Below, in pieces: positions 1-64,000 of a DNA stretch of 64,000 bases. How positions within the stretch are numbered: the stretch's first letter is position 1; the number at the start of each line of letters is the position of its first letter. Under the pieces are notes generated by a model that was not told the origin of the DNA, made no database searches, and saw only the letters and a list, made by a program, of their open reading frames with translations. Source of the DNA: an uncultured Anaerolineales bacterium (lineage in GTDB: Bacteria > Chloroflexota > Anaerolineae > Anaerolineales > UBA11858); NCBI GenBank assembly GCA_964344175.1, contig CAYFMI010000004.1, positions 5,805 through 69,804 on the forward strand. Reading direction: 5' to 3'. A program made the position numbers and the translations under genes.

Positions 1-1077
1 CTCGATAATACCTTTTGTAATCGGTAACCCTAAACCGGGGCCGCCGCCTTTAAATTTTGTTTTGCCGCTGGAATGCAGGGCTACATTTCCCAGGCGGCCA
101 AATTTTTCAAAGATGCGCGGCTGATCGTCGGGGTGAATGCCAATGCCGGTGTCAGAAATGGTTACTTCAATAAACCCAGGGAGACGGCGGCCATCAATGG
201 TGATGGCCCCATTATCGGGGGTATATTTTACGGCATTGGTGAGAATATTCCACAGGGCCTGATACAGCCGCTCTGGATCCGCGAAGGTCATTTCATTGTA
301 GCCGGAAAATTCTTTGATAACCAGTTGGAGAGAACGGTCTTCAATAGCTGTTGTGATTTCATGCCGGGCAATGCCAATTAGCTGATTTAACCAGATCGGC
401 TGATAATTCAACTGCATCATATCGTTGTCGATCAGTGAGACATCAATCATATCGTCAATGATTTCGCGCAAGCGTTGGATGCCATTGCTCACCCCGGTGA
501 GCATGACTTCAACCTGAGCGCGGGCCTGATCGTCGCGGGGGAAGATATCTAGCAGCATTGAGGTATAGCCTTCAACAAGAGTCAAAGGGGTGCGCAGTTC
601 ATGCGCAGCGACCGAAATGAAATCCGATTTGCTTTTGTCGAGGCGTTCTAGGGTGGTGCGGGCCTGGGTCAGCTCATTGGCAATATGCTGGATGTAAATA
701 TCGGTTTCTTGCTGTGATGAATATTGCAGCGCATGGGTGTGAAGCGGCAGCATGGCGTTAATCAACTCCAGCGCATCTGCGTCGCTCAATGCTTCCTGAG
801 CAACATGGTTCAACGAAAGCAAGATATGGCTCAATATAGGAGCCAAACTAGCTTCATGCCGCTCTCTCTCACTCTCTGTACGGGCGGCTGTCCACTGGTC
901 GAGGATTTCGTTCAGCCAGGCCGGGTCACCGCTGATGATGGCTTGCTGCATCAAATCGAAATAGCGCTCAATTTCCTGGCGGAAACTCTCGCGCACGCTT
1001 TCGCCGCGCGCCAACCGGTGGGCCACCCGGTCGGCCCACCGCTCACGAATTTGATCCATCAATTCTACAACGCGCAT
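1..1077 (-). CDS. sensor histidine kinase (3' end runs off the window; start at 1077)
   Basis: Absent from the ORF track because it is cut by the window edge. Reverse translation from ATG 1077 gives MRVVELMDQIRERW... with H-box SVAAHELRTPL and HATPase_c boxes (ISDTGIGIHPDD, GGGPGLGLPITKGIIE at position 1). The + ORFs 73..381 and 724..1098 are its shadows. Confidence 0.85.
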   Translation of the reverse strand, partial: MRVVELMDQIRERWADRVAHRLARGESVRESFRQEIERYFDLMQQAIISGDPAWLNEILDQWTAARTESERERHEASLAPILSHILLSLNHVAQEALSDADALELINAMLPLHTHALQYSSQQETDIYIQHIANELTQARTTLERLDKSKSDFISVAAHELRTPLTLVEGYTSMLLDIFPRDDQARAQVEVMLTGVSNGIQRLREIIDDMIDVSLIDNDMMQLNYQPIWLNQLIGIARHEITTAIEDRSLQLVIKEFSGYNEMTFADPERLYQALWNILTNAVKYTPDNGAITIDGRRLPGFIEVTISDTGIGIHPDDQPRIFEKFGRLGNVALHSSGKTKFKGGGPGLGLPITKGIIE

Positions 1078-1120
1078 AACGAGTTAAGTGTACGCTAACT
1101 TAGGCCATTTATCAAGAAAA

Positions 1121-2044
1121 CTAACGCTTGCTCTCCAGCCATGCTAGCAGCGTATCCCCGACAATTTGCAAACTTTCGGCGGAAACTTTGTCAAATGTGT
1201 CGGCAGTAGTATGCCAATAGGGATAATCAAAGTCGATGATGTCTACTGCGGGGATACCGGCTTCCAGAAAGGGTGTGTGATCGTCGAGCATGCGGTAGCC
1301 GGGGATGAGCTGAAAGGTGTCGCTGTAGCCCAAAGCGGCGGCCTGCTCCCAAAGTTCGAGTTGCAGCTTCTTATCCGAAGTGATCTCCATCGGCAAGTTG
1401 AGATCAGCATCCCCAACCATATCCACAATGATGACAGCATCTGGCGCGCCTTCTAAGCCTGCTACAAAGGCCCGCGAGCCGAGGATCCAATCCCACCCGG
1501 CAATGCGGCCATTATCCTCCGCATCGAAAAACACCAGCCAAATATCGGCTGGATAATCTTGGGGAATGCTGCGCGCCAACTCCATGAGCACCGCCACGCC
1601 CGAGGCCCCATCGTTGGCTCCCGGGACGGGCTGCGTGTGGTTGGCGCTGTCCGGGTCTTGATCGGCGTAGATGCGAGTATCATAATGGGCGGCAAAAATA
1701 TACCAGGGGTGAACGTTGTTTCCGGGTTGAGCAGCCTGCCGTCTTGCGACCAGGTTTTTAATATCATGGCCCATAAATTGCGTTTCCTGAAGTTGCACTT
1801 GCCACCCCGCCCCAGCAAGCTCAGTCTGCATCCAGGCCAAAATTTGAGTGTGCCCCTCGCTACCGGGAATGCGCGCTCCAAAAGATAGCTGGGTGGCAAT
1901 ATCTTGTAGGGCGCGCTGTCCATCGAACGCTTCTACTGTCACAGGAATGAAGCTGCCGCAAGCGGTCAGGGAGAGACAAATCAGGGCAAATAAAAAAATT
2001 TTGGTGTGGTTTGTTAATGTAGCAATGTTTTTAAAAGACATCAT
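1121..2044 (-). CDS. M28 family metallopeptidase / glutaminyl-cyclase-like lipoprotein
   Basis: The ORF has M28 metal-ligand motifs (AAHYDT, GANDGASGVAVLMELAR, FFDAEDNG, DMVGD, LDDHTPF). A lipobox (LSLTAC) follows a hydrophobic signal if the start is the internal MMSFKN (2044). The exact start is uncertain (2041-2071). Confidence 0.85.
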   Translation of the reverse strand: MMSFKNIATLTNHTKIFLFALICLSLTACGSFIPVTVEAFDGQRALQDIATQLSFGARIPGSEGHTQILAWMQTELAGAGWQVQLQETQFMGHDIKNLVARRQAAQPGNNVHPWYIFAAHYDTRIYADQDPDSANHTQPVPGANDGASGVAVLMELARSIPQDYPADIWLVFFDAEDNGRIAGWDWILGSRAFVAGLEGAPDAVIIVDMVGDADLNLPMEITSDKKLQLELWEQAAALGYSDTFQLIPGYRMLDDHTPFLEAGIPAVDIIDFDYPYWHTTADTFDKVSAESLQIVGDTLLAWLESKR

Positions 2045-2112
2045 TGAATGGGTATTGGCTATGCGCATCACTTTCTGTCACATCAATTAACCGCACTGTC
2101 TGCGGGGGCTTG

Positions 2113-3474
2113 CTATTGATTTGACAGAAAGTCTTCCAGGGCGCGCCCGGCTCTTTCGGCGTAGGCCTGCATCCGTTGACGCTTGTTGCGCCGCCCCTTC
2201 CCTGCCCCAGCATCCAATGGCGGCAGTATCCCAAAATTGGCCTTCATCGGTTGGAAGTCTGCCGGGCTGGCATGGGTGATGTAGTGACACAATGCGCCCA
2301 ACATCGTATCGCGAGGCAATTCCAAAGGGGTCTGCCCTCGCAGGTGTCGGGCCGCATTCCACCCGGCCAACAGCCCGGTGGCTATATTTCCGGCATACCC
2401 TTCTACACCGGTGATCTGTCCGGCGAAAAACAAATCTCGTCGGCTGTGAAACTGAAGCGTTGGCTGCAACAAGGTCGGTGCGAAGATAAATGTATTACGG
2501 TGCATCTGACCGTAGCGGGCAAACTCCGCTTTTTCCAGCCCTGGGATCATTCGAAAGACGCGGCGCTGCTCAGAAAAGGTTAAATTCGTCTGAAATCCTA
2601 CCAGGTTGTATAGCGATCCAGCCAGGTCGTCCTGGCGAAGCTGAACAACTGCATAGGGGCGCTTGCCGGTGCGCGGGTCCACCAAACCGACCGGGCGCAA
2701 CGGGCCGAAGGCCAATGTATCCTGCCCGCGTTGCCCCAGGATTTCAACCGGAAGACATCCCTCAAAGAAGGTGTGCATCCCGGCTTTAACGCCACTCTCC
2801 AGGTTTTGCTCAAACGACTTCAAGGCAATCCGCTTGGCAGAGGTCAGGGCATCCACAAAGGCGTAATATTGGGCCTCATCGAATGGGCAGTTGATATAGT
2901 CGCCGTCCGCTTGCTCGCCGCGCCCATAACGCGAGGCCCGATAAGCCACCTGCATATTGATTGATTCGAGTGTCACGATGGGCGAGATGGCATCGAAGAA
3001 ATAAAGATGCTCTTGCCCCGTCAGGGAGGCGATAGCGTCGGAGAGGCGGTTGGATGTTAGCGGGCCAGATGCAATGATGGCTGGGGTATCTGGGATCTGG
3101 GTTATTTCCCGACGCACAATTTCGACCTGGGGATGCTCCACCAGGCGGGCTGTTACTTGTTGGGCAAAGGCCTGGCGGTCCACCGCCAGCGCACCTCCGG
3201 CGGGAACCGCAGTTTCGTCGGCGCAGCGGATCAGGAGCGAACCCATGCGGCGAAGTTCGTTCTTAAGCACACCAGGGGCGCGATCGGGCAAGTTCGAACC
3301 GAGAGAATTTGAGCATACCAACTCGGCCAAATCGCCGCCGGTATGCGCGCCAGTTTCGAGCTTAGGCCGCATTTCATACAGCCCTACTCGTATACCTCTT
3401 TGGGCGGCCTGCCAGGCTGCTTCACTCCCCGCCAGACCGCCGCCAACAATTATCAGTTCATGCGTAGTCGTCAT
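2113..3474 (-). CDS. trmFO: methylenetetrahydrofolate--tRNA-(uracil-5-)-methyltransferase TrmFO
   Basis: FAD-binding [14 protein letters not shown] and full-length TrmFO/Gid-like sequence ([20 protein letters not shown]). Start moved to MTTTHEL (ATG 3474). The 32-codon upstream extension in the track looks non-coding. Confidence 0.94.
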
Positions 3475-3564
3475 CAATAGTAGAAAACGGGAATTCGAAA
3501 ATCCAATAAGAATCTCAAGTGGCCGTATTGTACCAGGGAAGATCGGTACCACTCTTGCAACTTT

Positions 3565-3580
3565 TGGCACATTTCTTGCA
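3565..3580 (+). promoter_or_regulatory. sigma-54 (-24/-12) promoter candidate upstream of rpoN
   Basis: TGGCAC(3565-3570)-ATTTC-TTGCA(3576-3580) exactly matches the TGGCAC-N5-TTGCW core, 48 nt upstream of the rpoN ATG in the correct orientation. It overlaps a possible sigma-70 promoter (TTGCAA 3576-3581, 17 nt spacer, TATACT 3599-3604). Confidence 0.6.
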
Positions 3581-3627
3581 ACTTTAAGGATTAATCGCTA
3601 TACTATCGATACCGGAAAGGTCTTCGT

Positions 3628-5058
3628 ATGTACCCAATCCATCTTCAGCAAATTGGCCCTCGGACTACGGCACACCTGGCACAAACAATGACTTTACTCG
3701 GCATGACCACCGCCGAGTTAAAGCAAAAAATTGAGGCCGAATTATCCCAAAACCCGGCCCTGGAATTACTTGAGGCGCGTAGCTGCCGCACCTGTGGGCG
3801 CACGCTGGTTGGGTCAACGCCTTGTTCAATTTGCTCTCGTCCCCATAATCCCGACAACGCCGAACCGATTGTCTTTACCTCCGCCCGGCAGGATTTTTAC
3901 GTCAACGCCGGGGGGAACACAACGAACTCACTTTCTCCCGAAGATTTACCGGATGACAATATCTCGCCCGAGGTTGATCTAGCCAGCTATGTGCTCCGGC
4001 AAATTGCGCCGGAGTTGGCTGAGCAAGACCGCGGGATTGCGGCCCATATTCTCACCAGCCTGGATGAGGATGGCTTGCTGCCAATCCCCCTCTTTGAGAT
4101 CAGCCGTTACCATCATGTTTCTCCCGAACGCGTCGGAGCAGTATTAGAATTGATCCAGCACTCGGAGCCAATTGGCGTAGGCGCCGGCAGCCCTCAAGAA
4201 GCGCTTTTGATCCAGCTCAACATTCTCGAACAGACTCAGGCGGTACCTCAGCATGCTGAACGCGCTATTCGAGAGGGGATGCACTTGCTCAGCCGCTACC
4301 ATTACGCCAAACTCGGCCAACTGCTGGACATCCCTCCCCAGGAGGCAGAGGCAATTGCTCAATTTATCAGTGCCAACCTCAACCCTTATCCGGGGCGCTC
4401 TCATTGGGGCAGTATCCGCCAGGGAAGCGAAGCTCATCCGGAGGTCTATCATCATCCCGACATTGTCATCAGCATGCTCAACGGGAAGAGCGATGGCCCG
4501 TTGGTCGTCGAATTGCTTTTCCCCTTATGGGGGTCCTTGCGCATCCAACCGCTCTTTCGCAGAGAGATCAAAAACGCCCCGAAGGACAAGGCTGCGGCAT
4601 GGCATGAAGATTTAGAAAGGGCCAATCTTTTGATAAAATGCCTGCGGCAGCGCGAGAACACCATGCAGCAACTGGCAACCGAAATCGCCAGAGAACAGCG
4701 CGGTTTCATTTTGCGGGGCGACCGGCATTCAAAACCGATGACGCGCGCCAGCATTGCTGACCGTCTCGGCGTGCATGAGTCGACAATTTCGCGGGCAGTA
4801 TCCGGAAAAACTGCGCAATTGCCAAATGGGCGCATCATCCCACTGAGTAAGTTTTTCGACCGCAGCCTTCACATTCGCGCCCAAATTCGAGAGATCATCA
4901 TGCATGAAAAGAATGCGTTGACGGACGCCCAAATTGCCGATATGCTCAAAGAATATGGGCATGATATTGCCCGGCGGACGGTTGCCAAATATCGCTCCAT
5001 GGAAGGGATACTATCGGCGCGCACGCGTCAAAGAGTCGCAAATCCATCCAATGGTTAA
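3628..5058 (+). CDS. rpoN: RNA polymerase sigma-54 factor RpoN
   Basis: Region I (LLGMTTAELKQKIEAELSQNPALELLE), core-binding region, C-terminal HTH and RpoN box (ARRTVAKYR). An unusual CxxC-N9-CxxC insertion follows region I. Confidence 0.93.
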   Translation: MYPIHLQQIGPRTTAHLAQTMTLLGMTTAELKQKIEAELSQNPALELLEARSCRTCGRTLVGSTPCSICSRPHNPDNAEPIVFTSARQDFYVNAGGNTTNSLSPEDLPDDNISPEVDLASYVLRQIAPELAEQDRGIAAHILTSLDEDGLLPIPLFEISRYHHVSPERVGAVLELIQHSEPIGVGAGSPQEALLIQLNILEQTQAVPQHAERAIREGMHLLSRYHYAKLGQLLDIPPQEAEAIAQFISANLNPYPGRSHWGSIRQGSEAHPEVYHHPDIVISMLNGKSDGPLVVELLFPLWGSLRIQPLFRREIKNAPKDKAAAWHEDLERANLLIKCLRQRENTMQQLATEIAREQRGFILRGDRHSKPMTRASIADRLGVHESTISRAVSGKTAQLPNGRIIPLSKFFDRSLHIRAQIREIIMHEKNALTDAQIADMLKEYGHDIARRTVAKYRSMEGILSARTRQRVANPSNG

Positions 5059-7042
5059 TTTCTTTTCTCGCTCCCGAACAGCGGCTTTGCCGCAACTCAG
5101 CATTGAAGATCTTGAAGAATTTCTATTGGTCATCTCCAAAGCGGCTATTCTGATTAACAACGAAAGCCGCCAGATCGTCGCTGTGAACCCAAAAGTGATG
5201 GAGATTAGCGCCTACACGCGGGCCGAGTTAAAGAGTATGCAAATTGAGCAACTTTTTAATGAGTGCATCGACGCCTATCTCGTCGCCCGTCAATCTCAAA
5301 GAGAACCCACTCTCCCGCGCCTGATTCTGCTGACGCGCAACGGGCATCATATCCCGGTAAGTTTACATGCCCAACCATTGGCGAATAATCGTCCCTGGGT
5401 TTTGCTGACCTTCGAAAGCGTTGATTTGCGCAAGCGAAAGAAGATTGGCGAAAGCCTGTTGAGCAACCTGCTTAACGAACAATTATTGGCGCTGGCTGTC
5501 GCCCTCTCTATTGCGGATCCCGACGCGGCCCTGAAGCGGGTGCTCGAAATTGGCGAGACATTGCTCCCAGAGAGTACATTGGGCGCGTATATCGGCCAGA
5601 GTCAAAAACCCAGCGCGAGGCTGGTCAGCGCGCGGGGGCCAGATGCAGACGTGCTCCCCGACGAGGTGTCTGCTCAGGACTTAAACCATTTGTTCAAGGC
5701 CTCACTCTGGCGGCAGGGCGAACGCGCCATTCTGACATTGTTGCACCAGCGCGTTCGCACAGCCAAATTCGCCTATCTGGCATCATCCCCCATCAGCGAA
5801 CCAAGTGAAACAAGAGCCTGGCTGGGGTTTCTCGTTGCAGGCGGGCGGAATACGCCCCACGAAAGCACTGCCCAAATCCTAAATATTCTGGCTGCCTTCA
5901 CCGGCACAATCATCCGCAATACTATTTTGTTGACCCACTTGCGCAGGTCGATCACAGACTGCCAGGCCCGCCTCAACACATGGGAATTGGCAAAAGACCA
6001 TATCCGGGATGGCGTCATTGTGATTTCACCTTCTATGCAGGTCGTATCGGTCAACCCATCGGCAGAATATATCTTCGGCTACGCTGCCCGAGAGATTCAA
6101 GGTGTGGCTATCGAAAACGTTCTCATTGGCAACAAGCATCTGATCCCGGCGATCCAAAACGCTTTGGAAGGCACGACTATTCCAAATATTGGTAATGCCA
6201 CCCTGCACCGCCGCGATGGGACAATCTTCCCGGCAGAATTATCCATCACGCCACTCCACAATGGAGATCAACTCTCCGGGGCGATCATCATTGTGCGCGA
6301 TATTAGCAAAGATGAACAAATTCGCATCCACACCCAACAACTTGAGCAACGCGCCTTACTCGGTGAAGTCACGGCAGTCTTTGCCCACGAAGTGCGCAAC
6401 CCCATCAACAACATCAGCATGGGGCTGCAACTGCTCGACCGGAGATTCGACAACGATCACCCTGAAAAAGAACGCATTCTGAATATGCAAGACGACTGTC
6501 AACGCCTGACCGCATTGATGGATTCGGTACTCGTTTTTTCACGCACGGGGAATTATGCATTCGTCCCCACAGATGCCCATCAGCTTCTGCAGCGCATTCT
6601 GAAGCGCTGGCACCCGCGCATGGCTCATGTCGGCGTTGAATATCATCTCCAGGCATCCAAAGATCTACCCGAAATCTCTGGCGATGCCCGCAGTCTGGAG
6701 CAAGTTTTTACCAATATTATCAGTAATGCCATCCAGGCTATGCAAGAGAATGGCGGACTGCTTTCGATTAAACTTTCTACAAAAAACAACCCTGGCGGTA
6801 AGACTATTGTACAGATCGATTTTTCCGATACTGGCCCAGGGATCCCTGAAGCGCATATCGAAAAAATATTCGACCCCTTCTACACGACCAACCCGCAGGG
6901 CACCGGCCTGGGTCTTGCCATCACCAAACAAATTATCACCGCCCATCGAGGCACAATTACAGTGACATCCTTCCCCGGCGGCACGATCTTTCACGTCCAG
7001 TTGCCGGTTGCCACCCCCACAACGGAGACACCCGCCTTATGA
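5051..7042 (+). CDS. PAS domain sensor histidine kinase (NtrB-like)
   Basis: H-box FAHEVRNPINNI with N and G boxes (SNAIQAM, DTGPGI, GTGLGLAITKQI), preceded by PAS-like segments. Start placed at ATG 5051 (MVNFFSR), overlapping the rpoN stop by 8 nt. The track's longer 4934 start lies inside rpoN. Confidence 0.9.
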   Translation: MVNFFSRSRTAALPQLSIEDLEEFLLVISKAAILINNESRQIVAVNPKVMEISAYTRAELKSMQIEQLFNECIDAYLVARQSQREPTLPRLILLTRNGHHIPVSLHAQPLANNRPWVLLTFESVDLRKRKKIGESLLSNLLNEQLLALAVALSIADPDAALKRVLEIGETLLPESTLGAYIGQSQKPSARLVSARGPDADVLPDEVSAQDLNHLFKASLWRQGERAILTLLHQRVRTAKFAYLASSPISEPSETRAWLGFLVAGGRNTPHESTAQILNILAAFTGTIIRNTILLTHLRRSITDCQARLNTWELAKDHIRDGVIVISPSMQVVSVNPSAEYIFGYAAREIQGVAIENVLIGNKHLIPAIQNALEGTTIPNIGNATLHRRDGTIFPAELSITPLHNGDQLSGAIIIVRDISKDEQIRIHTQQLEQRALLGEVTAVFAHEVRNPINNISMGLQLLDRRFDNDHPEKERILNMQDDCQRLTALMDSVLVFSRTGNYAFVPTDAHQLLQRILKRWHPRMAHVGVEYHLQASKDLPEISGDARSLEQVFTNIISNAIQAMQENGGLLSIKLSTKNNPGGKTIVQIDFSDTGPGIPEAHIEKIFDPFYTTNPQGTGLGLAITKQIITAHRGTITVTSFPGGTIFHVQLPVATPTTETPAL

Positions 7043-8208
7043 CAGCGACGATCCTTATTGTCGACGATGAAGAAAACGCCCGCAAACACATCGGAGATTT
7101 TCTTACCGAAGAGGGCTACGAAGTACTGACCGCGGCAAACCTGAGTGATGCCCGCACTCAAATAGCAAACGAGAGCGCCGACATCATATTGCTGGATGTG
7201 CAGCTCCCAGATGGCTATGGCCCCGACTTGCTCGAAGAGACCGCACAGATGAGCGCGCGCCCGCCGATCATCTTGATCACGGCACACGGCGATATCGACA
7301 TGGCTGTCGAAGCCATGCGTAATGGCGCTCACGATTTTTTGCAAAAGCCGATCCAATTCGAACGGCTCGATCAATCGATCCTGCGGGCTAAAGAACTGGT
7401 CGCTCTGCGCCGCGAGTTAAACCACCTGCGCGGTCGGCAGCGCGGCAGCAACGATTTTGTCGTGGGGAACAGTGCAGCCATGCGTAACCTGCTTCAGCAT
7501 GCCCAACGCGCCGCCCAAGCATCGGTGTCGGTATTAATCACTGGAGAAACCGGCACCGGAAAAGAAGTGTTAGCAAGTGCCATTCACCAAATGAGTCCCC
7601 GTGCCGAAAAACCCTTTGTGGGCATCAACTGTGCCGCCATTCAAAGCACGGTCTTAGAATCGGAATTATTTGGCTATGAGGCCGGCGCCTTTACCGGTGC
7701 GCAAAAACGAAAACACGGCTTGATGGAAGTCGCCGACGAAGGCATATTATTCCTCGATGAGATTTCGTCCATGCCGGTGGATATGCAGGCCAAACTGCTG
7801 CGCGCTATCGAAGAACAAGCCTTCCGCCGGGTCGGGGGCACCAACCTCATCAAAGTCGATGTCCAAATTCTGGCCGCATCGAACCGCGATTTGCAAAAAA
7901 TGATCGCATCCGGTCAATTCCGCGAAGATCTCTATTATCGTCTCAAAGTGGTTGATTTACACCTGCCCCCATTACGCGAGCGCAAAGAGGATATCCCCGC
8001 GCTGATTGCCCTCTTCATCCAGATGAACAATCTCCGCATGGGGTTGAACATTAACGATATGTCCCCGCGGGCAATGTCAGTGTTGGCACAACACGACTGG
8101 CCGGGCAATATTCGCGAACTACGCAACGTCATCGAACGCGCCATGCTGTTCTGCGATGATGCCGCAATTGACCTGCAGCACCTGTCGCCCGAACTGACTT
8201 CCGGGTAG
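7039..8208 (+). CDS. sigma-54-dependent response regulator (REC + AAA+), no DNA-binding domain
   Basis: REC (ILLDVQLPDG), Walker A GETGTGKE, GAFTGA loop (YEAGAFTGAQ), and sensor II GNIRELRNVIERA. The protein ends about 25 aa later with no Fis-type HTH. ATGA overlap with the upstream kinase. Confidence 0.92.
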   Translation: MTATILIVDDEENARKHIGDFLTEEGYEVLTAANLSDARTQIANESADIILLDVQLPDGYGPDLLEETAQMSARPPIILITAHGDIDMAVEAMRNGAHDFLQKPIQFERLDQSILRAKELVALRRELNHLRGRQRGSNDFVVGNSAAMRNLLQHAQRAAQASVSVLITGETGTGKEVLASAIHQMSPRAEKPFVGINCAAIQSTVLESELFGYEAGAFTGAQKRKHGLMEVADEGILFLDEISSMPVDMQAKLLRAIEEQAFRRVGGTNLIKVDVQILAASNRDLQKMIASGQFREDLYYRLKVVDLHLPPLRERKEDIPALIALFIQMNNLRMGLNINDMSPRAMSVLAQHDWPGNIRELRNVIERAMLFCDDAAIDLQHLSPELTSG

Positions 8209-8216
8209 AAGACAGT

Positions 8217-8245
8217 TTGATTTTTTGACGATTTCGCAGTAAACT
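8217..8245 (+). promoter_or_regulatory. sigma-70-type promoter candidate for tatA
   Basis: TTGATT (8217-8222), 17-nt spacer, TAAACT (8240-8245), about 35 nt upstream of the tatA ATG. Pattern match only. Confidence 0.3.
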
Positions 8246-8280
8246 AGACTCACGTTGATCAACAAACCAGGAGTAGTACT

Positions 8281-8460
8281 ATGAATTTAGGTCCAACTGA
8301 GCTGATTATTATATTGATTATTGTTATCCTCCTCTTTGGTGTTGGCCGCATTGGGAAAATTGCTGGCGAACTCGGTGGCGGCATTCGCGCCTTCCGCGAG
8401 GGCTTGAAGGACGACGAAGAAAACGAAGAGGCACCCCCCACCGACGAACATCAAGCCTGA
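8281..8460 (+). CDS. tatA: twin-arginine translocase subunit TatA/E
   Basis: 59-aa ORF below the track threshold: MNLGPTELIIILIIVILLFGVGRIGKIAGELGGGIRAFREGLKDDEENEE... It shows the typical TatA TM helix, FG hinge and amphipathic helix. AGGAG RBS sits 8 nt upstream. The minus ORF 8259..8441 is its shadow. Confidence 0.85.
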   Translation: MNLGPTELIIILIIVILLFGVGRIGKIAGELGGGIRAFREGLKDDEENEEAPPTDEHQA

Positions 8461-8491
8461 CCTCTTGTTAGGTTTATGTCTTTATGTATAA

Positions 8492-8528
8492 AAGGTCTTG
8501 CTGGGTTCATTGCCGCAAGGCCTTTATT
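8492..8528 (+). terminator. putative intrinsic terminator after tatA
   Basis: Stem AGGTCTTGC / GCAAGGCCT (one G-U pair) followed by TTTATT. It overlaps the track's long modA start, supporting the internal modA start. Confidence 0.4.
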
Positions 8529-8545
8529 CATGCGGAAAATCGCAC

Positions 8546-9322
8546 ATGTCACGGCAGTCAAGATTGCTTCTAACTTTGGCGCTCATCATCGCAACGCAAA
8601 TTAGCGGTGGTTGCCAGAGTATGCAAGCACCTCAAGGCTTAACCATTGCGGCTGCATCCAGCTTGCACACTGCCTTTCGCGAAATCGGCACATCTTTTAG
8701 CCAACAAACCGGGGTTCCGGTCACATTTTCTTTTGCAGCAACCGGGACACTCACCCAGCAAATGAAACATGGTGCGCCTTTTGACATCTTTGCCGCCGCA
8801 GATACACGCCACGTCGCCGATTTGACCGAGCAAGGCTTTATTGCCCCAGGCAGCCAGGCAATATTCGCCAATGGCGAAATTGCGTTAGTCTTTCACCGAA
8901 ATTCCGGGCTAGAAATTAACACCCTCGACGATCTGACGACCGAATCGATTGAACGAATAACGATTGCCAACCCAAAGATAGCGCCCTACGGCATGGCCGC
9001 CCAACAAGCGCTCGAACATGCTGGTTTATGGCAGCAATATGAAGATCGCCTCATTTACGGAGAAAATGTGCGCCAATCGCTGCAATTTGTTGAGAGCGGC
9101 GAAGTTACCATTGGCATCCTGCCCGTCTCCCTGCTGCTTGAAAGCGACCTTCTTCGCATCCCCATTAACGCCGAATTCTATCACCCTGTCGAACACGGCA
9201 TAGGGATCGCGACTCAAACTCAGCATGCGAAGGATGCGCAACTTTTCTTGGCGTTCATACTCAGCCCCGAGGGGCAAACAATCTTGAACAAGCATGGGCT
9301 ATCCTCGCCCAAAAAACCCTAA
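8546..9322 (+). CDS. modA: molybdate ABC transporter substrate-binding lipoprotein ModA
   Basis: Signal/lipobox (LALIIATQISGGC) and ModA-type motifs (IAAASSL, FAATGTLTQQMKHGAPFDIFAAAD). Followed by modB and modC. Start at ATG 8546. Confidence 0.9.
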   Translation: MSRQSRLLLTLALIIATQISGGCQSMQAPQGLTIAAASSLHTAFREIGTSFSQQTGVPVTFSFAATGTLTQQMKHGAPFDIFAAADTRHVADLTEQGFIAPGSQAIFANGEIALVFHRNSGLEINTLDDLTTESIERITIANPKIAPYGMAAQQALEHAGLWQQYEDRLIYGENVRQSLQFVESGEVTIGILPVSLLLESDLLRIPINAEFYHPVEHGIGIATQTQHAKDAQLFLAFILSPEGQTILNKHGLSSPKKP

Positions 9323-9334
9323 TCGTCTACGTAC

Positions 9335-9988
9335 ATGATCCCCCTGTTAATCTCGCTGCGCGTGGCAACGCTGGCAACATTCATCGCAGCCTTCGTTGGC
9401 ACCACTCTGGCAGCCCTGCTCGCCAAACGTCAGGGCTTGTTCTGGTATTTCCTGGATGGCGCCATCAACCTGCCCCTTGTTCTCCCGCCAACGGTATTGG
9501 GATACTACCTACTGATACTCTTTAGTCAGCGCACACTGTTAGGGGGCTGGCTGGCTTCTTTGGGAATTCAACTCACCTTTACCTGGGTCGGAGCCACACT
9601 CGCTGCCAGCGCGGTGGCGCTGCCCCTGGTGATGCAATCGGCGCGCGCCGCCATCGAAGCGGTTCCCCAGGACTTCCAGGATGTTGCCCGAACGCTGGGA
9701 CGCGCCCCCCTGGGGGTCTTCTTCACGGTCACATTGCCCTTAGCCTGGCGCGGCGTGATGGCCGGCATCATCCTGGCCTTTGCGCGTGCCTTAGGCGAGT
9801 TTGGGGCCACCCTGATGGTAGCCGGTAACATTCCCGGAAAAACCCAGACGCTTTCTATCGCCATTTATGATGCCGTTCAGGCCGGAGAAAGCCTGCGCGC
9901 CAATCAGCTCTCGCTGCTGCTCACCGTAGTAGCCATTACCCTATTGATCTTGATTCGCACGCTGACAACGCGCCTGGCCGAGAAATGA
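9335..9988 (+). CDS. modB: molybdate ABC transporter permease ModB
   Basis: 5-6 TM permease with ModB-like NLPLVLPPTVLGYYLL and the EAA-type loop (ARALGEFGATLMVAGNIPG). Confidence 0.92.
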   Translation: MIPLLISLRVATLATFIAAFVGTTLAALLAKRQGLFWYFLDGAINLPLVLPPTVLGYYLLILFSQRTLLGGWLASLGIQLTFTWVGATLAASAVALPLVMQSARAAIEAVPQDFQDVARTLGRAPLGVFFTVTLPLAWRGVMAGIILAFARALGEFGATLMVAGNIPGKTQTLSIAIYDAVQAGESLRANQLSLLLTVVAITLLILIRTLTTRLAEK

Positions 9989-11124
9989 TGCAGCCAACCC
10001 AACCGCAAAGCACAGCCCTCGATGTCACCATCAACCTGGTTTTAGAAGATTTCCATCTCGAAGCCAACTTTCAGGCCGACGCGGAGATCATCGCTATCTT
10101 TGGGCCTTCGGGAGCCGGAAAAAGCACCACCCTGCGCGCCATTGCCGGGTTGCTCTCGCCCCAGCATGGCATCATCCGCCTGGGAGAAAAAACTCTCTTC
10201 GACGACAGGAAAAAGATCAATTTGCCGCCCCAAAGCCGCGGGGTTGGGTATGTGCCTCAAAATTTTGCCCTCTTTCCACATCTGACCACCTCCGCGAATA
10301 TTGCCTACGGCCTCCACCGCGCCACAAAAGAACATCGCCGCCAAAGGGTGTCTGAACTATTGCACTTGCTCCAGCTCGAAAAACTCGCTCAACGCAAAGC
10401 CAGCGAATTGTCTGGCGGGCAGCAACAACGCGTTGCCCTGGCGCGGGCACTGGCCCCCAATCCAGACATTTTACTCATGGACGAACCCTTTGCCGCGCTA
10501 GACGAGACTTTGCGCCACACCCTGCGCGGCGAATTGCGCACCATTCCACAGCGCTTTGGGGTTCCCCTGATTCTGGTTACCCACAACCTCGGCGAAGCGC
10601 ACAGCCTTGCCAGTCAATTGGTGATCCTCGATCAGGGTAAAATGCTCCAGGCTGGGCCGCGTAAAACCATCCTGCATCACCCCATCACACCCGCCGTGGC
10701 ACGCATTGTCGGCATGAACAATATTCTCAAGATGACAATTGCAGAACAGGATGAGGGAAAAAACGTACTCAACTGGGGCGGGATTCAGCTTGCCGCGCCG
10801 CCTCTCCCTAGAGGCTTGCAACTCGGACGTGAAGTTTTGGTGGGCATCCGCCCCGAGGGGATTCGCCTCGTCGAGACGCGCCCCCCAAATTGTATCCCCC
10901 ACACCAACCGTATTGAAGCGCACCTGCACACCGATGAAGACCTGGGCCACGAGCACCACCTGACCGTCCTGCCCCGCGCGGCCCCCGACACTCCGCTCGA
11001 AATCCGCATCGCCGCGCCGGATTTCGAAGCCAGCGGTTTGCGCGTTGGCAGCCGCTGTCATCTTGAAATCTCCCCTGAGGCAATGCACATCTTCCATGAA
11101 CACGCTTCGATAGCCCCGGCATGA
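9985..11124 (+). CDS. modC: molybdate ABC transporter ATP-binding protein ModC (with TOBE-like C-terminus)
   Basis: Walker A GPSGAGKST, signature LSGGQQQRVALARAL, Walker B LLMDEPF, plus a C-terminal extension of about 120 aa. ATGA overlap with modB. Confidence 0.92.
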   Translation: MMQPTQPQSTALDVTINLVLEDFHLEANFQADAEIIAIFGPSGAGKSTTLRAIAGLLSPQHGIIRLGEKTLFDDRKKINLPPQSRGVGYVPQNFALFPHLTTSANIAYGLHRATKEHRRQRVSELLHLLQLEKLAQRKASELSGGQQQRVALARALAPNPDILLMDEPFAALDETLRHTLRGELRTIPQRFGVPLILVTHNLGEAHSLASQLVILDQGKMLQAGPRKTILHHPITPAVARIVGMNNILKMTIAEQDEGKNVLNWGGIQLAAPPLPRGLQLGREVLVGIRPEGIRLVETRPPNCIPHTNRIEAHLHTDEDLGHEHHLTVLPRAAPDTPLEIRIAAPDFEASGLRVGSRCHLEISPEAMHIFHEHASIAPA

Positions 11125-13628
11125 ATATAACCTCGCTTCTCAGTCATTGGCGGGCCGACCCAACCGTAGGCGGTAACCTCACCGCCTGGGAAACCATGCC
11201 TGCCCGTCAGGCATCCTACGCCCCCCTGCCAGAAACCCTTCACCCCTGGCTGCGCCAGGCGCTCAACGAGGAGGGCATTCAGCAGCTTTACACACATCAG
11301 GCACAAGCCTGGCAATGCTTGCAGGCTGGAGATCACATTGCCCTGGCGACCGATACGGCCAGCGGCAAGACACTCGCTTATAACCTCCCCATTCTCAATA
11401 GCTTACTGCACAACCGGCAGGCCCGGGCGCTCTATTTATTCCCCACCAAAGCGCTGGCCCAGGATCAACTTGCCGGAGTCGAGCGGTTGCTCAAAACCGC
11501 AAAAGAGCCATCCCTTTTTATTTATCCGGGAAGCTATGATGGTGATACGCCTCGCAATACCAGAGTGGCTATGCGCAGCAAATCCCGCCTGATTATTTCC
11601 AACCCCGACATGCTGCATTTTGGCATTCTTCCACATCACACCAACTGGGCAGAGTTTTTCGGCAGCTTACGCTATATCCTGCTTGATGAGATGCATATTT
11701 ATCGGGGCGTGTTCGGTTCGCATGTCGCCAATGTCATCCGGCGGCTGAAGCGCATTGCCCATTTTTACGGGGCGCGGCCTCAATTTGTGCTCACCTCGGC
11801 GACCATTGGCAACCCGGCAGAACTCGCCCAAAGATTGACCGAAGAGCCAGTTACCTTGATTGAACAAGACGGATCGGGGCGCGGGCCAAAACACTTTTTG
11901 ATCTACAATCCCCCCTTGATTGACCCTGAACTCGGATTGCGGGCCAGTATGCTGGGGGAAAGTGTCCGTCTGGCAGCTGATTTACTCAGCTACGACATCC
12001 AGACAATTCTCTTTGGGCGCACGCGGCGCACGGTAGAAGTGCTGCTGAAATATTTGCGCCAGGCCGTCCCCCTCCAGGCTGCCCAGGTGCGCGCCTACCG
12101 CAGCGGTTATTTACCCAAATTACGCCGGGAAATCGAGAGCGGCTTGCGCACCGGCAAGACACGCTGCGTGGTTGCCACTACGGCCCTGGAACTGGGCATT
12201 GATATTGGCGGAATGGGAGCCACACTACAAGCGGGCTACCCCGGCACAATTGCAGGAACCTGGCAGCAAGCCGGGCGGGCCGGGCGCGGGCTGGAGGCAT
12301 CCATCTCGGTTTTAGTGACATCCCCCAGCCCAGCCGACCAATATCTGGCGCGCCACCCGGAATATTTTTTTGAGCGCAGCCCGGAACACGCTCTCGTCAA
12401 CCCGGATAATTTGCTCATATTGCTCCAACATCTACAATGTGCAGCTTTCGAGATTCCCTTCAAGGACGGGGAGAACTTTGGGGATCTCACCCCCACTGAG
12501 GTTGCCGCGTTCTTGAACATCCTACACAAAAATGGGGTCTTGCATAAATCTCAGGATCGATTCTTCTGGATGGGCGACACCTATCCTGCTGCCGAAATCT
12601 CGCTGCGCAGCGCTTCGACGCAACCCTACCTGCTGCACAACACCGCTACCCATCCCCCCGAGATCTTTGGCAGCGTTGATAGTGAAGCGGCGCTCTGGAT
12701 GGTGCACCCCGGTGCGGTTTACTTGCACGAAGGCGAAAGTTTTGTTGTCGAAGAACTGGATCTTGAACGGCATCTCGTACAACTCAGCCCACAAGAGACA
12801 GATTACTTCACCCGTCCACGGCAAGAAAGTGATGTCCAACTCATAGAATTGGGGAAAGCGCAGCGTTGCAAGGGCGGCAGCAAAGCCTTTGGAGAAATTG
12901 GCGTGACGACAACGGTCACCGGTTACCAGATGATTCGTTGGGAGAGCCACGAAAAAATCGGTCAGCGCCCTCTAGAGCTTCCCCCAACACAGTTGCTGAC
13001 AAGCGGCTATTGGCTGAGCGTTTCTGAAGAAAGCGTTGACCATTTGCGTGCGGATGGGCTTTGGAGCAATGCCCCCAACAATTACGGGCCGGGCTGGCGC
13101 AAACAACGCCTGGCTGCTCTAGAAAGAGACCAGTATCGCTGTCAATCCTGCGGAGTCAGCGCTGAACATACCCAATTGCACGTCCACCACAAAGAACCGC
13201 TGCGGGCGTTTTCCAGCTATCTAGAAGCCAACCGCCTGGAAAATTTGGTCAGTCTATGCCCGTCTTGCCATCGCCGCGCGGAAAGCCGGGTGCGCATTCG
13301 CAGCGGGTTGGCCGGGCTGGCCTATGCCTTCCACCATCTGGCCCCGCTTTTTCTGATGTGCGACCCGCGCGACCTGGGTGTGCACACCGAGGCGCAGTCA
13401 CCGTTGGGCGAAGGGAAACCCGTTGTGGCGATTTACGAAATGATCCCTGCAGGGATCGGCTTCAGCCAACGCCTTTTCGAGTTTCACAATGCACTGATCG
13501 AGCGCGCCGGCGAGGTAGTCGCGAATTGCCCCTGCGCCGATGGCTGCCCTTCTTGTGTTGGTCCTGGGGGTGAGGCCGGGGCCGGGGGCAAACCCGAGAC
13601 TTTTGCGCTGATTGAGCAATTGCGCTAA
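11121..13628 (+). CDS. DEXH-box helicase of the MrfA/YprA (DUF1998) family with inserted HNH nuclease motif
   Basis: Helicase motifs TDTASGKT, LLDEMH, LTSAT, QQAGRAGRG. C-terminal DUF1998/MZB Cys cluster CPCADGCPSCVG. HNH signature at 13140-13271: CQSCG...HVHHKEPL...N...CPSCHRRAE. ATGA overlap with modC. Confidence 0.9.
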   Translation: MNITSLLSHWRADPTVGGNLTAWETMPARQASYAPLPETLHPWLRQALNEEGIQQLYTHQAQAWQCLQAGDHIALATDTASGKTLAYNLPILNSLLHNRQARALYLFPTKALAQDQLAGVERLLKTAKEPSLFIYPGSYDGDTPRNTRVAMRSKSRLIISNPDMLHFGILPHHTNWAEFFGSLRYILLDEMHIYRGVFGSHVANVIRRLKRIAHFYGARPQFVLTSATIGNPAELAQRLTEEPVTLIEQDGSGRGPKHFLIYNPPLIDPELGLRASMLGESVRLAADLLSYDIQTILFGRTRRTVEVLLKYLRQAVPLQAAQVRAYRSGYLPKLRREIESGLRTGKTRCVVATTALELGIDIGGMGATLQAGYPGTIAGTWQQAGRAGRGLEASISVLVTSPSPADQYLARHPEYFFERSPEHALVNPDNLLILLQHLQCAAFEIPFKDGENFGDLTPTEVAAFLNILHKNGVLHKSQDRFFWMGDTYPAAEISLRSASTQPYLLHNTATHPPEIFGSVDSEAALWMVHPGAVYLHEGESFVVEELDLERHLVQLSPQETDYFTRPRQESDVQLIELGKAQRCKGGSKAFGEIGVTTTVTGYQMIRWESHEKIGQRPLELPPTQLLTSGYWLSVSEESVDHLRADGLWSNAPNNYGPGWRKQRLAALERDQYRCQSCGVSAEHTQLHVHHKEPLRAFSSYLEANRLENLVSLCPSCHRRAESRVRIRSGLAGLAYAFHHLAPLFLMCDPRDLGVHTEAQSPLGEGKPVVAIYEMIPAGIGFSQRLFEFHNALIERAGEVVANCPCADGCPSCVGPGGEAGAGGKPETFALIEQLR

Positions 13629-13663
13629 CTCACTCGCCTGGACTTCTGTCTTGTCAAATAAAA

Positions 13664-13689
13664 AGAGCCGCACATGATGGTGCGGCTCT
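13664..13689. terminator. bidirectional stem-loop between convergent genes
   Basis: 10-bp stem AGAGCCGCAC / GTGCGGCTCT with a 6-nt loop. An A-run lies on one side and a T-rich stretch on the other, between the helicase (+) and the small acidic protein gene (-). Confidence 0.65.
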
Positions 13690-13712
13690 TAAGATTTCAT
13701 ATGATGCATTAC

Positions 13713-13943
13713 CTAAAATTCATCGTCATCATCTAACCAGTCGTCGTCATCAAAATCGTCTTCTTCCCATTCGTCAAAACCTTCGAGTTCATCTTCCCAA
13801 TCCGCGTCTTCGACTTCAAAGGGATCATCTAATTGCGTAAAGGTTAAACATCCCTCATCCGGGTCGATATTTACCATTGGTGCAGTGCAATAACCTTTCT
13901 CAAGATAAACACACCCAACATAAAGGCAGCGTATTTTGGGCAT
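13713..13943 (-). CDS. small Cys-rich (DUF1540-like) protein with poly-acidic C-terminal tail
   Basis: 76 aa. The N-terminal IRCLYVGCVYLEKGYCTAPMVNIDPDEGCLTF resembles the DUF1540 Cys pattern. 25 of the last 38 residues are D/E, interspersed with W/F, ending DDDDEF. Sits 24 nt downstream of the VKOR gene on the same strand. Confidence 0.6.
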   Translation of the reverse strand: MPKIRCLYVGCVYLEKGYCTAPMVNIDPDEGCLTFTQLDDPFEVEDADWEDELEGFDEWEEDDFDDDDWLDDDDEF

Positions 13944-13967
13944 TGTTAGTTCTCCTCGATTGTCATC

Positions 13968-14417
13968 TCAAGAGTCAATTTCGATGTCTTCATCCTGCAA
14001 CAAGCGTACCACAGAAACCCCCAACAAGGCAACCATCACAATGGCGGAAAGCACGCAGTACGGACAAATAGCACGGAGTACGGCTACTTCAATATAGGTC
14101 AGATAAGCGGAATACAGCACCCCGGTTAGACTAAAGCCAAACACAATCATCGCGGCATATTCTTGGAAGAATTTGCCGCGATCTTCCAGCAGCAAAAGAG
14201 CAATCATCAACAGATACGCCCCGGCCCCAAATATAGCGATGGGGATTCCGGCGAATTCTGCGTAAGGGCTATTATTGACCGATTCGCAATCACCAATGCC
14301 TGCACAAGCAGCCGTTGCGTTCGCAATTTTAAGCCAGGCCAGATAAATTGAATCTGCCAATCCGATTAATGATAAGACAACCGAAATATTTTTGAGATTA
14401 AGTTTTGTTTTTTTCAT
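13968..14417 (-). CDS. vitamin K epoxide reductase (VKOR) family membrane protein
   Basis: Multi-TM protein with a loop Cys pair (CAGIGDC) and a membrane-embedded CPYC redox motif. No fused thioredoxin domain. Confidence 0.8.
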   Translation of the reverse strand: MKKTKLNLKNISVVLSLIGLADSIYLAWLKIANATAACAGIGDCESVNNSPYAEFAGIPIAIFGAGAYLLMIALLLLEDRGKFFQEYAAMIVFGFSLTGVLYSAYLTYIEVAVLRAICPYCVLSAIVMVALLGVSVVRLLQDEDIEIDS

Positions 14418-14483
14418 AGCACCATTTCTTGTACATATTATTATTTTTGGAGTTACGCACTTGTATAGTAATTGCCCATAAAC

Positions 14484-15740
14484 CTATTTTACGCCTTCGA
14501 AGAACCAGGCTTCTGCCGTGGCCCCTTCGGGTAAGAATTTAACACCAGATGGAACAATTAGTAAAGCGTTAGCATGTACCAAAGAACGCAAATTGCCTGA
14601 ACCCTGGTGGCCGGTTAAACGCGCTACCCAGCGGTTATCTTCTTGAGATGCAACCACGCGCAAGTAACTTTCGCGACCATCCGATTCAAGCGCTTCGAGT
14701 AAGGTTACCTGACGAGTAATTCGGGGTTCATCGGGTAAGCCCATCATCTTGATCAACGCTGGACGCACAAACACTTGAAAGCCGACATAGGCGGACACCG
14801 GATTCCCCGGCAACCCAAAATAGGGCAGCCCCCTATAACTACCAAAAGCCAATGGCTTACCGGGGCGCATATTTACCCGCCAAAGAGTCAACGTACCTGC
14901 TTGATCGAGTACGGCGCGCACAAAATCAAACGCGCCCACGCTGACCCCGCCCGTAGAGAGTAGTAAATCTACGCCATCATCAACTGCATCTTCTATTTTT
15001 TGGCGCACGCTATCCAGATCATCGGGGACGATGCCCATATCCAAGACTTCAGCGCCTAACTGCGAAATGAGGGCCTGCAGCATATAGGAATTGGACTCGT
15101 AGATCTTGCCTGGCTCCAGTGCTACACCCGGTTTCAGTAATTCGTCCCCAGGGGACATCACCCCAATGCGCGGGCGGCGAAAAACACGCACCTCTGCCGC
15201 CCCTATCATCGCCAAGACACCCACATCTTGAGGGCGCAGCCGCCGATTTGGCACTAATACTCGTTCGCCCTTTTGAACATCCTGTCCCTGAGGGCGCACA
15301 TTCTCGCCAACCTGGGCGGCATGAAAGATGCTTACCTGCGCCGGCGCCGAAATCCCTGCGGAATGGATGCCGACATCGGTGCGTTCAACCGGCACAACCG
15401 CATCGGCCCCGGCGGGCAGCGCTGCCCCGGTCATTATGCGGGCGGTTTGTCGTGGGGCTATTTCCACTTTGGGCAATAACCCGGCAGGAATATCGGCCAC
15501 TACCTTCAGTGCCACGCCCTGACCGGGAGCAGCATTTTGCACGTCTGCGGCGCGCACGGCAAAACCATCCATGCTGGAATTTGCAAAAGCAGGTAAATCA
15601 AACTTCGAAAAAATAGCCTCCGCCAATACCCTTCCGGCGGTCTGGCGTAACGGAACCAGTTCTGCTGCTAAAGGCGAGAACGCCTCAAGCAGATAACGGC
15701 GGGCAAGTGGGATGGGGGTGAGGTCAGTCTGGTCAGCCAT
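14484..15740 (-). CDS. moeA: molybdopterin molybdenumtransferase MoeA
   Basis: Full-length MoeA-like sequence (NSSMDGFAV, LLSTGGVSVGAFD, GLPGNPVSA). Confidence 0.93.
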   Translation of the reverse strand: MADQTDLTPIPLARRYLLEAFSPLAAELVPLRQTAGRVLAEAIFSKFDLPAFANSSMDGFAVRAADVQNAAPGQGVALKVVADIPAGLLPKVEIAPRQTARIMTGAALPAGADAVVPVERTDVGIHSAGISAPAQVSIFHAAQVGENVRPQGQDVQKGERVLVPNRRLRPQDVGVLAMIGAAEVRVFRRPRIGVMSPGDELLKPGVALEPGKIYESNSYMLQALISQLGAEVLDMGIVPDDLDSVRQKIEDAVDDGVDLLLSTGGVSVGAFDFVRAVLDQAGTLTLWRVNMRPGKPLAFGSYRGLPYFGLPGNPVSAYVGFQVFVRPALIKMMGLPDEPRITRQVTLLEALESDGRESYLRVVASQEDNRWVARLTGHQGSGNLRSLVHANALLIVPSGVKFLPEGATAEAWFFEGVK

Positions 15741-15753
15741 TTTTTAGGGCGAC

Positions 15754-15762
15754 ATTATACCA
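15754..15762 (-). promoter_or_regulatory. extended -10 promoter candidate (TGGTATAAT) for moeA
   Basis: The reverse strand reads TGGTATAAT about 14 nt upstream of the moeA ATG (15740), between the relA stop and moeA. Pattern match only. Confidence 0.35.
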
Positions 15763-15776
15763 CTGCCATACCGCCA

Positions 15777-17990
15777 TCACCCCGGACGGACGCGGCGGGC
15801 ATCTACAACGTTGTCCAGGCGCTCGACGCGGTCGAGAATACGGCTTAAGTGACCGATGTCATGCACCTCTAGAATTAAATCGAACACCGCCATATTGCGC
15901 CGGTTAACATCGACATGCACCCGATTCATGCTGACGCCCTCTTCGGTCAAGAGTGTCGAAACATCCCGCATCAGGCCTTCGCGGTCATAGGCCTTTATGC
16001 GCACCGGGACAGGGAAGGTTTGCCTGGCCTCTCCCCAAGAGACTTTTACCAGTCGCTCCCCCTCGCGGACGTTGAGTACATTGGGGCAATCCCGCCGGTG
16101 AATTGTCGCGCCGCGCCCACGGGTAATATAGCCCACGATCTCATCGCCGGGTGCAGGATTGCAACAGCGCGCCATACGGGTTAGTAAGCCCTTCAAGCCT
16201 CGAACGACCACCCCATCGGTCGCCTTTTGCTCCAGGCTGGGCATGGGGGGTACGGGAAACTCGAAATCATCATCTTCATCTTCTTCGATGAGGATCAACT
16301 CATTAGAAACGCGCGTTAGCGGTAAATCGCCACATCCAATGGCTTCGGCCAAATCGTCGATGGTTTTATAGCCCAGGGAACGGGCCAGGTGTTCCAGGTT
16401 TTCGTCGATCAAGCCGAGTTGCCGCAACTCGCGTTCGAGTAATTCCCGGCCATGTTTGACATTCTGATCGCGAGCCTGACGCTTGAACCAGCGGCGGATC
16501 TTCGCACGTGCCCGTTGCGTTTTTACCAGCCCGAGGTGGGGATTGAGCCAGTCCCGGCTGGGGCCGCCGCGCTTGGCTGTCAGAATGGACACCTGATCGC
16601 CGGTTTTGAGTTCGTAGTCCAGTGAAACTAACTTGCCGCCAATCTTCGCTCCGCGACAGCGGTGGCCCACCTCGGTATGGACATGGTAAGCAAAATCAAT
16701 GGGTGTGGCCCCTTGCGGGAGATCGATGATATCGCCCTGAGGGGTAAAAACATAAACGCGGTCGCCAAAGACATCGGACTTCATGCCATCGACGAATTCC
16801 TGGGCGTCGTCCACGTCTTGCCGCCACTCCATTAATTGCCGCAAGTAGAGGATACGACGCTCGAAAACCGGGTCATGCCCGGAGCCTTCTTTATAGCGCC
16901 AGTGTGCGGCAATGCCATACTCCGCGCCCTGGTGCATCTCTGGGGTGCGGATCTGTACCTCGAGGGTACGGCCATCATCAAAGACAACGGCTGTGTGCAA
17001 CGATTGGTAAAAATTATCCTTTGGCGAGGCAATATAATCGTCGAAAGAGCCGGGGATAGGCCGCCAATTGGCATGAATAACCCCCAATGCAGCATAACAA
17101 TCGGCATTTTCGGGGACCAAGATGCGCACCCCGCGAATATCGTGCACATCTTCGAAGGGCACACCTTTGCGCACCATCTTGCGATAGATTGAATAAATGT
17201 GTTTAGGACGCCCTGAAATATCTACATTCTGGATGCCCGCCTGGTTAAGCACCACCAGCAAACATCGTTTAATTTCTTCAACTTTCTTCTCGCGCTCCGA
17301 GCGGCGTTCTGCCAATTTATTGGCAATTTCGAGATATTTAGAATTTTCCAAATAGCGAAAAGAAAGATCTTCAAGCTCCCATTTGATCTGCCAGATTCCC
17401 AGGCGGCTGGCAAGGGGCGCGAAAATATCCATGGTTTCGCGAGCAATACGGGTGCGTTTCTCCTCCTTCGGCACGAAGTTGAGTGTACGCATATTGTGGA
17501 GACGGTCGGCCAGTTTAATTAAAACAACCTGTGGGTCATCAGCCATTGCTAAAAATGTTTTTCGCAAGCTGGCTGAGGCCAGCGAGATCCTGTGTTCTGG
17601 GTGCCCGCTGCTTACACGAGACGACTCGCTATCAGTTTTATCGTTATCTACCTGGTCGCCGCGCGAAACTCTCGGCAACGAGGTCAGCTTGGTAACCGCA
17701 TCAACCAGTTTGGTTACTTCTTCGCCAAAATCATTTTGCAGGTTTTCGATAGTGATCTCAGTATCTTCTACGGTATCGTGGAGCAAACCCGCCGCAATCA
17801 CCTCAGGTGGCACAAACATTTCGGCAAGAATTTTGGCGACCGCCAAACAATGCATAAAGTATGGCTCCCCCGAGGCGCGTGTCTGCTTGGAATGTGCTTT
17901 TTCGGCAACGCGAAAGGCCCGGCGAATGAGATCGCGGTCTGTCGGAGCATAGCTTGTGGGCAATAGTGCCAATAGTTCATCAACAGACAT
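15777..17990 (-). CDS. relA: bifunctional (p)ppGpp synthetase/hydrolase RelA/SpoT (Rsh)
   Basis: HD hydrolase (LLHDTVEDT), RelA_SpoT synthetase (FYQSLHTAV), TGS and C-terminal ACT-like domain. Start moved to MSVDELLALL (17990), which has AGGA upstream. Confidence 0.95.
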   Translation of the reverse strand: MSVDELLALLPTSYAPTDRDLIRRAFRVAEKAHSKQTRASGEPYFMHCLAVAKILAEMFVPPEVIAAGLLHDTVEDTEITIENLQNDFGEEVTKLVDAVTKLTSLPRVSRGDQVDNDKTDSESSRVSSGHPEHRISLASASLRKTFLAMADDPQVVLIKLADRLHNMRTLNFVPKEEKRTRIARETMDIFAPLASRLGIWQIKWELEDLSFRYLENSKYLEIANKLAERRSEREKKVEEIKRCLLVVLNQAGIQNVDISGRPKHIYSIYRKMVRKGVPFEDVHDIRGVRILVPENADCYAALGVIHANWRPIPGSFDDYIASPKDNFYQSLHTAVVFDDGRTLEVQIRTPEMHQGAEYGIAAHWRYKEGSGHDPVFERRILYLRQLMEWRQDVDDAQEFVDGMKSDVFGDRVYVFTPQGDIIDLPQGATPIDFAYHVHTEVGHRCRGAKIGGKLVSLDYELKTGDQVSILTAKRGGPSRDWLNPHLGLVKTQRARAKIRRWFKRQARDQNVKHGRELLERELRQLGLIDENLEHLARSLGYKTIDDLAEAIGCGDLPLTRVSNELILIEEDEDDDFEFPVPPMPSLEQKATDGVVVRGLKGLLTRMARCCNPAPGDEIVGYITRGRGATIHRRDCPNVLNVREGERLVKVSWGEARQTFPVPVRIKAYDREGLMRDVSTLLTEEGVSMNRVHVDVNRRNMAVFDLILEVHDIGHLSRILDRVERLDNVVDARRVRPG

Positions 17991-18046
17991 ACAGCATCCT
18001 AGTATAATCAGGCGCGCGCAATGGAGCAAGGGCGGGAGCAGATGCC

Positions 18047-18535
18047 CTAATGGTCGCTTAGAAGTATATCCCAATCAATCGCATGAACGGTCTCATACAA
18101 GCCATGCTTATCCTCCACGACTCGAAAATCCAATTGAGTAAAGGTCTCCTCTGCAATCTGGCGCGTTACAGGCAGCGGGATCAATTCATCATCCCGGCCA
18201 TGAAAAATTACACACGGGACATCAATGCTCTCAGGTCGTGTCCACACAAAGTCTGGGAAGATCAGGGCTGGCGCAAAGAGCACCAGCTTACGCACCCGGT
18301 GTGGATACTGGCCGGCAAATAAAGCAGCCATCAGCCCGCCAAAGCTGGAGCCGATCATCAGCCATTGCTGCTCATCACCTGTCAGAAAGGATTCCAGGGA
18401 TTGCATACGGTCATGCAGGGTACCGCGAAAATCGGGGATAAGCATATGCGGATACCGCTCTCTCAACAAGGTTGCCTTAACGCCCTGACTGCTACCTTCA
18501 AGCCCATGAATAAAGATTGCATCCTTCAACTGCAT
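18047..18535 (-). CDS. small alpha/beta-fold serine hydrolase (YqiA/esterase-like)
   Basis: 162 aa with FIHGLEGS, nucleophile elbow GSSFGG, and likely acid/His residues (GRDDELIP, DKHGL). Confidence 0.7.
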   Translation of the reverse strand: MQLKDAIFIHGLEGSSQGVKATLLRERYPHMLIPDFRGTLHDRMQSLESFLTGDEQQWLMIGSSFGGLMAALFAGQYPHRVRKLVLFAPALIFPDFVWTRPESIDVPCVIFHGRDDELIPLPVTRQIAEETFTQLDFRVVEDKHGLYETVHAIDWDILLSDH

Positions 18536-18787
18536 ATTAACTCCAGCTTCACTCTCGACGAACGGACAATTTCTGTTACACTATGAAAATACCAATTTTT
18601 GACGTCAATCTAGCTTGATAGTTAAAAAACCAGGACGCAGATTCGCACTGATGATCGCTGAGAAAAGCAAAAAGCAGTGAAATCGAAACAAAAAATCATG
18701 GTTATCTGCGTGAATCAACGTACAAAACCTGAAGTATCAGGTAACTAGAATTCGATCAACCACCAAAAAATCAGGCAGTATTCTTAC

Positions 18788-19789
18788 ATGATTCCAGCCC
18801 CAACAATACCCGTACCCAGTAAGAGAATATTACTTGTAGAAGATAATGATGCTATCCGTGAAGGCATTGCCCAGCACTTACAGATCGATAACTTCCTGGT
18901 TGTGCAAGCCACCAATGGCGAAGAAGCGTTAAAAGTACTCCAGCATTTTACCCCCGATTTGATCCTTTCGGACATCAATATGCCGCACAAAGACGGCATT
19001 GATCTCTATCAAGATATTCGGAAAGATCCCCGCTGGGTTACCATTCCCTTCCTGTTCCTCACCGCCGATAACTCCCCCCAAAGCATCCGCCTGGGACGCG
19101 AACTGGGCGTTGAAGATTATTTAACCAAGCCCATCAATCATCAAGACCTGGTACGCACAATCAATGGGCGCTTGCTGCGTGCGGCCGAGGTCGAAGTCGC
19201 GCATATCGGACAAGCCTATCTCGAAACCGTAACCGTGCTCGCCAATGCCATCGAAGGCCGCGACCATTACACGCGCGGTCATGTTGATCGTGTTACCCAA
19301 TACGCCCTCTGGATGGCGCAGGAACTCCGCTGGCCCGAAGAACAAATCCGCAATCTTGAGTTTGGGGCGCGCCTGCACGATATTGGAAAAGTGATTGTCC
19401 CCGATCATATCCTTAACAAGAAAGGCAAACTCACCCAGAGCGAATGGGAGTTAATGCGCCAGCATCCGGTTGCCGGAGCGAAGATGCTCGAAGGCATCAG
19501 CCATCTCCAGGCGATTCGGCCTTATGTTTTGTACCATCATGAACGCTGGGATGGTCAGGGCTACCCTGAGGGTCTCAAGCAGCGTCAAATCCCCCTTGAG
19601 GCGCGCCTGCTCGCTATTGTTGATGTTTACGATGCGCTGATTTCCGAAAGACCCTATCATCCCCCCAGGCCTCACCAGGAAGTGCTACACTATATAGAGT
19701 TAAATGCAGGCGCTTACTTTGACCCTGATCTGGTACTCATCTTCCACAAAGTGATGCAATCCCGTAGGCCCGAACAACCATCAGCATGA
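18788..19789 (+). CDS. response regulator with HD-GYP domain (c-di-GMP phosphodiesterase type)
   Basis: REC (LILSDINMP) plus HD-GYP (HDIGK, HHERWDGQGYPEG). Confidence 0.9.
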   Translation: MIPAPTIPVPSKRILLVEDNDAIREGIAQHLQIDNFLVVQATNGEEALKVLQHFTPDLILSDINMPHKDGIDLYQDIRKDPRWVTIPFLFLTADNSPQSIRLGRELGVEDYLTKPINHQDLVRTINGRLLRAAEVEVAHIGQAYLETVTVLANAIEGRDHYTRGHVDRVTQYALWMAQELRWPEEQIRNLEFGARLHDIGKVIVPDHILNKKGKLTQSEWELMRQHPVAGAKMLEGISHLQAIRPYVLYHHERWDGQGYPEGLKQRQIPLEARLLAIVDVYDALISERPYHPPRPHQEVLHYIELNAGAYFDPDLVLIFHKVMQSRRPEQPSA

Positions 19790-20796
19790 ACAACTCCCCT
19801 TCCCTGCCATCGCTTCGTAAACTTATTCTTGTCGTTGAAGATAGTGCGCAAATCCGCAATATCATTGTCCGCTCCCTCGAGCTAGAAGGCTACTCCACCA
19901 AACAAGCAAAAAATGGGGTGGACGGACTGGGGATACTCAAAGAGAGTACGCCTGACTTAATTCTCTCGGACATTAATATGCCCCAGATGGATGGGCTGCA
20001 ATTTTTTAAAGCTGTGCGGAAAAACCCCCTATGGACGGCGATCCCCTTTGTCTTTTTGACCTCCCACAGCACATCCGAAGATATTCAACGCGGGCGCGAA
20101 TTGGGGGTCGAAGACTACCTCACCAAACCCATCGAACCAGCCGATCTGGTGCGCATCATCAACGCCCGCCTGTACCGCTCTGCGGCAGTAGAGGTTGCCC
20201 AGGTTGGTCAGGCCTATTTAGACACAGTCAAGGTACTCGCAAATGTCATTGAGGGGCGAGACCGTTATACGCGCGGCCATGTCGAGCGCGTGACCATGTA
20301 CGCGCTTTGGGTTGCCAAAGCGCTCAATTGGCCTGCAGAGCATATTCGGATGTTGGAATTTGGGGGGCGCTTGCACGACATCGGCAAAATTCTCATTCCC
20401 GGAAGTGTGCTCAACAAACCCGGACGCCTAACCAACGAAGAGTGGAGCATGGTAAAAAAGCACCCGGCCGCGGGCGCAAAAATGCTTCAGGGGATCCAGC
20501 ATTTACGCGGCACCCTGCCTTATGTGCTCTACCATCACGAGCGCTGGGATGGCTCCGGTTATCCCAAAGGATTGAAGGGTAAAGACATCCCCGTGCAGGG
20601 CCGCCTGCTAGCCCTGGCCGATGTCTACGACGCCCTGACCACCGCCCGGCCTTATCACAAAGCCCGGAGTCACAGCGAGGTAATCCAAATCCTACAGGTA
20701 GATTCCGGCACACATTTCGACCCTCAGCTGGTGCCGATTTTCATCGAAATCATCAATAAACGCAGGGCAAAAGCAGCGGCGAAGAAAGCCGCCTGA
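19786..20796 (+). CDS. response regulator with HD-GYP domain (paralog of the preceding gene)
   Basis: Same architecture and collinear similarity to 18788..19789 (LILSDINMPQMDG, HDIGK, HHERWDGSGYPKG). ATGA overlap with the upstream paralog. Confidence 0.9.
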   Translation: MNNSPSLPSLRKLILVVEDSAQIRNIIVRSLELEGYSTKQAKNGVDGLGILKESTPDLILSDINMPQMDGLQFFKAVRKNPLWTAIPFVFLTSHSTSEDIQRGRELGVEDYLTKPIEPADLVRIINARLYRSAAVEVAQVGQAYLDTVKVLANVIEGRDRYTRGHVERVTMYALWVAKALNWPAEHIRMLEFGGRLHDIGKILIPGSVLNKPGRLTNEEWSMVKKHPAAGAKMLQGIQHLRGTLPYVLYHHERWDGSGYPKGLKGKDIPVQGRLLALADVYDALTTARPYHKARSHSEVIQILQVDSGTHFDPQLVPIFIEIINKRRAKAAAKKAA

Positions 20797-20820
20797 CTGG
20801 CATCAGCGCCAATAGACGCG

Positions 20821-21750
20821 TTAAACTTTCCTCAGTAAATCTCGAAAGGCAGTTTCCACATTCGGAAACCGGAAGGTATATCCCCACCTCAGCAATTGCT
20901 CCGGCAAGACGCGCTGCCCATCGAGTACCACTGTGGATACTTCGCCAAACATGGTCCGCAGTACAAATCCGGGCAGGGGCAGCCACGAAGGCCGCCGCAG
21001 CACCCTGCCCAGGGCGCTGCCAAAATCGGCATTGGGCAAGGGGTTGGGCGCGGTCAGGTTAACCGGGCCGTGCGCTTGCTCGTGTGCAATCAGAAAACGA
21101 ATCGCCGCGCCAACATCGTCGATATGCACCCAAGAATACCACTGTCGCCCGCTGCCAAATGCCCCTCCGACAAACATGCGGTAGGGCAGTAACAAGCGCG
21201 GCAGCGCCCCGCCTGCCAGACTCAGCACAACGCCAGTGCGCAAAATCACGCGGCGTACCCCAAGGGCTTCAACCGGCGCGGTGACCGCCTCCCATTGTTG
21301 AGCGATTCGGGCAATAAAATCATCCCCGGGGGGAGCGTTCTCGGTCAGGGGCGCATCGCCATGCGTGCCATAGTAACCAATCGCCGAGGCCTGTATCAGC
21401 ACGGCGGGCTTCCTTCCGGCATTTTGAATGGCCTCCACCAGCGCCAGACCCGCCTTCAGGCGGCTTTGCAAAATACGTTCCTTGCGCATTTTCGTCCAGC
21501 GGGCGGGGAAAAATCGCCTGCCGGAAATATTCTCCCCGGCCAGATTGATAACGGCATCAACATCGTTGATGATCTCTCCCCAACCCTGGGTGGTTTCTCC
21601 ATCCCATAGATGAACCTGCACTCCATCAGGCAGCCGTCCACCCGCTTCGGGTCGACGCGAGAGTACAATCGGGGTGTCACCTGCCCCCAAGAGTTGACGC
21701 ACCAATTCACGACCAATCAAACCAGTTCCGCCAGTGATCAAAATATTCAT
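20821..21750 (-). CDS. TIGR01777/YfcH-type epimerase family protein (SDR39U1-like, DUF1731 C-terminus)
   Basis: Rossmann motif ILITGGTGLIGRELV and a YfcH-like C-terminal region. Start at MNILITGG (21750), 1 nt after the stop of the upstream MerR-type gene. Confidence 0.85.
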   Translation of the reverse strand: MNILITGGTGLIGRELVRQLLGAGDTPIVLSRRPEAGGRLPDGVQVHLWDGETTQGWGEIINDVDAVINLAGENISGRRFFPARWTKMRKERILQSRLKAGLALVEAIQNAGRKPAVLIQASAIGYYGTHGDAPLTENAPPGDDFIARIAQQWEAVTAPVEALGVRRVILRTGVVLSLAGGALPRLLLPYRMFVGGAFGSGRQWYSWVHIDDVGAAIRFLIAHEQAHGPVNLTAPNPLPNADFGSALGRVLRRPSWLPLPGFVLRTMFGEVSTVVLDGQRVLPEQLLRWGYTFRFPNVETAFRDLLRKV

Positions 21751-21751
21751 G

Positions 21752-23071
21752 CTACACTCCATCTTCAAAAGTCTGTGCAAGCCAGGATACAATCGGCTGA
21801 ACTGCCTCGCCCATCACATCCAGCAAGGCATGCTGATAAGCACGCATATACAACCCCAAGCTTTCCGCGGGGAGATCAACATTACTCAGCAAACCGGAAA
21901 TCCATTCGTACTCTGGTTGCAACAAAGCCAAATCCCCCAGCCTTAGCGCAGCATGGATATTCTTCCCCAAAGAATGATTCGCCACCTGCAAATGCTGTCC
22001 AGTAATCTGGCCTTGCAAGCTCCCGAGAAGATGGCTCACTACAACTGCGTGAGCGGTGGGGAAATTTTCTATAAGTTCCTTCTCGAATTGCCCATGCGCT
22101 ATTACGAGGGCCTGCCGCGGTGATTGGATCAGCGCTTCGACACGTCCGGCGGCCTGGTATAAATCATCCCCCAAATAGAAACCGGGCAAATGCTTCTTAA
22201 GCGCGGGGGTCGCGCTAAAAACCCAGCCCCCAAAAGCCAGGGGGGTTTTTTGATACTCTAATTTTGCAGTAATTTCGAGCAGCGATGCAGCCGTATGCAA
22301 CTGATGGGCGGTCATCACCACCAATGCCGGAAAAACTGTCGCGACCATCGTTTCTAACTGAGCAAGCGGCACATCGGCCCCCAGGTTTATCACATTCCAG
22401 CCGCGATTACGCAGCAACAGGGTCATCAATAGCGCCGGAAGGGCATGCTCTTCGTTTGGGGGGCAACCCACCACAATATTCGGAGCATGGATTGGGGGCG
22501 GGGCCGCCGCAATCAACGCGTTGATGCGGCGGGCCACCAGGCCGGTTGTGAAATGCTCATGCTGAACAGTCGCTTCCCGGCGATACCAGGCCCAGCCAAT
22601 CTCAGACAGACCAGCAAACAAGACATCGAAACAAACCGTCTCAGCCGGGAATAGAGCAAAGGCATATGCGGCAACCTGTTCGGCGCGCGCTTCATCGTAA
22701 TTTAAGCAGGCTTCTACCCAGGCATTACGCAACTCGTCGATTTGGGCGCCTTCGGGAAATTCAACCGGCGCAACAACGCGTGCCCCTGTGACGGCAGTAG
22801 ATAACTCCGCCAACGGATCGCGCCCTTCGGCTTCTAACGTGCGCCACAAAGCCACCGCTTTACTGATCGACATGCCTTCATCTTGTCGCGCCAGCAGCCA
22901 CTTGATGATCTCAATGTCGCGCCGGGAATACAAACGGTGACGCCCCTCTGTGCGGGCAGGTTCGGGCAGGCCATAGCGTCGCTCCCAGGCACGCAATGTA
23001 TCGGCATGGATACCGGTCTCATGAATGACCACGCCCAAGTTGAAGGTTGGGGTAGGTGAAAATTCTGCCAT
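21752..23071 (-). CDS. MerR-family regulator with B12-binding domain (CarH/LitR-like) and C-terminal extension
   Basis: MerR HTH (FNLGVVIHETGIHADTLRAWERRYGLPEP), Wx9EH motif (WYRREATVQHEH), and a Rossmann-like B12 domain (VVGCPPNEEHALPALL...FGG). An extra helical C-terminus of about 150 aa follows. Start placed at MAEFSP (23071), which has AAAGGA upstream. Confidence 0.8.
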   Translation of the reverse strand: MAEFSPTPTFNLGVVIHETGIHADTLRAWERRYGLPEPARTEGRHRLYSRRDIEIIKWLLARQDEGMSISKAVALWRTLEAEGRDPLAELSTAVTGARVVAPVEFPEGAQIDELRNAWVEACLNYDEARAEQVAAYAFALFPAETVCFDVLFAGLSEIGWAWYRREATVQHEHFTTGLVARRINALIAAAPPPIHAPNIVVGCPPNEEHALPALLMTLLLRNRGWNVINLGADVPLAQLETMVATVFPALVVMTAHQLHTAASLLEITAKLEYQKTPLAFGGWVFSATPALKKHLPGFYLGDDLYQAAGRVEALIQSPRQALVIAHGQFEKELIENFPTAHAVVVSHLLGSLQGQITGQHLQVANHSLGKNIHAALRLGDLALLQPEYEWISGLLSNVDLPAESLGLYMRAYQHALLDVMGEAVQPIVSWLAQTFEDGV

Positions 23072-23141
23072 AGCGGTCCTTTGCGGCGATATTTCTTCCA
23101 TCGTTACTATCTGCAATCCTACCCCAAGAAGTCTACGGTGT

Positions 23142-23162
23142 CAATATTTTGCAAATATATTG
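23142..23162. promoter_or_regulatory. inverted repeat CAATAT-N9-ATATTG (candidate operator)
   Basis: Perfect 6-bp arms at 23142-23147 and 23157-23162 enclose the palindrome TTTGCAAA, in the divergent region between the MerR/B12 regulator and tex. Confidence 0.35.
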
Positions 23163-23242
23163 AAAAGAAAGCGTTGACGAAATCCGCGCATGCTGCTCTC
23201 CTAATCCGACACATTCTGAGCAGATGTGGTTTAATCGCCCCC

Positions 23243-25420
23243 ATGACATACGCAAACAAAATAGCCTCTTCACTGAAGATAACGCCCGGTCAAGTCTATG
23301 CCGCCATCGAGTTACTCGATGGCGGGAATACCATCCCCTTTATTGCCCGCTACCGCAAAGAGGCCACCGGCAGCCTGGATGAAACCCAGATCCGCCAGAT
23401 TGCCGAACAACTCAAAACACGGCGCGCCCTCGACGATCGCCGCCAGACGGTGCTGAAAACAATCTCCGAGCAAGGCAAATTAACCCCCGTATTGCGCAGC
23501 CACATCGAGGCCGCCGAGACGCGCACCGAACTCGAAGACCTTTACCAACCGTACAAACCAAAACGAAAAACCCGCGCCAGCGCTGCCCGCGCAAAAGGGC
23601 TGCAAGCGTTGGCCGACATTATCGCCAGCCAAGATACCAGCGGGAAAACACCCACTCAACTAGCAGAACGTTTTCTCAGCGAAGAGGTGCCAAGCGTGGC
23701 CGAGGCCTACGCCGGGGCGCGCGACATCCTGGCCGAAATGATCAGCGACAATGCCACCGTTCGCCAGGAGACGCGCAAGAAAGCCTCCCAATGGGGGCAA
23801 AGCCGCACACTCAAATCGAAAAATGCCGATGATCCACGCGGCGTCTATGAAACTTACTACGAATTCGAAACCCGCGTAGACCGTCTGCGCCCTCACCAAA
23901 TTTTAGCCATCAACCGCGCCGAAAAAGAGAAAGTTTTGCGGGTGGGGATCGAAATCCCTGAGCGCGACTGGCGCAATACCATTGAGGCGCACTTCCCTGC
24001 CAACCACCGCTCACCACTGGCCGAACAAATCCACCAGGCCGTGGACGATGCCGCCATCCGCCTTCTCTTACCGGCCATCGAGCGCGATGTGCGCCGCGCC
24101 CTCACCGAGCAGGCCGAAGCCCATGCTATAAAAATATTCGCAACCAACTTGCGCAACCTGCTCACCCAGCCGCCCATTACCGGGCATGTGGTCATGGGGA
24201 TCGACCCCGGCTTTCGCACCGGCTGCAAAGTTGCCATCGTAGACCCGACCGGCAAACCGCTTGCCACAGCGACAATCTACCCCCACGAACCTCAAAAGCA
24301 GGCCGGGCATTCGAAAAAGATTCTCGCAGAAGCCATCCAGCGCCACACCGTCACCCTGATTGCCATCGGCAATGGCACCGCCTCGCGCGAGACCGAGCAA
24401 CTGATCGCTAATCTGATTCAGCAACACAACCAAAGTGTCTCCCCGCAATCAGCCCTGCAGTACCTGATCGTCAACGAAGCCGGGGCCAGCGTATACAGCG
24501 CCAGCGAGCTAGCCAGAGCCGAACTACCCAATATGGACGTTGCCATGCGGGGAGCGGTCTCTATTGCCCGCCGGGTGCAAGACCCCCTGGCCGAGTTAGT
24601 CAAGATTGATCCTAAATCGATTGGCGTGGGCATGTACCAGCACGATGTCGATCAAAAAGCCCTTGCCGAAACCTTGCAAAGCGTAGTCGAGAGTGTCGTC
24701 AACCAGGTTGGCGTGGAGGCCAACACCGCCTCCCCGGCCTTGCTCGGTTATGTCTCCGGCATTGGCCCCTCTCTGGCTATGCGCATCATAGCACACCGCG
24801 ACAAACACGGCCCCTTCCGCAGCCGCAAGGATTTGCGCAACGTCTCCGGCATGGGCGCCAAGACCTTCGAGCAATCCGCTGGATTTTTGCGCATAACTGG
24901 CGGGGAAAATCCGTTGGATGCTTCCGCCATTCACCCAGAGAGTTATCCAGTCGCCCAGGCGGTCATTCAGCGCGCCGCCCTCGAGCTGGGCGCACCCCCC
25001 GAGGCGCGCGCCGCCACCCTGAGCGAATTCCGCCAGCGCACCCCCTTTGAGAATCTCGCCAATGAGCTAGGAGTCGGCATCCCCACCCTGGAAGACATCT
25101 TTGAGCAACTCGCCCGTCCGGGCCGCGACCCACGCGCCGATCTATCCCGGCCGATCCTGCGCAGCGACATCCTCAAAATGGACGACTTATCAACCGGGAT
25201 GCAGCTTAGAGGCACGGTGCGCAATGTGGTTGATTTTGGGGCTTTCATTGACATCGGCGTCAAGCAAGATGGTTTACTGCATCGCAGCCAGATTCCGCGC
25301 AGTAAACAACTCAGCGTGGGGGATATTCTCATGGTCAAGATTCTCAAAATTGAAGCCGAGCGCGGCCGGATTGGGTTGGGATGGCGCTCCGATTCGGGGG
25401 AGATTTCTAACGAATCATAG
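23243..25420 (+). CDS. tex: Tex-like transcription accessory protein (S1 RNA-binding domain)
   Basis: N-terminal GNTIPFIARYRKEATG, YqgF-like and HhH regions, C-terminal S1 domain (GTVRNVVDFGAFIDIG). Start at MTYANK (23243). Confidence 0.95.
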   Translation: MTYANKIASSLKITPGQVYAAIELLDGGNTIPFIARYRKEATGSLDETQIRQIAEQLKTRRALDDRRQTVLKTISEQGKLTPVLRSHIEAAETRTELEDLYQPYKPKRKTRASAARAKGLQALADIIASQDTSGKTPTQLAERFLSEEVPSVAEAYAGARDILAEMISDNATVRQETRKKASQWGQSRTLKSKNADDPRGVYETYYEFETRVDRLRPHQILAINRAEKEKVLRVGIEIPERDWRNTIEAHFPANHRSPLAEQIHQAVDDAAIRLLLPAIERDVRRALTEQAEAHAIKIFATNLRNLLTQPPITGHVVMGIDPGFRTGCKVAIVDPTGKPLATATIYPHEPQKQAGHSKKILAEAIQRHTVTLIAIGNGTASRETEQLIANLIQQHNQSVSPQSALQYLIVNEAGASVYSASELARAELPNMDVAMRGAVSIARRVQDPLAELVKIDPKSIGVGMYQHDVDQKALAETLQSVVESVVNQVGVEANTASPALLGYVSGIGPSLAMRIIAHRDKHGPFRSRKDLRNVSGMGAKTFEQSAGFLRITGGENPLDASAIHPESYPVAQAVIQRAALELGAPPEARAATLSEFRQRTPFENLANELGVGIPTLEDIFEQLARPGRDPRADLSRPILRSDILKMDDLSTGMQLRGTVRNVVDFGAFIDIGVKQDGLLHRSQIPRSKQLSVGDILMVKILKIEAERGRIGLGWRSDSGEISNES

Positions 25421-25517
25421 ATATTTCGTTTGCATTTTTCTAAGATTCGAGATCTATAATGGGGGCAACTGCGAGGATAAACGCAGACACATTTTGCCAA
25501 ATGCAAGGAGGCTAAAT

Positions 25518-25955
25518 ATGTATCGTAGATACCAACCCCAATCTATCTTTCGAGAGTTAGATCAACTTCAAGATCGAATGAATCGACTGTTCGATGATTT
25601 TCATGCACAACCCTCTCAGTCTCGACGCAGCTTTCCAGCCATTAATATCTGGGCCGACGAAGAAAGCGTTCGGATTACGGCTGAACTCCCCGGCATGGAG
25701 AGCAGCGACATTGATCTCAATATCTTGGAAGATACCCTGACATTGAGCGGCGAACGGGCTACCGAGTCACCCCCAGAGAGTGCCAGCTATCACCGCCGTG
25801 AGCGCGGCTTTGGCAAGTTTTCACGCAGCTTGCGCCTGCCTTACCGCGTGGATACCCAATCAAGCAAAGCGACCTTCAAAAACGGCGTGTTAGAGATCAC
25901 CCTGCCGCGCGCCGAGGAAGACCGCCCTAAGAAAATCGCCATCAAAGTTTCTTGA
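25518..25955 (+). CDS. Hsp20/alpha-crystallin family small heat-shock protein
   Basis: Alpha-crystallin domain (ITAELPGM, FKNGVLEITLPR). AGGAGG RBS precedes ATG 25518. The track's 25101 start runs inside tex in another frame. Confidence 0.9.
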   Translation: MYRRYQPQSIFRELDQLQDRMNRLFDDFHAQPSQSRRSFPAINIWADEESVRITAELPGMESSDIDLNILEDTLTLSGERATESPPESASYHRRERGFGKFSRSLRLPYRVDTQSSKATFKNGVLEITLPRAEEDRPKKIAIKVS

Positions 25956-25970
25956 TAAACGGAGGCTGAC

Positions 25971-26378
25971 ATGACAAGAGAAGGAAAATCGCTGGATACT
26001 CAAAAAGAGGAACTCGGCGAGGAACTGGGTGAGCGCACCCGCCCCGGACGTTGCTTTGTGCCCCGCACGGACATCTACGAAACCGAAGATCAAATCGTCA
26101 TCATCATGGATGTGCCCGGCGCATCGAAAGACTCGATCGTCATCAATCTCGAAAAGAATGTACTTACCATCAATGGATACCTGGCGTCTGAACCACCCGA
26201 TGGCTATACCCTGGCCCGTTCTGAGTACCCTATTGGGGACTATGAACGCAGCTTCCGTATCACCGACAAACTCGATCGGGAAGCTATTGAGGCCCAATAC
26301 AACAATGGCGTTCTCACACTGAGGTTGCCAAAGGTGCCCGAGGCCAAAAAGCGCAAAATTGCCGTAAGCGTCGGTTAG
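25971..26378 (+). CDS. Hsp20/alpha-crystallin family small heat-shock protein
   Basis: Alpha-crystallin domain (IIMDVPGA, YNNGVLTLRLPK). GGAGG RBS. Confidence 0.9.
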   Translation: MTREGKSLDTQKEELGEELGERTRPGRCFVPRTDIYETEDQIVIIMDVPGASKDSIVINLEKNVLTINGYLASEPPDGYTLARSEYPIGDYERSFRITDKLDREAIEAQYNNGVLTLRLPKVPEAKKRKIAVSVG

Positions 26379-26384
26379 TGCATT

Positions 26385-26424
26385 CGCGAAGATGGGCGCA
26401 AAAAGGGTTGTGCCCATCTTCGCG
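26385..26424 (+). other. strong stem-loop between hsp20 and the dnaJ-like gene
   Basis: Perfect 13-bp stem CGCGAAGATGGGC / GCCCATCTTCGCG with a 14-nt loop and no U-tract. Possibly an attenuator, processing or stability element. Confidence 0.5.
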
Positions 26425-26457
26425 GAAGGTTAACAGAAGTGTTATACTGGTCGCAGT

Positions 26458-27429
26458 ATGGATTATAGAGATTATTACAAAACCCTGGGCGTGGCCCGCG
26501 GCGCATCGCAAGACGAAATCAAAAAAGCCTTTCGCGGTCTTGCCCGCAAATATCACCCCGATATGAACAAGGGTGATAAACGCGCCGAGGAAAAATTCAA
26601 AGAGATCAACGAAGCCCACGAAGTACTATCTGACCCCGAAAAACGTCAAAAATACGATCAATTTGGCGCCCACTGGGGACAGTACTCACGCGCTGGGGGA
26701 CGCCCGGAAGACTTCAACTGGGATCCCTGGCGCAGGGCACAGGGCGGCTATTCCACCCAGCAAGTATCCCCTGAAGACTTACAACGCATTTTTGGAAAGA
26801 TGAGTGGACAGGGGGACGGCATGGGTGGTTTCTCAGACTTCTTCGAGGCTTTATTTGGCAATCTCGGAGGCAGCCGCGCCCCTGGCTTTGGCGGGCAGCG
26901 CGTCCAACAGCCACAACGCAGCCGAGACGTGCATCACACCGTCGAAATCACCCTTGAAGAGGCCTTCGAGGGGACAACACGGGTTTTGCAATGGGAAGAC
27001 GGCTCTAAAGTTGAGGCATCAATCCCGCCCGGCGTAAAAACTGGCTCGAAGGTTCGCCTGCGCGGCCAGGCCCGCAACACCAGAGGCGCGCAGTCTGGGG
27101 ATGTATTTCTCAATATCGAAGTACGGCCTCACCCGCTGTTTAAACGCAGCGGAGACAACCTGCGCACGAACGTGCCTGTTGGGCTGTACGATGCCCTCCT
27201 CGGCGGGGAAGTGACCGTGGCGACACTCGAGCAGCATATCAAGCTAACTATTCCCCCAGAAACCGAGAACGGCAAAGTATTCCGCTTGCGCGGGCTGGGT
27301 ATGCCCAACCTGAAAGGCGGTCAACGCGGCGATTTATTAGCCAAAGTAAATGTGCTACTCCCGAGAGAATTGAGCGACAAAGAAAAAGAACTTTTTCGGC
27401 AATTAAAGTCTTTACAAAAATCATCCTAA
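26458..27429 (+). CDS. cbpA: DnaJ-class co-chaperone without zinc finger (CbpA-like)
   Basis: J domain with HPD ([10 protein letters not shown]), a G/F-rich linker, and two DnaJ C-terminal beta domains. No CxxCxGxG repeats. Confidence 0.88.
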
Positions 27430-27458
27430 TTCGCTATAACACTGAAACCAATTTTCAA

Positions 27459-27492
27459 GCCGTCTCCCTATAAGACAGGCTATACTTTTTTT
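27459..27492 (+). terminator. putative intrinsic terminator after the dnaJ-like gene
   Basis: Imperfect stem GCCGTCT / AGACAGGC (one bulge) followed by TATACTTTTTTT. Confidence 0.4.
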
Positions 27493-27568
27493 ACTGTATT
27501 AATGTATGCTATACCCAACCCTTAATGCAGTCCTGGTTTGTTAGACGATATGGACGAAGGAGGCAACT

Positions 27569-28024
27569 GTGCCGAAAAGCATCACCCGAATGAACTACAA
27601 AAAAGCAAAGGGGTGGTATGTGCGGATAAAGTTTCGCGGAAAAGAGCATCGCAAATTCTTCGCCTTCCAGCGCTGGGGCAGCGAGGATGAAGCCCTTGAA
27701 GCAGCTATCGAATGGCGTGACGAAAAAGAACTCGAGCTTGGTAAGCCGCGCACGGACCGCATGGTCGTTGTCAGACGCGACAATAAGACCGGGGTCACCG
27801 GTGTTCAGCGGGCGCGACAGCACACCGGCGCCACGTATCCCGATGGCACCAAGAAACCAAATTACTCAGACGTCTATGTTGTATCCTGGTGTCCAGAACC
27901 GGGCGTGCGCAGGAATACATCGTTCTCAATTCCCAAATACGGTGAGGAAGAAGCCCGCCGAAAAGCCATAGCATTGCGCAGGAAAAAAGAAATCGAATTA
28001 TATGGCAGAACCATCTCTTCCTAA
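27569..28024 (+). CDS. AP2/ERF-type DNA-binding protein with two AP2-like domains
   Basis: GTG start 6 nt after GAAGGAGG. Two AP2-like modules: GWYVRIKFRGKEHRKFFAFQRWGSEDEALEAAIEWRDEKE and TGVTGV...YVVSWCPEPGVRRNTSFSIPKYGEEEARRKAIALRRKKE. Confidence 0.7.
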   Translation: MPKSITRMNYKKAKGWYVRIKFRGKEHRKFFAFQRWGSEDEALEAAIEWRDEKELELGKPRTDRMVVVRRDNKTGVTGVQRARQHTGATYPDGTKKPNYSDVYVVSWCPEPGVRRNTSFSIPKYGEEEARRKAIALRRKKEIELYGRTISS

Positions 28025-28039
28025 ACCGAGGGACCTACA

Positions 28040-28990
28040 TTGCCCAAACATCTAATCCGGGCTGCTGCCTACGGCGGCGAAGGCTGGTCGCCCCGCGCAG
28101 AATCCCATAAAGACGACATTGGCACAATCTGGGAAACATGCGGCATCAACAGCGAGTGGATGCCGCTTAAGGCTGTGTTGCTGCACACTCCTGGTGAGGA
28201 GTGGCAGCACATTCAAAACCCGGATGCCGTCCAAATGTTGGACGCGCCCGATCTTGAAATGGCGCGTCAACAGCACCTCGCTATTACGCAAGTCTATCAG
28301 TCAGCGGGAGTTCAGGTGCATCAAGTCGCGCCCGCTACGGCCCCCTCTCCCAACCTGCTATTCTGTGCGGATCTCATCTTTATGACGCCAGAAGGCGCCA
28401 TTTTGGCGCGCCCCGCTTCAACCGTGCGCGCCGGCGAAGAGCGCTGGGTCGCCCGCCGGCTGGCGGATCTGGGCATTCCCATCGTGCGCACATTGCGCGG
28501 AAAGGCCGTCTTTGAAGGTGCAGACGCCATGTGGATTAACCCCAAGACGGCGCTGATTGGGCGCGGGCTGCGCACCAACCGCCAGGGTGCAGAGCAAGTC
28601 GCCAACACACTCTTGGAAATGGGCGTTAAAACCATCCAAGTGGATTTGCCCGCTGGCTCCATGCACCTGATGGGTATGCTGCGCTTCCTGGATGATAACC
28701 TGGCCGTCGGCTGGCCGTACCGCCTCTCCCACGTCGCCGTAGAAGCACTGCGAGAGCGCGGCTTTCAGGTTGATTTCTTGCCCGATGAAGACGAAGCCCG
28801 TCAGGGCCATGCCCTCAATATCGTCACTCTCGCTCCGCGCGAAATTCTCATGCCAGCAGGGAATCCGCGCACACAGGCCCTATTTCAAAAACACGGCGTG
28901 ACATGCCATACACTCGAGATCGACGAACTCGTCAAAGCTGCCGGAGGCATTGGCTGCCTGACAGGCGTGCTAGAGCGCCAAATGATTTAA
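28040..28990 (+). CDS. guanidino-group modifying enzyme (amidinotransferase/DDAH/arginine deiminase superfamily)
   Basis: Superfamily motifs FEGADAMWINPKTALIGRGLRTN, a His segment (SMHLMGMLRF), and the C-terminal catalytic Cys motif AAGGIGCLTGVL. TTG start 16 nt after the AP2 gene stop. Confidence 0.8.
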   Translation: MPKHLIRAAAYGGEGWSPRAESHKDDIGTIWETCGINSEWMPLKAVLLHTPGEEWQHIQNPDAVQMLDAPDLEMARQQHLAITQVYQSAGVQVHQVAPATAPSPNLLFCADLIFMTPEGAILARPASTVRAGEERWVARRLADLGIPIVRTLRGKAVFEGADAMWINPKTALIGRGLRTNRQGAEQVANTLLEMGVKTIQVDLPAGSMHLMGMLRFLDDNLAVGWPYRLSHVAVEALRERGFQVDFLPDEDEARQGHALNIVTLAPREILMPAGNPRTQALFQKHGVTCHTLEIDELVKAAGGIGCLTGVLERQMI

Positions 28991-29020
28991 TATCAGCAAA
29001 ACCCCAATCGTGCAGAAAAA

Positions 29021-29053
29021 AGCGCTAGAGAATACATCTCTGGCGCTTTTTTC
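29021..29053 (+). terminator. intrinsic terminator
   Basis: Stem GCGCTAGAGA / TCTCTGGCGC (one G-U pair) followed by TTTTTTC. Confidence 0.7.
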
Positions 29054-29294
29054 TATGAACAGGGCTTTCTTAAAGTCGAAACGAAAAGCGCTTTTACCGC
29101 TGAGAGCGCAAAGAACGCAGAGAAAAATTTAAAAAACTCAGCGAACCCGGCGTTCTCTGCGGTAAATTTCTGGTATAGCACAAATTTAAGAAAGCCGTGT
29201 TTCTATGATAATATCCACTTGAAGTCGTCAGAGAATTCTGCAATAATTTTTGGCGATGTCTATTCCCCCGCCATTTTTTTCGAAGGAGAATGCT

Positions 29295-30818
29295 ATGCCT
29301 ATTATCCTAGACGGTTCTCGTCTGACGATCGAAAAAGTCGTTCAGATCGCCCGCTTCAACGCACACGTTGAGTTGCACCCCGATGCTCTCGAACGCATCA
29401 AAGTTTGCCGTCGTATGCTGGAGGAAAAAATCGCAGCCCGCGAGATCATGTATGGGGTCAATACGGGCATCGGCGAGTTTTCCGAAGTTGTATTGACCGA
29501 TGAGCAGACCAAGCAGTTTCAACGCTACTTAATCTACAATCACGCCGCCGGGATCGGCGAGCCAACCCCCATTGAGTATGTGCGCGCCGCCATGGCCGGA
29601 CGGATTAATGTGCATGCCCACGGACGCTCCGGCTGCCGCCCAGAGATCACCTTAACATTGATCAAAATGCTCAACAAAGGGGTTACACCGGTTGTCTGCC
29701 AAAAAGGTTCCGTGGGAGCCAGCGGCGATTTAGCCCCCATGTCGCAAATTGCCCTGCTGCTAATGGGCGAAGGCGAGGCGTTTTTTCAGGGCGAACGTTT
29801 GCCCGGAAAAGACGCCATGCAACGAGCCGGAATTCCCATCCCCGGGCTGAAAGCCCGCGACGGCCTGGCGACAATCAATGGCTCAAACCTGCTCACCGCC
29901 ATGAGCGCCATCCATATTTACGAAATGGAGCGCTGGCTCAAGCAGGCCGAGATTGCTTGCGCCATGACGCTGGAAGCCCTGTATGCAAATTTAAAACCTT
30001 ATGACACCCGTCTGCACGAGGTACGCGGCTTCAGCGGCGCAATCCGCACGGCTCGCACGTTGAATAAGCTTATCGATGGCAGCGATCTGGTCACCGGCAA
30101 AATAAAAGTCAAAGTGCAAGATGCCTACTCCATGCGCTCCACCCCGCAGGTGATCGGCGCAGCGCATGACGCTGTGGCATTTGCCCGCAGCCAGGTCGAA
30201 ACCGAACTCAACGGCGTCGGCGACAACCCGATTTTTTTCCCCGAACATCAGCTCACCATCACCGGGGCCAATTTCCAGGGGACGCCAGTCAGCCTGCCAA
30301 TGGATATGGCCGGGGCCGCCATCACAATGGTATGCGTTCTCGCCGAGCGGCGCTTCAACCGTCTGACCAACCCCGCGCTCAGCGTGGGGCTGCCTCCTTT
30401 CTTGACCAAAGGAGCCGGCCTGATGTCGGGGATGATGCTCAGCCAATACACCGCCGACATGCTGATCGTCGAGCAGCGCATCCTCTCCACGCCGGCCAGC
30501 ATCCAATCGATTCCCGCCGCCGCCGACCAGGAAGATTTTGTCTCAATGGGCATGAACACGGCCATCAAGAATGGGCAAATCCTCGATAACGCCTATGGGG
30601 TCTTAGGAATTGAATTCATGGGCGCAGCCCAGGCGCTAGACTTCCGCGATTTCACGCCCGGGCGCGGGGTGCAAACCGCCAAAGACATCATCCGCCGCCA
30701 TGTTGATTTTCTCGACGAAGACCGACCGCTATACCCCGATCATAATACGATGAAGGCATTGGTCGAATCGGGTGAAATTTTAGATGCGGTGGAGCAAGCG
30801 CTTGGGGTATTAAATTAA
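29295..30818 (+). CDS. MIO-dependent aromatic amino acid ammonia-lyase family enzyme (HAL/PAL/aminomutase class)
   Basis: MIO triad in GSVGASGDLAPMSQ, with YGVNTGIGEF and VQDAYSMRSTPQVIGA. Start at MPIILDG (ATG 29295) after GAAGGAG. The substrate is not assignable from sequence alone. Confidence 0.9.
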   Translation: MPIILDGSRLTIEKVVQIARFNAHVELHPDALERIKVCRRMLEEKIAAREIMYGVNTGIGEFSEVVLTDEQTKQFQRYLIYNHAAGIGEPTPIEYVRAAMAGRINVHAHGRSGCRPEITLTLIKMLNKGVTPVVCQKGSVGASGDLAPMSQIALLLMGEGEAFFQGERLPGKDAMQRAGIPIPGLKARDGLATINGSNLLTAMSAIHIYEMERWLKQAEIACAMTLEALYANLKPYDTRLHEVRGFSGAIRTARTLNKLIDGSDLVTGKIKVKVQDAYSMRSTPQVIGAAHDAVAFARSQVETELNGVGDNPIFFPEHQLTITGANFQGTPVSLPMDMAGAAITMVCVLAERRFNRLTNPALSVGLPPFLTKGAGLMSGMMLSQYTADMLIVEQRILSTPASIQSIPAAADQEDFVSMGMNTAIKNGQILDNAYGVLGIEFMGAAQALDFRDFTPGRGVQTAKDIIRRHVDFLDEDRPLYPDHNTMKALVESGEILDAVEQALGVLN

Positions 30819-31025
30819 CGCAAGTCGCTGCCGGGTTCAATCATCTTTCGTCTGCGACGCCCAAAGACAAAGCCGCGGTCTGCCTGAGCGGAGGCTAAGT
30901 GTATCGAAGCGGAAGTCGAAGGTTGGCTGTGGCGTCTCCACTCAGGATAAGAACCATCAAGGTAACAACTAAAGATAAATTTAGGCCACCCACCCGATTT
31001 CAGCACCTGTTGACCGACCCGCCCC

Positions 31026-31817
31026 ATGCGACTCTTCTGGGAATTAACCAAACTCTCCTTTCAGCGCCATCTAACCTACCGCGCCGCCGCCATCGCCGGG
31101 TTGGTGACAAATTTCTTCTTTGGCATTCTACGGGCGGCAATTCTGGTTGCGCTCTACGATCAGCAGACCGAAGTCCAGGGCCTCAGCCTGCAAGGGGCCA
31201 TCACCTTCGCGGCGTTGTCGCAAGCCTTCATCGGCTATTTAAATCTGTTCTCCTGGTATGACCTGATGGAGAGCGTTTATACCGGGGATATTTCTTCGGA
31301 CTTGCTCAAACCGATGAATTACTTCACCTTCTGGCTGGCGCAAGATTTAGGCCGCGCCCTGATCAATTTACTATTGCGCGGTCTGATATTGGTAGCCGGG
31401 TATACGATCATCTTCGAACTCGTCTGGCCGCATAACCTGGCACAAGCCCTGGCAGTATTGATCGGGTTGATACTGAGTTGGCTGGTCAGCTTTTCGTGGC
31501 GCTTTCTGATCAATCTCTCCGCCTTGTGGACACCCAACGGACGCGGCATTTTGCGCTTCTTCTTCGTTTTCTCGTGGTTTTTCTCCGGCTTCCTAATGCC
31601 CCTGCGCCTGTACCCTAATTGGGCACAAGCTCTCGCCCGTTTGACCCCCTTCCCTTCTATGCTTAACAGCACGGTTGAGATTTACCTCAATATCCTGAGC
31701 GGGCCGCAAGCGCTGCTGGCGCTATTCGCCCAACTGCTTTGGGCCGGGGCGCTGATTGCCGCCGGGCAACTCGTGCTGCGAGCCGGGGTGCGGCGGTTGG
31801 TCATTTTAGGCGGATAG
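31026..31817 (+). CDS. ABC-2 family transporter permease (ABC2_membrane_6/DUF990-like)
   Basis: Six predicted TM segments. N-terminus MRLFWELTKLSFQRHLTYRAAAIAG is typical of this permease family. First gene of a two-permease plus ATPase set. Confidence 0.8.
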   Translation: MRLFWELTKLSFQRHLTYRAAAIAGLVTNFFFGILRAAILVALYDQQTEVQGLSLQGAITFAALSQAFIGYLNLFSWYDLMESVYTGDISSDLLKPMNYFTFWLAQDLGRALINLLLRGLILVAGYTIIFELVWPHNLAQALAVLIGLILSWLVSFSWRFLINLSALWTPNGRGILRFFFVFSWFFSGFLMPLRLYPNWAQALARLTPFPSMLNSTVEIYLNILSGPQALLALFAQLLWAGALIAAGQLVLRAGVRRLVILGG

Positions 31818-31819
31818 CA

Positions 31820-32629
31820 ATGAAGCATACCCTGAACCTTTACCGCCGCCTTCTAGGTGTGCAAATCCGCTCACAGATGCAGTACCGCGTCTCCTTTGGT
31901 ATGGAGTTGATCGGCACGGGCATGATTGCGCTTTTCGAGTACGCTTCGCTGGCGCTGGTCTTCGAGCGCTTCGACAACCTGGGCGGCTGGACGCTTGGAC
32001 AGGTGGCCTTCCTTTACGGGATAGCTGAATTCGCCTTTGGGATCATGGACATGGTCTTCGCCGGGTTTGATCCCGCCACCTTTGGGCTGGGGGTGCGGCG
32101 GGGCAGTTTCGACCAACTATTACTGCGCCCGATCAACATCACCGCACAAGTACTCGGTTCGGAACTCACTCTGCGGCGGGTTGGCAAGATCATTGTCGGG
32201 GCGGGCATTTTCGCCTCTGCGCTGGCCCTCAACCCGGTGGCCTGGACTCCGCTCAAAGCGCTGCTGGCCGCCCTCATCGTCATTAGTCAGGTGGCCTTCT
32301 TTGGCGGGCTATTCATCATCGGGGCGACGATCACTTTCTGGACGGTCGAATCCATCGAAGTCATCAATATTTTCACCTATGGCGGCACGTATATGATCTC
32401 ACATCCCATGCACATTTTCCCCACCGCCATGCGCCATTTTTTCACCTATATCATCCCGGCCATTTTTCTGGCCTATTATCCGGCGCTCTATATTCTTGAG
32501 CTGCCCGACCCCTTCGGGATGCCCATCTTCGCGCCGTGGCTGGCGCCGCTGGCCGGGTTTAGCGCTTTGGCAGCAGGGCTGTCTTTTTGGCGTTTTGGCA
32601 TCCGTCATTATCAAAGCACGGGAACCTAG
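31820..32629 (+). CDS. ABC-2 family transporter permease (second subunit)
   Basis: Start at MKHTLNLYRRLLGVQIRSQMQYR (ATG 31820), 2 nt after the previous stop. Multi-TM paralogous permease. Confidence 0.8.
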   Translation: MKHTLNLYRRLLGVQIRSQMQYRVSFGMELIGTGMIALFEYASLALVFERFDNLGGWTLGQVAFLYGIAEFAFGIMDMVFAGFDPATFGLGVRRGSFDQLLLRPINITAQVLGSELTLRRVGKIIVGAGIFASALALNPVAWTPLKALLAALIVISQVAFFGGLFIIGATITFWTVESIEVINIFTYGGTYMISHPMHIFPTAMRHFFTYIIPAIFLAYYPALYILELPDPFGMPIFAPWLAPLAGFSALAAGLSFWRFGIRHYQSTGT

Positions 32630-32661
32630 GTGGCGACAGGTTGAAAGTTGAAGGTTGAAGG

Positions 32662-33651
32662 ATGCCAATAATCCAGGTTGAAAAGCTTTCCAAACAATTC
32701 AAGGTATTTAAACATCATCACGGGGCGTGGGGTGCGCTGCGCAATCTGTTTACGCGGCAATACACGGTAGTGCAAGCGGTGGATGAGATCAGCTTTGAAA
32801 TTGGGCGCGGCGAAATCGTAGGCTATATCGGCCCTAATGGAGCGGGGAAATCGACCACCATCAAAATGCTAACCGGATTACTGGTCCCGACGGGCGGTCA
32901 ACTCTCGGTGATGGGCCTGCTCCCGTGGAAGAAGCGTCAGACCTATGTCGCCAGGGTGGGAGCCGTGTTTGGGCAGCGCACCACCCTTTGGTGGGATCTG
33001 CCAGTGATTGAGTCGCTGAACTTGCTGAAGTATATCTATAAGATTCCGGCACGGCGGTTTGAGAACAATCTCAATGAGTTCCGCGAGACGTTAGAATTAG
33101 ACCCCTTTCTCGAAACGCCGGTGCGCGCCCTTTCATTGGGACAGCGCATGCGCGCCGACATTTGCGCCGCGCTGCTGCATGACCCCGAGATTCTCTTTCT
33201 TGATGAGCCAACCATCGGCCTGGATGTGGTCGCCAAGCAACGCATCCGCGACTTTATCCAAGCGGTCAATAGGGGGCGCGGCACAACCGTCATCCTGACC
33301 ACCCATGATCTCTCCGATGTCGAAAAACTTTGCCGCCGGGTGATGATTATCGATCACGGCCAATTACTTTTCGACGGCCAACTCGAAACCCTCAAGACGC
33401 GCTTTGGGGGGCAGCGCCAGCTACTGGTTGATTATGCCGAACGCTACGCGGATTGTGAAGTGGAGGGCGCCAGAATCATCGCAAGGGATGGGCTGCGCGT
33501 CACCTATGGTTTTCAGCGCGGCAGCGTGACAGCCTCGGCGCTTATCGGGCGGCTCTCAGCAAAATTCCGTATTCAGGATTTAGAAGTACGCGAACCCGAT
33601 ATCGAAGAAACCATCCGGCGGATTTACGAGGAGAGATTGCTAGAAAGTTAG
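32662..33651 (+). CDS. ABC transporter ATP-binding protein
   Basis: Walker A GPNGAGKST, signature LSLGQRMR, Walker B LFLDEPTIGLD, plus a C-terminal accessory domain. Confidence 0.92.
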   Translation: MPIIQVEKLSKQFKVFKHHHGAWGALRNLFTRQYTVVQAVDEISFEIGRGEIVGYIGPNGAGKSTTIKMLTGLLVPTGGQLSVMGLLPWKKRQTYVARVGAVFGQRTTLWWDLPVIESLNLLKYIYKIPARRFENNLNEFRETLELDPFLETPVRALSLGQRMRADICAALLHDPEILFLDEPTIGLDVVAKQRIRDFIQAVNRGRGTTVILTTHDLSDVEKLCRRVMIIDHGQLLFDGQLETLKTRFGGQRQLLVDYAERYADCEVEGARIIARDGLRVTYGFQRGSVTASALIGRLSAKFRIQDLEVREPDIEETIRRIYEERLLES

Positions 33652-33765
33652 CAGGGAAACTCGTTGACCGATTGGAAATCAGCTTACAAACTTACCACCT
33701 TCCAACCTGCCCCCCCACCCTGCTGATATAATTCTTACACAGACACCCTTTATTGGAGAGCCATT

Positions 33766-34521
33766 GTGAACAACAACACCTACATCCCTGAAAGCGCCAT
33801 GGTCATCATGGCCCATCCCGATGACCCTGAATTTTCATGTGCCGGGAGCGTTGCCCGCTGGGCCAAAGCCGGGGCGCGCATTTCTTATGTTTTGTGCACC
33901 AGCGGCGATGTGGGCATTGCCGAACCCGGCATGACTCGCTCGCAAGCTGCGCAGATCCGCGAATCTGAGGAGCAGGCTGCCGCCGAGATCCTGGGTGTGC
34001 AGGAGGTTGTTTTCCTGCGTGAGCCGGACGGCATGCTCCAGGCCACGCTGGATTTGCGCAAAAAGTTGGTGCGTGAGATCCGCCGCTTTCGCCCGGAGGT
34101 GATTATCACCGGCGACCCCACCGTTGTATGGGCCTCCGACCGCTATATCAACCACCCCGACCACCGCGCAGCCGCCACTGCCGCCCTGGATGCCACCTTC
34201 CCCGCGGCCGGGCAACCTAATCTCTTTGAAGAACTCGAAGAAGAGGGCTTAAGCGCCCATAAGCCGCGCAAGGTTTTCGTGACCACCTGGGGAGAAGTGG
34301 ATCTGTATGTCAATATCAGCGAAACAATGGATCTTAAAGTTGAGGCATTGCGCGCCCATAAAAGTCAGATCAAAGACGACTCTGCCGCCGAACGCGTCCG
34401 CGAATGGGCCGCGTTGCGCGGCAAAGGCAAAGAGATGGCCTACGCCGAGGCGTTCCGCGTGATCACCCTGGTGGACGATGAAGCCTGGGAGAAAACGAAG
34501 GGACGCGTATTGCCAGATTAA
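33766..34521 (+). CDS. PIG-L/LmbE family N-acetylglucosaminyl deacetylase
   Basis: Signature AHPDDPEF near the N-terminus and HPDH downstream. GTG start. Confidence 0.85.
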
Positions 34522-34560
34522 GATAAAAAAGCCAATAATTCGCGAAGGAGAAAACTCATT

Positions 34561-35070
34561 ATGGACATCTCACAAGTTATCCAACAACGTTATAGTGTGC
34601 GCGGCTACAAATCCGATCCCGTCGAAGATGCCAAGCTGCAATTAATTCTGGAGGCTGCCCGGCGCGCCCCCACCGCCGCCAATATGCAGCCCTTCCAACT
34701 CATTGTCATCCACACCGAAGGCCGCTCGGCAGAACTACGCCGCATGTACGACCGCGATTGGTTCACAAGCGCACCAATTGTCATCGTGGTTTGCAATATC
34801 CCATCCCAGGCCTGGGTGCGCGACGATAAAGAAAATTACAGCGTTGTGGATGTTGCCATTGTCATGGATCATCTGATTTTGCAGGCCACGGCCCTCGGGC
34901 TGGGGACATGCTGGATTGGGGCCTTCAACGCCGAAGCCACTCGTGAAATTCTGGGGCTGCCAGAGGGTGTTAATCCTGTGGTCATGACCCCCCTGGGCTA
35001 TCCCGACGCCCCGCCGCGCGGCACACAGCGCAAGGCGCTCGATGAGCTGGTCCGCTATGAGCGCTGGTAA
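34561..35070 (+). CDS. nitroreductase family protein
   Basis: RYSVRGY and RRAPTAANMQP motifs and a size (169 aa) typical of small FMN nitroreductases. Confidence 0.85.
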   Translation: MDISQVIQQRYSVRGYKSDPVEDAKLQLILEAARRAPTAANMQPFQLIVIHTEGRSAELRRMYDRDWFTSAPIVIVVCNIPSQAWVRDDKENYSVVDVAIVMDHLILQATALGLGTCWIGAFNAEATREILGLPEGVNPVVMTPLGYPDAPPRGTQRKALDELVRYERW

Positions 35071-35091
35071 CGGGCCAAAATCGGAGTTCTC

Positions 35092-36213
35092 ATGCGCATC
35101 CGCCAAATTGATCTGCACAACCCCAAAGACGTTCGTCAGTTTATTCAATTCCCCTTCAACTTATACCGCCAGAATCCCTACTGGGTTCCGCCCATGTTGG
35201 GAGAAATGAAAGCCACCCTCGACCCCGCGCAGCATCCTTTTTACCAGCACAGCCAGGCGGCCTTTTTCATCGCTGAAAAGAGTGACAAAACACTCGCCCG
35301 CATTGCCATTCTCGACAATAAACGCTACCGCGCCAACAGCGCCACAGATACCGGGTTGTTCTATTTCTTCGAAACCGTGGACGACCTCGAAGCGGCTCAG
35401 GCCGTCGTTGAGGCCGGAGCGCAATGGGCCAAAGCACAGGGTATCACTGCTCTGATTGGCCCAAAAGGGTTCGCCCAGGGCGACAGCATAGGGATGTTAG
35501 CGGAGGGCTTCGACTATATTCCGGCGATGGGCATTGCCTACAATATGGACTACTACCCCCGCCTGATGGAATCCCTCGGCTTCACCAAAGAATCCGACTT
35601 GCTCTCCGGGCACATTGACCGCGACACGTTTGAACTGCCTGCGCGCGTCCACGAATTGGCACGGCGCGTTCAAGAACGGCGCGGCATCCAGGCGCGCCGC
35701 TTCGAAACCAAAGACGAGTTGCGCCAATGGATCCCGCAGGTGCGAGAAGTCTATAACCAGGCCTTCGCCACCGTGCCCGAGTTTGTGCCCATCACCGAGG
35801 CCGAAGTCTGGCTAATTGCCGAGCGCATTCTCTCGATTGCCGACCCACGCCTGATCAAATTAGTTTTCAAAGAAGACGCCCTGATCGGGTTCATGTTTGC
35901 CTACCCCAATATTAACCGGGGCATGCAAAAAGCCCGCGGGCGCATCTGGCCCCTGGGCTGGTGGCACCTGATGCGCGAGTTCAAGCGCACTAAGTGGCTC
36001 GACCTCAACGGCATTGGCTTGTTGCCAAACCATCAGGGCGTCGGCGCAACTGCGGTGCTTTTCAGCGAACTCGAAAAAACCATTCGTTATGAACGCTACC
36101 AGTATGCCGACATTGTGCAGGTAAATGAGTTCAACCTGAAAAGTTTCATGGAAATCGACCATTTAGGCGTCAGGTGGCACAAAAAGCATCGCGTGTATAC
36201 AAAAGTTATCTAG
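35092..36213 (+). CDS. GNAT-like N-acyltransferase family protein (uncharacterised 370-aa class)
   Basis: C-terminal half carries an acetyl-CoA-type motif (NHQGVGATAVLF). The N-terminus (YRQNPYWVPPMLGE) matches a conserved uncharacterised family that I recognise only loosely. Confidence 0.6.
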   Translation: MRIRQIDLHNPKDVRQFIQFPFNLYRQNPYWVPPMLGEMKATLDPAQHPFYQHSQAAFFIAEKSDKTLARIAILDNKRYRANSATDTGLFYFFETVDDLEAAQAVVEAGAQWAKAQGITALIGPKGFAQGDSIGMLAEGFDYIPAMGIAYNMDYYPRLMESLGFTKESDLLSGHIDRDTFELPARVHELARRVQERRGIQARRFETKDELRQWIPQVREVYNQAFATVPEFVPITEAEVWLIAERILSIADPRLIKLVFKEDALIGFMFAYPNINRGMQKARGRIWPLGWWHLMREFKRTKWLDLNGIGLLPNHQGVGATAVLFSELEKTIRYERYQYADIVQVNEFNLKSFMEIDHLGVRWHKKHRVYTKVI

Positions 36214-36254
36214 CTCTTCGAGGCTTGAAGACTCGAAGGCGTCCAGGAGATGAT

Positions 36255-36665
36255 ATGTTAAAAATTGGCGACTCGGCCTCACTTACCAAAACCTTCAGCG
36301 ATGAAGATGTGCGCACTTTCGCGCAAATTTCGGGGGATGTCAACCCTGTTCATTTAGATGACGAGTACGCCGCGGGGACTCGCTTCGGAGCGCGGCTGGT
36401 GCACGGCATTCTCACCTCGGGGTTGATCTCGGCAGTGTTGGGGACTCTGCTTCCGGGGCCGGGGAGCGTCTACATCCAACAGACGCTCAAATTCCGCGCC
36501 CCGGTCTACATCGGCGACACCATCACCGCCAGGGTGACTCTCGCCAAATTACGGACAGACAAGCCGATCGCCACCTTCGAGACCGTCTGCACCAATCAGG
36601 ATAGCGCTACGGTGCTTGATGGAGAAGCTGTGTTGTTGCTGCCCAAAAAGGAAGAGAAATCATGA
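36255..36665 (+). CDS. MaoC-like (R)-specific enoyl-CoA hydratase / hot-dog dehydratase
   Basis: Hydratase motif GDVNPVHLD and the hot-dog size. AGGAGA RBS before ATG 36255. Confidence 0.85.
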   Translation: MLKIGDSASLTKTFSDEDVRTFAQISGDVNPVHLDDEYAAGTRFGARLVHGILTSGLISAVLGTLLPGPGSVYIQQTLKFRAPVYIGDTITARVTLAKLRTDKPIATFETVCTNQDSATVLDGEAVLLLPKKEEKS

Positions 36666-37843
36666 ATTTTGATGAGTATGTTGATCGCAGCCAATTCCCG
36701 ACAATGAAGTGGAGCAAGACATTCCTTGCAGAGCATTTCGGCAATGAAGCAGCCATTCCCATGTCGGTGGCCGATATGGATCTGAGAGCGCCTCTCGCGG
36801 TGACAGAGCATCTCCAAAGACGGGTAGCGCACGGAATATATGGGTACGAATTTAAACCCGATAGCTATTTCGAAGCGCTTACATCATGGTATCAAAATAG
36901 ATCCAAATGGAACATAAACCGAGAGCATATTGAGCCATGCCCATCTATATTGAGCGCCATATCCATTTTGATCAGCCAACATTCGCAAGAAGGCGACGGC
37001 ATCATCCTTCAGCCCCCCGTATTTTTTGAGTTCAAATCGGTCATCCGGAGTAGCCGAAGGAAGATCGTCAAAAACCCGCTAAAACTATTCAATGGGCATT
37101 ATCAAATCGATTTTGACGACCTGGAAATCAAAGCCTCAGATCCAAACACAAAGATATTGATATTGTGCAACCCGCATAATCCTGTTGGCCGAGTTTGGAC
37201 AGAAGTAGAGCTTCGGCAAGTAGCAGAGATCTGTGAACGCCATGGTGTCTTTGTCATCGCAGATGAAATTCATGGTGATTTTGCCTTACCCCCACACCAA
37301 TACACCCCCTATTTGAGTATCTCTAAAAATGCCGCACAAAATGGGGCTGCTTGTATTTCGCCAGCTAAAACTTTTAATATTTCCGGGATGGTTGATGCAA
37401 TCACCATTATCCCCAACGAAGCATACCGCCATCAGTTCCATGAATTTGCTCATCGTTACCAAATCAACAAAGTAAATGTTTTTGCTTCCGCTGCGACAGA
37501 AGCCGCTTATCGGAATAGCGCCGAATGGTTAGACGCTCTGCTGGTTTACATCCAGGGCAACATTGATTTGATTCGGAAATTTTTTGAGCAGAATAGTGTC
37601 CCGGTTTCGTTGATTGAACCTGAAGGGACATTTTTAGCTTGGCTTGATTTTAGAGAACTTGATTTTGGGGCCAAAGAACTGGGGAAATTTCTTGCGACCA
37701 AAGCGGATCTGGCGCTCAGCCCTGGGCACTGGTTTGGGAGAGAGGGGGCCGGTTTTGCCCGAATGACCATCGGCTGCCCGCGCGAGACAATCCAACAGGC
37801 TCTTGAGAATCTACATGTTGCAGTCGAGGAACTGCACCGCTAA
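36662..37843 (+). CDS. PLP-dependent C-S lyase / aminotransferase (MalY/PatB type)
   Basis: Class I/II aminotransferase fold with PLP-lysine motif SPAKTFNISG and LCNPHNPVGRVW. ATGA overlap with the MaoC gene. Visibly more A/T-rich than its neighbours. Confidence 0.88.
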   Translation: MNFDEYVDRSQFPTMKWSKTFLAEHFGNEAAIPMSVADMDLRAPLAVTEHLQRRVAHGIYGYEFKPDSYFEALTSWYQNRSKWNINREHIEPCPSILSAISILISQHSQEGDGIILQPPVFFEFKSVIRSSRRKIVKNPLKLFNGHYQIDFDDLEIKASDPNTKILILCNPHNPVGRVWTEVELRQVAEICERHGVFVIADEIHGDFALPPHQYTPYLSISKNAAQNGAACISPAKTFNISGMVDAITIIPNEAYRHQFHEFAHRYQINKVNVFASAATEAAYRNSAEWLDALLVYIQGNIDLIRKFFEQNSVPVSLIEPEGTFLAWLDFRELDFGAKELGKFLATKADLALSPGHWFGREGAGFARMTIGCPRETIQQALENLHVAVEELHR

Positions 37844-38575
37844 ATGAAGCCCAAAATTGAACTCAATGACCTTCGCATTTCTCGTCGGGGACAGCCTATC
37901 CTACGCGGGGTCAGCCTTACCGTTCAACCCGGTGACGTGATGATGCTAATCGGCCCCAGCGGAAGCGGGAAATCCACCCTGTTGCGGGCTATCAACCGCC
38001 TGCAAGAGCCGCCTCCCAACAGCGTTTTACTTGATGGCAGCGACATCACCGGCATCCCAGTTACAGAATTGCGCTGTAAAATTGGCATGGTCTTTCAGCA
38101 AGCCAGCATGCTCCCCGGCACGGTTGCCGACAATATTGCCTACGTCGCCAACTTGCACAAGCAAACGTTGTCCCCCGAACGCATTCAGCAATTGCTCGAA
38201 GCGGTTTCACTACCCGGAAAATACGCCCAGACCGATGCCGAACAGCTCTCCGGCGGCGAAGCACAACGCGTCTCACTGGCACGGACTTTGGCAACCTCTC
38301 CAGATGTATTGCTGCTCGATGAGCCGACCTCCGCACTAGACCCACATGCCACCCGTCAGGTCGAAGAAACCTTGCTGCATCTCAACCGCGCTCACGGCCT
38401 GACATTGATCTGGGTCTCGCACACCATCGCACAAACCCGCCGCGTTGGGAGCAACGTCGTCTTACTCAACCAGGGGCAGGTTCAGGCGATTGGCCCGGTG
38501 GATGAAGTGCTTGATCCCGACGGCCCCCATCAAACTGCGCTAGCCTTCGCCGCTGGTGAAGACATCCGCCAATAG
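37844..38575 (+). CDS. ABC transporter ATP-binding protein (FetA/YbbL-like)
   Basis: Walker A GPSGSGKST, signature LSGGEAQRVSLAR, Walker B LLLDEPTSALD. The ATG directly abuts the previous TAA. Paired with a YbbM/FetB-type permease. Confidence 0.8.
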   Translation: MKPKIELNDLRISRRGQPILRGVSLTVQPGDVMMLIGPSGSGKSTLLRAINRLQEPPPNSVLLDGSDITGIPVTELRCKIGMVFQQASMLPGTVADNIAYVANLHKQTLSPERIQQLLEAVSLPGKYAQTDAEQLSGGEAQRVSLARTLATSPDVLLLDEPTSALDPHATRQVEETLLHLNRAHGLTLIWVSHTIAQTRRVGSNVVLLNQGQVQAIGPVDEVLDPDGPHQTALAFAAGEDIRQ

Positions 38576-38597
38576 GCCTGACTTCCAGGAGATGCCC

Positions 38598-39371
38598 ATG
38601 ATCTCACTCCCCGAAATTCCACTTGATGGGCTTTACCGCATTGGGGCGGCATTAAGCTTGATTGTACTTTCGCTGTTGATCTCCCGCTGGCGGGAGGCCG
38701 ATCTCGAAAAAGATTTACTCATTGCCACATTGCGCAGCTTCATCCAGTTGATTGCCATTGGCTATGCGCTGGAATTTATCTTCAACCTGGACTCCCCTTT
38801 GTGGACATTTTCGCTGCTGGCCTTTATGACTCTGGTAGCCGGGAGAACTGCGGCGCAACGCGGCAAATCGGTGCCGCGCGCCCAGCGGGTGGGGCTGGCT
38901 TCTATTGGCCTGGGGAGCGCCCTGACGCTAGGGATTTTGGTCGCCCTCAATGTCTTCAGTTTCGATCCGCAGACCATCATCCCGGTTGGCGGGATGGTTA
39001 TTGGCAACTCGATGTCGGTGGCCGCCCTGGTGATGAAGCGCCTGGCGAACGATTTCAAAATCCAGCGCAATCTAATCGAGACATCCCTGGCATTGGGGGC
39101 AACCAGCCAGCAGGCTGCCCGCCCCCAATTGCGCACAGCCCTGAAAAGCGCTATGATTCCCATTGTAGACACGACCAAAACCACTGGTCTGATTAAGCTC
39201 CCCGGCGCCATGACCGGGATGATTTTGGCAGGTGCATCCCCCATGGATGCCGTCCAGATTCAGATTGTGGTGTTATACATGATTATTGGCGCAACCACCT
39301 TCACCGGGCTGATCGCCAGCTACCTGACCTACCGTCAATTCTTTACCCCCGTACACCAATTGATCGAATAA
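38598..39371 (+). CDS. UPF0014 (YbbM/FetB) family ABC permease
   Basis: Multi-TM protein of the YbbM/FetB type. Start chosen at ATG 38598, 7 nt after AGGAG. Confidence 0.8.
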   Translation: MISLPEIPLDGLYRIGAALSLIVLSLLISRWREADLEKDLLIATLRSFIQLIAIGYALEFIFNLDSPLWTFSLLAFMTLVAGRTAAQRGKSVPRAQRVGLASIGLGSALTLGILVALNVFSFDPQTIIPVGGMVIGNSMSVAALVMKRLANDFKIQRNLIETSLALGATSQQAARPQLRTALKSAMIPIVDTTKTTGLIKLPGAMTGMILAGASPMDAVQIQIVVLYMIIGATTFTGLIASYLTYRQFFTPVHQLIE

Positions 39372-39449
39372 TTCCTACCGCTTACGCGGCTCGATGAAAG
39401 TTATTCCGAAAATAGGGGCGTGCGGGGCGCAAAAGTGCGTAACTCCTAG

Positions 39450-40787
39450 CTATAGCTGAATGCGGGCATCGGCAGGCATGCCCGGTTTGAGTTTGCCATC
39501 TGGATTGGGAACTACAATCGTGACTGCAAAGACAGTGCTTTTGCGTCCATCCACAGTTTGCACATTGCGAGGCGTGAACTCGGCCTCATCGGCAATAGCT
39601 GCGATTGTACCGGTAAAAATTTCGTTGGGGAATGAATCCACACTGATTTCAACCACCTGCCCCAGGTGAAGTTCTCCATAGCGATCTTCAGAAATATAGA
39701 CGGTCAATTCAACCTGCGATAAATCAGCAATCTTGAATACCGGCCCGCCCTGAGGAATGGTTTCACCGACCTCAAGGTTGCGCGACAAGACCACGCCCGT
39801 AATCGGAGCATAAACAACCGTCTTCGCCATCTGCACATCAAGCAACTGCAAGGCCGCTTGGGCTGCAAGCAGATTTGCCTCCGCCTGCCCCACTCCACTT
39901 TTTGCCAGAGTCACGGCTGCGCGGGCCGCCTCAACCTGTAAAGCATATTCGCCGCGCATCAATTGGGTCAGGACATCGAGGGCATTCTCATAGCGGGCCT
40001 GCGCGACTGCAACACGGCCGCGCGCATCCAGTACATCGAGGCTGGCAGTGTTCGAGAGCATACCATCATATGCTAATTGAGCGCGCTCTAAATCGGCCAG
40101 AGCGCTATCCACTTGCTCCTGGGCAACTTCCTCCAGAACTGTGTTTTCACTGGCGTCAGCTGCCAGGTCGTGGGTTTGCACCGCCACTTGATAGGCCGCT
40201 TGCGCTGCCGCCAACTCACTTTCGGCTGTCACCAAATCGGAGTTGCTGGCATCTTGCAATTCCTGAGCCAAATCGTCGCGTTTCTGCATCAGAGCATCCC
40301 GCGCCGCAGCGACCTCCGCCTGCACAGCCTGAATGCGCTCGGCCTGCTGGTAATACCAGACCGGCAATTCAAATTCATCGGGGAGCGGCGTCACCCAGGC
40401 TGCATTGCGCGATTGCAGATCTTGCAGGCGCGCCCCTTGCAGCGCTAACTCATATTGCACATTTGCAGCCGTTAATTGCGCCTGCGCCGATGCAATGGCC
40501 GCTTCGGCCACGCCAACACTCGCCTGGGCCTGTTCATACTGGGCGCGATAGATTTCATCATCCATACGGAATAAGACATCTCCCTCCTGAATGGTTTCGC
40601 CTTCAACGGCCAGGATCTCAACAACCTTTCCGCCCAGTTCTGGGGCAATTTGAACTTGCTGCGACGAAACATAGCCCGAACCGGAAATACTATTCTCGGC
40701 AGCCTGTGCGCTGGGGGAAGATCCACAGGCACTTAATACAGGCATCGCGAGCAGCGCAACAGTCAGCAAAAATAATTTGGTTTTCAT
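39450..40787 (-). CDS. HlyD-family periplasmic adaptor/membrane fusion lipoprotein
   Basis: Lipoprotein signal (LLAMPVLSAC), biotinyl-lipoyl-like hairpin, a long Ala/Gln-rich coiled coil, and a C-terminal beta-barrel. Confidence 0.85.
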   Translation of the reverse strand: MKTKLFLLTVALLAMPVLSACGSSPSAQAAENSISGSGYVSSQQVQIAPELGGKVVEILAVEGETIQEGDVLFRMDDEIYRAQYEQAQASVGVAEAAIASAQAQLTAANVQYELALQGARLQDLQSRNAAWVTPLPDEFELPVWYYQQAERIQAVQAEVAAARDALMQKRDDLAQELQDASNSDLVTAESELAAAQAAYQVAVQTHDLAADASENTVLEEVAQEQVDSALADLERAQLAYDGMLSNTASLDVLDARGRVAVAQARYENALDVLTQLMRGEYALQVEAARAAVTLAKSGVGQAEANLLAAQAALQLLDVQMAKTVVYAPITGVVLSRNLEVGETIPQGGPVFKIADLSQVELTVYISEDRYGELHLGQVVEISVDSFPNEIFTGTIAAIADEAEFTPRNVQTVDGRKSTVFAVTIVVPNPDGKLKPGMPADARIQL

Positions 40788-40829
40788 CGTACAGCCTCCA
40801 TATGTAAAAAATATCGTACCGTAAATCCG

Positions 40830-41879
40830 TCAGGATACCTTCCAGTCAAGAGCTTCTTGCGGCCCAAAATAGCGCCGAACAAGTTCAGCATCACCACGGC
40901 GCAAGGCTTTCAATGGGTCTGAGATAGCCTTGAAATAAGCCCGCACAACCCGGTCGGGAATAGCCCGAACCAGGGCGCGCTGCATTGGGGAAATGCGTGC
41001 CTTTGCCGCCAAAAAGTAATCTGTCAGAGTATGACGGCGAAAACCAAGCAGCGCTTCAAGATCGTCACCATCGGCATAATCACCAGAGTGAAAATTACGC
41101 CGCGCAAAAGCTCGTTCTGGTAATGCCGCGGGGTTAACGCCAAAGATGGGCAGCATCTTGCGAAGGAAATCGCGCGCCACGATGCGGCAATCGGCCCCGC
41201 CCCCCAGGTTGAAAATGCGCCCCCACACCCCTTCGTGAGCCAGCGCTTGCACCAGGGCAAAACCGGCATCGCTCGCATGGCACCATTCCAGGGCGGTATC
41301 AAGCGGCATATGGAACATCAGCGGCTGGATTTTCAGCTTCGATGTCAAAATACCGCTCAAGCGCAAGATGCTCCACTTGATACCGGAGGCCTGGATCAAT
41401 TTCTCCGCCTGAATTTTTGTGTGGGCATATTCATCGCCCTCACTGGGATCAAGGGGGTCATCGACGCGGATCTGGGGATTGTCGATACGGTCGCCATATA
41501 CCGAGATGGAGGATGTGTAGATCAGCCTCGGGGCAGGATTCTGCCCGGTGAGGGCTGCCAGCAATGAGCGCGTCCCGCCCACGTTGACAGCGCGCGCCAG
41601 CTCCGGGTTTTCATCGGCTGCCGGGGGGATCAATGCCGCCGTATGAATAACGGCATCCACCCCCTGCGCGGCAGCGCGCACCGCGCCTTTATCACGCAAA
41701 TCCCCATAGACAATTTCAATCTGCTCCCTGAAGGGGGCAAATCGCCGCCGCTCGTAAATGCGATCGAGATTTAGCAGGCGGATGTTGTAGCGCTCCCGGC
41801 GGCGAAGGAGTTCTTTGAAGGCCTCGAAGCCAACCTCGCCCGAAGCGCCGGTGAGTAAAATGGTTTCTTTTTTCTTCAT
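40830..41879 (-). CDS. NAD-dependent epimerase/dehydratase (extended SDR)
   Basis: Rossmann motif LLTGASGEVG and catalytic YxxxK (YAHTK). Start at MKKKETILL (41879). Confidence 0.85.
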   Translation of the reverse strand: MKKKETILLTGASGEVGFEAFKELLRRRERYNIRLLNLDRIYERRRFAPFREQIEIVYGDLRDKGAVRAAAQGVDAVIHTAALIPPAADENPELARAVNVGGTRSLLAALTGQNPAPRLIYTSSISVYGDRIDNPQIRVDDPLDPSEGDEYAHTKIQAEKLIQASGIKWSILRLSGILTSKLKIQPLMFHMPLDTALEWCHASDAGFALVQALAHEGVWGRIFNLGGGADCRIVARDFLRKMLPIFGVNPAALPERAFARRNFHSGDYADGDDLEALLGFRRHTLTDYFLAAKARISPMQRALVRAIPDRVVRAYFKAISDPLKALRRGDAELVRRYFGPQEALDWKVS

Positions 41880-41904
41880 CGGAAGATACCTGTGGGGGTG
41901 CTCA

Positions 41905-43038
41905 TCAAGCAATTCGTTTGCGAAAGGCCAGCACACTGGCAACAAAGTAGCCCAGGCTCAGACCAAGCAAGGGCAAGGTAGAAGACCACACCGCAGCGGC
42001 GTTGACGCCGCGCAGCATGATGCCGCGCGTGATTTCAAGGAAGTGTGTCACCGGCAAAAGCTCGCTGAAGAGGTAGGTAATCCAGGGCATATTGTCGCGC
42101 GGGAACATCAGGCCGGTCAGGATGATGGCCGGGATCAGCACCAGGAAGATCGCCAGATAGATGGCCTGCATTTGCGATTGCGAGACATTGGAGATTAACA
42201 CCCCCATCCCCAATGAGCCAATGATGAATACCACGCTGAGGCCGACAAGCTGCCAGTAGCTCCCGGCAACCTGGACATCGAAAAGCAAATCGCCCAGCCA
42301 CAAGAGCGCAAAGAGGTTGAGAATGCTGACCAGCAAATAGGGAATGATCTTGCCAAGCATCAACTCCCAGGATCGGATGGGAGTGACGATCAACTGTTCC
42401 ATTGTGCCCTGCTCGCGCTCCTTGACAATGGCCAGGGCGCTTAATATCAGGGCCTGTACCTGCAAGATGATCGGGATCAGACCAGGGATCATGAAGAGTT
42501 TGCTATCCCCTTCGGGGTTGTAGAGCGTCTTTTCGAGGGCCTCGACCGGAATTTGAATCAAGGCCCCCTGCGGTGTGCGCTCCAATTGCTGCACAAGAAT
42601 ATCCTGCGCCGCCATCTGGCTGATGCTGCTCAACTTCAGGCGGATGGCGTTAACGTCGGATGGATCGGTGGCGCCGTTAACATAGAGCTGCACCTGCACG
42701 GTTTCTCCGGCGGTCAGGCTGCGCCCGAAATTCTCCGGAATCAGCAGCCCGGCATCCACCTGATCGTTATCGATCAAGTCTAAAATTTCATCTTCGCTGA
42801 GTGCAGCATGGGTGATATTAAAATCCCCGCTGGCGGTGAATGTCTCAATATAGCGGCGGCTGGCATCGCTACGCGACAGATCGGCCACGGCCATAGGGGT
42901 ATGTGAGCGGTCAAAGTTGACCCCATACCCCAGCAAAACCAGCAACAGTCCGGGCAATAACAACAGCATCGCCATCGTGCGCGGATCGCGCCAGATGTGA
43001 AACAACTCTTTACGCATAATCGTGAATAGACGTTCCAT
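41905..43038 (-). CDS. ABC-2 type transporter permease (YbhS/YhhJ-like)
   Basis: One N-terminal TM helix, a large periplasmic loop and a C-terminal 5-TM ABC-2 domain. Confidence 0.85.
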   Translation of the reverse strand: MERLFTIMRKELFHIWRDPRTMAMLLLLPGLLLVLLGYGVNFDRSHTPMAVADLSRSDASRRYIETFTASGDFNITHAALSEDEILDLIDNDQVDAGLLIPENFGRSLTAGETVQVQLYVNGATDPSDVNAIRLKLSSISQMAAQDILVQQLERTPQGALIQIPVEALEKTLYNPEGDSKLFMIPGLIPIILQVQALILSALAIVKEREQGTMEQLIVTPIRSWELMLGKIIPYLLVSILNLFALLWLGDLLFDVQVAGSYWQLVGLSVVFIIGSLGMGVLISNVSQSQMQAIYLAIFLVLIPAIILTGLMFPRDNMPWITYLFSELLPVTHFLEITRGIMLRGVNAAAVWSSTLPLLGLSLGYFVASVLAFRKRIA

Positions 43039-43059
43039 AACAATACTCCAAACGTTGTG

Positions 43060-44007
43060 CTATTCGGTCTTCTGACGATATTCAGATACCAGGGCGATAA
43101 AGACATCTTCCAATGAGGGCTGGATTTCGTCGATCTGCTGCACCTGAATTTTGTGGCGCGAGAGGAAACGGCTGACCTTGCTGGGGGAAGCCGATTCTGT
43201 TAAAGTGACATGCAACTGCGCCCCATGCACCGAGGTCTCCAAAACATCGGGGAGATCTTCGAGTATCGCGCGGGCCTCTTCGATCGGTTGACTATCGATC
43301 TGCAGCAATTTTCCGGGGAGGCTGGCGCGCAGTTCATCCGGCTCGGCGACGGCAATCAATTTGCCGCGATACATCATGCCAATGGTGTTGCAGTATTCCG
43401 CTTCATCCATGTAATGCGTGGTCGCCAATACGCTGACGCCCTGCCCCGCCATTTCATAGATCAGATCCCAAAATTCGCGCCGCGAGACTGGATCCACCCC
43501 GGCGGTAGCCTCATCCAAGAAAAGCATGGGCGGTTTATGCACCACGGCGCAAGCCAGCGCCAGACGCTGCCTCCAGGCCCCCGAAAGATTGCCCGTTAAC
43601 TCATCCCGGTGATCGCATAACCCAGACAATTCGATCAACTCGGCAATATTCTTAGCCCGCTCTGCTCGCGGCACGGCGTAGATCGAGGCATAGAATTGCA
43701 AGTTTTCGAAGGCGGTCAGGTCGTTATAGAGCGAAAATCGCTGCGACATATAGCCGATTTGCCGCTTAATCGCCTCAGGGTTCTGAACGACGTCATGCCC
43801 GACAACGCGCGCGGTACCTGTGGTGGGGCGTAAAATGCCGCACAACATGCGGATGGCGGTTGTTTTCCCGGCCCCATTTGGCCCAAGCAGGCCGAAGATC
43901 GCGCCTTTTGGGATGGCAAATTCAACCGCGTCTACGGCGGTGAAATTGCCAAAACGGCGAGTCAGGGCATGGGCCTCAACAGCATTGGCGTAGGTTGTTG
44001 TATTCAT
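43060..44007 (-). CDS. ABC transporter ATP-binding protein
   Basis: Walker A GPNGAGKTT, signature LSGAWRQRLALA, Walker B LFLDEATAGVD. Confidence 0.92.
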   Translation of the reverse strand: MNTTTYANAVEAHALTRRFGNFTAVDAVEFAIPKGAIFGLLGPNGAGKTTAIRMLCGILRPTTGTARVVGHDVVQNPEAIKRQIGYMSQRFSLYNDLTAFENLQFYASIYAVPRAERAKNIAELIELSGLCDHRDELTGNLSGAWRQRLALACAVVHKPPMLFLDEATAGVDPVSRREFWDLIYEMAGQGVSVLATTHYMDEAEYCNTIGMMYRGKLIAVAEPDELRASLPGKLLQIDSQPIEEARAILEDLPDVLETSVHGAQLHVTLTESASPSKVSRFLSRHKIQVQQIDEIQPSLEDVFIALVSEYRQKTE

Positions 44008-44960
44008 AAAATACCCTGGGGTTTTATCAAAGCCAGATACACGAAGACATCTTCCATGCTCGCCCGCGAGGGACGCAAAAGATGCACGGTTAATTTTTGG
44101 CGTTTGAATTCAGTTTGCAGGTGCTTTAACAGGCGGCGGGAATCGCCATTGTGATTTGCCACCGATATTCGCAACCGGTCGCCTACGGGGCGCCAATCGA
44201 CCACGCCGGCGGCCTGTTCCACAACCGACCGCATGGCTTTGCGCGGGCGCGCTTTGACTTCGATCACTTCGAAGGGCAAGTCCGCGGCCAACTCTGCCGG
44301 GCTGCCTTGCGCCAAGATCTTACCTTTATGCAGCATCGCTACCTGATGGCAACGCTCGGCTTCATCCATGTAGGGAGTGCTGACCAATACAGTCACCTCC
44401 TGCGCAACTAACCGCGCCAAGATCCCCCACAACTCGCGCCGCGAGACCGGGTCAACCCCTGTGGTTGGCTCATCTAAAAGCAAAACTTTGGGGTCATGCA
44501 CCAGGGCGCAGGCCAGGGCCAATTTCTTGCGCATGCCGCCCGAAAGCAACGCGCTGCGGCGGTGCTGAAAACGCTCCAGGCGGGCAAATTCCAGCAATTG
44601 CGCAATCCGTTCTTGTCGGCGCTTGCCGGAGACGGCGTTGATGTCGGCAAAGAAATTAAGATTCTCGATCACGCTTAAATCGGGATACAGGCTAAACGCC
44701 TGCGGCATATAGCCAATGAGAGGCCGGGCCGCCTCGGCCTGCCCCCCGGTATCGAAACCGTAAACCCGGGCACAGCCGCTAGAGGCCTCCATCACTGTTG
44801 AAAGAATACGCAGCGTGGTCGTCTTGCCGGCGCCATCCGGGCCGATCAACCCAAACAACTGCCCCTCGCGCACAGTGAGATTCAAATTCTCAACCGCCCG
44901 CCGGGGTCGGCGCTTGCCATAAGATTTTGAAACATCACCAGCTTCAATCGCGTACTTCAT
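44004..44960 (-). CDS. ABC transporter ATP-binding protein
   Basis: Walker A GPDGAGKTT, signature LSGGMRKKLALA, Walker B LLLDEPTTGVD. 4-nt overlap with the downstream ATPase gene. Confidence 0.92.
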   Translation of the reverse strand: MKYAIEAGDVSKSYGKRRPRRAVENLNLTVREGQLFGLIGPDGAGKTTTLRILSTVMEASSGCARVYGFDTGGQAEAARPLIGYMPQAFSLYPDLSVIENLNFFADINAVSGKRRQERIAQLLEFARLERFQHRRSALLSGGMRKKLALACALVHDPKVLLLDEPTTGVDPVSRRELWGILARLVAQEVTVLVSTPYMDEAERCHQVAMLHKGKILAQGSPAELAADLPFEVIEVKARPRKAMRSVVEQAAGVVDWRPVGDRLRISVANHNGDSRRLLKHLQTEFKRQKLTVHLLRPSRASMEDVFVYLALIKPQGIL

Positions 44961-45160
44961 AGAATATCGCTGCCTTAAAATCCATCAAACTGCATTCGTT
45001 TTTCACACACAATCATATGCAAGTGTCCCTCATATTCACAGATGTCAGCCACCACCTGCATCATGACACCCGTAAAGACCGGCATGACGGGCGTCATTTT
45101 CTGCGTACCAAGCCTCTCTACGAGGCGCGTTTTTTCCACGCCCTGTGATATGATGAAGCT

Positions 45161-46399
45161 ATGGAAACGCGCCCCATCGAGCCTGGCCTGTTAAGGATTT
45201 TTCGCTACTTCACCAGCGTGGCAATGGTATATTTCGCCGCTCTGGTACTCTACACTGCCATCCAAACCGGCGAGGGCGATACCTTCCCCCAGATTCAGTC
45301 CTACATGAATTTTGGCACCAATCTGATCTTGCTGGGGTATCTTTACTGGGGGTGGCTGCGCCGCAAACTCAAACGCTACTATCTGCCCCTGGCATTGATC
45401 GCCGCGACGGTGGTCCCTATTTTCAGCAACCTAATCTACCTGGCCGACCCGCATGAAGAAGCCGCCTTCACAATCGTGCGCAGTTGGCTGCTCTTTCCGA
45501 TCATGATCGTGCCGCTGGTGTTAATAGCCTGGCAATATCGCTTTCGCTATGTCGTCTTTTTTATCTTGTTTGCCACCCTTGTGGAATATTTCGTGCTCTT
45601 TCCGAAAATCAGCCACGTTGACTTCGAAACCATCCCTATTCTGGGTGGTCCGCTCATCCGCGCGTTTGCGTTTGGCACGGTGGGGCATATTGTCACCCGC
45701 CTGACCGATACCCAGCGAGATCAACGCAAAAAGCTGATACAAGCCAACTTTCAGCTGGGTCAACACGCCCGCACCCTGGAACAACTCGCCGTCAGCCGCG
45801 AGCGCAACCGCCTGGCACGCGAACTCCACGACACCCTGGCGCACACCCTTAGCGGCTTGGCCGTCAATCTAGAGGCCATCAAAATTGTACTTGGAGGGGA
45901 TAACGCCGAAGCCCTGCAAATGCTCAACCATGCGCTTGTTAATACCCGCACCGGCCTGAGCGATACCCGCCGGGCGCTTAAAGATCTGCGCGCGAAATCT
46001 CTCGAAGATCTGGGGCTTCGCATTGCCATTCGCAATCTGGCGCACAATGCCGCCGCCCGCGCAGGGCTGGAAACCAACCTCGACATCGCCCGGCAGATCC
46101 CCGACCTGCCGCCCGAAATCGAACAATCCTTGTTTCGCATCGCCCAGGAGGCGCTCGAAAATATTGTCAACCACGCCGAGGCCATAAACATGACCGTCAC
46201 ACTAAGTTACTCAAATTCGCGGCTTGAGTTATCGATCATGGATGATGGTATTGGGATTGATTTTACCAATGTGGATTTAGGCGAAAAACACGGCCTGCGA
46301 GGGATGCACGAACGCGCCGCAGGGGTGACTGCCGCTTTAGAGATTATCAGCGCCCCCGGAGAGGGCACCCATGTACGGGTAAGTTTGGAGTATCCCTAA
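45161..46399 (+). CDS. membrane sensor histidine kinase (HisKA_3 / NarL-partner class)
   Basis: N-terminal multi-TM region with no obvious periplasmic domain, H-box RLARELHDTLAHTL, and HATPase_c (DDGIGI, GLRGMHERA). Confidence 0.88.
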   Translation: METRPIEPGLLRIFRYFTSVAMVYFAALVLYTAIQTGEGDTFPQIQSYMNFGTNLILLGYLYWGWLRRKLKRYYLPLALIAATVVPIFSNLIYLADPHEEAAFTIVRSWLLFPIMIVPLVLIAWQYRFRYVVFFILFATLVEYFVLFPKISHVDFETIPILGGPLIRAFAFGTVGHIVTRLTDTQRDQRKKLIQANFQLGQHARTLEQLAVSRERNRLARELHDTLAHTLSGLAVNLEAIKIVLGGDNAEALQMLNHALVNTRTGLSDTRRALKDLRAKSLEDLGLRIAIRNLAHNAAARAGLETNLDIARQIPDLPPEIEQSLFRIAQEALENIVNHAEAINMTVTLSYSNSRLELSIMDDGIGIDFTNVDLGEKHGLRGMHERAAGVTAALEIISAPGEGTHVRVSLEYP

Positions 46400-47043
46400 T
46401 GATCAAAGTGCTGATTTGCGACGACCAGGCCATTGTCTGTGAGGGGCTGCAAACCATCCTCGGCGCTTCACCAGACATCCAGGTTGTGGGCAACGCCCAC
46501 GACGGCAGCGAAGTGTTGGAACTCGCCGAGAAAACCAAGCCCGACCTCGTCCTCATGGATCTCAAAATGCCGCTGACGAACGGGATTATTGCCACCCGCC
46601 AGATGCGGCAAAAACACCCCGAGATTCAAGTATTGGTGTTGACCACTTATGACGATGATGAATGGCTCTTCGATGCCATTCGCAGCGGGGCTGCTGGATA
46701 CCTGCTCAAAGACACCCCACCAGAAGACCTGATTGAGGCCATTCGGGGGACTGTGGCCGGAAAATCTTTCGTAGACCCAAATGTGGCCGGGAAGCTGCTC
46801 TCCAGCTACCAAGAACACGTTCCCTCCGACGCGCTGCCGACCAGGCTAAAACTCAGCGACCGCGAGAAAGAGATCATCTCCTTGCTGGCGAAGGGCTTCA
46901 CAAACGCCGATATTGCCCAACAACTTTTTCTGAGTGAGGGCACAGTGCGCAACTACACCAGTGAAATCTTTAAAAAACTTGGGGTTTCTGACCGCACTCA
47001 GGCGGCGGTACTGGCCTTGCGCTATGGCCTCATTCAGGAATAA
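46399..47043 (+). CDS. NarL/LuxR-family response regulator
   Basis: REC (DLVLMDLKMP) plus LuxR-type HTH (TNADIAQQLFLSEGTVRNYTSEIFKKLGV). TAATG overlap with the kinase. Confidence 0.93.
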   Translation: MIKVLICDDQAIVCEGLQTILGASPDIQVVGNAHDGSEVLELAEKTKPDLVLMDLKMPLTNGIIATRQMRQKHPEIQVLVLTTYDDDEWLFDAIRSGAAGYLLKDTPPEDLIEAIRGTVAGKSFVDPNVAGKLLSSYQEHVPSDALPTRLKLSDREKEIISLLAKGFTNADIAQQLFLSEGTVRNYTSEIFKKLGVSDRTQAAVLALRYGLIQE

Positions 47044-47723
47044 CTCGCTGCGACCTTCAGGATCGACGAAGGGCGCTGAGGGGCATAGCGCTTTCCCAAA
47101 ACTCGCAGAGCAGCCACCTCTGCATCATCCAGGGTTATCATTCTGCCGCCCATCCCGCGGGCGTAGAACAATGCCTGGGCCGTCGCCTCCACTGCTAATG
47201 CAGCCTGATAGGCCACTTTCAAGGATTCTCCGACCGCCACCAATCCATGATGCGCCATAATCGCCGCGCTTCCCTCCCCGACAAATTCACAGGTTATATC
47301 GGCCAGCGCCTGTGTCCCCGGCCTACCGTAGTGAGCCACCGGGACGGCCGCGCCCAGGGCCATGGCCGATTCGTTCAACAACATCGGAAGAGCATCCTGC
47401 CCGGTGATGCTAAAAGCTGTCGCAAAAGGCGCATGGACATGTACAACTGCGGCGACATCCTGCCGCTGCTGATAAAAGGTCAGATGCAAGGCCAACTCGC
47501 TGGTGGGTAGCCACCGCCCCGCGACCAGCTTACCCTCCAGATCTACCACACAAATATCTCGCCACTTACGGCGCCGATACGGCATGCCGCTGGGCGTCAC
47601 CGCGACCAGATCATCCCCCCGGTGCAATACGCTCAAATTCCCCTGCCCATTGCGGACAAGCCCCTCCGTGAACAACTGCAAGCCAAATTCAACGATCTCT
47701 TTCCGTATCTTGTTTAAGCTCAT
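47034..47723 (-). CDS. class II aldolase/adducin domain protein
   Basis: Class II aldolase motifs (NGQGNLS, metal His in VHVHAP and MAHHG). Its 3' end overlaps the convergent response-regulator gene by 10 nt. Confidence 0.85.
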   Translation of the reverse strand: MSLNKIRKEIVEFGLQLFTEGLVRNGQGNLSVLHRGDDLVAVTPSGMPYRRRKWRDICVVDLEGKLVAGRWLPTSELALHLTFYQQRQDVAAVVHVHAPFATAFSITGQDALPMLLNESAMALGAAVPVAHYGRPGTQALADITCEFVGEGSAAIMAHHGLVAVGESLKVAYQAALAVEATAQALFYARGMGGRMITLDDAEVAALRVLGKRYAPQRPSSILKVAASYS

Positions 47724-47804
47724 CTAACACCTCACTAAAAAATCTTCGCTGTGAAAGATACCACATTCCACGATATAATTCAGCCGCCGCACTGAGGCCG
47801 CATT

Positions 47805-48620
47805 ATGCAAAAATATTTCAAAAAACACATTGCCCTTACCAACGAGCATGGCTCTTGGGTATTTTTACTCAGCCCGCTGCTGATTGGTATATTCGCCGGT
47901 TCTAGTTGGTCATCGATTACGGTATATCTAATCCTGGCAGCCTTGTCCGGCTTCCTCATCCGCCAACCAATTGTCATCGCCGTTAAAGCCTATATGGGGC
48001 GTCGCTCGCGCGCAGATTTGCCCGCAGCCCGCTTTTGGATGGTGATCTACGCGGTGATTGGCGTTCTGATGGTTATCGGGTTAATCTGGCGGGGCTTTGG
48101 TTACTTGCTTTGGCTGGTGCTGCCCGGCCTGCCTGTTTTCATCTGGCACCTCTATCTCGTCAGCCGAAGAAGCGAACGCCGCCAAATGGGCATTGAGATT
48201 GTCGCCAGCGGTGTGCTGGCGTTGGCCGCACCAGCAGGCTATTGGATTGGCATTGGATACCCCGATGCACAGGGATGGTGGCTGTGGGCATTAGCCTGGC
48301 TGCAATCAGCTGCCTCGATCGTGTATGCCTATTTGCGATTAGAGCAACGCCAATGGAGCGATTCCCCCTCAATGGGAGTCCGTTTTGCCCGGGGGCGCCG
48401 CGCCTTGCTGTACACGAGTTTCAACCTGATCTTTGTGGCGATTCTATCCCTTATGGAAATCCTCCCCCCCTGGCTGTTCCTTCCCTATCTCATCCAGTGG
48501 TTGGAAACTTTATGGGGAACATACAACCCCGCTGTCGGCGTCAAGCCCACCACAATTGGCTTCCGCCAGCTAGCCGTCAGCGCCTTGTTTACAATTGCAT
48601 TCATTTTGGCCTGGCGCTAG
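47805..48620 (+). CDS. YwiC-like polytopic membrane protein
   Basis: About 8 TM segments. The N-terminal NEHGSWVFLLSPLLIG resembles the YwiC-like family signature. Assignment is from memory of that motif only. Confidence 0.5.
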   Translation: MQKYFKKHIALTNEHGSWVFLLSPLLIGIFAGSSWSSITVYLILAALSGFLIRQPIVIAVKAYMGRRSRADLPAARFWMVIYAVIGVLMVIGLIWRGFGYLLWLVLPGLPVFIWHLYLVSRRSERRQMGIEIVASGVLALAAPAGYWIGIGYPDAQGWWLWALAWLQSAASIVYAYLRLEQRQWSDSPSMGVRFARGRRALLYTSFNLIFVAILSLMEILPPWLFLPYLIQWLETLWGTYNPAVGVKPTTIGFRQLAVSALFTIAFILAWR

Positions 48621-48748
48621 GCTAATTATCCCGCAACCACCCTGTACGATTGGGGTTATTTTCACTGAAACACCCTTGCATGTTCTGGGGATTATTGTAA
48701 AATCATTGTATTGAAAGACCGTGCAACGAATTGAATTGGAGGATTAGC

Positions 48749-49078
48749 ATGACTGAACAACCGATGAACCCTGAAATTACCAGTGACGACAAACTCTGGG
48801 CTGCCCTCGGCTACCCCATTGTGCTCGTTGCCCTGATTGCCATCTTGATGGAAGACAAGAAAGCGCGTCCGTTCATCAAGTATCATGCAGTGCAATCATT
48901 AGCGCTCAATGTTGTAATCTTAGTAATATCTATTCTCTTAGGTTTTACTGTGATAGGTCTCCTTTGCGCCCCCCTGCTTTGGTTTGTGACCTTCTGGCCC
49001 GCGTACGAGGCCTACAATGGCAAGTACATCGAACTCCCTGTGATTACCGACTTCCTTAAAAACCAGGGCTGGGTTTAA
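48749..49078 (+). CDS. DUF4870-like small membrane protein
   Basis: Start at ATG 48749 after GGAGGA. KLWAALGYP...KARPFIKYHAVQSL plus TM helices resembles DUF4870. Confidence 0.65.
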   Translation: MTEQPMNPEITSDDKLWAALGYPIVLVALIAILMEDKKARPFIKYHAVQSLALNVVILVISILLGFTVIGLLCAPLLWFVTFWPAYEAYNGKYIELPVITDFLKNQGWV

Positions 49079-49100
49079 TTTTATCGCCGAATGGGGAGTA

Positions 49101-49136
49101 AAAAGGTGTGAAGAAAGTATACTTCACACCTTTTTA
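49101..49136 (+). terminator. intrinsic terminator
   Basis: 13-bp stem AAAAGGTGTGAAG / CTTCACACCTTTT followed by a T-run. Confidence 0.8.
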
Positions 49137-49149
49137 TTCCCCAACCGAA

Positions 49150-49178
49150 TTGGCATTTTCGCACTTGTGATATATAAT
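49150..49178 (+). promoter_or_regulatory. sigma-70-type promoter candidate for the gcv operon
   Basis: TTGGCA (49150-49155), 17-nt spacer, TATAAT (49173-49178), about 55 nt upstream of the riboswitch. Confidence 0.55.
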
Positions 49179-49232
49179 GAAATCTGAAACTTACGCTTAG
49201 CAACGCAGCAACCAACATTCAAATAAACCGAT

Positions 49233-49466
49233 TTCTGGGGAGAGACTCGCATTCGTTGCGGGCACCGAAGGGGCAAACTCTGAGCAAAGACGAAGAGTGA
49301 AACTCTCAGGTAAAAGGACCCGGTTATCGAGCAACCTCTGGAAAGTTGCTGGCAGCCCAAAAGCCAGATTCCAACACCGACGGGGCAAGCCCTGCCAGGC
49401 AGGGCGAATCTCTCAGGTTTACGACAGAGCGCACGCCGAGTATCTACGCGTGCGCTCTTTGCTTCT
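49233..49466 (+). promoter_or_regulatory. tandem glycine riboswitch with terminator expression platform
   Basis: Aptamer 1: CTGGGGAGAG...GCACCGAAGGGGCAA...CTCTCAGGTAAAAGGAC. Aptamer 2: CTCTGGAAAG...ACACCGACGGGGCAA...CTCTCAGGTTTACGACAGAG. An 11-bp terminator stem AGAGCGCACGC / GCGTGCGCTCT (49426-49458) shares CAGAG with the P1 helix of aptamer 2. Confidence 0.9.
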
Positions 49467-49493
49467 ACCCAAGAAACAAAATAGGAGATAATT

Positions 49494-49877
49494 ATGAACT
49501 TCCCCAAAGACCTCAAATACACCAAAAACGATGAATGGATTCGTGTCGAGGGCGAAATTGGCACCGTTGGTATCACCGACTATGCCCAAGACTCGCTCTC
49601 TGATATTGTCTTCGTGGAATATCTGGTTTTCGAGGGCGACAGCGTTACCCAGGGCGATTCGTGCGCCACGGTCGAATCGGTCAAAGCAGCGGCAGATGTC
49701 TATGTGCCCGTCAGCGGCGAAATTATCGCCGTCAACGAAGATCTGCCCGATGCCCCTGAGGCGGTCAATAGCGATCCCTACGGCTCCTGGATGGTCAAGG
49801 TCAAACTCTCTGATCCCGCCGAGTTAGACGACTTGCTGGATGCTGAAACTGCCGAGACGATGGAACGCGACCATTAA
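49494..49877 (+). CDS. gcvH: glycine cleavage system protein H
   Basis: Full-length GcvH similarity with the lipoyl-lysine motif (TVESVKAAADVY). Confidence 0.95.
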   Translation: MNFPKDLKYTKNDEWIRVEGEIGTVGITDYAQDSLSDIVFVEYLVFEGDSVTQGDSCATVESVKAAADVYVPVSGEIIAVNEDLPDAPEAVNSDPYGSWMVKVKLSDPAELDDLLDAETAETMERDH

Positions 49878-49956
49878 TTCGTAGTTGGTTGCCAGTTGAT
49901 CGTTGGTGGATGTTAGGCCACTTCTTCAGCACCACTAACCACGCAAAGGAGTTATT

Positions 49957-51300
49957 ATGTTCTTACCGCATACCGACGCGGATCGTCAGGCCATGCTAAA
50001 AGCGATTGGTGTGAAAAGTATGAAAGAACTTTTCCAGTCGCTGCCGGGCGATCATCTCTATCCCGATATGGGCCTCCCCAATAGCGTAACCGAAATGGAA
50101 GCGCTTGAGGAAATTCAGTATATTGCCGATGCCAATGAAACCGTCGGCGAACTGGTGTCTTTCCTTGGCGCAGGGGCCTACAATCACTACTCCCCCACCG
50201 TCGTCGATTCCCTGCTGCGGCGCGGCGAGTTCTATACCGCTTACACACCCTACCAGCCAGAAATTTCGCAGGGTACGCTGCAAGCCACCTTCGAATACCA
50301 GAGTATGATTGTCAATCTCACAGGGATGGATGCTTCGAACGCTTCGCACTACGATGGCGCCACCGCCGTGGCTGAGGCCGTCAACATGGCCTATCACAAC
50401 TTCCGCGGGCGACGCACGAAGATTGTGCTCTCATCGGGCTTGCATCCTCACTACCGGGAAACCGTACACACGTACAGTCAGGATTCGAGCCTCCATGTTG
50501 AAGGTGAAGACACCCCTCCCGACGCCGGGCCTGATGCGCTGATCTCCCTGATCGATAAGGATACCGCCCTGGTTGCCGTGCAATATCCCGATTTCTTTGG
50601 CCGCATTTTCGACTATACCAAACTGGTCGAAGCAGCCCACGCCGAGGGCGCGCTGGTGGCAATTCATGTCAACCCCTTAGCGCTCGGTCTGCTCAAGCCC
50701 CCCGGAGAATTTGGCGCCGACATTGTCACAGGCGAGGGGCAAACGCTGGGCATTCCGCTTTCATTCGGCGGCCCTTACCTGGGCATTTTCGCCACCCGCG
50801 AAAAATATGTCCGCAAAATGGCCGGGCGTATTGTGGGTGAAACCGAAGACACCCGCGGGCAGCGCGGCTACGTGCTTACCTTGAGTACCCGCGAACAACA
50901 TATCCGCAGAGAACGCGCCACCTCGAACATTTGCACAAACCAGGGCCTGCTGGCGCTGGCGGCGGCCATTTACCTTAGCTTGCTGGGCAAGCAAGGGCTG
51001 CGCCAGGTTGCCGAATTAAACTACCACAAAGCGCATTACGCCGCCGATCAAATTGCCGCTTTACCAGGCTACGAACTTGCTTTTGACAGCCCCTTCTTCA
51101 ATGAATTCAGCGTGCGCTGCCCCAAGCCCGCCGCCGAAATCAACGACCGGATGCTCGGGTACGACATTCTGGGTGGATACGACCTCGGCCAGACCGATCC
51201 TGAACTCAGCAATCTCTTACTCGTAGCCGTTACTGAAATGATTAGCCGAGAAGAAATCGACCACTTTGTACAGGCGCTTGCGGAGGTTTCGAATGACTGA
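49957..51300 (+). CDS. gcvPA: glycine dehydrogenase (aminomethyl-transferring) subunit 1
   Basis: Full-length GcvPA similarity (TAYTPYQPEISQGTLQ, ERATSNICTNQ). Confidence 0.95.
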   Translation: MFLPHTDADRQAMLKAIGVKSMKELFQSLPGDHLYPDMGLPNSVTEMEALEEIQYIADANETVGELVSFLGAGAYNHYSPTVVDSLLRRGEFYTAYTPYQPEISQGTLQATFEYQSMIVNLTGMDASNASHYDGATAVAEAVNMAYHNFRGRRTKIVLSSGLHPHYRETVHTYSQDSSLHVEGEDTPPDAGPDALISLIDKDTALVAVQYPDFFGRIFDYTKLVEAAHAEGALVAIHVNPLALGLLKPPGEFGADIVTGEGQTLGIPLSFGGPYLGIFATREKYVRKMAGRIVGETEDTRGQRGYVLTLSTREQHIRRERATSNICTNQGLLALAAAIYLSLLGKQGLRQVAELNYHKAHYAADQIAALPGYELAFDSPFFNEFSVRCPKPAAEINDRMLGYDILGGYDLGQTDPELSNLLLVAVTEMISREEIDHFVQALAEVSND

Positions 51301-52783
51301 GCAACCCACCAAATCCAAAGTTGAACCCACCGTTTACGATCTCTCTTCGCCGGGACGCCAGGGGGCTTACTACCCCGCGCCGGATGTGCCCACCAGCGAA
51401 ATTCCAGCATTCCTGATACGGGAGGATTTACCACTCCCTGAGCTATCTGAGATTGATGTGGTACGGCACTTCACGCGGCTCTCGCAGTTGAATCACGGTG
51501 TCGATACCGGGTTTTACCCCCTGGGGTCGTGTACCATGAAATACAACCCCAAAATTAATGAAGTCACCGCTCGCATGGCCGGGTTCGCTCAGGTGCATCC
51601 TCTCCAACCAGAAGAGACCACCCAGGGCGCTATCGGGCTGATTTTCGAGTTACAAGAATGGCTCAAAGCCATCAGCGGCTTCGCCGGTGTTAGCTTGCAA
51701 CCCGCAGCCGGCGCGCACGGCGAACTGACCGGCGTACTGATCATGCGCGCCTACCACAATGCCCGCGGCGACAAGAAACGCACCAAGATGCTCATTCCCG
51801 ACTCGGCCCACGGCACCAACCCGGCCACATCGGCAATGAGTGATCTGAAAGTTGTCCAGCTTCCCTCCGATGGGCGCGGCAACGTCGATTTGGATGCCCT
51901 CAAAGCCGAGTGCGACGACACCCTGGCAGGCATCATGATTACCAACCCCAATACCCTGGGCCTCTTCGACGAGAACATCAAGCAGGTTTGCGATATGGTG
52001 CACGAGGCCGGCGGTCTGGTCTACGGCGATGGCGCCAACCTGAATGCCATGATGGGCATCTCGCGCCCGGCAGACTGCGGCGTGGACGTAATGCACTTCA
52101 ACCTGCACAAAACCTTCTCGACGCCACACGGCGGCGGCGGGCCTGGCTCCGGCCCGGTGGGTGTGAACGCTGAGTTAGCCGAGTTCTTGCCTGGCCCAAT
52201 CGCAGCCGTACTCGACGAAGGCAACGCCGAAGAACCGCCTTTCTTCGGCTGGATGTACCCCGAAAAAAGCATCGGACGCGTCAAGGCCTTCCACGGCCAC
52301 TTTGGCATCATGGTACGCGCCTTCACCTACATGCTCATGCTGGGCGGCAACGGACTGCGCGAGGCATCTGAGCACGCCGTGCTGAACGCCAACTATTTGC
52401 AAGCCCTCCTGCGGGATACCTACCAGATCCCTCACGACCGCATCTGTATGCACGAGTTTGTTATGGAAGGCCATTGGGACGATGTGCCCGACATCCATGC
52501 GTTGGATATTTCTAAGCGCCTGATGGATTTCGGCTTCCACCCCCCCACGAACTACTTCCCATTGATCGTACCCGAAGCCTTAATGATCGAGCCGACCGAA
52601 ACGGAGAGCAAAGAAACCCTGGATGCCTTCGCCGATACCTTGATCCAAATTGCGGAAGAAGCGCGCACAAACCCAGAACTTCTCCAGACCGCGCCACACG
52701 ACACTCCCTTTGGCCGTCTTGACGAGGTCAAAGCGGCCCGCGAGTTGGTGCTGTGCTGCTGGCTGCCCGATTCGACAGAATAA
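51293..52783 (+). CDS. gcvPB: glycine dehydrogenase (aminomethyl-transferring) subunit 2
   Basis: PLP-lysine region HFNLHKTFSTPHGGGGPG. Start at MTEQPTK (ATG 51293), overlapping the gcvPA stop by 8 nt. Confidence 0.95.
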   Translation: MTEQPTKSKVEPTVYDLSSPGRQGAYYPAPDVPTSEIPAFLIREDLPLPELSEIDVVRHFTRLSQLNHGVDTGFYPLGSCTMKYNPKINEVTARMAGFAQVHPLQPEETTQGAIGLIFELQEWLKAISGFAGVSLQPAAGAHGELTGVLIMRAYHNARGDKKRTKMLIPDSAHGTNPATSAMSDLKVVQLPSDGRGNVDLDALKAECDDTLAGIMITNPNTLGLFDENIKQVCDMVHEAGGLVYGDGANLNAMMGISRPADCGVDVMHFNLHKTFSTPHGGGGPGSGPVGVNAELAEFLPGPIAAVLDEGNAEEPPFFGWMYPEKSIGRVKAFHGHFGIMVRAFTYMLMLGGNGLREASEHAVLNANYLQALLRDTYQIPHDRICMHEFVMEGHWDDVPDIHALDISKRLMDFGFHPPTNYFPLIVPEALMIEPTETESKETLDAFADTLIQIAEEARTNPELLQTAPHDTPFGRLDEVKAARELVLCCWLPDSTE

Positions 52784-52811
52784 CAAATTACTTCCAGACA
52801 TAAATAATCAC

Positions 52812-52848
52812 AAAAACAGGGTTCCGGTGTAACTGGAACCCTGTTTTT
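52812..52848 (+). terminator. intrinsic terminator after gcvPB
   Basis: Stem CAGGGTTCC / GGAACCCTG flanked by an A-run and followed by TTTTT. Confidence 0.8.
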
Positions 52849-52948
52849 GTGAAACAAATCACCGCCTGCTATATTTGATTTTGAAATATTTGCATCCCCT
52901 GCCTGATGGTAAAATACAGGCCCTATCATCCCTATTGAGGACAACAGT

Positions 52949-54655
52949 ATGTCTGATGCAAATCAATTCCGTCTTGTCAAGCCCCGCGAGACGATCGAAG
53001 CCCACCTGCCCGATGGTCGCGCACTATCGGGGCCGCGCGGCGCAACCGCCGGCGAATTTCTAGAGCTACTCACCAACGAAAGCGAAGCGCCTATCGTTGG
53101 CGTAGTCGTCAATGGCGAATTGCGCGAGTTGACTTATCCACTTCATTTTGATGCCCGCATCCGCCCCATTAGCATGAGCGAAGCCGACGGGATGCGCTTC
53201 TACCGACGCTCATTGACTTTCCTGCTAGAAAGCGCCTTTCATCAAATGTTCCCGCAGGCCATTCTGGCGATTGACCACTCAATTGCCTCGGGCGGGTATT
53301 TTTGTCAGGTTTTCAACAGCCCGTCGTTATCGGAAGATCAACTTGCCCAACTTGAAAACCGAATGAACCAACTCGTAGAGGCCGACCTGCCCTTCATTCG
53401 AGAGAAAGTCCCCCTGGATGAGGCCATCGCCTATTTCAAAGAGAAGGGCTATCGCGATAAAATCAGGCTGCTCAAGCACCGCAAAAAAGAATACCTGATT
53501 TTATATTCACTGGGTGAGCATCGCGACTATCATCATGGTTATATGGTGCCCTCATCCAGTTGTCTTAAATGGTTCAAGCTCTCGCCCATGGGCGACGGCT
53601 TTGTCATGCGCTTCCCGCGCCGCCATCGCCCCACCGAGCTTTTGCCATTGCCCGACTACAGCACCCTGCTAACCACCTTCCGTCAATACGGCGATTGGCT
53701 GCAAAGGCTGGGGATTGACAACGTAGGCACGCTGAACGATGCCATCAGCGAGAAACGCATTCGAGAATTGATCCTGGTTTCCGAGGCGCTCCACGAGGGG
53801 CGCATCTCCGAAATTGCAAGCATGATCGCCGAACGCATTAATCAGGTGCGCGTGATTCTGATTGCCGGGCCGTCGTCTTCAGGGAAGACCACCTTCTCCA
53901 AGCGTCTGACCGTGCAACTGCTTGCCCGGGGAATCTCGCCCTTCCCCCTGGAAATGGATAATTATTTTGTCGATCGTGAACTCACGCCGCGCGATGAAAA
54001 GGGTGAATATAATTTCGAGACCATCAAAGCGGTTGATACACGGCAACTAGGCGAGGACTTACAGCGCTTGATCAATGGCGAGCGCGTGCAATTGCCTAAA
54101 TTTGACTTCAAAGTTGGTCGAAGCTCTCCAGGCGAAACCGTGCAACTACAGCCTGGGCAAATTATTATTTTAGAGGGCATTCACGGTTTGAACCCTGAGC
54201 TTATCCCCAATGTGCCGGTTGAGCAAACCTTTCGCATCTACGCTTCAGCATTAACGCAACTCAACCTTGACTGGCACAACCGCGTCTCGACCACCGATAC
54301 GCGGCTGATCCGGCGGATTGTGCGCGATGCCCGCGAGCGCGGCTACACCGCCCAAGATACCATCGCCCGGTGGGAATCGGTACGCCGCGGTGAGAAGCGC
54401 TATATCTTCCCCTATCAGAATAACGCCGATGTGATGTTCAACTCCGCCCTGGTCTACGAGTTGGCCGCCCTGAAACCTTTGGCCGAACCCATTCTGCGGC
54501 AAGTTCCGCACGGGTCACCAGAACACATCGAAGCCAAAAGGCTGCTGGCATTACTGGAGTGGTTCTTGCCGATTGATGCCGAAGCCATTCCCGACAACTC
54601 CTTATTGCGGGAATTTTTGGGCCGATCCATTCTCAAGAATCTAAAAATCTGGTAA
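52949..54655 (+). CDS. uridine/nucleoside kinase family protein with N-terminal TGS / ThrRS-SAD-like region
   Basis: P-loop GPSSSGKTTFSKRL and a PRK-type kinase C-terminal half. The N-terminal ~280 aa resembles the ThrRS N-terminal (TGS plus second additional domain) arrangement. Confidence 0.78.
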   Translation: MSDANQFRLVKPRETIEAHLPDGRALSGPRGATAGEFLELLTNESEAPIVGVVVNGELRELTYPLHFDARIRPISMSEADGMRFYRRSLTFLLESAFHQMFPQAILAIDHSIASGGYFCQVFNSPSLSEDQLAQLENRMNQLVEADLPFIREKVPLDEAIAYFKEKGYRDKIRLLKHRKKEYLILYSLGEHRDYHHGYMVPSSSCLKWFKLSPMGDGFVMRFPRRHRPTELLPLPDYSTLLTTFRQYGDWLQRLGIDNVGTLNDAISEKRIRELILVSEALHEGRISEIASMIAERINQVRVILIAGPSSSGKTTFSKRLTVQLLARGISPFPLEMDNYFVDRELTPRDEKGEYNFETIKAVDTRQLGEDLQRLINGERVQLPKFDFKVGRSSPGETVQLQPGQIIILEGIHGLNPELIPNVPVEQTFRIYASALTQLNLDWHNRVSTTDTRLIRRIVRDARERGYTAQDTIARWESVRRGEKRYIFPYQNNADVMFNSALVYELAALKPLAEPILRQVPHGSPEHIEAKRLLALLEWFLPIDAEAIPDNSLLREFLGRSILKNLKIW

Positions 54656-54664
54656 CACCTCCAA

Positions 54665-56014
54665 ATGAATTGGGAAAACAAACTCATGCGCACCATCCGG
54701 TGCCGCAACCCTCAGAATATTGGCACACTAGCGAAATTACTGACCGCCATCGCCGACAGCGGCGGGTATGTGGGTGCAATTCGAACGGTCTCAGAGGGCC
54801 ATCAGGCCGTTGTACGCGACATCACGGTGTACGCCGATGATGAGCGCCAGCTTGCCACAATCATTGAAGATATGGAGGCCAACCCCGGTACCCGTGTTCT
54901 GGCCGTGCGAGATGAAGTACTCGAACTCCACCAACAAGGCAAAATCGCCATCCGCAGCCGCTATGCCATTGACGACGTATATACCATGCGCCGAGTCTAT
55001 ACGCCCGGTGTCGCGGAAGTCTGCATGAAGATTGCTGAGATGCCCGAACTGGCGCGCACTTATACCGCCATCAGCCACCTGATTGCCATCGTCACCGATG
55101 GGACGGCGATCTTGGGGCTGGGCGACATCGGCCCGGTGGCCGGTATGCCGGTGATGGAGGGAAAGGCCATGTTAATGGAATCGTTGGTGGGGCTTTCGGG
55201 GGTACCGATCTTACTTAACACGAAGGACACCGACGAGATTGTCCAAACGGTAAAGAATATCGCCCCAACCTTCGCAGCGATCCAGCTGGAAGATATTTCG
55301 GCGCCGCGCTGTTTCGAGATTGAAGAACGGCTGCAAAGCGAGTTGGATATTCCGGTCATGCACGACGACCAGCATGGCACAGCGGTTGTCACTACTGCTG
55401 CGCTGACCAATGCCTGCCGTCAATCGGGCATGGATATCCACAAAGCGGTCATTGGTCAAATTGGGCTGGGGGCGGCGGGGCTGGCTACCGCCAAGATGCT
55501 GATGGCGCTAACGGGGAATTCCATTCTAGGGGCAGATCTCTCCTCGGAGGCGCGCGCCCGCTTTGAGCTGGACGGTGGACAACCGGCCTCCCTCGATGAG
55601 ATCCTCCAACAAGCCGACGTAGTCATTGCCACCACTGGCGCGCCAGGACTTATCCAGCCCGCCATGATCCGCGAGGGACAAATCATCTTCGCTTTGTCGA
55701 ATCCCAACCCCGAGATCGATCCCGAAAGCGCTCTGCAAGCCGGGGCGGCCTTTGCCGCGGATGGAAAATCGGTCAACAATGTGCTGGGTTTTCCAGGCAT
55801 CTTGCGCGGAGCCACAGATGCCCAGGTGCCCTACATCAGCCACAAGATGTATCTTGCCGCCGCAATAACGATTGCTGAACTGGCCCCCGAAGGTGATCTG
55901 GTTCCCAACCCGCTTGACAAAAATGTGCATCAGGCGGTGGCCCGCGCCGTAGCCGAGCAGGCTAATCGGGAGGGCTTATCGCGCTCCGAATTTATTCCCT
56001 ACCTTGACATTTGA
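54665..56014 (+). CDS. NAD(P)-dependent malic enzyme with N-terminal ACT-like domain
   Basis: Malic enzyme N-terminal and NAD-binding domains ([20 protein letters not shown]) follow an ACT-like segment of about 70 aa. The start could also be the ATG 21 nt downstream. Confidence 0.9.
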
Positions 56015-56033
56015 CCCCCGAAAAAAGGAACTT

Positions 56034-56534
56034 ATGAACGCCCGTGAACTCAAAGAGCGCCGCGTAATGCGCGCGAAAAGGCGGCGCAGACACCAATTCA
56101 TTTTGATCGCTGCAATGATAGCATCGCTGAGCATTTTTGCTTACGCAAGCTGGAAACGCAATCAATCCACAGCAATTTTTCTAGGAGATACTATGACCCA
56201 AACTGCATCTGGATTAGCTTACGAAGACCTCGCCACAGGCGAAGGCCCGGCGGCTCAGGCCGGGGATACTGTCAGCGTGCATTACACCGGCTGGCTCGAA
56301 AACGGCACGAAATTCGACTCATCCGTAGACCGCGACGAACCCTTTGAATTCCCGCTTGGGGCGGGCATGGTCATTCAGGGCTGGGATGAGGGTGTCGCGG
56401 GCATGCAAGTGGGCGGAAAACGCAAATTACTGATTCCCCCGGAACTTGGTTATGGCGCTCGCGGTGCGGGGGGCGTTATTCCACCTAATGCCACCCTGAT
56501 TTTCGAGGTCGAATTATTAGCAATAAATCCCTAA
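56034..56534 (+). CDS. FKBP-type peptidyl-prolyl cis-trans isomerase (membrane anchored)
   Basis: FKBP motifs ([39 protein letters not shown]) preceded by one TM helix. Start at ATG 56034 after AAGGAA. Confidence 0.9.
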
Positions 56535-56540
56535 GTATCC

Positions 56541-56586
56541 ACAACAGGATGATGCGGGGTGTGAAGATCCCGCATCATCCTGTTGT
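56541..56586. terminator. long stem-loop between convergent genes
   Basis: 18-bp perfect stem ACAACAGGATGATGCGGG / CCCGCATCATCCTGTTGT, with no strong U-tract on either strand. Confidence 0.5.
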
Positions 56587-56593
56587 TGGGCTT

Positions 56594-57784
56594 CTACTCC
56601 TGCAATAAGAGATCTATCAAAAATATTGGGGCTTCATCAACCAACCTTTCTCCCGCTTCTTCAGAATTGGTAAGGATCACGAAACCAATATTCAAGTCGG
56701 GGGCAAACCCAATGATGCTTAAATAATTATCGAAAGAGCCTTCATGTGATAAGACCAGCACCCCTGCATACTGGCTTGCCTCCCACCCCATTGCGTAATT
56801 TTCGAGATCGGGTTTCCAGGTCTCAACGAGATTTTCTTCTGACACCACGCGCGCCCCATTGGGCGCGAGACCGCGCTGGACTTGTGTGCTGATGTAGTAG
56901 GCCATCTCCATCACGCTGGCTTTGAGGGTTCCCGATGGAGCCAGCGGATCGCCATCGAAATCTTCTCTTTCGGCTTCGACGGCTTCGCCAGCTTCAATCA
57001 GGTAGGATTTGCCATAATTCGGATTGGTCTCTGCCTCACTAACCCGCACTGCTGCCATGTTCATCCCAATGGGTTCTAATACTTGCTTCCTTAGTAACGC
57101 CTCATACCCGGTGTATAAATCGGGGTAGTCCCCTCCGGCAGCCATCACACCCAAATAGCCCGCCAGAGAAGCTGAAATGTTACTATAACTGAATTCTTCA
57201 CCCGGGGCGCCCAGCAGGGGCACATCGGCGACGTACTCAAAGACATCTTCACCACGGGCATCGTCGATATCGAAATCATCTTCTGCGTAATCGGGTATCC
57301 CGCTTTGCATGCTAAGCAGGTGTCGAAAGGTGACGATATCGGTGACTTCACCTGATGAAAGCACGAAGTCAGGATATATTTCAACGACGGGTGTATCCCA
57401 ACCGACCACGCCCTGGTCAACTAATGTCGCAATCATCATTGCGGTCATGGATTTGTTGGTCGAGCCAATGTGAAATAAGGTTTCGCGAGTGACGGGCAGG
57501 CTCTTCTCGATATCACGAAAACCAAATCCCTCGGCGAAAATAATCGCATCTTCGTGAACAACCGCGACCGCTGCTCCGGGGAGGCTGTCTTCGTCTATGA
57601 TTTCTTCGACATAGTCTGTAATAGCGTTGCTAATATATTCCTGGTCGATGGATATCGCACTGCGGTCAGCATCGCCCCCCACATTTTTAGGTGGATTAAC
57701 ACTTTCAACTTGATTGCATGCACCGATAAAACTCAGTGCCAAGAATATAGTAAAACCAATAATAACTCTGCTCTTATTTTTCAT
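56594..57784 (-). CDS. serine hydrolase, beta-lactamase/transpeptidase-like family lipoprotein
   Basis: SxxK motif (GSTNKSM) and lipoprotein signal (FLALSFIGAC). Start at MKNKSRV (57784). A/T-richer than its surroundings by eye. Confidence 0.85.
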   Translation of the reverse strand: MKNKSRVIIGFTIFLALSFIGACNQVESVNPPKNVGGDADRSAISIDQEYISNAITDYVEEIIDEDSLPGAAVAVVHEDAIIFAEGFGFRDIEKSLPVTRETLFHIGSTNKSMTAMMIATLVDQGVVGWDTPVVEIYPDFVLSSGEVTDIVTFRHLLSMQSGIPDYAEDDFDIDDARGEDVFEYVADVPLLGAPGEEFSYSNISASLAGYLGVMAAGGDYPDLYTGYEALLRKQVLEPIGMNMAAVRVSEAETNPNYGKSYLIEAGEAVEAEREDFDGDPLAPSGTLKASVMEMAYYISTQVQRGLAPNGARVVSEENLVETWKPDLENYAMGWEASQYAGVLVLSHEGSFDNYLSIIGFAPDLNIGFVILTNSEEAGERLVDEAPIFLIDLLLQE

Positions 57785-57910
57785 GTTCTTCCTATCACGG
57801 GGAATTCTCACCATCACCTGGATGGTCGGTTTCTCGGACTTTTGAAACATGTACCGAGTGGGTTTACAAAACTTGGCAAATTGTAACCGAATTCCTAAAA
57901 TACCTCCCCT

Positions 57911-57950
57911 AAAAAAAGCCCCCGATTTCGGGGATGAAACCGGGGGCTTT
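57911..57950 (-). terminator. intrinsic terminator after the adhesin locus
   Basis: On the minus strand: AGCCCCCG...CGGGGGCT followed by TTTTTTT, 13 nt after the stop at 57963. Confidence 0.8.
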
Positions 57951-57962
57951 TACAGCTATTAC

Positions 57963-60143
57963 TTACTGATACGGATCGCCATCGCCATTGGTGTCACGTG
58001 TCGGCAGGGGGAAATCGCCAGTCGCGAAGTACGCTTGAGTTTCTCCACCTCGAATATACCAGTAGCCATTCGAAGGTCTTACCACTGCCAGGTCTGTTGT
58101 GCCATCGCCATTGTAGTCTCCCGGCACAGGAATGTCATCGGCTTCACCCCACCAGGTTGTGCCGCCTCCCCTCACGTACCAGTAGCCATTCCAGGGACGC
58201 CAGATCGCCAAGTCGCAGGTACCATCTCCATTGTAGTCTCCCGGCACAGGAACATCTTGCGAGCCTCCCCACCAAACTGCAGCGGTGCCTCTCACATACC
58301 AGAACCCATTCGAAGGCCGGTAAACGGCGATGTCGGTTGTGCCGTCCCCATCATAGTCACACGGCACAGGAATATCGCCAGCCTGGAAGTAGTTGTAGGC
58401 CCCCTGGTCTTTGATATACCAGAATCCATTCGATGGTCTTACTACCGCCACATCTGTTGTCCCGTCTCCATCGTAGTCGCCCGGTACTGGAATATCGCCA
58501 TCGATCCCCCACCAGGTTGTGGCACCGCCCCGGATATACCAGTAGCCGTTGGATGGCCGGAAGACAGCCTTGTCCGTGGTGCCGTCCCCATCATAATCTC
58601 CTGAGACCGGTATATCATCAACCTGTCCCCACCATTCTGTCGTCTGTCCGTGCACGTACCAATAGCCATTCGTCGGACGATACACTCCCACATCCGTTGT
58701 CCCATCTCCATCGAAGTCGGCGGCGGGGGGAACTGTGCCACCGGTAGTTGTCCCCGTCCCCTGGATGGCGAAGTCGTAGGGATCCTCGTCGGCATCATCG
58801 TTGGCAATGCTGACTGTGGCCGTACGCAGGCCTTCGGCGCCGGGATTGAACTGCACCGTGAAGGTGGTCGTCCCACTGGCGGCCACCGGCGAAGTGGGGT
58901 CTGCCGTGATGGTGAAGTCGGCGGCGTGCGTGCCTGTTACCTCAACCAGGGGCGTGCCGCTCAAGGTCAGCGCGCCGCCGCCGGTGTTCTCGATAGTGAA
59001 GGTGCGCGAGACGGTGCCCGTATCCACATCGGCATCACCGAAGTCGGTGTCGTCAGCAACATCGGGCGTGGTGTCGCCATCAACAATGGAAACGCCGTTG
59101 CCCTGCACGTCCATCTCGGCGGCGCAGTTCTTGCCGCCGTCGGTGATTGTCCATGTGTAGGTAGTGGTCAGGGTGTTGCGCCCTGTTTCACCGGCACAGT
59201 AGGTGCTGTTACCGCCGTGGAGGGTGACGCTGCTGTTCACAGCCTGCGCCGCCCAGCCATTGAGCAGGGCATCGTAATTGGCGGTGGAGAGGGTTGCACC
59301 CTGGAACATTTGGGTTGCATTGGTCAGTGCAGTCACGTCCCAACTACCAAGGTCCTGATCGAAGGCAGTAGCCCCATAGAACATCCGATACATATTTGTA
59401 AGGCTGGATGTGTCCCACCCACTGAGATCCTGATTGAAGGCTTTAGCCCCATAGAACATATAGCGCATATCTGTAACGCTGGATGTGTCCCAGTTTCCAA
59501 TCGGTTGATTGAAGGCGAGGGCGCTGATGAACATGGAATCCATTGTAGTAACACTGACAGGATTCCACCCGCTGATATTGTTATTGAAGTTGTTGGTGTA
59601 ATGAAACATTTCCTTCATGTTTGTAACTTTAGAGACATCCCAGGTGCTGATATCGCCATTGAAGGCGGCAGCTTGCCTGAACATGGCGTTCATGTTCGTT
59701 ACATTGGAAGTGTCCCAGGTGCTAAGATCCTGGTTGAAATTTTGTGTGCCCCGGAAGGTGTGGTTCATTGCTGTAACATTGGAGACATCCCAACTGCCAA
59801 TGGGTTGGTTGAAAGCAAGCGCACCGGAGAACGTTTCCTGCAAACTGGCGAGGCCGGTTGTCGTCCAACTGCTGATGTCCTGATTGAAGGCATAGGCATT
59901 ATTGAACATCTGGTACATGGAGGTTACTTGAGAGACATCCCAACCAGAGATATCCTGATTGAAGGCTTCTGCGCCGCCAAAGAGACGCCCCATATTGGTC
60001 GCGCTGGAGGTGTCCCAACCGCTAATATCCTGATTGAAGACATCGGCGCCAACAAAAATGCCGAACATATTGATCACATTAGACATATCCCAACCGCCAA
60101 TATCCTGATTAAAGAGGATATTGTTGCGGAACATCTCCTGCAT
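57963..60143 (-). CDS. surface protein fragment 3: BspA/DUF285-type 25-aa repeats + choice-of-anchor-D-like domain + FG-GAP/VCBS-like repeats
   Basis: Eleven FNQDISxWDxSxVTxMxxMF repeats, then a domain ([16 protein letters not shown]...THAADFTI...[19 protein letters not shown]), then six 40-aa [22 protein letters not shown] repeats. No signal peptide. It continues the upstream ORF in frame across a TAG. Confidence 0.8.
57966..58730 (-). repeat. intragenic tandem array, 120-bp (40-aa) period, about 6 copies (FG-GAP/VCBS-like)
   Basis: DxDGDG motifs recur every 40 residues (tail positions 7, 47, 87, 127, 167, 207 of the last 257 aa). Confidence 0.85.
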
Positions 60144-60338
60144 TGAAGTGACATTGCCGGTGTTCTAGGTAGTGATATTCCCATTGAAACTGGCTGCTTC
60201 GTTGAACATGCCAGCCATAGTGGTGACATTGGATGTATCCCAGTTGCTGAAGTCTTCTGTAGTGAGAGAAGTTGCTCCTCTAAACATCTGGATCATGTCT
60301 GTCACATTGGAAAGATCGGGCGCATCGGTTGCGGGGAT
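59289..60338 (-). repeat. intragenic tandem array, 75-bp (25-aa) period, about 14 copies (BspA/DUF285-type)
   Basis: The FNxDISxWDxSxVTxMxxMFxxAxx unit repeats head-to-tail across the TAG at 60165-60167. Confidence 0.85.
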
Positions 60339-62066
60339 AGTCAGGTTATTACAATAACCAAAGGCGTAGTACATCGAAGTCCATTTACCGGTGCCCCATT
60401 GCTCGATGGTGAGTAGTTTTTGCCTGTCGCCGCCTCCGGCAAAATAAATGCGCGGGAAACCGGTGCCATCGCCAACATTATCTTTGATGCGGATGGTGTA
60501 GGTTCCGGCGCCGCCGAGGGGGCTGTAATCACAGGTGTAGCTGCCGGTCTGCCCGGTGGCTTCATCCGTGCCGTCGTTGTTGCAATCTACGTTGTAGTTA
60601 TAGCCTGCTCCGGTGGTGGGGATGATGAAAAGGTTATCGGCAGAACCGGCGTTAGCGGTGTTGACGGTGATCACAAAGTCGTCGGTGCCTGCAGCGGCAG
60701 TGCCTGTTCCCTGGATGGCGAAGTCGTAGGGGTTCTCGTCGCTGTCATTGTTGCTGATGCTAACCGTGGCTGTGCGCAAGCCTTCGGCGCTGGGGTCGAA
60801 CTCGATGGTAAAGACGGTTGCCCCGCCGGATGCTGCCACAGGTGCAAGGGGCTGAAGCGTGACAGTAAAGTCAGCGGCGTGCGTTCCGCTGATGCTGACA
60901 GCGGGCGTCCCGTCGAGAGTCAGGTTTGCATCGCCGCTGTTGCTAATATAAAAGTCATGAGTGGCCGTACCTGTATTTACATTGGCATCTCCAAAGTCGG
61001 TGCCGTCCGCTGTAGACGGGGTGGTATCTCCATCAGGAATTTCGGGGTAAGGATCGTCGCCGTCAACTCTCATTTCGGGGGTTGGTGGTTGATATACCTC
61101 CACCGCCCCAATATCATTGTTTGCACCCTGAGGGCGTGTCTCACCGCGCTGGTCTACACTTACTGTAGTCCCACCCACATCTGTGCTGCTACCTGCATCA
61201 ATGACAGGACTGCCCGTATTTGGAAGATGGGTTTGAGTAGGGCCGCCATTATCAGCCAGCGCCCCCAGGTTAGGATCTGAGCCGGTGATATTGCCGGTGG
61301 TATCGTTATCCAAAGTACCGTCGGTGGTATCTTCTATCAAGTTATAGCCATAAGATTTAATATGGTGATAGATATCGGGGCCGGTGGGGGCAGTGTTATT
61401 GGCAATAATGGTGTTCTTGATGAAAACTCCCCAGCCTGCGTTCAAAGCGCCTTCGATGCCGCCTGCCCAGGTGCTGGCTGTATTCCCGACAATGGTAGAG
61501 AATGAGACGTTATCTGAATAGCGGAATTGAGCGCCGCCATTTGTGCCCCTGCCATTGTCGAACAACCCTGTGCCGCCCAGAGCGCTATTGCCGCTGATGG
61601 TTACATTGTTTATTTCAGCGCCATCGCCCGCTCCGCGGAAAATACCGCCGCCATCGCCGTCTCCGCCCATGTCGTTACCATCTCCGCCCTGGGCTGTGTT
61701 TCCACTGATGGTGCTGTTTAACAGCGTTAAGGTACTAAAGTCGTGCATGCCTCCACCTCGAGCCAACCCTCCTTCCATACAGTCTTCACCGGAGCAATCG
61801 CCGCCCAGAGCAGCGTTACCGCGAAGTGTGCTGCCACTTATGGTCAATGTGGCATTGCTCTCTCCGTAGATACCGCCGCCCATGGCTGTACCGCCGCTAT
61901 CACTGCCGCTGCCGCCCTGAGCAATATTGTTACTGATGGTGCTATCACTGATGCTTAATGTGCCGCCATTATCGAGATAGATACCGCCACCATAAGCGTC
62001 ACCGCCCATCATCGGTTCGTTCCCCTGTGCGATATTCTCGGTTACTGTTACTTGCTGGAGGGTCAA
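60165..62066 (-). CDS. surface protein fragment 2: right-handed beta-helix / choice-of-anchor-Q-like + choice-of-anchor-D-like + first BspA repeats
   Basis: GGGIY...LTIS.STISGN beta-helix repeats, DPNLGALADNGGPTQTH...DQRGETRP motif, and a second THAADFTV...RTATVSISNNDSDENPYDF domain. Ends with TAG in the middle of a BspA repeat. The frame stays open upstream to 62162. Confidence 0.8.
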   Translation of the reverse strand: MTLQQVTVTENIAQGNEPMMGGDAYGGGIYLDNGGTLSISDSTISNNIAQGGSGSDSGGTAMGGGIYGESNATLTISGSTLRGNAALGGDCSGEDCMEGGLARGGGMHDFSTLTLLNSTISGNTAQGGDGNDMGGDGDGGGIFRGAGDGAEINNVTISGNSALGGTGLFDNGRGTNGGAQFRYSDNVSFSTIVGNTASTWAGGIEGALNAGWGVFIKNTIIANNTAPTGPDIYHHIKSYGYNLIEDTTDGTLDNDTTGNITGSDPNLGALADNGGPTQTHLPNTGSPVIDAGSSTDVGGTTVSVDQRGETRPQGANNDIGAVEVYQPPTPEMRVDGDDPYPEIPDGDTTPSTADGTDFGDANVNTGTATHDFYISNSGDANLTLDGTPAVSISGTHAADFTVTLQPLAPVAASGGATVFTIEFDPSAEGLRTATVSISNNDSDENPYDFAIQGTGTAAAGTDDFVITVNTANAGSADNLFIIPTTGAGYNYNVDCNNDGTDEATGQTGSYTCDYSPLGGAGTYTIRIKDNVGDGTGFPRIYFAGGGDRQKLLTIEQWGTGKWTSMYYAFGYCNNLTIPATDAPDLSNVTDMIQMFRGATSLTTEDFSNWDTSNVTTMAGMFNEAASFNGNITT

Positions 62067-63307
62067 TGAAGCGCCAGTATTAATATATACGCCGCCGCCT
62101 TCGCCTTGAGGGAGGCTACATAACCATCGCGGATGGTTATTCCGGAGATGGTGCTGGTCCCGCTATTCACATTGAAGACGCGGCTGGCATCGTTCCCGCT
62201 GATGGCTAGCTGGTCGGCGCCGGGGCCGGTGATGGTCATGTCTTTGGTAATTGCCAGTTCACCGCTGGTCAAGGTGATTGTGGCCGGGTAGCTAAGACTA
62301 AAAGTGATGGTTCCGCCGCTGCCCACATCGACGAGAGCCTGGCGCAGTGAGCCGGCACCGCTGTCGTTGGTATTGGTGACAACCTGGTCACCAGCAGCTG
62401 CCAGTTCTATATCCATATCCTGAACCTGCGTACCAACCTCGGCGGGGGGCGCGGTTGCCTCGCCGGGCGCGTCCGCGTCATCGTTGAGGATGGTTCCAAC
62501 ACCCTGGGCCTTGCCCAGTTCAGCGTCCACCGGGTTACTCAGCTCCACGTAGAAGGTTTCGTCTTCTTCAACTTCAGCATCGCCAAGTACTTCCACAGCT
62601 ATCGTCTGGCTACTCTCGCCATCGGCAAACACCAATGTGCCGCTCCCGGGGACGTAGTCACTTTCTGCCAAAGCGGCGTCGTCCGCTGTGGCCCAATCCA
62701 CGCGGCCCTCGCCGGTTGTTACACTGCGGCTAACGGCGAATTCAAAGACTGCCGTGCCATCTTCTCCTTCGGCTTGCGCAACATCGTCAATGCTGAATAG
62801 CGCGGTCGCTGCCTCAGGAGACGCGTCATCGTTGAGGATGGTTCCAACACCCTGGGCCTTGCCCAGTTCAGCGTCCACCGGGTTACTCAGCTCCACGTAG
62901 AAGGTTTCGTCTTCTTCAACTTCAGCATCGCCAAGTACTTCCACAGCTATCGTCTGGCTACTCTCGCCATCGGCAAACACCAATGTGCCGCTCCCGGGGA
63001 CGTAGTCACTTTCTGCCAAAGCGGCATCGGCCGCTGTGGCCCAATCCACGCGGCCCTCGCCTGTTGTTACACTGCGGCTAACGGTGAATTCAAAGACTAC
63101 CGTGCCATCTTCTCCTTCGGCTTGCGCAACATCGTCGATGCTGAATAGCGCCGTCTCCGGTGCGTCATCCTGGGCCAAAACGCTCGTAATGCTAGTTGCA
63201 TCGGTGCCCCCCCAGTAGGCCAAAGCCGGAGCTGCGGCACTAAAGACCTGCGCCATAACCAGCACCAAAGCCATACTCAGACTTAGTAACCTATTTTTCT
63301 TCATCAT
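62063..63307 (-). CDS. surface protein fragment 1: signal peptide + two Calx-beta domains + start of beta-helix (CSLREA-type) domain
   Basis: AAGGAGG RBS. Signal peptide MMKKNRLLSLSMALVLVMAQVFSAAAPALA. Two near-identical Calx-beta units, then VTNTNDSGAGSLRQAL...ITGPGADQLAISG. The last ~20 codons (LKAKAAAYILILALH) look out of frame. Confidence 0.8.
   Translation of the reverse strand: MMKKNRLLSLSMALVLVMAQVFSAAAPALAYWGGTDATSITSVLAQDDAPETALFSIDDVAQAEGEDGTVVFEFTVSRSVTTGEGRVDWATAADAALAESDYVPGSGTLVFADGESSQTIAVEVLGDAEVEEDETFYVELSNPVDAELGKAQGVGTILNDDASPEAATALFSIDDVAQAEGEDGTAVFEFAVSRSVTTGEGRVDWATADDAALAESDYVPGSGTLVFADGESSQTIAVEVLGDAEVEEDETFYVELSNPVDAELGKAQGVGTILNDDADAPGEATAPPAEVGTQVQDMDIELAAAGDQVVTNTNDSGAGSLRQALVDVGSGGTITFSLSYPATITLTSGELAITKDMTITGPGADQLAISGNDASRVFNVNSGTSTISGITIRDGYVASLKAKAAAYILILALH
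62475..63152 (-). repeat. 348-bp tandem duplication (two Calx-beta units)
   Basis: The copy starting at 62475 and the copy starting at 62823 are identical by eye for roughly the first 200 nt. They differ at about six positions afterwards. The + strand shadow ORFs 62688.. and 63036.. are 348 nt apart. Confidence 0.9.
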
Positions 63308-63332
63308 AGCCTCCTTGCTTTCATTAACAGGG

Positions 63333-63650
63333 TTATTCTAAAATTTCGCGAACAATTTTTATAATCGTGTCCAAGTCAGGGCTGTACTTCTTTCCATTGC
63401 GAAGCATCCAGCGATCATCCGCTTCGGTCAGTCCGACAAATTTCCATCCCGGGTAGTTCTGGGATAACCGATTAACTTCGACAGGGTCAACCTGTTGAGG
63501 GTCGTAAATAATCATCCCCGGCGACAAGCCGTTGAGCCTTTCTGGAATGTGCGTCCTGCTCAAGCGTAAAACTGCGTAACCGCCCTCCTTTCGCAGGGCG
63601 GTTTCTATTTTGTCCAAATAGGGAGAAGTACCATACAAAATGATCGTCAT
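63333..63650 (-). CDS. hypothetical 105-aa protein (possibly receiver-like alpha/beta fold)
   Basis: ORF with GAGGTG upstream, 25 nt ahead of the adhesin ATG on the same strand. The beta-alpha-beta pattern (MTIILYG...GYAVLRL...PGMIIYD) loosely recalls a pseudo-receiver. No family recognised. Confidence 0.5.
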   Translation of the reverse strand: MTIILYGTSPYLDKIETALRKEGGYAVLRLSRTHIPERLNGLSPGMIIYDPQQVDPVEVNRLSQNYPGWKFVGLTEADDRWMLRNGKKYSPDLDTIIKIVREILE

Positions 63651-63729
63651 GGGATGGAGTCACCTCGCTTCCTGGAAGCCCATCCTTGTTATTGAAGTTG
63701 AAGATCGCCCTACTGTACAGTGACAGGAG

Positions 63730-63745
63730 TGCCAAATAAGTGCCA
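63730..63745 (-). promoter_or_regulatory. sigma-54-like (-24/-12) promoter candidate upstream of the 105-aa ORF and adhesin locus
   Basis: The minus strand reads TGGCAC-TTATT-TGGCA, with GG and GC at consensus spacing and one mismatch to TTGCA. It lies about 80 nt upstream of the ATG at 63650. TTGGCAC occurs twice in tandem. Confidence 0.45.
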
Positions 63746-63786
63746 ACATGTTTTTGTATCGTTTCCTAAATAGGGAAATTTGGCTT

Positions 63787-63795
63787 TGGTATAAT
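63787..63795 (+). promoter_or_regulatory. extended -10 promoter candidate (TGGTATAAT)
   Basis: Perfect TGnTATAAT about 36 nt upstream of the ATG at 63831, divergent from the sigma-54-like site. Confidence 0.35.
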
Positions 63796-63830
63796 TCCAC
63801 AATGCTGCCCCTATCAACAAAACCTTTCCC

Positions 63831-64000
63831 ATGCCCCCCATCTACCTGACCCCCAACACCTTCAGTGGACTGACCTTGTTCATCTTTGCCGGGTCCATCG
63901 CCGGGTATCTGGGCGCGCTGGCCTGGAAAACGAAGCAGCAACGGCGGCAGATCATTTACCTGGCCCTGGCTTTGGCAGCGGTCAGCGGCTTTTCGCTGAC
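63831..64000 (+). CDS. membrane protein, N-terminal fragment (continues beyond the window)
   Basis: Open frame from ATG 63831 to the window end: MPPIYLTPNTFSGLTLFIFAGSIAGYLGALAWKTKQQRRQIIYLALALAAVSGFSL, with two hydrophobic helices. No clear RBS. Confidence 0.35.
   Translation, partial: MPPIYLTPNTFSGLTLFIFAGSIAGYLGALAWKTKQQRRQIIYLALALAAVSGFSL

Follow-up and report, generated by a model that had tools for sequence, protein, structure and literature searches.

Sigma-54 is usually described as a constitutive factor that is made from a sigma-70 promoter, with regulation left to the activators. Its holoenzyme forms stable closed complexes, which are opened by an AAA+ activator. Both B. japonicum rpoN2 and P. 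putida rpoN are negatively autoregulated, and the nifU2-rpoN operon of R. capsulatus is a sigma-54-dependent rpoN operon. For R. etli rpoN1 and R. leguminosarum rpoN, passages in two papers (PMC3916325, PMC3538637) describe that sigma-54 limits the expression of its own gene. The prxS-rpoN2 operons of R. etli and M. loti are activated by NifA (PMC3538637); these rpoN2 genes are second copies that are primed by the housekeeping rpoN1, and NifA acts on them at an upstream activating sequence. The autoregulation in Proteobacteria rests on genetics, and rpoN is not co-transcribed there with a kinase and an activator. No operator architecture conserved across a clade is described for it in the literature that we found.

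[quoted passage not shown] In glmY, sigma-54 binding represses the sigma-70 promoter, and the two promoters share one start nucleotide. An adjacent two-component system, GlrK/GlrR, turns on the sigma-54 promoter, and the regulator GlrR binds upstream sites via its DNA-binding domain; related species differ in having the sigma-70 part. In terms of gene arrangement, the closest system is rpoN2-vemR-fleQ of Xanthomonas, in which rpoN is co-transcribed with a response regulator and the cognate sigma-54 activator (PMC12271599). That operon includes no histidine kinase, FleQ carries a DNA-binding domain, and no sigma-54 site has been reported at its promoter (PMC12271599). [quoted passage not shown] They consist of REC and AAA+ domains and end after the lid, activation without an enhancer is presumed for them, and co-transcription of flgR or ctcC with rpoN has not been reported. 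Our literature search found no paper on sigma-54 regulation in Anaerolineae, and a 2011 survey recorded the presence of sigma-54 in some Chloroflexi and noted nothing further (PMC3162934).

Here, we explored the rpoN locus of an uncultured Anaerolineales bacterium in a 64-kb stretch of DNA, the whole of which is called the window below. The gene rpoN is separated from the divergent gene trmFO by an intergenic region of 153 nt (positions 3475-3627). Within this region, the forward strand carries a sigma-54-type -24/-12 element at 3565-3580, which consists of TGGCAC (3565-3570), ATTTC (3571-3575) and TTGCA (3576-3580). Direct reading confirmed what the preliminary description had claimed, an exact match to TGGCAC-N5-TTGCW located 48 nt before the rpoN ATG at 3628. 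The GG and GC of the element are exactly 10 bp apart, as they are in a sigma-54 promoter, the orientation is correct, and a Shine-Dalgarno-like GGAAAGG (3614-3620, forward strand, 7 nt before the ATG) lies between the element and the gene. If the C of the GC at 3579 is taken as -12, the geometry predicts a sigma-54 start at about 3591.

The match alone is only mildly improbable. TGGCAC-N5-TTGCW occurs once in the 64-kb window against an expectation of 0.09, at least one match was found in 8 of 100 shuffles, and at one mismatch the window has 6 matches where 3.15 would be expected. The statistic is thus weakly significant, and the earlier estimate of 0.03 chance matches was a little optimistic. 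It is the conservation across orthologous loci that places the site beyond chance.

To describe this conservation, orthologous loci were collected from species-representative genomes (8 loci) and from metagenomes (80 loci). The metagenome scan used a clade-specific N-terminal alignment, which kept the universal RpoN box from swamping the results. From these 88 loci and the window, we counted the 86 loci that had at least 100 nt of upstream DNA. Their RpoN proteins are 45-72% identical to that of the window. A -24/-12 element is present upstream of rpoN in all 86 loci, close relatives included, which answers the question of conservation that the preliminary description had raised. The gap between its end and the first codon is 32-52 nt, except in two outliers (67 and 114 nt). 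The match to TGGCAC-N5-TTGCW is exact in 41 loci and has one mismatch in 23, two in 16 and three in 6, and both the GG and the TTGCA (GG-N10-TTGCA) are retained in every one of the 86 sites. In the six closest relatives, the only invariant blocks of the intergenic region are GGCA, TTGCAAC, TATACT and the start codon.

We also examined 62 control rpoN loci outside the clade, from other phyla and other Chloroflexota classes, each with 345 nt of upstream sequence. They contained no exact match and one match with one mismatch. The rpoN loci of a Chloroflexia genome (L011) and a Limnocylindria genome (L014) have neither the upstream site nor the kinase-activator operon described below, and therefore the feature is confined to the RpoN clade of the window. 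Taken together, the conservation in 86/86 loci and the nearly empty control lead to the conclusion that the site is real and clade-specific. These comparisons support the view that 3565-3580 is a genuine and deeply conserved site of the sigma-54 type. The idea that the site serves the divergent gene was rejected, because the upstream neighbour varies (trmFO, other genes, sometimes a gene on the same strand) and rpoN is constant.

A position weight matrix (PWM) was built from the 82 unique rpoN sites and scanned over both strands of 742 kb, that is, the window and the 88 loci. The element at 3565-3580 scores 28.9 bits. Apart from the rpoN sites, the scan revealed a second conserved site directly 3' of the activator gene in 34 loci, and about 8 stray matches of at least 12 bits were found elsewhere in the 742 kb. 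The second site is followed by a leader hairpin and a gene for a small membrane protein of 104-122 aa, for which no Pfam family was found. Because the same motif precedes this gene in 34 loci, TGGCAY-N5-TTGCA can be regarded as the working sigma-54 consensus of the clade. The window has no homologue of the small membrane protein, and a tatA-like ORF occupies that position. No sigma-54 site of at least 12 bits was found in the window besides the two at rpoN. The one-mismatch matches in the window score between -1.6 and 11.2 bits, the one at 13996 on the minus strand being a borderline candidate.

The second of the two sites at rpoN belongs to a tandem duplication of 21 bp, in which 3544-3564 and 3565-3585 are identical at 16 of 21 positions. 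The upstream copy contains a degenerate sigma-54-like element, CGGTAC-CACTC-TTGCA, at 3544-3559 on the forward strand, which scores 12.4 bits against 28.9 bits for the proximal element. The preliminary description had noticed an 11-nt direct repeat, CTTGCAACTTT, at 3554-3564 and again at 3575-3585, and had read it as a possible site of a separate regulator. The repeat exists, and the regulator reading was rejected: the repeat is the -12 half of the duplicated sigma-54 element, a feature that recurs in relatives. Distal elements were found 16-50 bp upstream of the main element in eight other loci (L084, L086, L092, L098, L110, L131, L136 and L160), and the periods of the tandem elements in relatives are 16-23 bp. 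Since distal elements occur in relatives far above the background rate, the repeat is best understood as a second sigma-54-type element. It could act as a tandem promoter or as a landing site for the polymerase, or it could influence the divergent promoter. Tandem sigma-54 promoters have been predicted for other sigma-54 genes (PMC3916325).

On the divergent side, trmFO (2113-3474, minus strand; NF003739, 626 bits against a cutoff of 262) forms the left border of the intergenic region. Read on the minus strand, the sequence ATTGTACCA at 3527-3535 gives TGGTACAAT, an extended -10 box that probably represents the trmFO promoter. Such a minus-strand -10 motif is found in 31 of the 53 loci that have a divergent upstream gene. 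Control in both directions is thus packed into the short trmFO-rpoN intergenic region. A search for structured RNAs in 3400-3720 gave no Rfam match at E-values up to 1. Nor does the comparison within the clade reveal a conserved enhancer about 80-150 bp upstream; conservation upstream of the site is limited to the divergent -10 box and the tandem element. The lack of an enhancer would be expected with an activator free of a DNA-binding domain, and hence it is a weak argument against function.

Downstream, rpoN opens a conserved and translationally coupled operon that continues with genes for a PAS histidine kinase and an activator of the NtrC type. The product of 3628-5058 (forward strand, 476 aa) has the Pfam domains Sigma54_AID, CBD and DBD together with the RpoN box ARRTVAKYR, so that its earlier assignment as rpoN holds. 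It aligns over its full length to solved sigma-54 structures, and it carries a CxxC...CxxC insertion at residues 53-69. The RpoN box, by which the -24 element is read, does not vary within the clade. The second gene (5051-7042, forward strand) encodes a PAS-HisKA-HATPase sensor histidine kinase, and its start overlaps the rpoN stop by 8 nt; a histidine kinase lies 3' of rpoN in every clade locus of sufficient length. The third gene (7039-8208, forward strand), whose start overlaps the kinase stop as ATGA, encodes a response-regulator sigma-54 activator of 389 aa made up of REC, AAA+ and lid.

The activator has a Walker A motif and an intact GAFTGA loop at residue 216, in agreement with the earlier view that this gene encodes a sigma-54 activator. 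Both components of a sigma-54 promoter system, an intact RpoN box and a GAFTGA activator, are therefore encoded here. No DNA-binding domain (HTH) was found in the activator, whose lid ends at residue 387 of 389. Its alignment to the AtoC and NtrC models stops at about position 385 of about 461, and the protein reaches no NCBIfam equivalog cutoff; partial matches are best for AtoC, NtrC and NtrX and weaker for FlgR. The orthologues are 388-400 aa long in 49/49 loci and 60-81% identical. This composition, REC and AAA+ with GAFTGA ending directly past the lid, is that of the FlgR/CtcC type. The 64-kb window contains one rpoN gene and one activator gene.

The sigma-54 element is overlapped by a promoter of the sigmaA type. 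In the window, TTGCAA at 3576-3581 (forward strand) is both the -12 box of the sigma-54 element and a -35 box, and TATACT at 3599-3604 (forward strand), which is invariant in the six closest relatives, is the -10 box; the predicted sigmaA start is at about 3611-3612. The combination TTGCAA-17-TATACT is a 9/12 match, and 11 matches of this kind occur in 5.4 kb against 5.2 expected. The window's promoter becomes convincing because it is conserved and because the boxes are missing at the promoters that are targets of sigma-54 alone. The preliminary description had proposed TTGCAA-17-TATACT as an overlapping promoter of the sigma-70 type, and the conservation of this geometry in 44 loci bears it out. 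The overlap had, however, been seen merely as a complication. The overlap itself stands, and what was overlooked is a likely repressive component: because the overlap with the sigmaA promoter is obligatory, such a component becomes likely.

A canonical sigmaA-type -10 hexamer accompanies 84 of the 86 rpoN sites, and its position falls into three fixed registers. The window belongs to class A (44 loci), in which TTGCAN is the -35 box and the spacer to TATACT measures 17 nt, with two loci at 16 nt. Class B comprises 20 loci, in which TATAAT starts exactly 6 nt past TTGCA and the nTGGCA of the -24 element lies at the -35 position, which gives the geometry nTGGCA-17-TATAAT. In the 21 loci of class C, the -24 element has an extended -10 box (TGnTATAAT) inside it, formed by TGGTATAAT or TGGTATACT. 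Hexamers with a spacing of 16-18 bp overlap the -24/-12 element, as is expected of a dual promoter. The predicted sigma-54 and sigmaA starts are about 20 nt apart in class A and about 8 nt apart in class B.

A neighbour-joining tree of RpoN showed that classes B and C are each monophyletic and nested in a paraphyletic class A. It follows that the sigmaA promoter moved on two occasions, whereas the sigma-54 element kept its place and was still overlapped; the register changes amount to two evolutionary events. The window carries the ancestral register, TTGCAA-17-TATACT.

With these features at hand, the locus can be compared with the described systems. As in glmY, a -35/-10 promoter physically overlaps a -24/-12 promoter, the kinase and the activator are likewise adjacent, and not every relative has the sigma-70-type part. 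The repression of the sigma-70 promoter that is known from glmY would have its equivalent in the rpoN clade. However, the starts predicted here differ (about 3591 for sigma-54, about 3611 for sigmaA), a DNA-binding domain like that of GlrR is missing from the activator, and the phylum is a different one. Moreover, the regulated gene is rpoN together with its own kinase and activator, which creates a feedback loop.

The closest regulatory logic is that of rhizobial rpoN autoregulation and of NifA-driven rpoN2 operons, as far as they are set out in passages of PMC3538637 and PMC3916325. The preliminary description had called it unusual for sigma-54 to drive its own gene. The arrangement is indeed uncommon, and according to the same passages it has precedents in these rhizobial cases. 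The architecture that negative autoregulation of rpoN presupposes, a sigma-54 site overlapping a sigmaA promoter, is found here. As in the rpoN2 operons, where control is positive, a -24/-12 promoter stands ahead of an operon containing rpoN. Unlike those operons, the 64-kb window has no second rpoN, and it is apparently the sigmaA promoter that primes expression; a second, priming sigma-54 or further activators may exist elsewhere in the genome. The DNA-binding activator at an upstream activating sequence that characterises the rpoN2 type was not found either, since the activator has no HTH and no upstream site is conserved.

Autoregulated ECF operons resemble the locus in the way they work only. 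They also combine a sigma factor with its signalling partners, a self-recognised promoter and an apparently small set of targets. However, ECF sigma factors belong to an unrelated family (sigma-70 group 4) and are controlled by anti-sigma factors, whereas an ATPase activator is present here. No known system that we compared combines all of the elements found at this locus; the individual principles are already established.

How could such a promoter work? The sequence fits activation of rpoN, repression of rpoN, or both, with a repressive component likely. We consider it probable that the same site serves basal expression by sigmaA, then occlusion by sigma-54, and then activator-dependent firing. 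The sigmaA promoter would supply starting levels of sigma-54, kinase and activator. As sigma-54 holoenzyme accumulates, it would occupy the site as a stable closed complex and block the sigmaA promoter, which would constitute negative feedback. Once the kinase phosphorylates the activator, the closed complex would open and the whole operon would be transcribed from about 3591, which would constitute positive feedback.

Two features of the locus underlie this proposal. The sigma-54 site is interlocked with the sigmaA promoter because the -12 box TTGCAA doubles as the -35 box, and a sigma-54 site that overlaps another promoter leads to repression in other systems (PMC4591121; glmY, PMC3045617). 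Lacking a DNA-binding domain, the activator would be free to work from solution on whichever closed complexes sigma-54 forms. What the DNA directly shows is the site with its universal conservation and its obligatory overlap with the sigmaA boxes, together with the operon and the domains that make up the activator. From this architecture, together with the known behaviour of closed complexes, of repression and of enhancer-free activation, we infer a circuit with two modes, in which sigma-54 binding, occlusion and activation would all take place at the rpoN site.

It may be argued that the site is an operator only, at which a dead-end closed complex blocks the sigmaA promoter and from which rpoN is never transcribed. 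We regard this as unlikely. The sigmaA overlap is obligatory in all three registers, and overlapping promoters are repressed by sigma-54 in other bacteria (PMC4591121, PMC3045617). According to the passages cited above, R. etli rpoN1 and R. leguminosarum rpoN are negatively autoregulated (PMC3916325, PMC3538637). In addition, Pseudomonas rpoN loci carry AGGCATATAATTTGCT, a GG-N10-GC-like sequence that embeds TATAAT between GG and GC, much like class C; these sites have two mismatches and the T of TGG is absent.

By their PWM scores, however, the rpoN sites fit the clade consensus at least as closely as do the target promoters that are served by sigma-54 alone. Their melting region is not GC-rich either: the AT fraction just 3' of the -12 is 0.65, 0.74 and 0.50 in classes A, B and C, against 0.53 at the target promoters. 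The distance from the element to the ATG is constant across classes A-C, although the sigmaA start shifts by about 30 nt. Finally, with an activator lacking a DNA-binding domain, it is hard to see how this single closed complex could be kept from being opened.

The opposite simplification, that rpoN is transcribed solely by sigma-54 and that the sigmaA-like hexamers are incidental or serve another purpose, appears improbable. A sigma factor cannot bring about its own synthesis from zero. The canonical hexamers are found in fixed registers at 84/86 rpoN sites, whereas TAYAMT in the relevant registers was found at only 1/34 target sites, and TATACT is invariant in close relatives whose flanks have diverged. 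It is true that the sigma-54 element is the most conserved feature (86/86), that two loci (L007 and L101) show no recognisable sigmaA boxes among the 86 rpoN sites, and that the sigmaA match of the window is just 9/12.

It is highly unlikely that TGGCAY-N5-TTGCA has nothing to do with sigma-54, resembles the -24/-12 consensus by coincidence and either binds some unrelated regulator or extends the sigmaA promoter upstream. A -35 box by itself would account for the TTGCA of class A. The TTGCA of classes B and C, however, lies in the sigmaA spacer or past the -10 box and is still kept unchanged, exactly 10 bp from the GG; the same bipartite motif precedes a second gene right after the sigma-54 activator gene, and the RpoN box is invariant in the clade. 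A chance motif in the intergenic region, for which the shuffles with at least one exact match (8/100) could be quoted, is hardly conceivable and was rejected, given the same position in 86/86 orthologous loci amid diverged flanks and the absence of exact matches from the 62 controls outside the clade.

The comparison over 86 loci from a little-studied and mostly uncultured group thus places sigma-54 on its own operon, together with a kinase and an enhancer-independent activator. For Anaerolineae, it yields a first sigma-54 promoter consensus at the sequence level and a first candidate member of the regulon. For specialists on sigma-54, the points of note are the conservation in every locus, the three overlap registers and the way the cassette is laid out. 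We tentatively suggest that in this Chloroflexota lineage sigma-54 may be a self-contained and self-regulating signalling cassette, and not a global factor with many activators. Its parts, offered with the same reserve, might be a sigma-54 with a Cys4 insertion, one kinase, one activator free of a DNA-binding domain, a dual promoter for sigmaA and sigma-54, and often one adjacent small membrane-protein target. If this is true, the cassette would work like an ECF-type module or a bistable switch, with one and the same bound polymerase repressing its own operon at first and driving it afterwards, and the three overlap registers would be evidence of selection for competition between two polymerases.

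The position immediately 3' of the activator gene was occupied by a TGGCAY-N5-TTGCA promoter in 34 loci of the RpoN clade, and this promoter was of the sigma-54-only type, that is, without sigmaA boxes. It precedes a gene encoding a membrane protein of 104-122 amino acids, and promoter and gene together span, for example, L003:8546-8925, L008:8553-8929 and L082:10733-11133 (the other 31 loci are arranged in the same way). The protein has a single N-terminal transmembrane helix and the conserved motif IAEQTxKLAQKGI, and no Pfam family was found for it. The cassette formed by rpoN, the PAS histidine kinase and the activator probably has this small gene as its main target. A CCTCC...GGAGG hairpin was detected in 22 of 35 leaders of the gene (for example, L004:5713-5745 and L095:8574-8607). 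Because this hairpin, if formed, would sequester the Shine-Dalgarno sequence, it suggests that translational control is imposed on top of the sigma-54 promoter.

The window has neither the sigma-54-only promoter nor the small membrane-protein gene. The activator gene is followed there by a tatA-like ORF of 59 amino acids (8281-8460, +) and by genes for an ABC transporter (8498-11124, +) consisting of a ModA-like solute-binding protein, a permease and a TOBE-domain ATPase; no sigma-54 site was found at the ORF or the transporter genes. A possible target site in the genome of the window is the element TGGTAC-GCTTG-TTGCA at 13996-14011 (-), whose 11.2 bits on the matrix built from the clade rpoN sites is a chance-level score. 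It falls in the 3'-terminal part of a VKOR-like gene (13968-14417, -), and 51 nt downstream of it GAGGAG-ATG opens an ORF (13713-13943, -) that encodes an extremely acidic, Cys-rich protein of 76 amino acids and is followed by a terminator hairpin. No homologue of this ORF was found among the loci fetched.

On the side of the divergent gene, the extended -10 box TGGTACAAT is directed toward trmFO at 3527-3535 (-) of the window. Of 53 clade loci, 31 have boxes of the TGGTAnAAT type upstream of their divergent genes, suggesting that promoters of the extended -10 kind are frequent in the clade. In a few loci, an opposite-strand sigma-54-like element directed at the divergent gene adjoins or overlaps the rpoN element (L156:278, L161:5958 and L093:5949, all -).

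Three Pseudomonas loci (L023, L027 and L054) carry AGGCATATAATTTGCT about 130 nt upstream of the rpoN match. Here TATAAT is set between the GG and the GC, an arrangement that resembles those clade sites where an extended sigmaA -10 box is embedded in the -24 element. This sequence may be the basis of the negative rpoN autoregulation reported for pseudomonads.

The full module and its site were also present in L002, a record labelled Candidatus Aquidulcis sp. that the NCBI taxonomy places in Candidatus Limnocylindria. The module is missing, however, from L014, a true Limnocylindria locus. Thus, either the module reaches outside Anaerolineae or L002 was wrongly binned or labelled. In a more distant Anaerolineales rpoN (L012:84-2417, 35% identity), an activator orthologue (49% identity) follows rpoN directly, with no kinase between them; the sequence upstream of this rpoN is truncated.

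Directly after region I, the clade RpoN contains a zinc-ribbon-like CxxC...CxxC insertion (window 3784-3834, residues 53-69), which was also found in Chloroflexia and Limnocylindria (L011 and L014), whereas E. coli sigma-54 has a cysteine-free acidic region II at this place. The insertion is intriguing because RpoN in Helicobacter is stabilised by the zinc-ribbon protein FlgZ (PMC3372290).

Follow-up and report, generated by a model that had tools for sequence, protein, structure and literature searches.

An MrfA/YprA-type helicase with an HNH nuclease insert, a candidate excision-repair enzyme of Anaerolineae and Trueperaceae

The window, i.e. the whole 64-kb stretch of DNA that was analysed, contains an intact open reading frame on the plus strand (11121-13628), which according to the ORF list and its translation encodes 835 residues plus a stop codon. 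The product is an SF2 DExH helicase of the MrfA/YprA type with a complete HNH insert. Neighbouring genes are rpoN, a histidine kinase/two-component system, a sigma-54 activator, tatA, modABC, VKOR, moeA and relA. The features of the locus are listed below.

8498-9322, plus strand: modA (Pfam SBP_bac_11)
9335-9988, plus strand: modB (Pfam BPD_transp_1)
9985-11124, plus strand: modC (Pfam ABC_tran and TOBE)
11121-13628, plus strand: whole gene, MrfA/YprA-type SF2 helicase with HNH insert (ORF list, 6ZNP match, Foldseek)
11121-11870, plus strand: N-terminal region (NTR) and RecA1, aa 1-250 (Pfam DEAD 58-232, collinear with the NTR and RecA1 of MrfA); motifs I TASGKT (K83), II DEMH (D189, E190, H192) and III SAT (226-228)
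11871-12389, plus strand: RecA2, aa 251-423, with motif VI QQAGRAGR (382-389) (Pfam Helicase_C 290-389)
12390-12620, plus strand: winged-helix domain, aa 424-500 (Pfam WHD_HRQ1 426-498, E 3e-11)
12621-13028, plus strand: OB fold and beta-sheet connector (CON), aa 501-636 (collinear alignment to MrfA, as far as residue 634)
13029-13136, plus strand: insert leader, aa 637-672, a helix, W648, Y655-G656-x-x-W659 and a helix ending in R669-D670 (no counterpart in MrfA)
13137-13286, plus strand: HNH nuclease core, aa 673-722 (Pfam HNH 674-722, conserved residues, models)
13305-13625, plus strand: MZB (DUF1998) zinc-binding domain, aa 729-835 (Pfam MZB 733-813, E 2e-19; aligned to MrfA 647-749)
13527-13556, plus strand: four-cysteine site of the MZB domain, C803, C805, C809 and C812 (CPCADGCPSC)
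13663-13690, no strand assigned: hairpin with an 11-bp stem and 7 G-C pairs (terminator-like scan)

The start codon of the helicase (ATG, 11121-11123) overlaps the stop codon of modC (TGA, 11122-11124) in an ATGA at 11121-11124. This start is backed by the N-terminal conservation of the homologues, where L6, L7 and W10 are invariant or nearly so. From this overlap, the original prediction had concluded that the gene is co-transcribed with a molybdate transporter. The overlap is real, and the link to the transporter is a lineage-specific insertion of modABC. Among the loci compared, only L006 also has modABC between tatA and the helicase, while in the other close relatives tatA is found directly upstream of the helicase. 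The overlap is lineage-specific and probably incidental, and modABC belongs to the surroundings of the helicase gene, not to its functional parts. At the other end, where the helicase and VKOR genes converge, lies the hairpin. The scan assigned it to the minus strand, where a T-rich tail follows; its stem is palindromic, and it is likely a transcription terminator.

The protein matches B. subtilis MrfA (6ZNP) with an E-value of 1.2e-196 using phmmer. A full-length model was obtained with a pLDDT of 80, and its top Foldseek matches are MrfA 6ZNP and 6ZNQ, with TMt between 0.80 and 0.83. In the model, the OB/CON region forms long beta strands within 503-634, and two segments of the winged helix (431-447 and 485-499) have low confidence. 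The residues of motifs I, II, III and VI are invariant in 34 homologues, and Q382, R386 and G388 of motif VI even across 150 distant representatives. In MrfA, mutating the residues equivalent to K83, D189/E190/H192, S226-A227-T228 and Q382-R389 abolishes function. The C-terminal cluster CPCADGCPSCVG (aa 803-814) contains the cysteines C803, C805, C809 and C812, all invariant in the homologue alignment. The protein shares with the repair branch of MrfA/YprA the SF2 DExH core with its motifs, a WH-OB-CON-MZB array collinear with MrfA (phmmer, Foldseek) and a four-cysteine zinc site. The Pfam matches and the 6ZNP match bear out the original description of an 835-aa MrfA/YprA-type helicase with a full motif set and an intact MZB site.

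Two blocks of the protein are collinear with B. subtilis MrfA, residues 16-636 (17-634 in MrfA) and residues 729-833 (647-749 in MrfA). Between them, an insert of about 92 residues (637-728) takes the place of a linker of about 12 residues. As both flanks align collinearly to MrfA, the insert is located at the CON/MZB junction. By structure, the domain limits of MrfA are OB 491-556, CON 557-630 and MZB 631-749 (PMC7797055), and the insert falls inside this MZB domain yet shortly before the stretch matched by the Pfam MZB model.

The core of the insert matches Pfam HNH (PF01844, residues 674-722) with an E-value of 9.2e-9 and 35.8 bits against a gathering cut-off of 21.4, i.e. far beyond chance. 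The HNH signature between the helicase core and the cysteine cluster had been proposed from its motifs, which are CQSCG (aa 674-678, nt 13140-13154), HVHHKEPL (aa 687-694) and CPSCHRRAE (aa 713-721, nt 13257-13283). All of them are present, the only correction being the end of CPSCHRRAE, which was given as 13280, three nucleotides short. The key residues are a zinc finger of the CxxC...CxxC type (C674, C677, C713, C716), H689-H690, N704, N708 and the metal-binding H717, and H690 is the predicted general base.

According to our models, the insert is folded, a point that the original prediction had proposed to check by structure prediction. In the full-length model, the beta-beta-alpha element consists of the strands 687-690 and 709-712 and the helix 714-724; the confidence of the insert is only moderate there, with block means between 61 and 88. 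The same elements are found in a model of the insert alone, pLDDT 82. Almost all Foldseek matches of this second model are HNH nucleases, and the best is the stand-alone GVE2 HNH endonuclease (5H0M) with an E-value of 5.6e-4. A profile of the insert also matches 5H0M best (E 1e-9, leader included), followed by the HNH domains of IscB, McrA and a group II intron maturase. The leader aligns to the N-terminal part of 5H0M, H690, N708 and H717 correspond to H93, N109 and H118, and C674, C677, C713 and C716 to C76, C79, C114 and C117. Nicking by GVE2 HNH requires H93, N109 and H118 (PMC5304195). By analogy with its nearest characterised relatives, the insert would nick DNA rather than cut both strands. 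GVE2 HNH and the related small phage/terminase-associated nickases share the CxxC...HH/DH...N...CxxCH layout with the insert, but they are free-standing proteins of about 130 residues and partners of phage terminases.

The original prediction had proposed to check whether the HNH residues are conserved in orthologs, and they are. H690, N704, N708 and H717 are kept in 38-40 out of 40 divergent representatives and the four zinc-finger cysteines in 39-40, while the motifs of the leader are conserved in 31-41 of the 41 insert-bearing representatives. The key HNH residues are kept in 84 out of 84 loci, regardless of the presence of mrfB. The motif is altered in two representatives only. In P0147 the substitutions have the appearance of active-site decay, and in P0150 the HNH region diverges and stops early. 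Among 34 close homologues, the mean pairwise identity is 0.64 for the HNH core against 0.64-0.69 for the RecA domains, and among 31 divergent homologues it is 0.50 against 0.45. The divergence of the insert correlates with that of the core (Mantel r 0.75, equalled by none of 2000 permutations). Purifying selection on the insert matches that on the motor, and the two co-diverge.

At least 330 species-representative genomes carry the fusion; most of them are Anaerolineae, and it also occurs in Trueperaceae (Deinococcota). It is present in all the best 120 matches of each of two large searches, and the site of the insert is identical in every case. Genomes of cultured Anaerolineae in RefSeq also contain it, annotated merely as "DEAD/DEAH box helicase". 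Our literature search found no published description of an MrfA-type helicase with an HNH insert. The architecture, which the original prediction did not know to be described, is therefore undescribed as far as this search goes, but it is not rare; it is common and spread over two bacterial phyla.

A survey of the neighbourhoods, also suggested earlier, shows that the synteny around the gene is stable across the compared loci. In 30 out of 76 related loci (39%), the gene is directly followed, in the same orientation, by a homologue of MrfB, mostly at a distance below 70 bp; this homologue matches 8UN9 with an E-value of 1.8e-33 and also contains TPR. All three Trueperaceae-group contigs examined (L084, L085, L086) have mrfB downstream. 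In L084 and L086, polA-SRAP-uvrC precedes the helicase gene at a gap of 5 bp; mrfB overlaps the end of the helicase gene by 4 bp, and SprT-like and RNase T genes come next. Adjacency to uvrC was seen in these two contigs only, and in L085 recQ is nearby. Neither the window nor its closest relatives have mrfB next to the gene, and no MrfB-like gene was found in the 64-kb window using tblastn at E 1e-8. An adjacent mrfB is not obligatory for the repair branch, as Bell et al. recognise a "YprA only" sub-branch of repair proteins without conserved context. The proposal of a one-polypeptide machine, with the HNH replacing MrfB, fails as a general rule given these 30 loci and three contigs, but it may hold for the sub-lineage of the window, where no mrfB is adjacent.

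The closest known system is B. subtilis MrfA (YprA; 6ZNP/6ZNQ/6ZNS), the helicase of the MrfAB pathway for mitomycin C repair. The two proteins share the seven-part architecture (NTR, RecA1, RecA2, WH, OB, CON, MZB), 36-37% identity in a structure-based alignment, the DExH motifs and the four-cysteine zinc site, and many relatives retain a downstream mrfB. They differ in the 92-residue HNH nuclease and in the missing adjacent mrfB in the window. SftH of M. smegmatis (TIGR03817, "DECH_helic") belongs to the same DUF1998 family and matches residues 22-643 with an E-value of 4e-194, but it has no nuclease domain. The TIGR03817 equivalog scores 647 bits, below its cut-off of 874, in two stretches split by the insert, and indicates a related clade only. 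By analogy with MrfA and SftH, the helicase would have 3'-to-5' polarity. Burby and Simmons 2018 and Bell et al. 2025 noted MrfA-MrfB fusion proteins, which likewise combine a repair helicase and a nuclease in one polypeptide. However, their nuclease is MrfB, a DEDDh 3'-5' exonuclease, while the present protein carries an HNH endonuclease and is often accompanied by MrfB. The eukaryotic ZRANB3, an SNF2 annealing helicase whose HNH is C-terminal, and Cas3, an SF2 helicase with an HD nuclease, also couple a motor to a strand-cutting nuclease, but they belong to other helicase families, place the nuclease differently, and their homology is limited to generic domains.

We lean, with moderate confidence, towards a housekeeping role in DNA repair within the MrfA/YprA branch, in which the protein would be an excision-repair helicase that brings its own nickase. 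An ATP-driven motor (RecA1/RecA2, winged helix, OB, CON and the MZB "drum") would have acquired a small HNH nicking endonuclease. The HNH domain would cut a single strand of the DNA, either at the motor or in front of it, and the nick would be the free end needed by the helicase and, where present, by the 3'-to-5' exonuclease MrfB. The damaged strand would then be unwound and removed and the gap refilled, an excision-repair route carrying its own incision activity.

The HNH domain may in this way supply the cutting step missing from the known MrfAB repair pathway, which has no known incision enzyme or targeting factor and where the loading of MrfA on DNA is unexplained. In MrfA, the wide funnel through which DNA enters is built from CON, MZB, RecA2 and OB. 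More tentatively, an MrfA motor stalled at, or recruited by, a lesion could fire its own nickase at this funnel, and the resulting nick could start helicase unwinding and degradation of the damaged strand by MrfB or another exonuclease; MrfB acts on nicked and linear dsDNA (PMC11194089). The insert would then be the missing incision activity of a compact, UvrABC-independent pathway of single origin, shared by Chloroflexota and Trueperaceae. The HNH is inessential to the basic mechanism of the family, as MrfAB of B. subtilis functions although its helicase has no nuclease built in. An insert in the OB-CON-MZB region need not be catalytic either, as this region is a hot spot for small zinc-binding inserts, known from defence YprA helicases (PMC12458937).

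A variant of the repair reading, which we regard as rather unlikely, is that the enzyme would act on replication forks or recombination intermediates and not in lesion excision. It would remodel stalled forks, D-loops or crosslink intermediates, with a structure-specific cut by the HNH, similar to ZRANB3 or to Hrq1/RecQ4-type functions. The Pfam winged-helix match is indeed to the HRQ1 model, recQ is near the gene in L085, and L084 and L086 contain SRAP and SprT-like genes, which suggest damage encountered at replication. However, the ZRANB3 HNH is a weak match both by sequence (E 0.012) and by fold (E 0.28). The partner that recurs is MrfB, a 3'-5' exonuclease of the excision type, and the gene is linked most tightly to uvrC. 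It is improbable that the insert is a non-catalytic structural or DNA-binding zinc module, like those of defence YprA proteins or DotN. The zinc-binding inserts in the same region of other YprA branches (PMC12458937) and a weak match to DotN/IcmJ, a non-nuclease HNH-like protein, would fit this. Against it, the best matches of the insert are active nucleases, and conservation extends beyond the zinc cysteines to H690, both asparagines and H717, with P0147 and P0150 as the only departures.

An anti-phage or anti-plasmid effector degrading foreign DNA, as DruE (Druantia), DrmA/B-C (DISARM) or Cas3 do, is very improbable, although the YprA family is in wide use among defence systems (PMC12458937), the HNH resembles those of ZorE and IscB, and the PADLOC models SngC, BrxHII, DruE, DrmA and DpdF/J match the helicase. 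These matches are confined to the generic helicase core, with E-values of 1e-37 or worse against 1e-196 for MrfA. We compared the protein with DISARM, Dpd, Druantia, ARMADA, BRIGADE and TALON. In Druantia (DruE, C-terminal PLD), ARMADA (C-terminal Vsr) and DISARM (DrmAB with the PLD nuclease DrmC), a YprA-MZB helicase also works with a nuclease, and defence YprA helicases have extra zinc modules within OB-CON-MZB (PMC12458937, PMC13192584). However, they lie in defence operons and fall into the second main branch of the family, and their nucleases, C-terminal or separate, are PLD, Vsr/PD-(D/E)xK or an inactive RNase H, never HNH. The protein studied here lacks the BrxA-like insert behind RecA1, and it ends with MZB, without a PLD, Vsr or RNase H domain at the C-terminus. 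Beside the gene we found no DrmB/DrmC/methylase, no DruH and others, no BrxHII-like helicase plus PglX-like methylase, no 7-deazaguanine genes and no NERD/TPR-CSD/TBP. No defence genes are neighbours in the window or in related loci, where housekeeping genes (also in 80 other loci) and mrfB are the sole neighbours, so that the DISARM-type role once suggested is not supported. Nor was the fusion found on the phages or plasmids searched, and the Trueperaceae-group contigs link it to uvrC, polA and mrfB. Least likely of all is a selfish homing element of the HNH type that entered the helicase gene in frame and persists without benefit to the host. In-frame HNH insertion elements exist (PMC11855218), and free-standing HNH endonucleases from haloviruses and phages share 43-51% identity with the HNH part. 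Yet no intein or intron signatures were noticed, the insert is uniformly present at a constant site, and it is conserved as strongly as the motor, with which it co-diverges. As the first origin of the insert, such a selfish in-frame HNH insertion may well be right.

The open reading frame at 11121-13628 (+) is intact and encodes 835 residues, and its start codon is right because the N-terminus is conserved among homologues. All motifs quoted in the original prediction of a helicase with an HNH signature were recovered, except that CPSCHRRAE ends at 13283 and not at 13280. Pfam assigns five domains to the protein:
Residues 58-232: DEAD
Residues 290-389: Helicase_C
Residues 426-498: HRQ1-type winged helix
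Residues 674-722: HNH (E 9.2e-9, 35.8 bits, gathering score 21.4)
Residues 733-813: MZB, the MrfA zinc-binding domain

The protein belongs to the MrfA/YprA family. It matches B. subtilis MrfA/YprA (PDB 6ZNP) with an E-value of 1.2e-196 in two collinear pieces, residues 16-636 to MrfA 17-634 and residues 729-833 to MrfA 647-749. The AlphaFold2 model, built from 34 homologues, has a mean pLDDT of 80 and a pTM of 0.78, and its target-normalised TM-score to the MrfA crystal structures is 0.80-0.83. Motifs I (K83), II (DEMH 189-192), III (SAT 226-228) and VI (382-389) are invariant in the homologues, as are the MZB cysteines C803, C805, C809 and C812. According to Roske et al. (PMC7797055), CON covers residues 557-630 and MZB residues 631-749 of MrfA, and the wide DNA entry funnel is built from RecA2, OB, CON and MZB. 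Given these limits and the collinear alignment, the insert is placed at the CON/MZB junction, where about 92 residues (637-728) are found instead of the linker of about 12 residues in MrfA. The database label "DEAD/DEAH box helicase" could be improved for such proteins.

According to profile and fold comparisons, the insert is a complete predicted HNH nuclease. Using a profile of 31 diverse inserts, the free-standing HNH endonuclease of phage GVE2 (5H0M) was found among the solved structures with an E-value of 1e-9, and the alignment takes in the insert leader (Y...W...R.RD) ahead of the first CxxC. The next matches are the HNH domains of IscB, EcoKMcrA and group II intron maturase. In fold, a model of the insert only (pLDDT 82) matches almost exclusively HNH nucleases; 5H0M ranks first and below it are McrA, Cap5, Cas5-HNH, the Gme nicking HNH, Cas9 and ZRANB3. 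The GVE2 enzyme is a nicking enzyme, whose activity requires H93, N109 and H118 and whose zinc ligands are C76, C79, C114 and C117 (PMC5304195). In the alignment to the 31-insert profile the catalytic residues correspond to H690, N708 and H717, and the zinc ligands to C674, C677, C713 and C716. The active site is intact.

Conservation was studied in 40 insert-bearing representatives of 50%-identity clusters, 36-53% identical overall to the query. The catalytic and zinc residues are kept in 38-40 of the 40, and the leader motif W648...Y655-G656-x-x-W659 is likewise conserved. All key HNH residues are also conserved across 84 loci, with an adjacent mrfB or none; N704 and N708 lie within the peptide pattern that picked these loci and are not independent evidence there. 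The identity of the HNH core is 0.64 versus 0.64-0.69 for the RecA domains in 34 close homologues, and 0.50 versus 0.45 in 31 divergent ones, both sets being picked by whole-protein score, as loci picked by insert similarity had given bias. The divergence of the insert tracks that of the core (Mantel r 0.75, reached in 0 of 2000 permutations). Because the HNH core is conserved like the motor and co-diverges with the core, the insert has been inherited vertically and kept by selection as part of the protein; it is not a passenger in decay or a selfish element of sporadic occurrence.

Some representative proteins deviate. In P0147, VYHRR and CGACY replace VHHK and CxxCH, which resembles active-site decay, and in P0150 the HNH region is divergent and stops early, perhaps by a frameshift or an assembly error. 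Others, including P0122, P0123, P0126, P0133, P0163 and P0195, contain an additional segment of 6-16 residues between the HH strand and the Asn helix (e.g. GY-VPG...NE-Y or ANPALR...LP...AW). The presence of this segment in one group suggests that the insert exists in two structural subtypes.

The architecture had been proposed as undescribed. A full-text literature search (MrfA, DUF1998, YprA, Anaerolineae helicase + HNH) found no description in print; however, the fusion is common and not rare. In a collection of 5.8 billion proteins, all 120 best clusters (58-66% identity) share the same five Pfam domains. Of the best 149 hits in an exhaustive search of 1.84 billion representatives, 40 have the insert, as judged with an HMM made for it, and from about hit 30 onwards the alignments are interrupted precisely at residues 636-647. 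When one genome per species was scanned with a single peptide pattern from the insert, the fusion was found in at least 330 genomes, a lower bound skewed to Anaerolineae-like inserts because it depends on this single pattern, which derives from a 6-sequence alignment. The best 80 of these 330 all belong to Chloroflexota; most are titled Anaerolineae or Anaerolineales, and the rest are a few "uncultured Chloroflexia" and some titled to the phylum only. Among the 80 are the cultured Bellilinea caldifistulae, Levilinea saccharolytica and Thermanaerothrix daxensis.

The HNH is present in all proteins of a high-GC group (P0143 and the 36 clusters listed, 53-62% identity), which includes Trueperaceae (Deinococcota) proteins, an assignment based on three named MAG proteins. 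The next-closest relatives of this group are Anaerolineae fusion proteins. Organism names were obtained for two of 20 divergent representatives, both Chloroflexota. The neighbour-joining tree of the helicase core is star-like and does not show the number of insert origins, and most of the apparently insert-less tips within its insert groups are short or cover part of the query. A common insertion site and leader motif speak for an insert that arose once and later moved between phyla. The fusion was not found in phage or plasmid records. Free-standing HNH genes of haloviruses and phages, with 43-51% identity to the HNH part by itself, could plausibly have given rise to the insert. Halobacterium megaplasmids (plasmid hits H1-H9) encode DUF1998-type DEAD/DEAH helicases without the HNH insert, with a C-terminal match of 24% identity; these probably belong to the haloarchaeal defence-type YprA systems of Bell et al. 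(PMC12458937).

An mrfB-like gene is found directly 3' of the helicase gene on the same strand in 30 of the 76 loci that extend far enough downstream, and the gap is mostly below 70 bp. The encoded protein combines a match to the MrfB exonuclease core (8UN9, E 1.8e-33) with a TPR tail. The idea that the HNH stands in for MrfB in a one-polypeptide machine is thus contradicted as a general rule, as the two coexist in these loci. Across the related loci mrfB is the only functionally meaningful recurrent neighbour, the others being ordinary housekeeping genes. In two contigs of the Trueperaceae group the genes form a compact cluster on one strand:
L084:457-11482: polA, SRAP, uvrC, 5 bp, helicase/HNH, 4-bp overlap, mrfB
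L086:607-11356: the same order and spacing

Beyond mrfB, both contigs carry a SprT-like gene, which is divergent, and a gene for an RNase T-family exonuclease; in addition, uvrB is found at the upstream edge of L084. In a third contig of the group, L085, recQ is nearby and mrfB is downstream of the helicase gene. The L084/L086 locus is a DNA-repair neighbourhood and not a defence island. Both UvrC proteins retain GIY-YIG and so do not suggest that the HNH compensates for a nuclease-less UvrC. SRAP (the YedK/HMCES family) and SprT-like proteins are known as DNA-protein-crosslink factors, and finding their genes together with uvrC and mrfAB is noteworthy on its own.

On balance, and with moderate confidence, we favour an excision-repair helicase that brings its own nickase. 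The HNH lies between two elements lining the DNA entry funnel and would cut one strand only. The 3'-to-5' motor could enter at such a cut, which would also give a 3' end to MrfB or another exonuclease. Duplex DNA that is nicked or linear is a substrate that MrfB breaks down (PMC11194089). We infer the helicase polarity, nicking rather than double-strand cutting, the strand choice, the trigger and the lesion type.

ZRANB3-like processing of forks or recombination intermediates is a possible but rather doubtful role; the HNH of ZRANB3 is a weak match to the 31-insert profile. We consider it improbable that the insert, with its conserved catalytic residues, is a non-catalytic zinc module. A defence effector would be expected in another setting than the repair genes of L084 and L086, and we give this role very little credence. 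Least credible is a selfish homing insert, against which stand the vertical inheritance and selection seen in conservation and co-divergence.

The MrfAB route of excision repair in bacteria was discovered recently, and for its first steps damage finding, MrfA loading and the first cut are unknown; the MrfAB papers state the same of targeting, DNA loading and further partners. In the 2025 survey of about 52,000 YprA homologues (PMC12458937), the repair helicases form "YprA only" and MrfAB branches and the associated nucleases are MrfB, PLD, Vsr/PD-(D/E)xK, EEP and an inactive RNase H. Its main text mentions HNH in a reference title only, and the supplementary text searched has a single mention, where a structural match to a DISARM DrmA domain bears HNH in its name. 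With the fusion, HNH joins the nucleases recruited by YprA-family helicases. A conserved nickase-type domain within the helicase, under strong selection in hundreds of species, offers a testable hypothesis for the MrfAB cutting step, to which the linkage with uvrC, polA and mrfB in two Trueperaceae-group contigs adds, and the protein is a ready-made subject for biochemistry. Helicase-nuclease fusions are generally common, and the present one is therefore an interesting variant rather than a new principle.

In the window, the helicase gene is surrounded by the following features:
3628-8457, upstream: rpoN (sigma-54), PAS histidine kinase, sigma-54-dependent response regulator, tatA
8281-11124, upstream, same strand: modABC
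13663-13690, between the convergent helicase and VKOR genes: strong palindromic hairpin with an 11-bp stem
14484-15740, downstream, opposite strand: moeA

Downstream are convergent VKOR, moeA and relA/spoT. The gene backbone, moeA included, is the same in the closest relatives (L001, L003, L004, L059); there the rpoN-histidine kinase-response regulator-tatA block is in conserved synteny with the helicase, tatA is directly upstream of it and modABC is missing. In L005 and L017 the downstream genes are kept and the upstream sequence is lacking. Among the loci compared, only the window and L006 have the order tatA-modABC-helicase, so the modC overlap reflects a lineage-specific insertion of modABC. 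The proposed co-transcription with a molybdate transporter is borne out in part: the helicase ATG overlaps the modC stop (ATGA at 11121-11124) and the gene is probably part of the mod transcript in this lineage, but the pairing with molybdate transport is considered incidental and not functional, despite moeA nearby on the other strand. No strong terminator turned up when the stretch from modA to the helicase stop was scanned.

Rfam and tRNA scans gave nothing relevant to the helicase gene; in the window they found no tRNA genes and a single Rfam family, a glycine riboswitch aptamer (RF00504, 63.7 bits) at 49227-49331 (+). The hairpin at 13663-13690 is likely a shared terminator of the helicase and VKOR genes. 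In the equivalent gap, L001 and L003 contain a small ORF of 76-79 residues on the minus strand with no Pfam hit.
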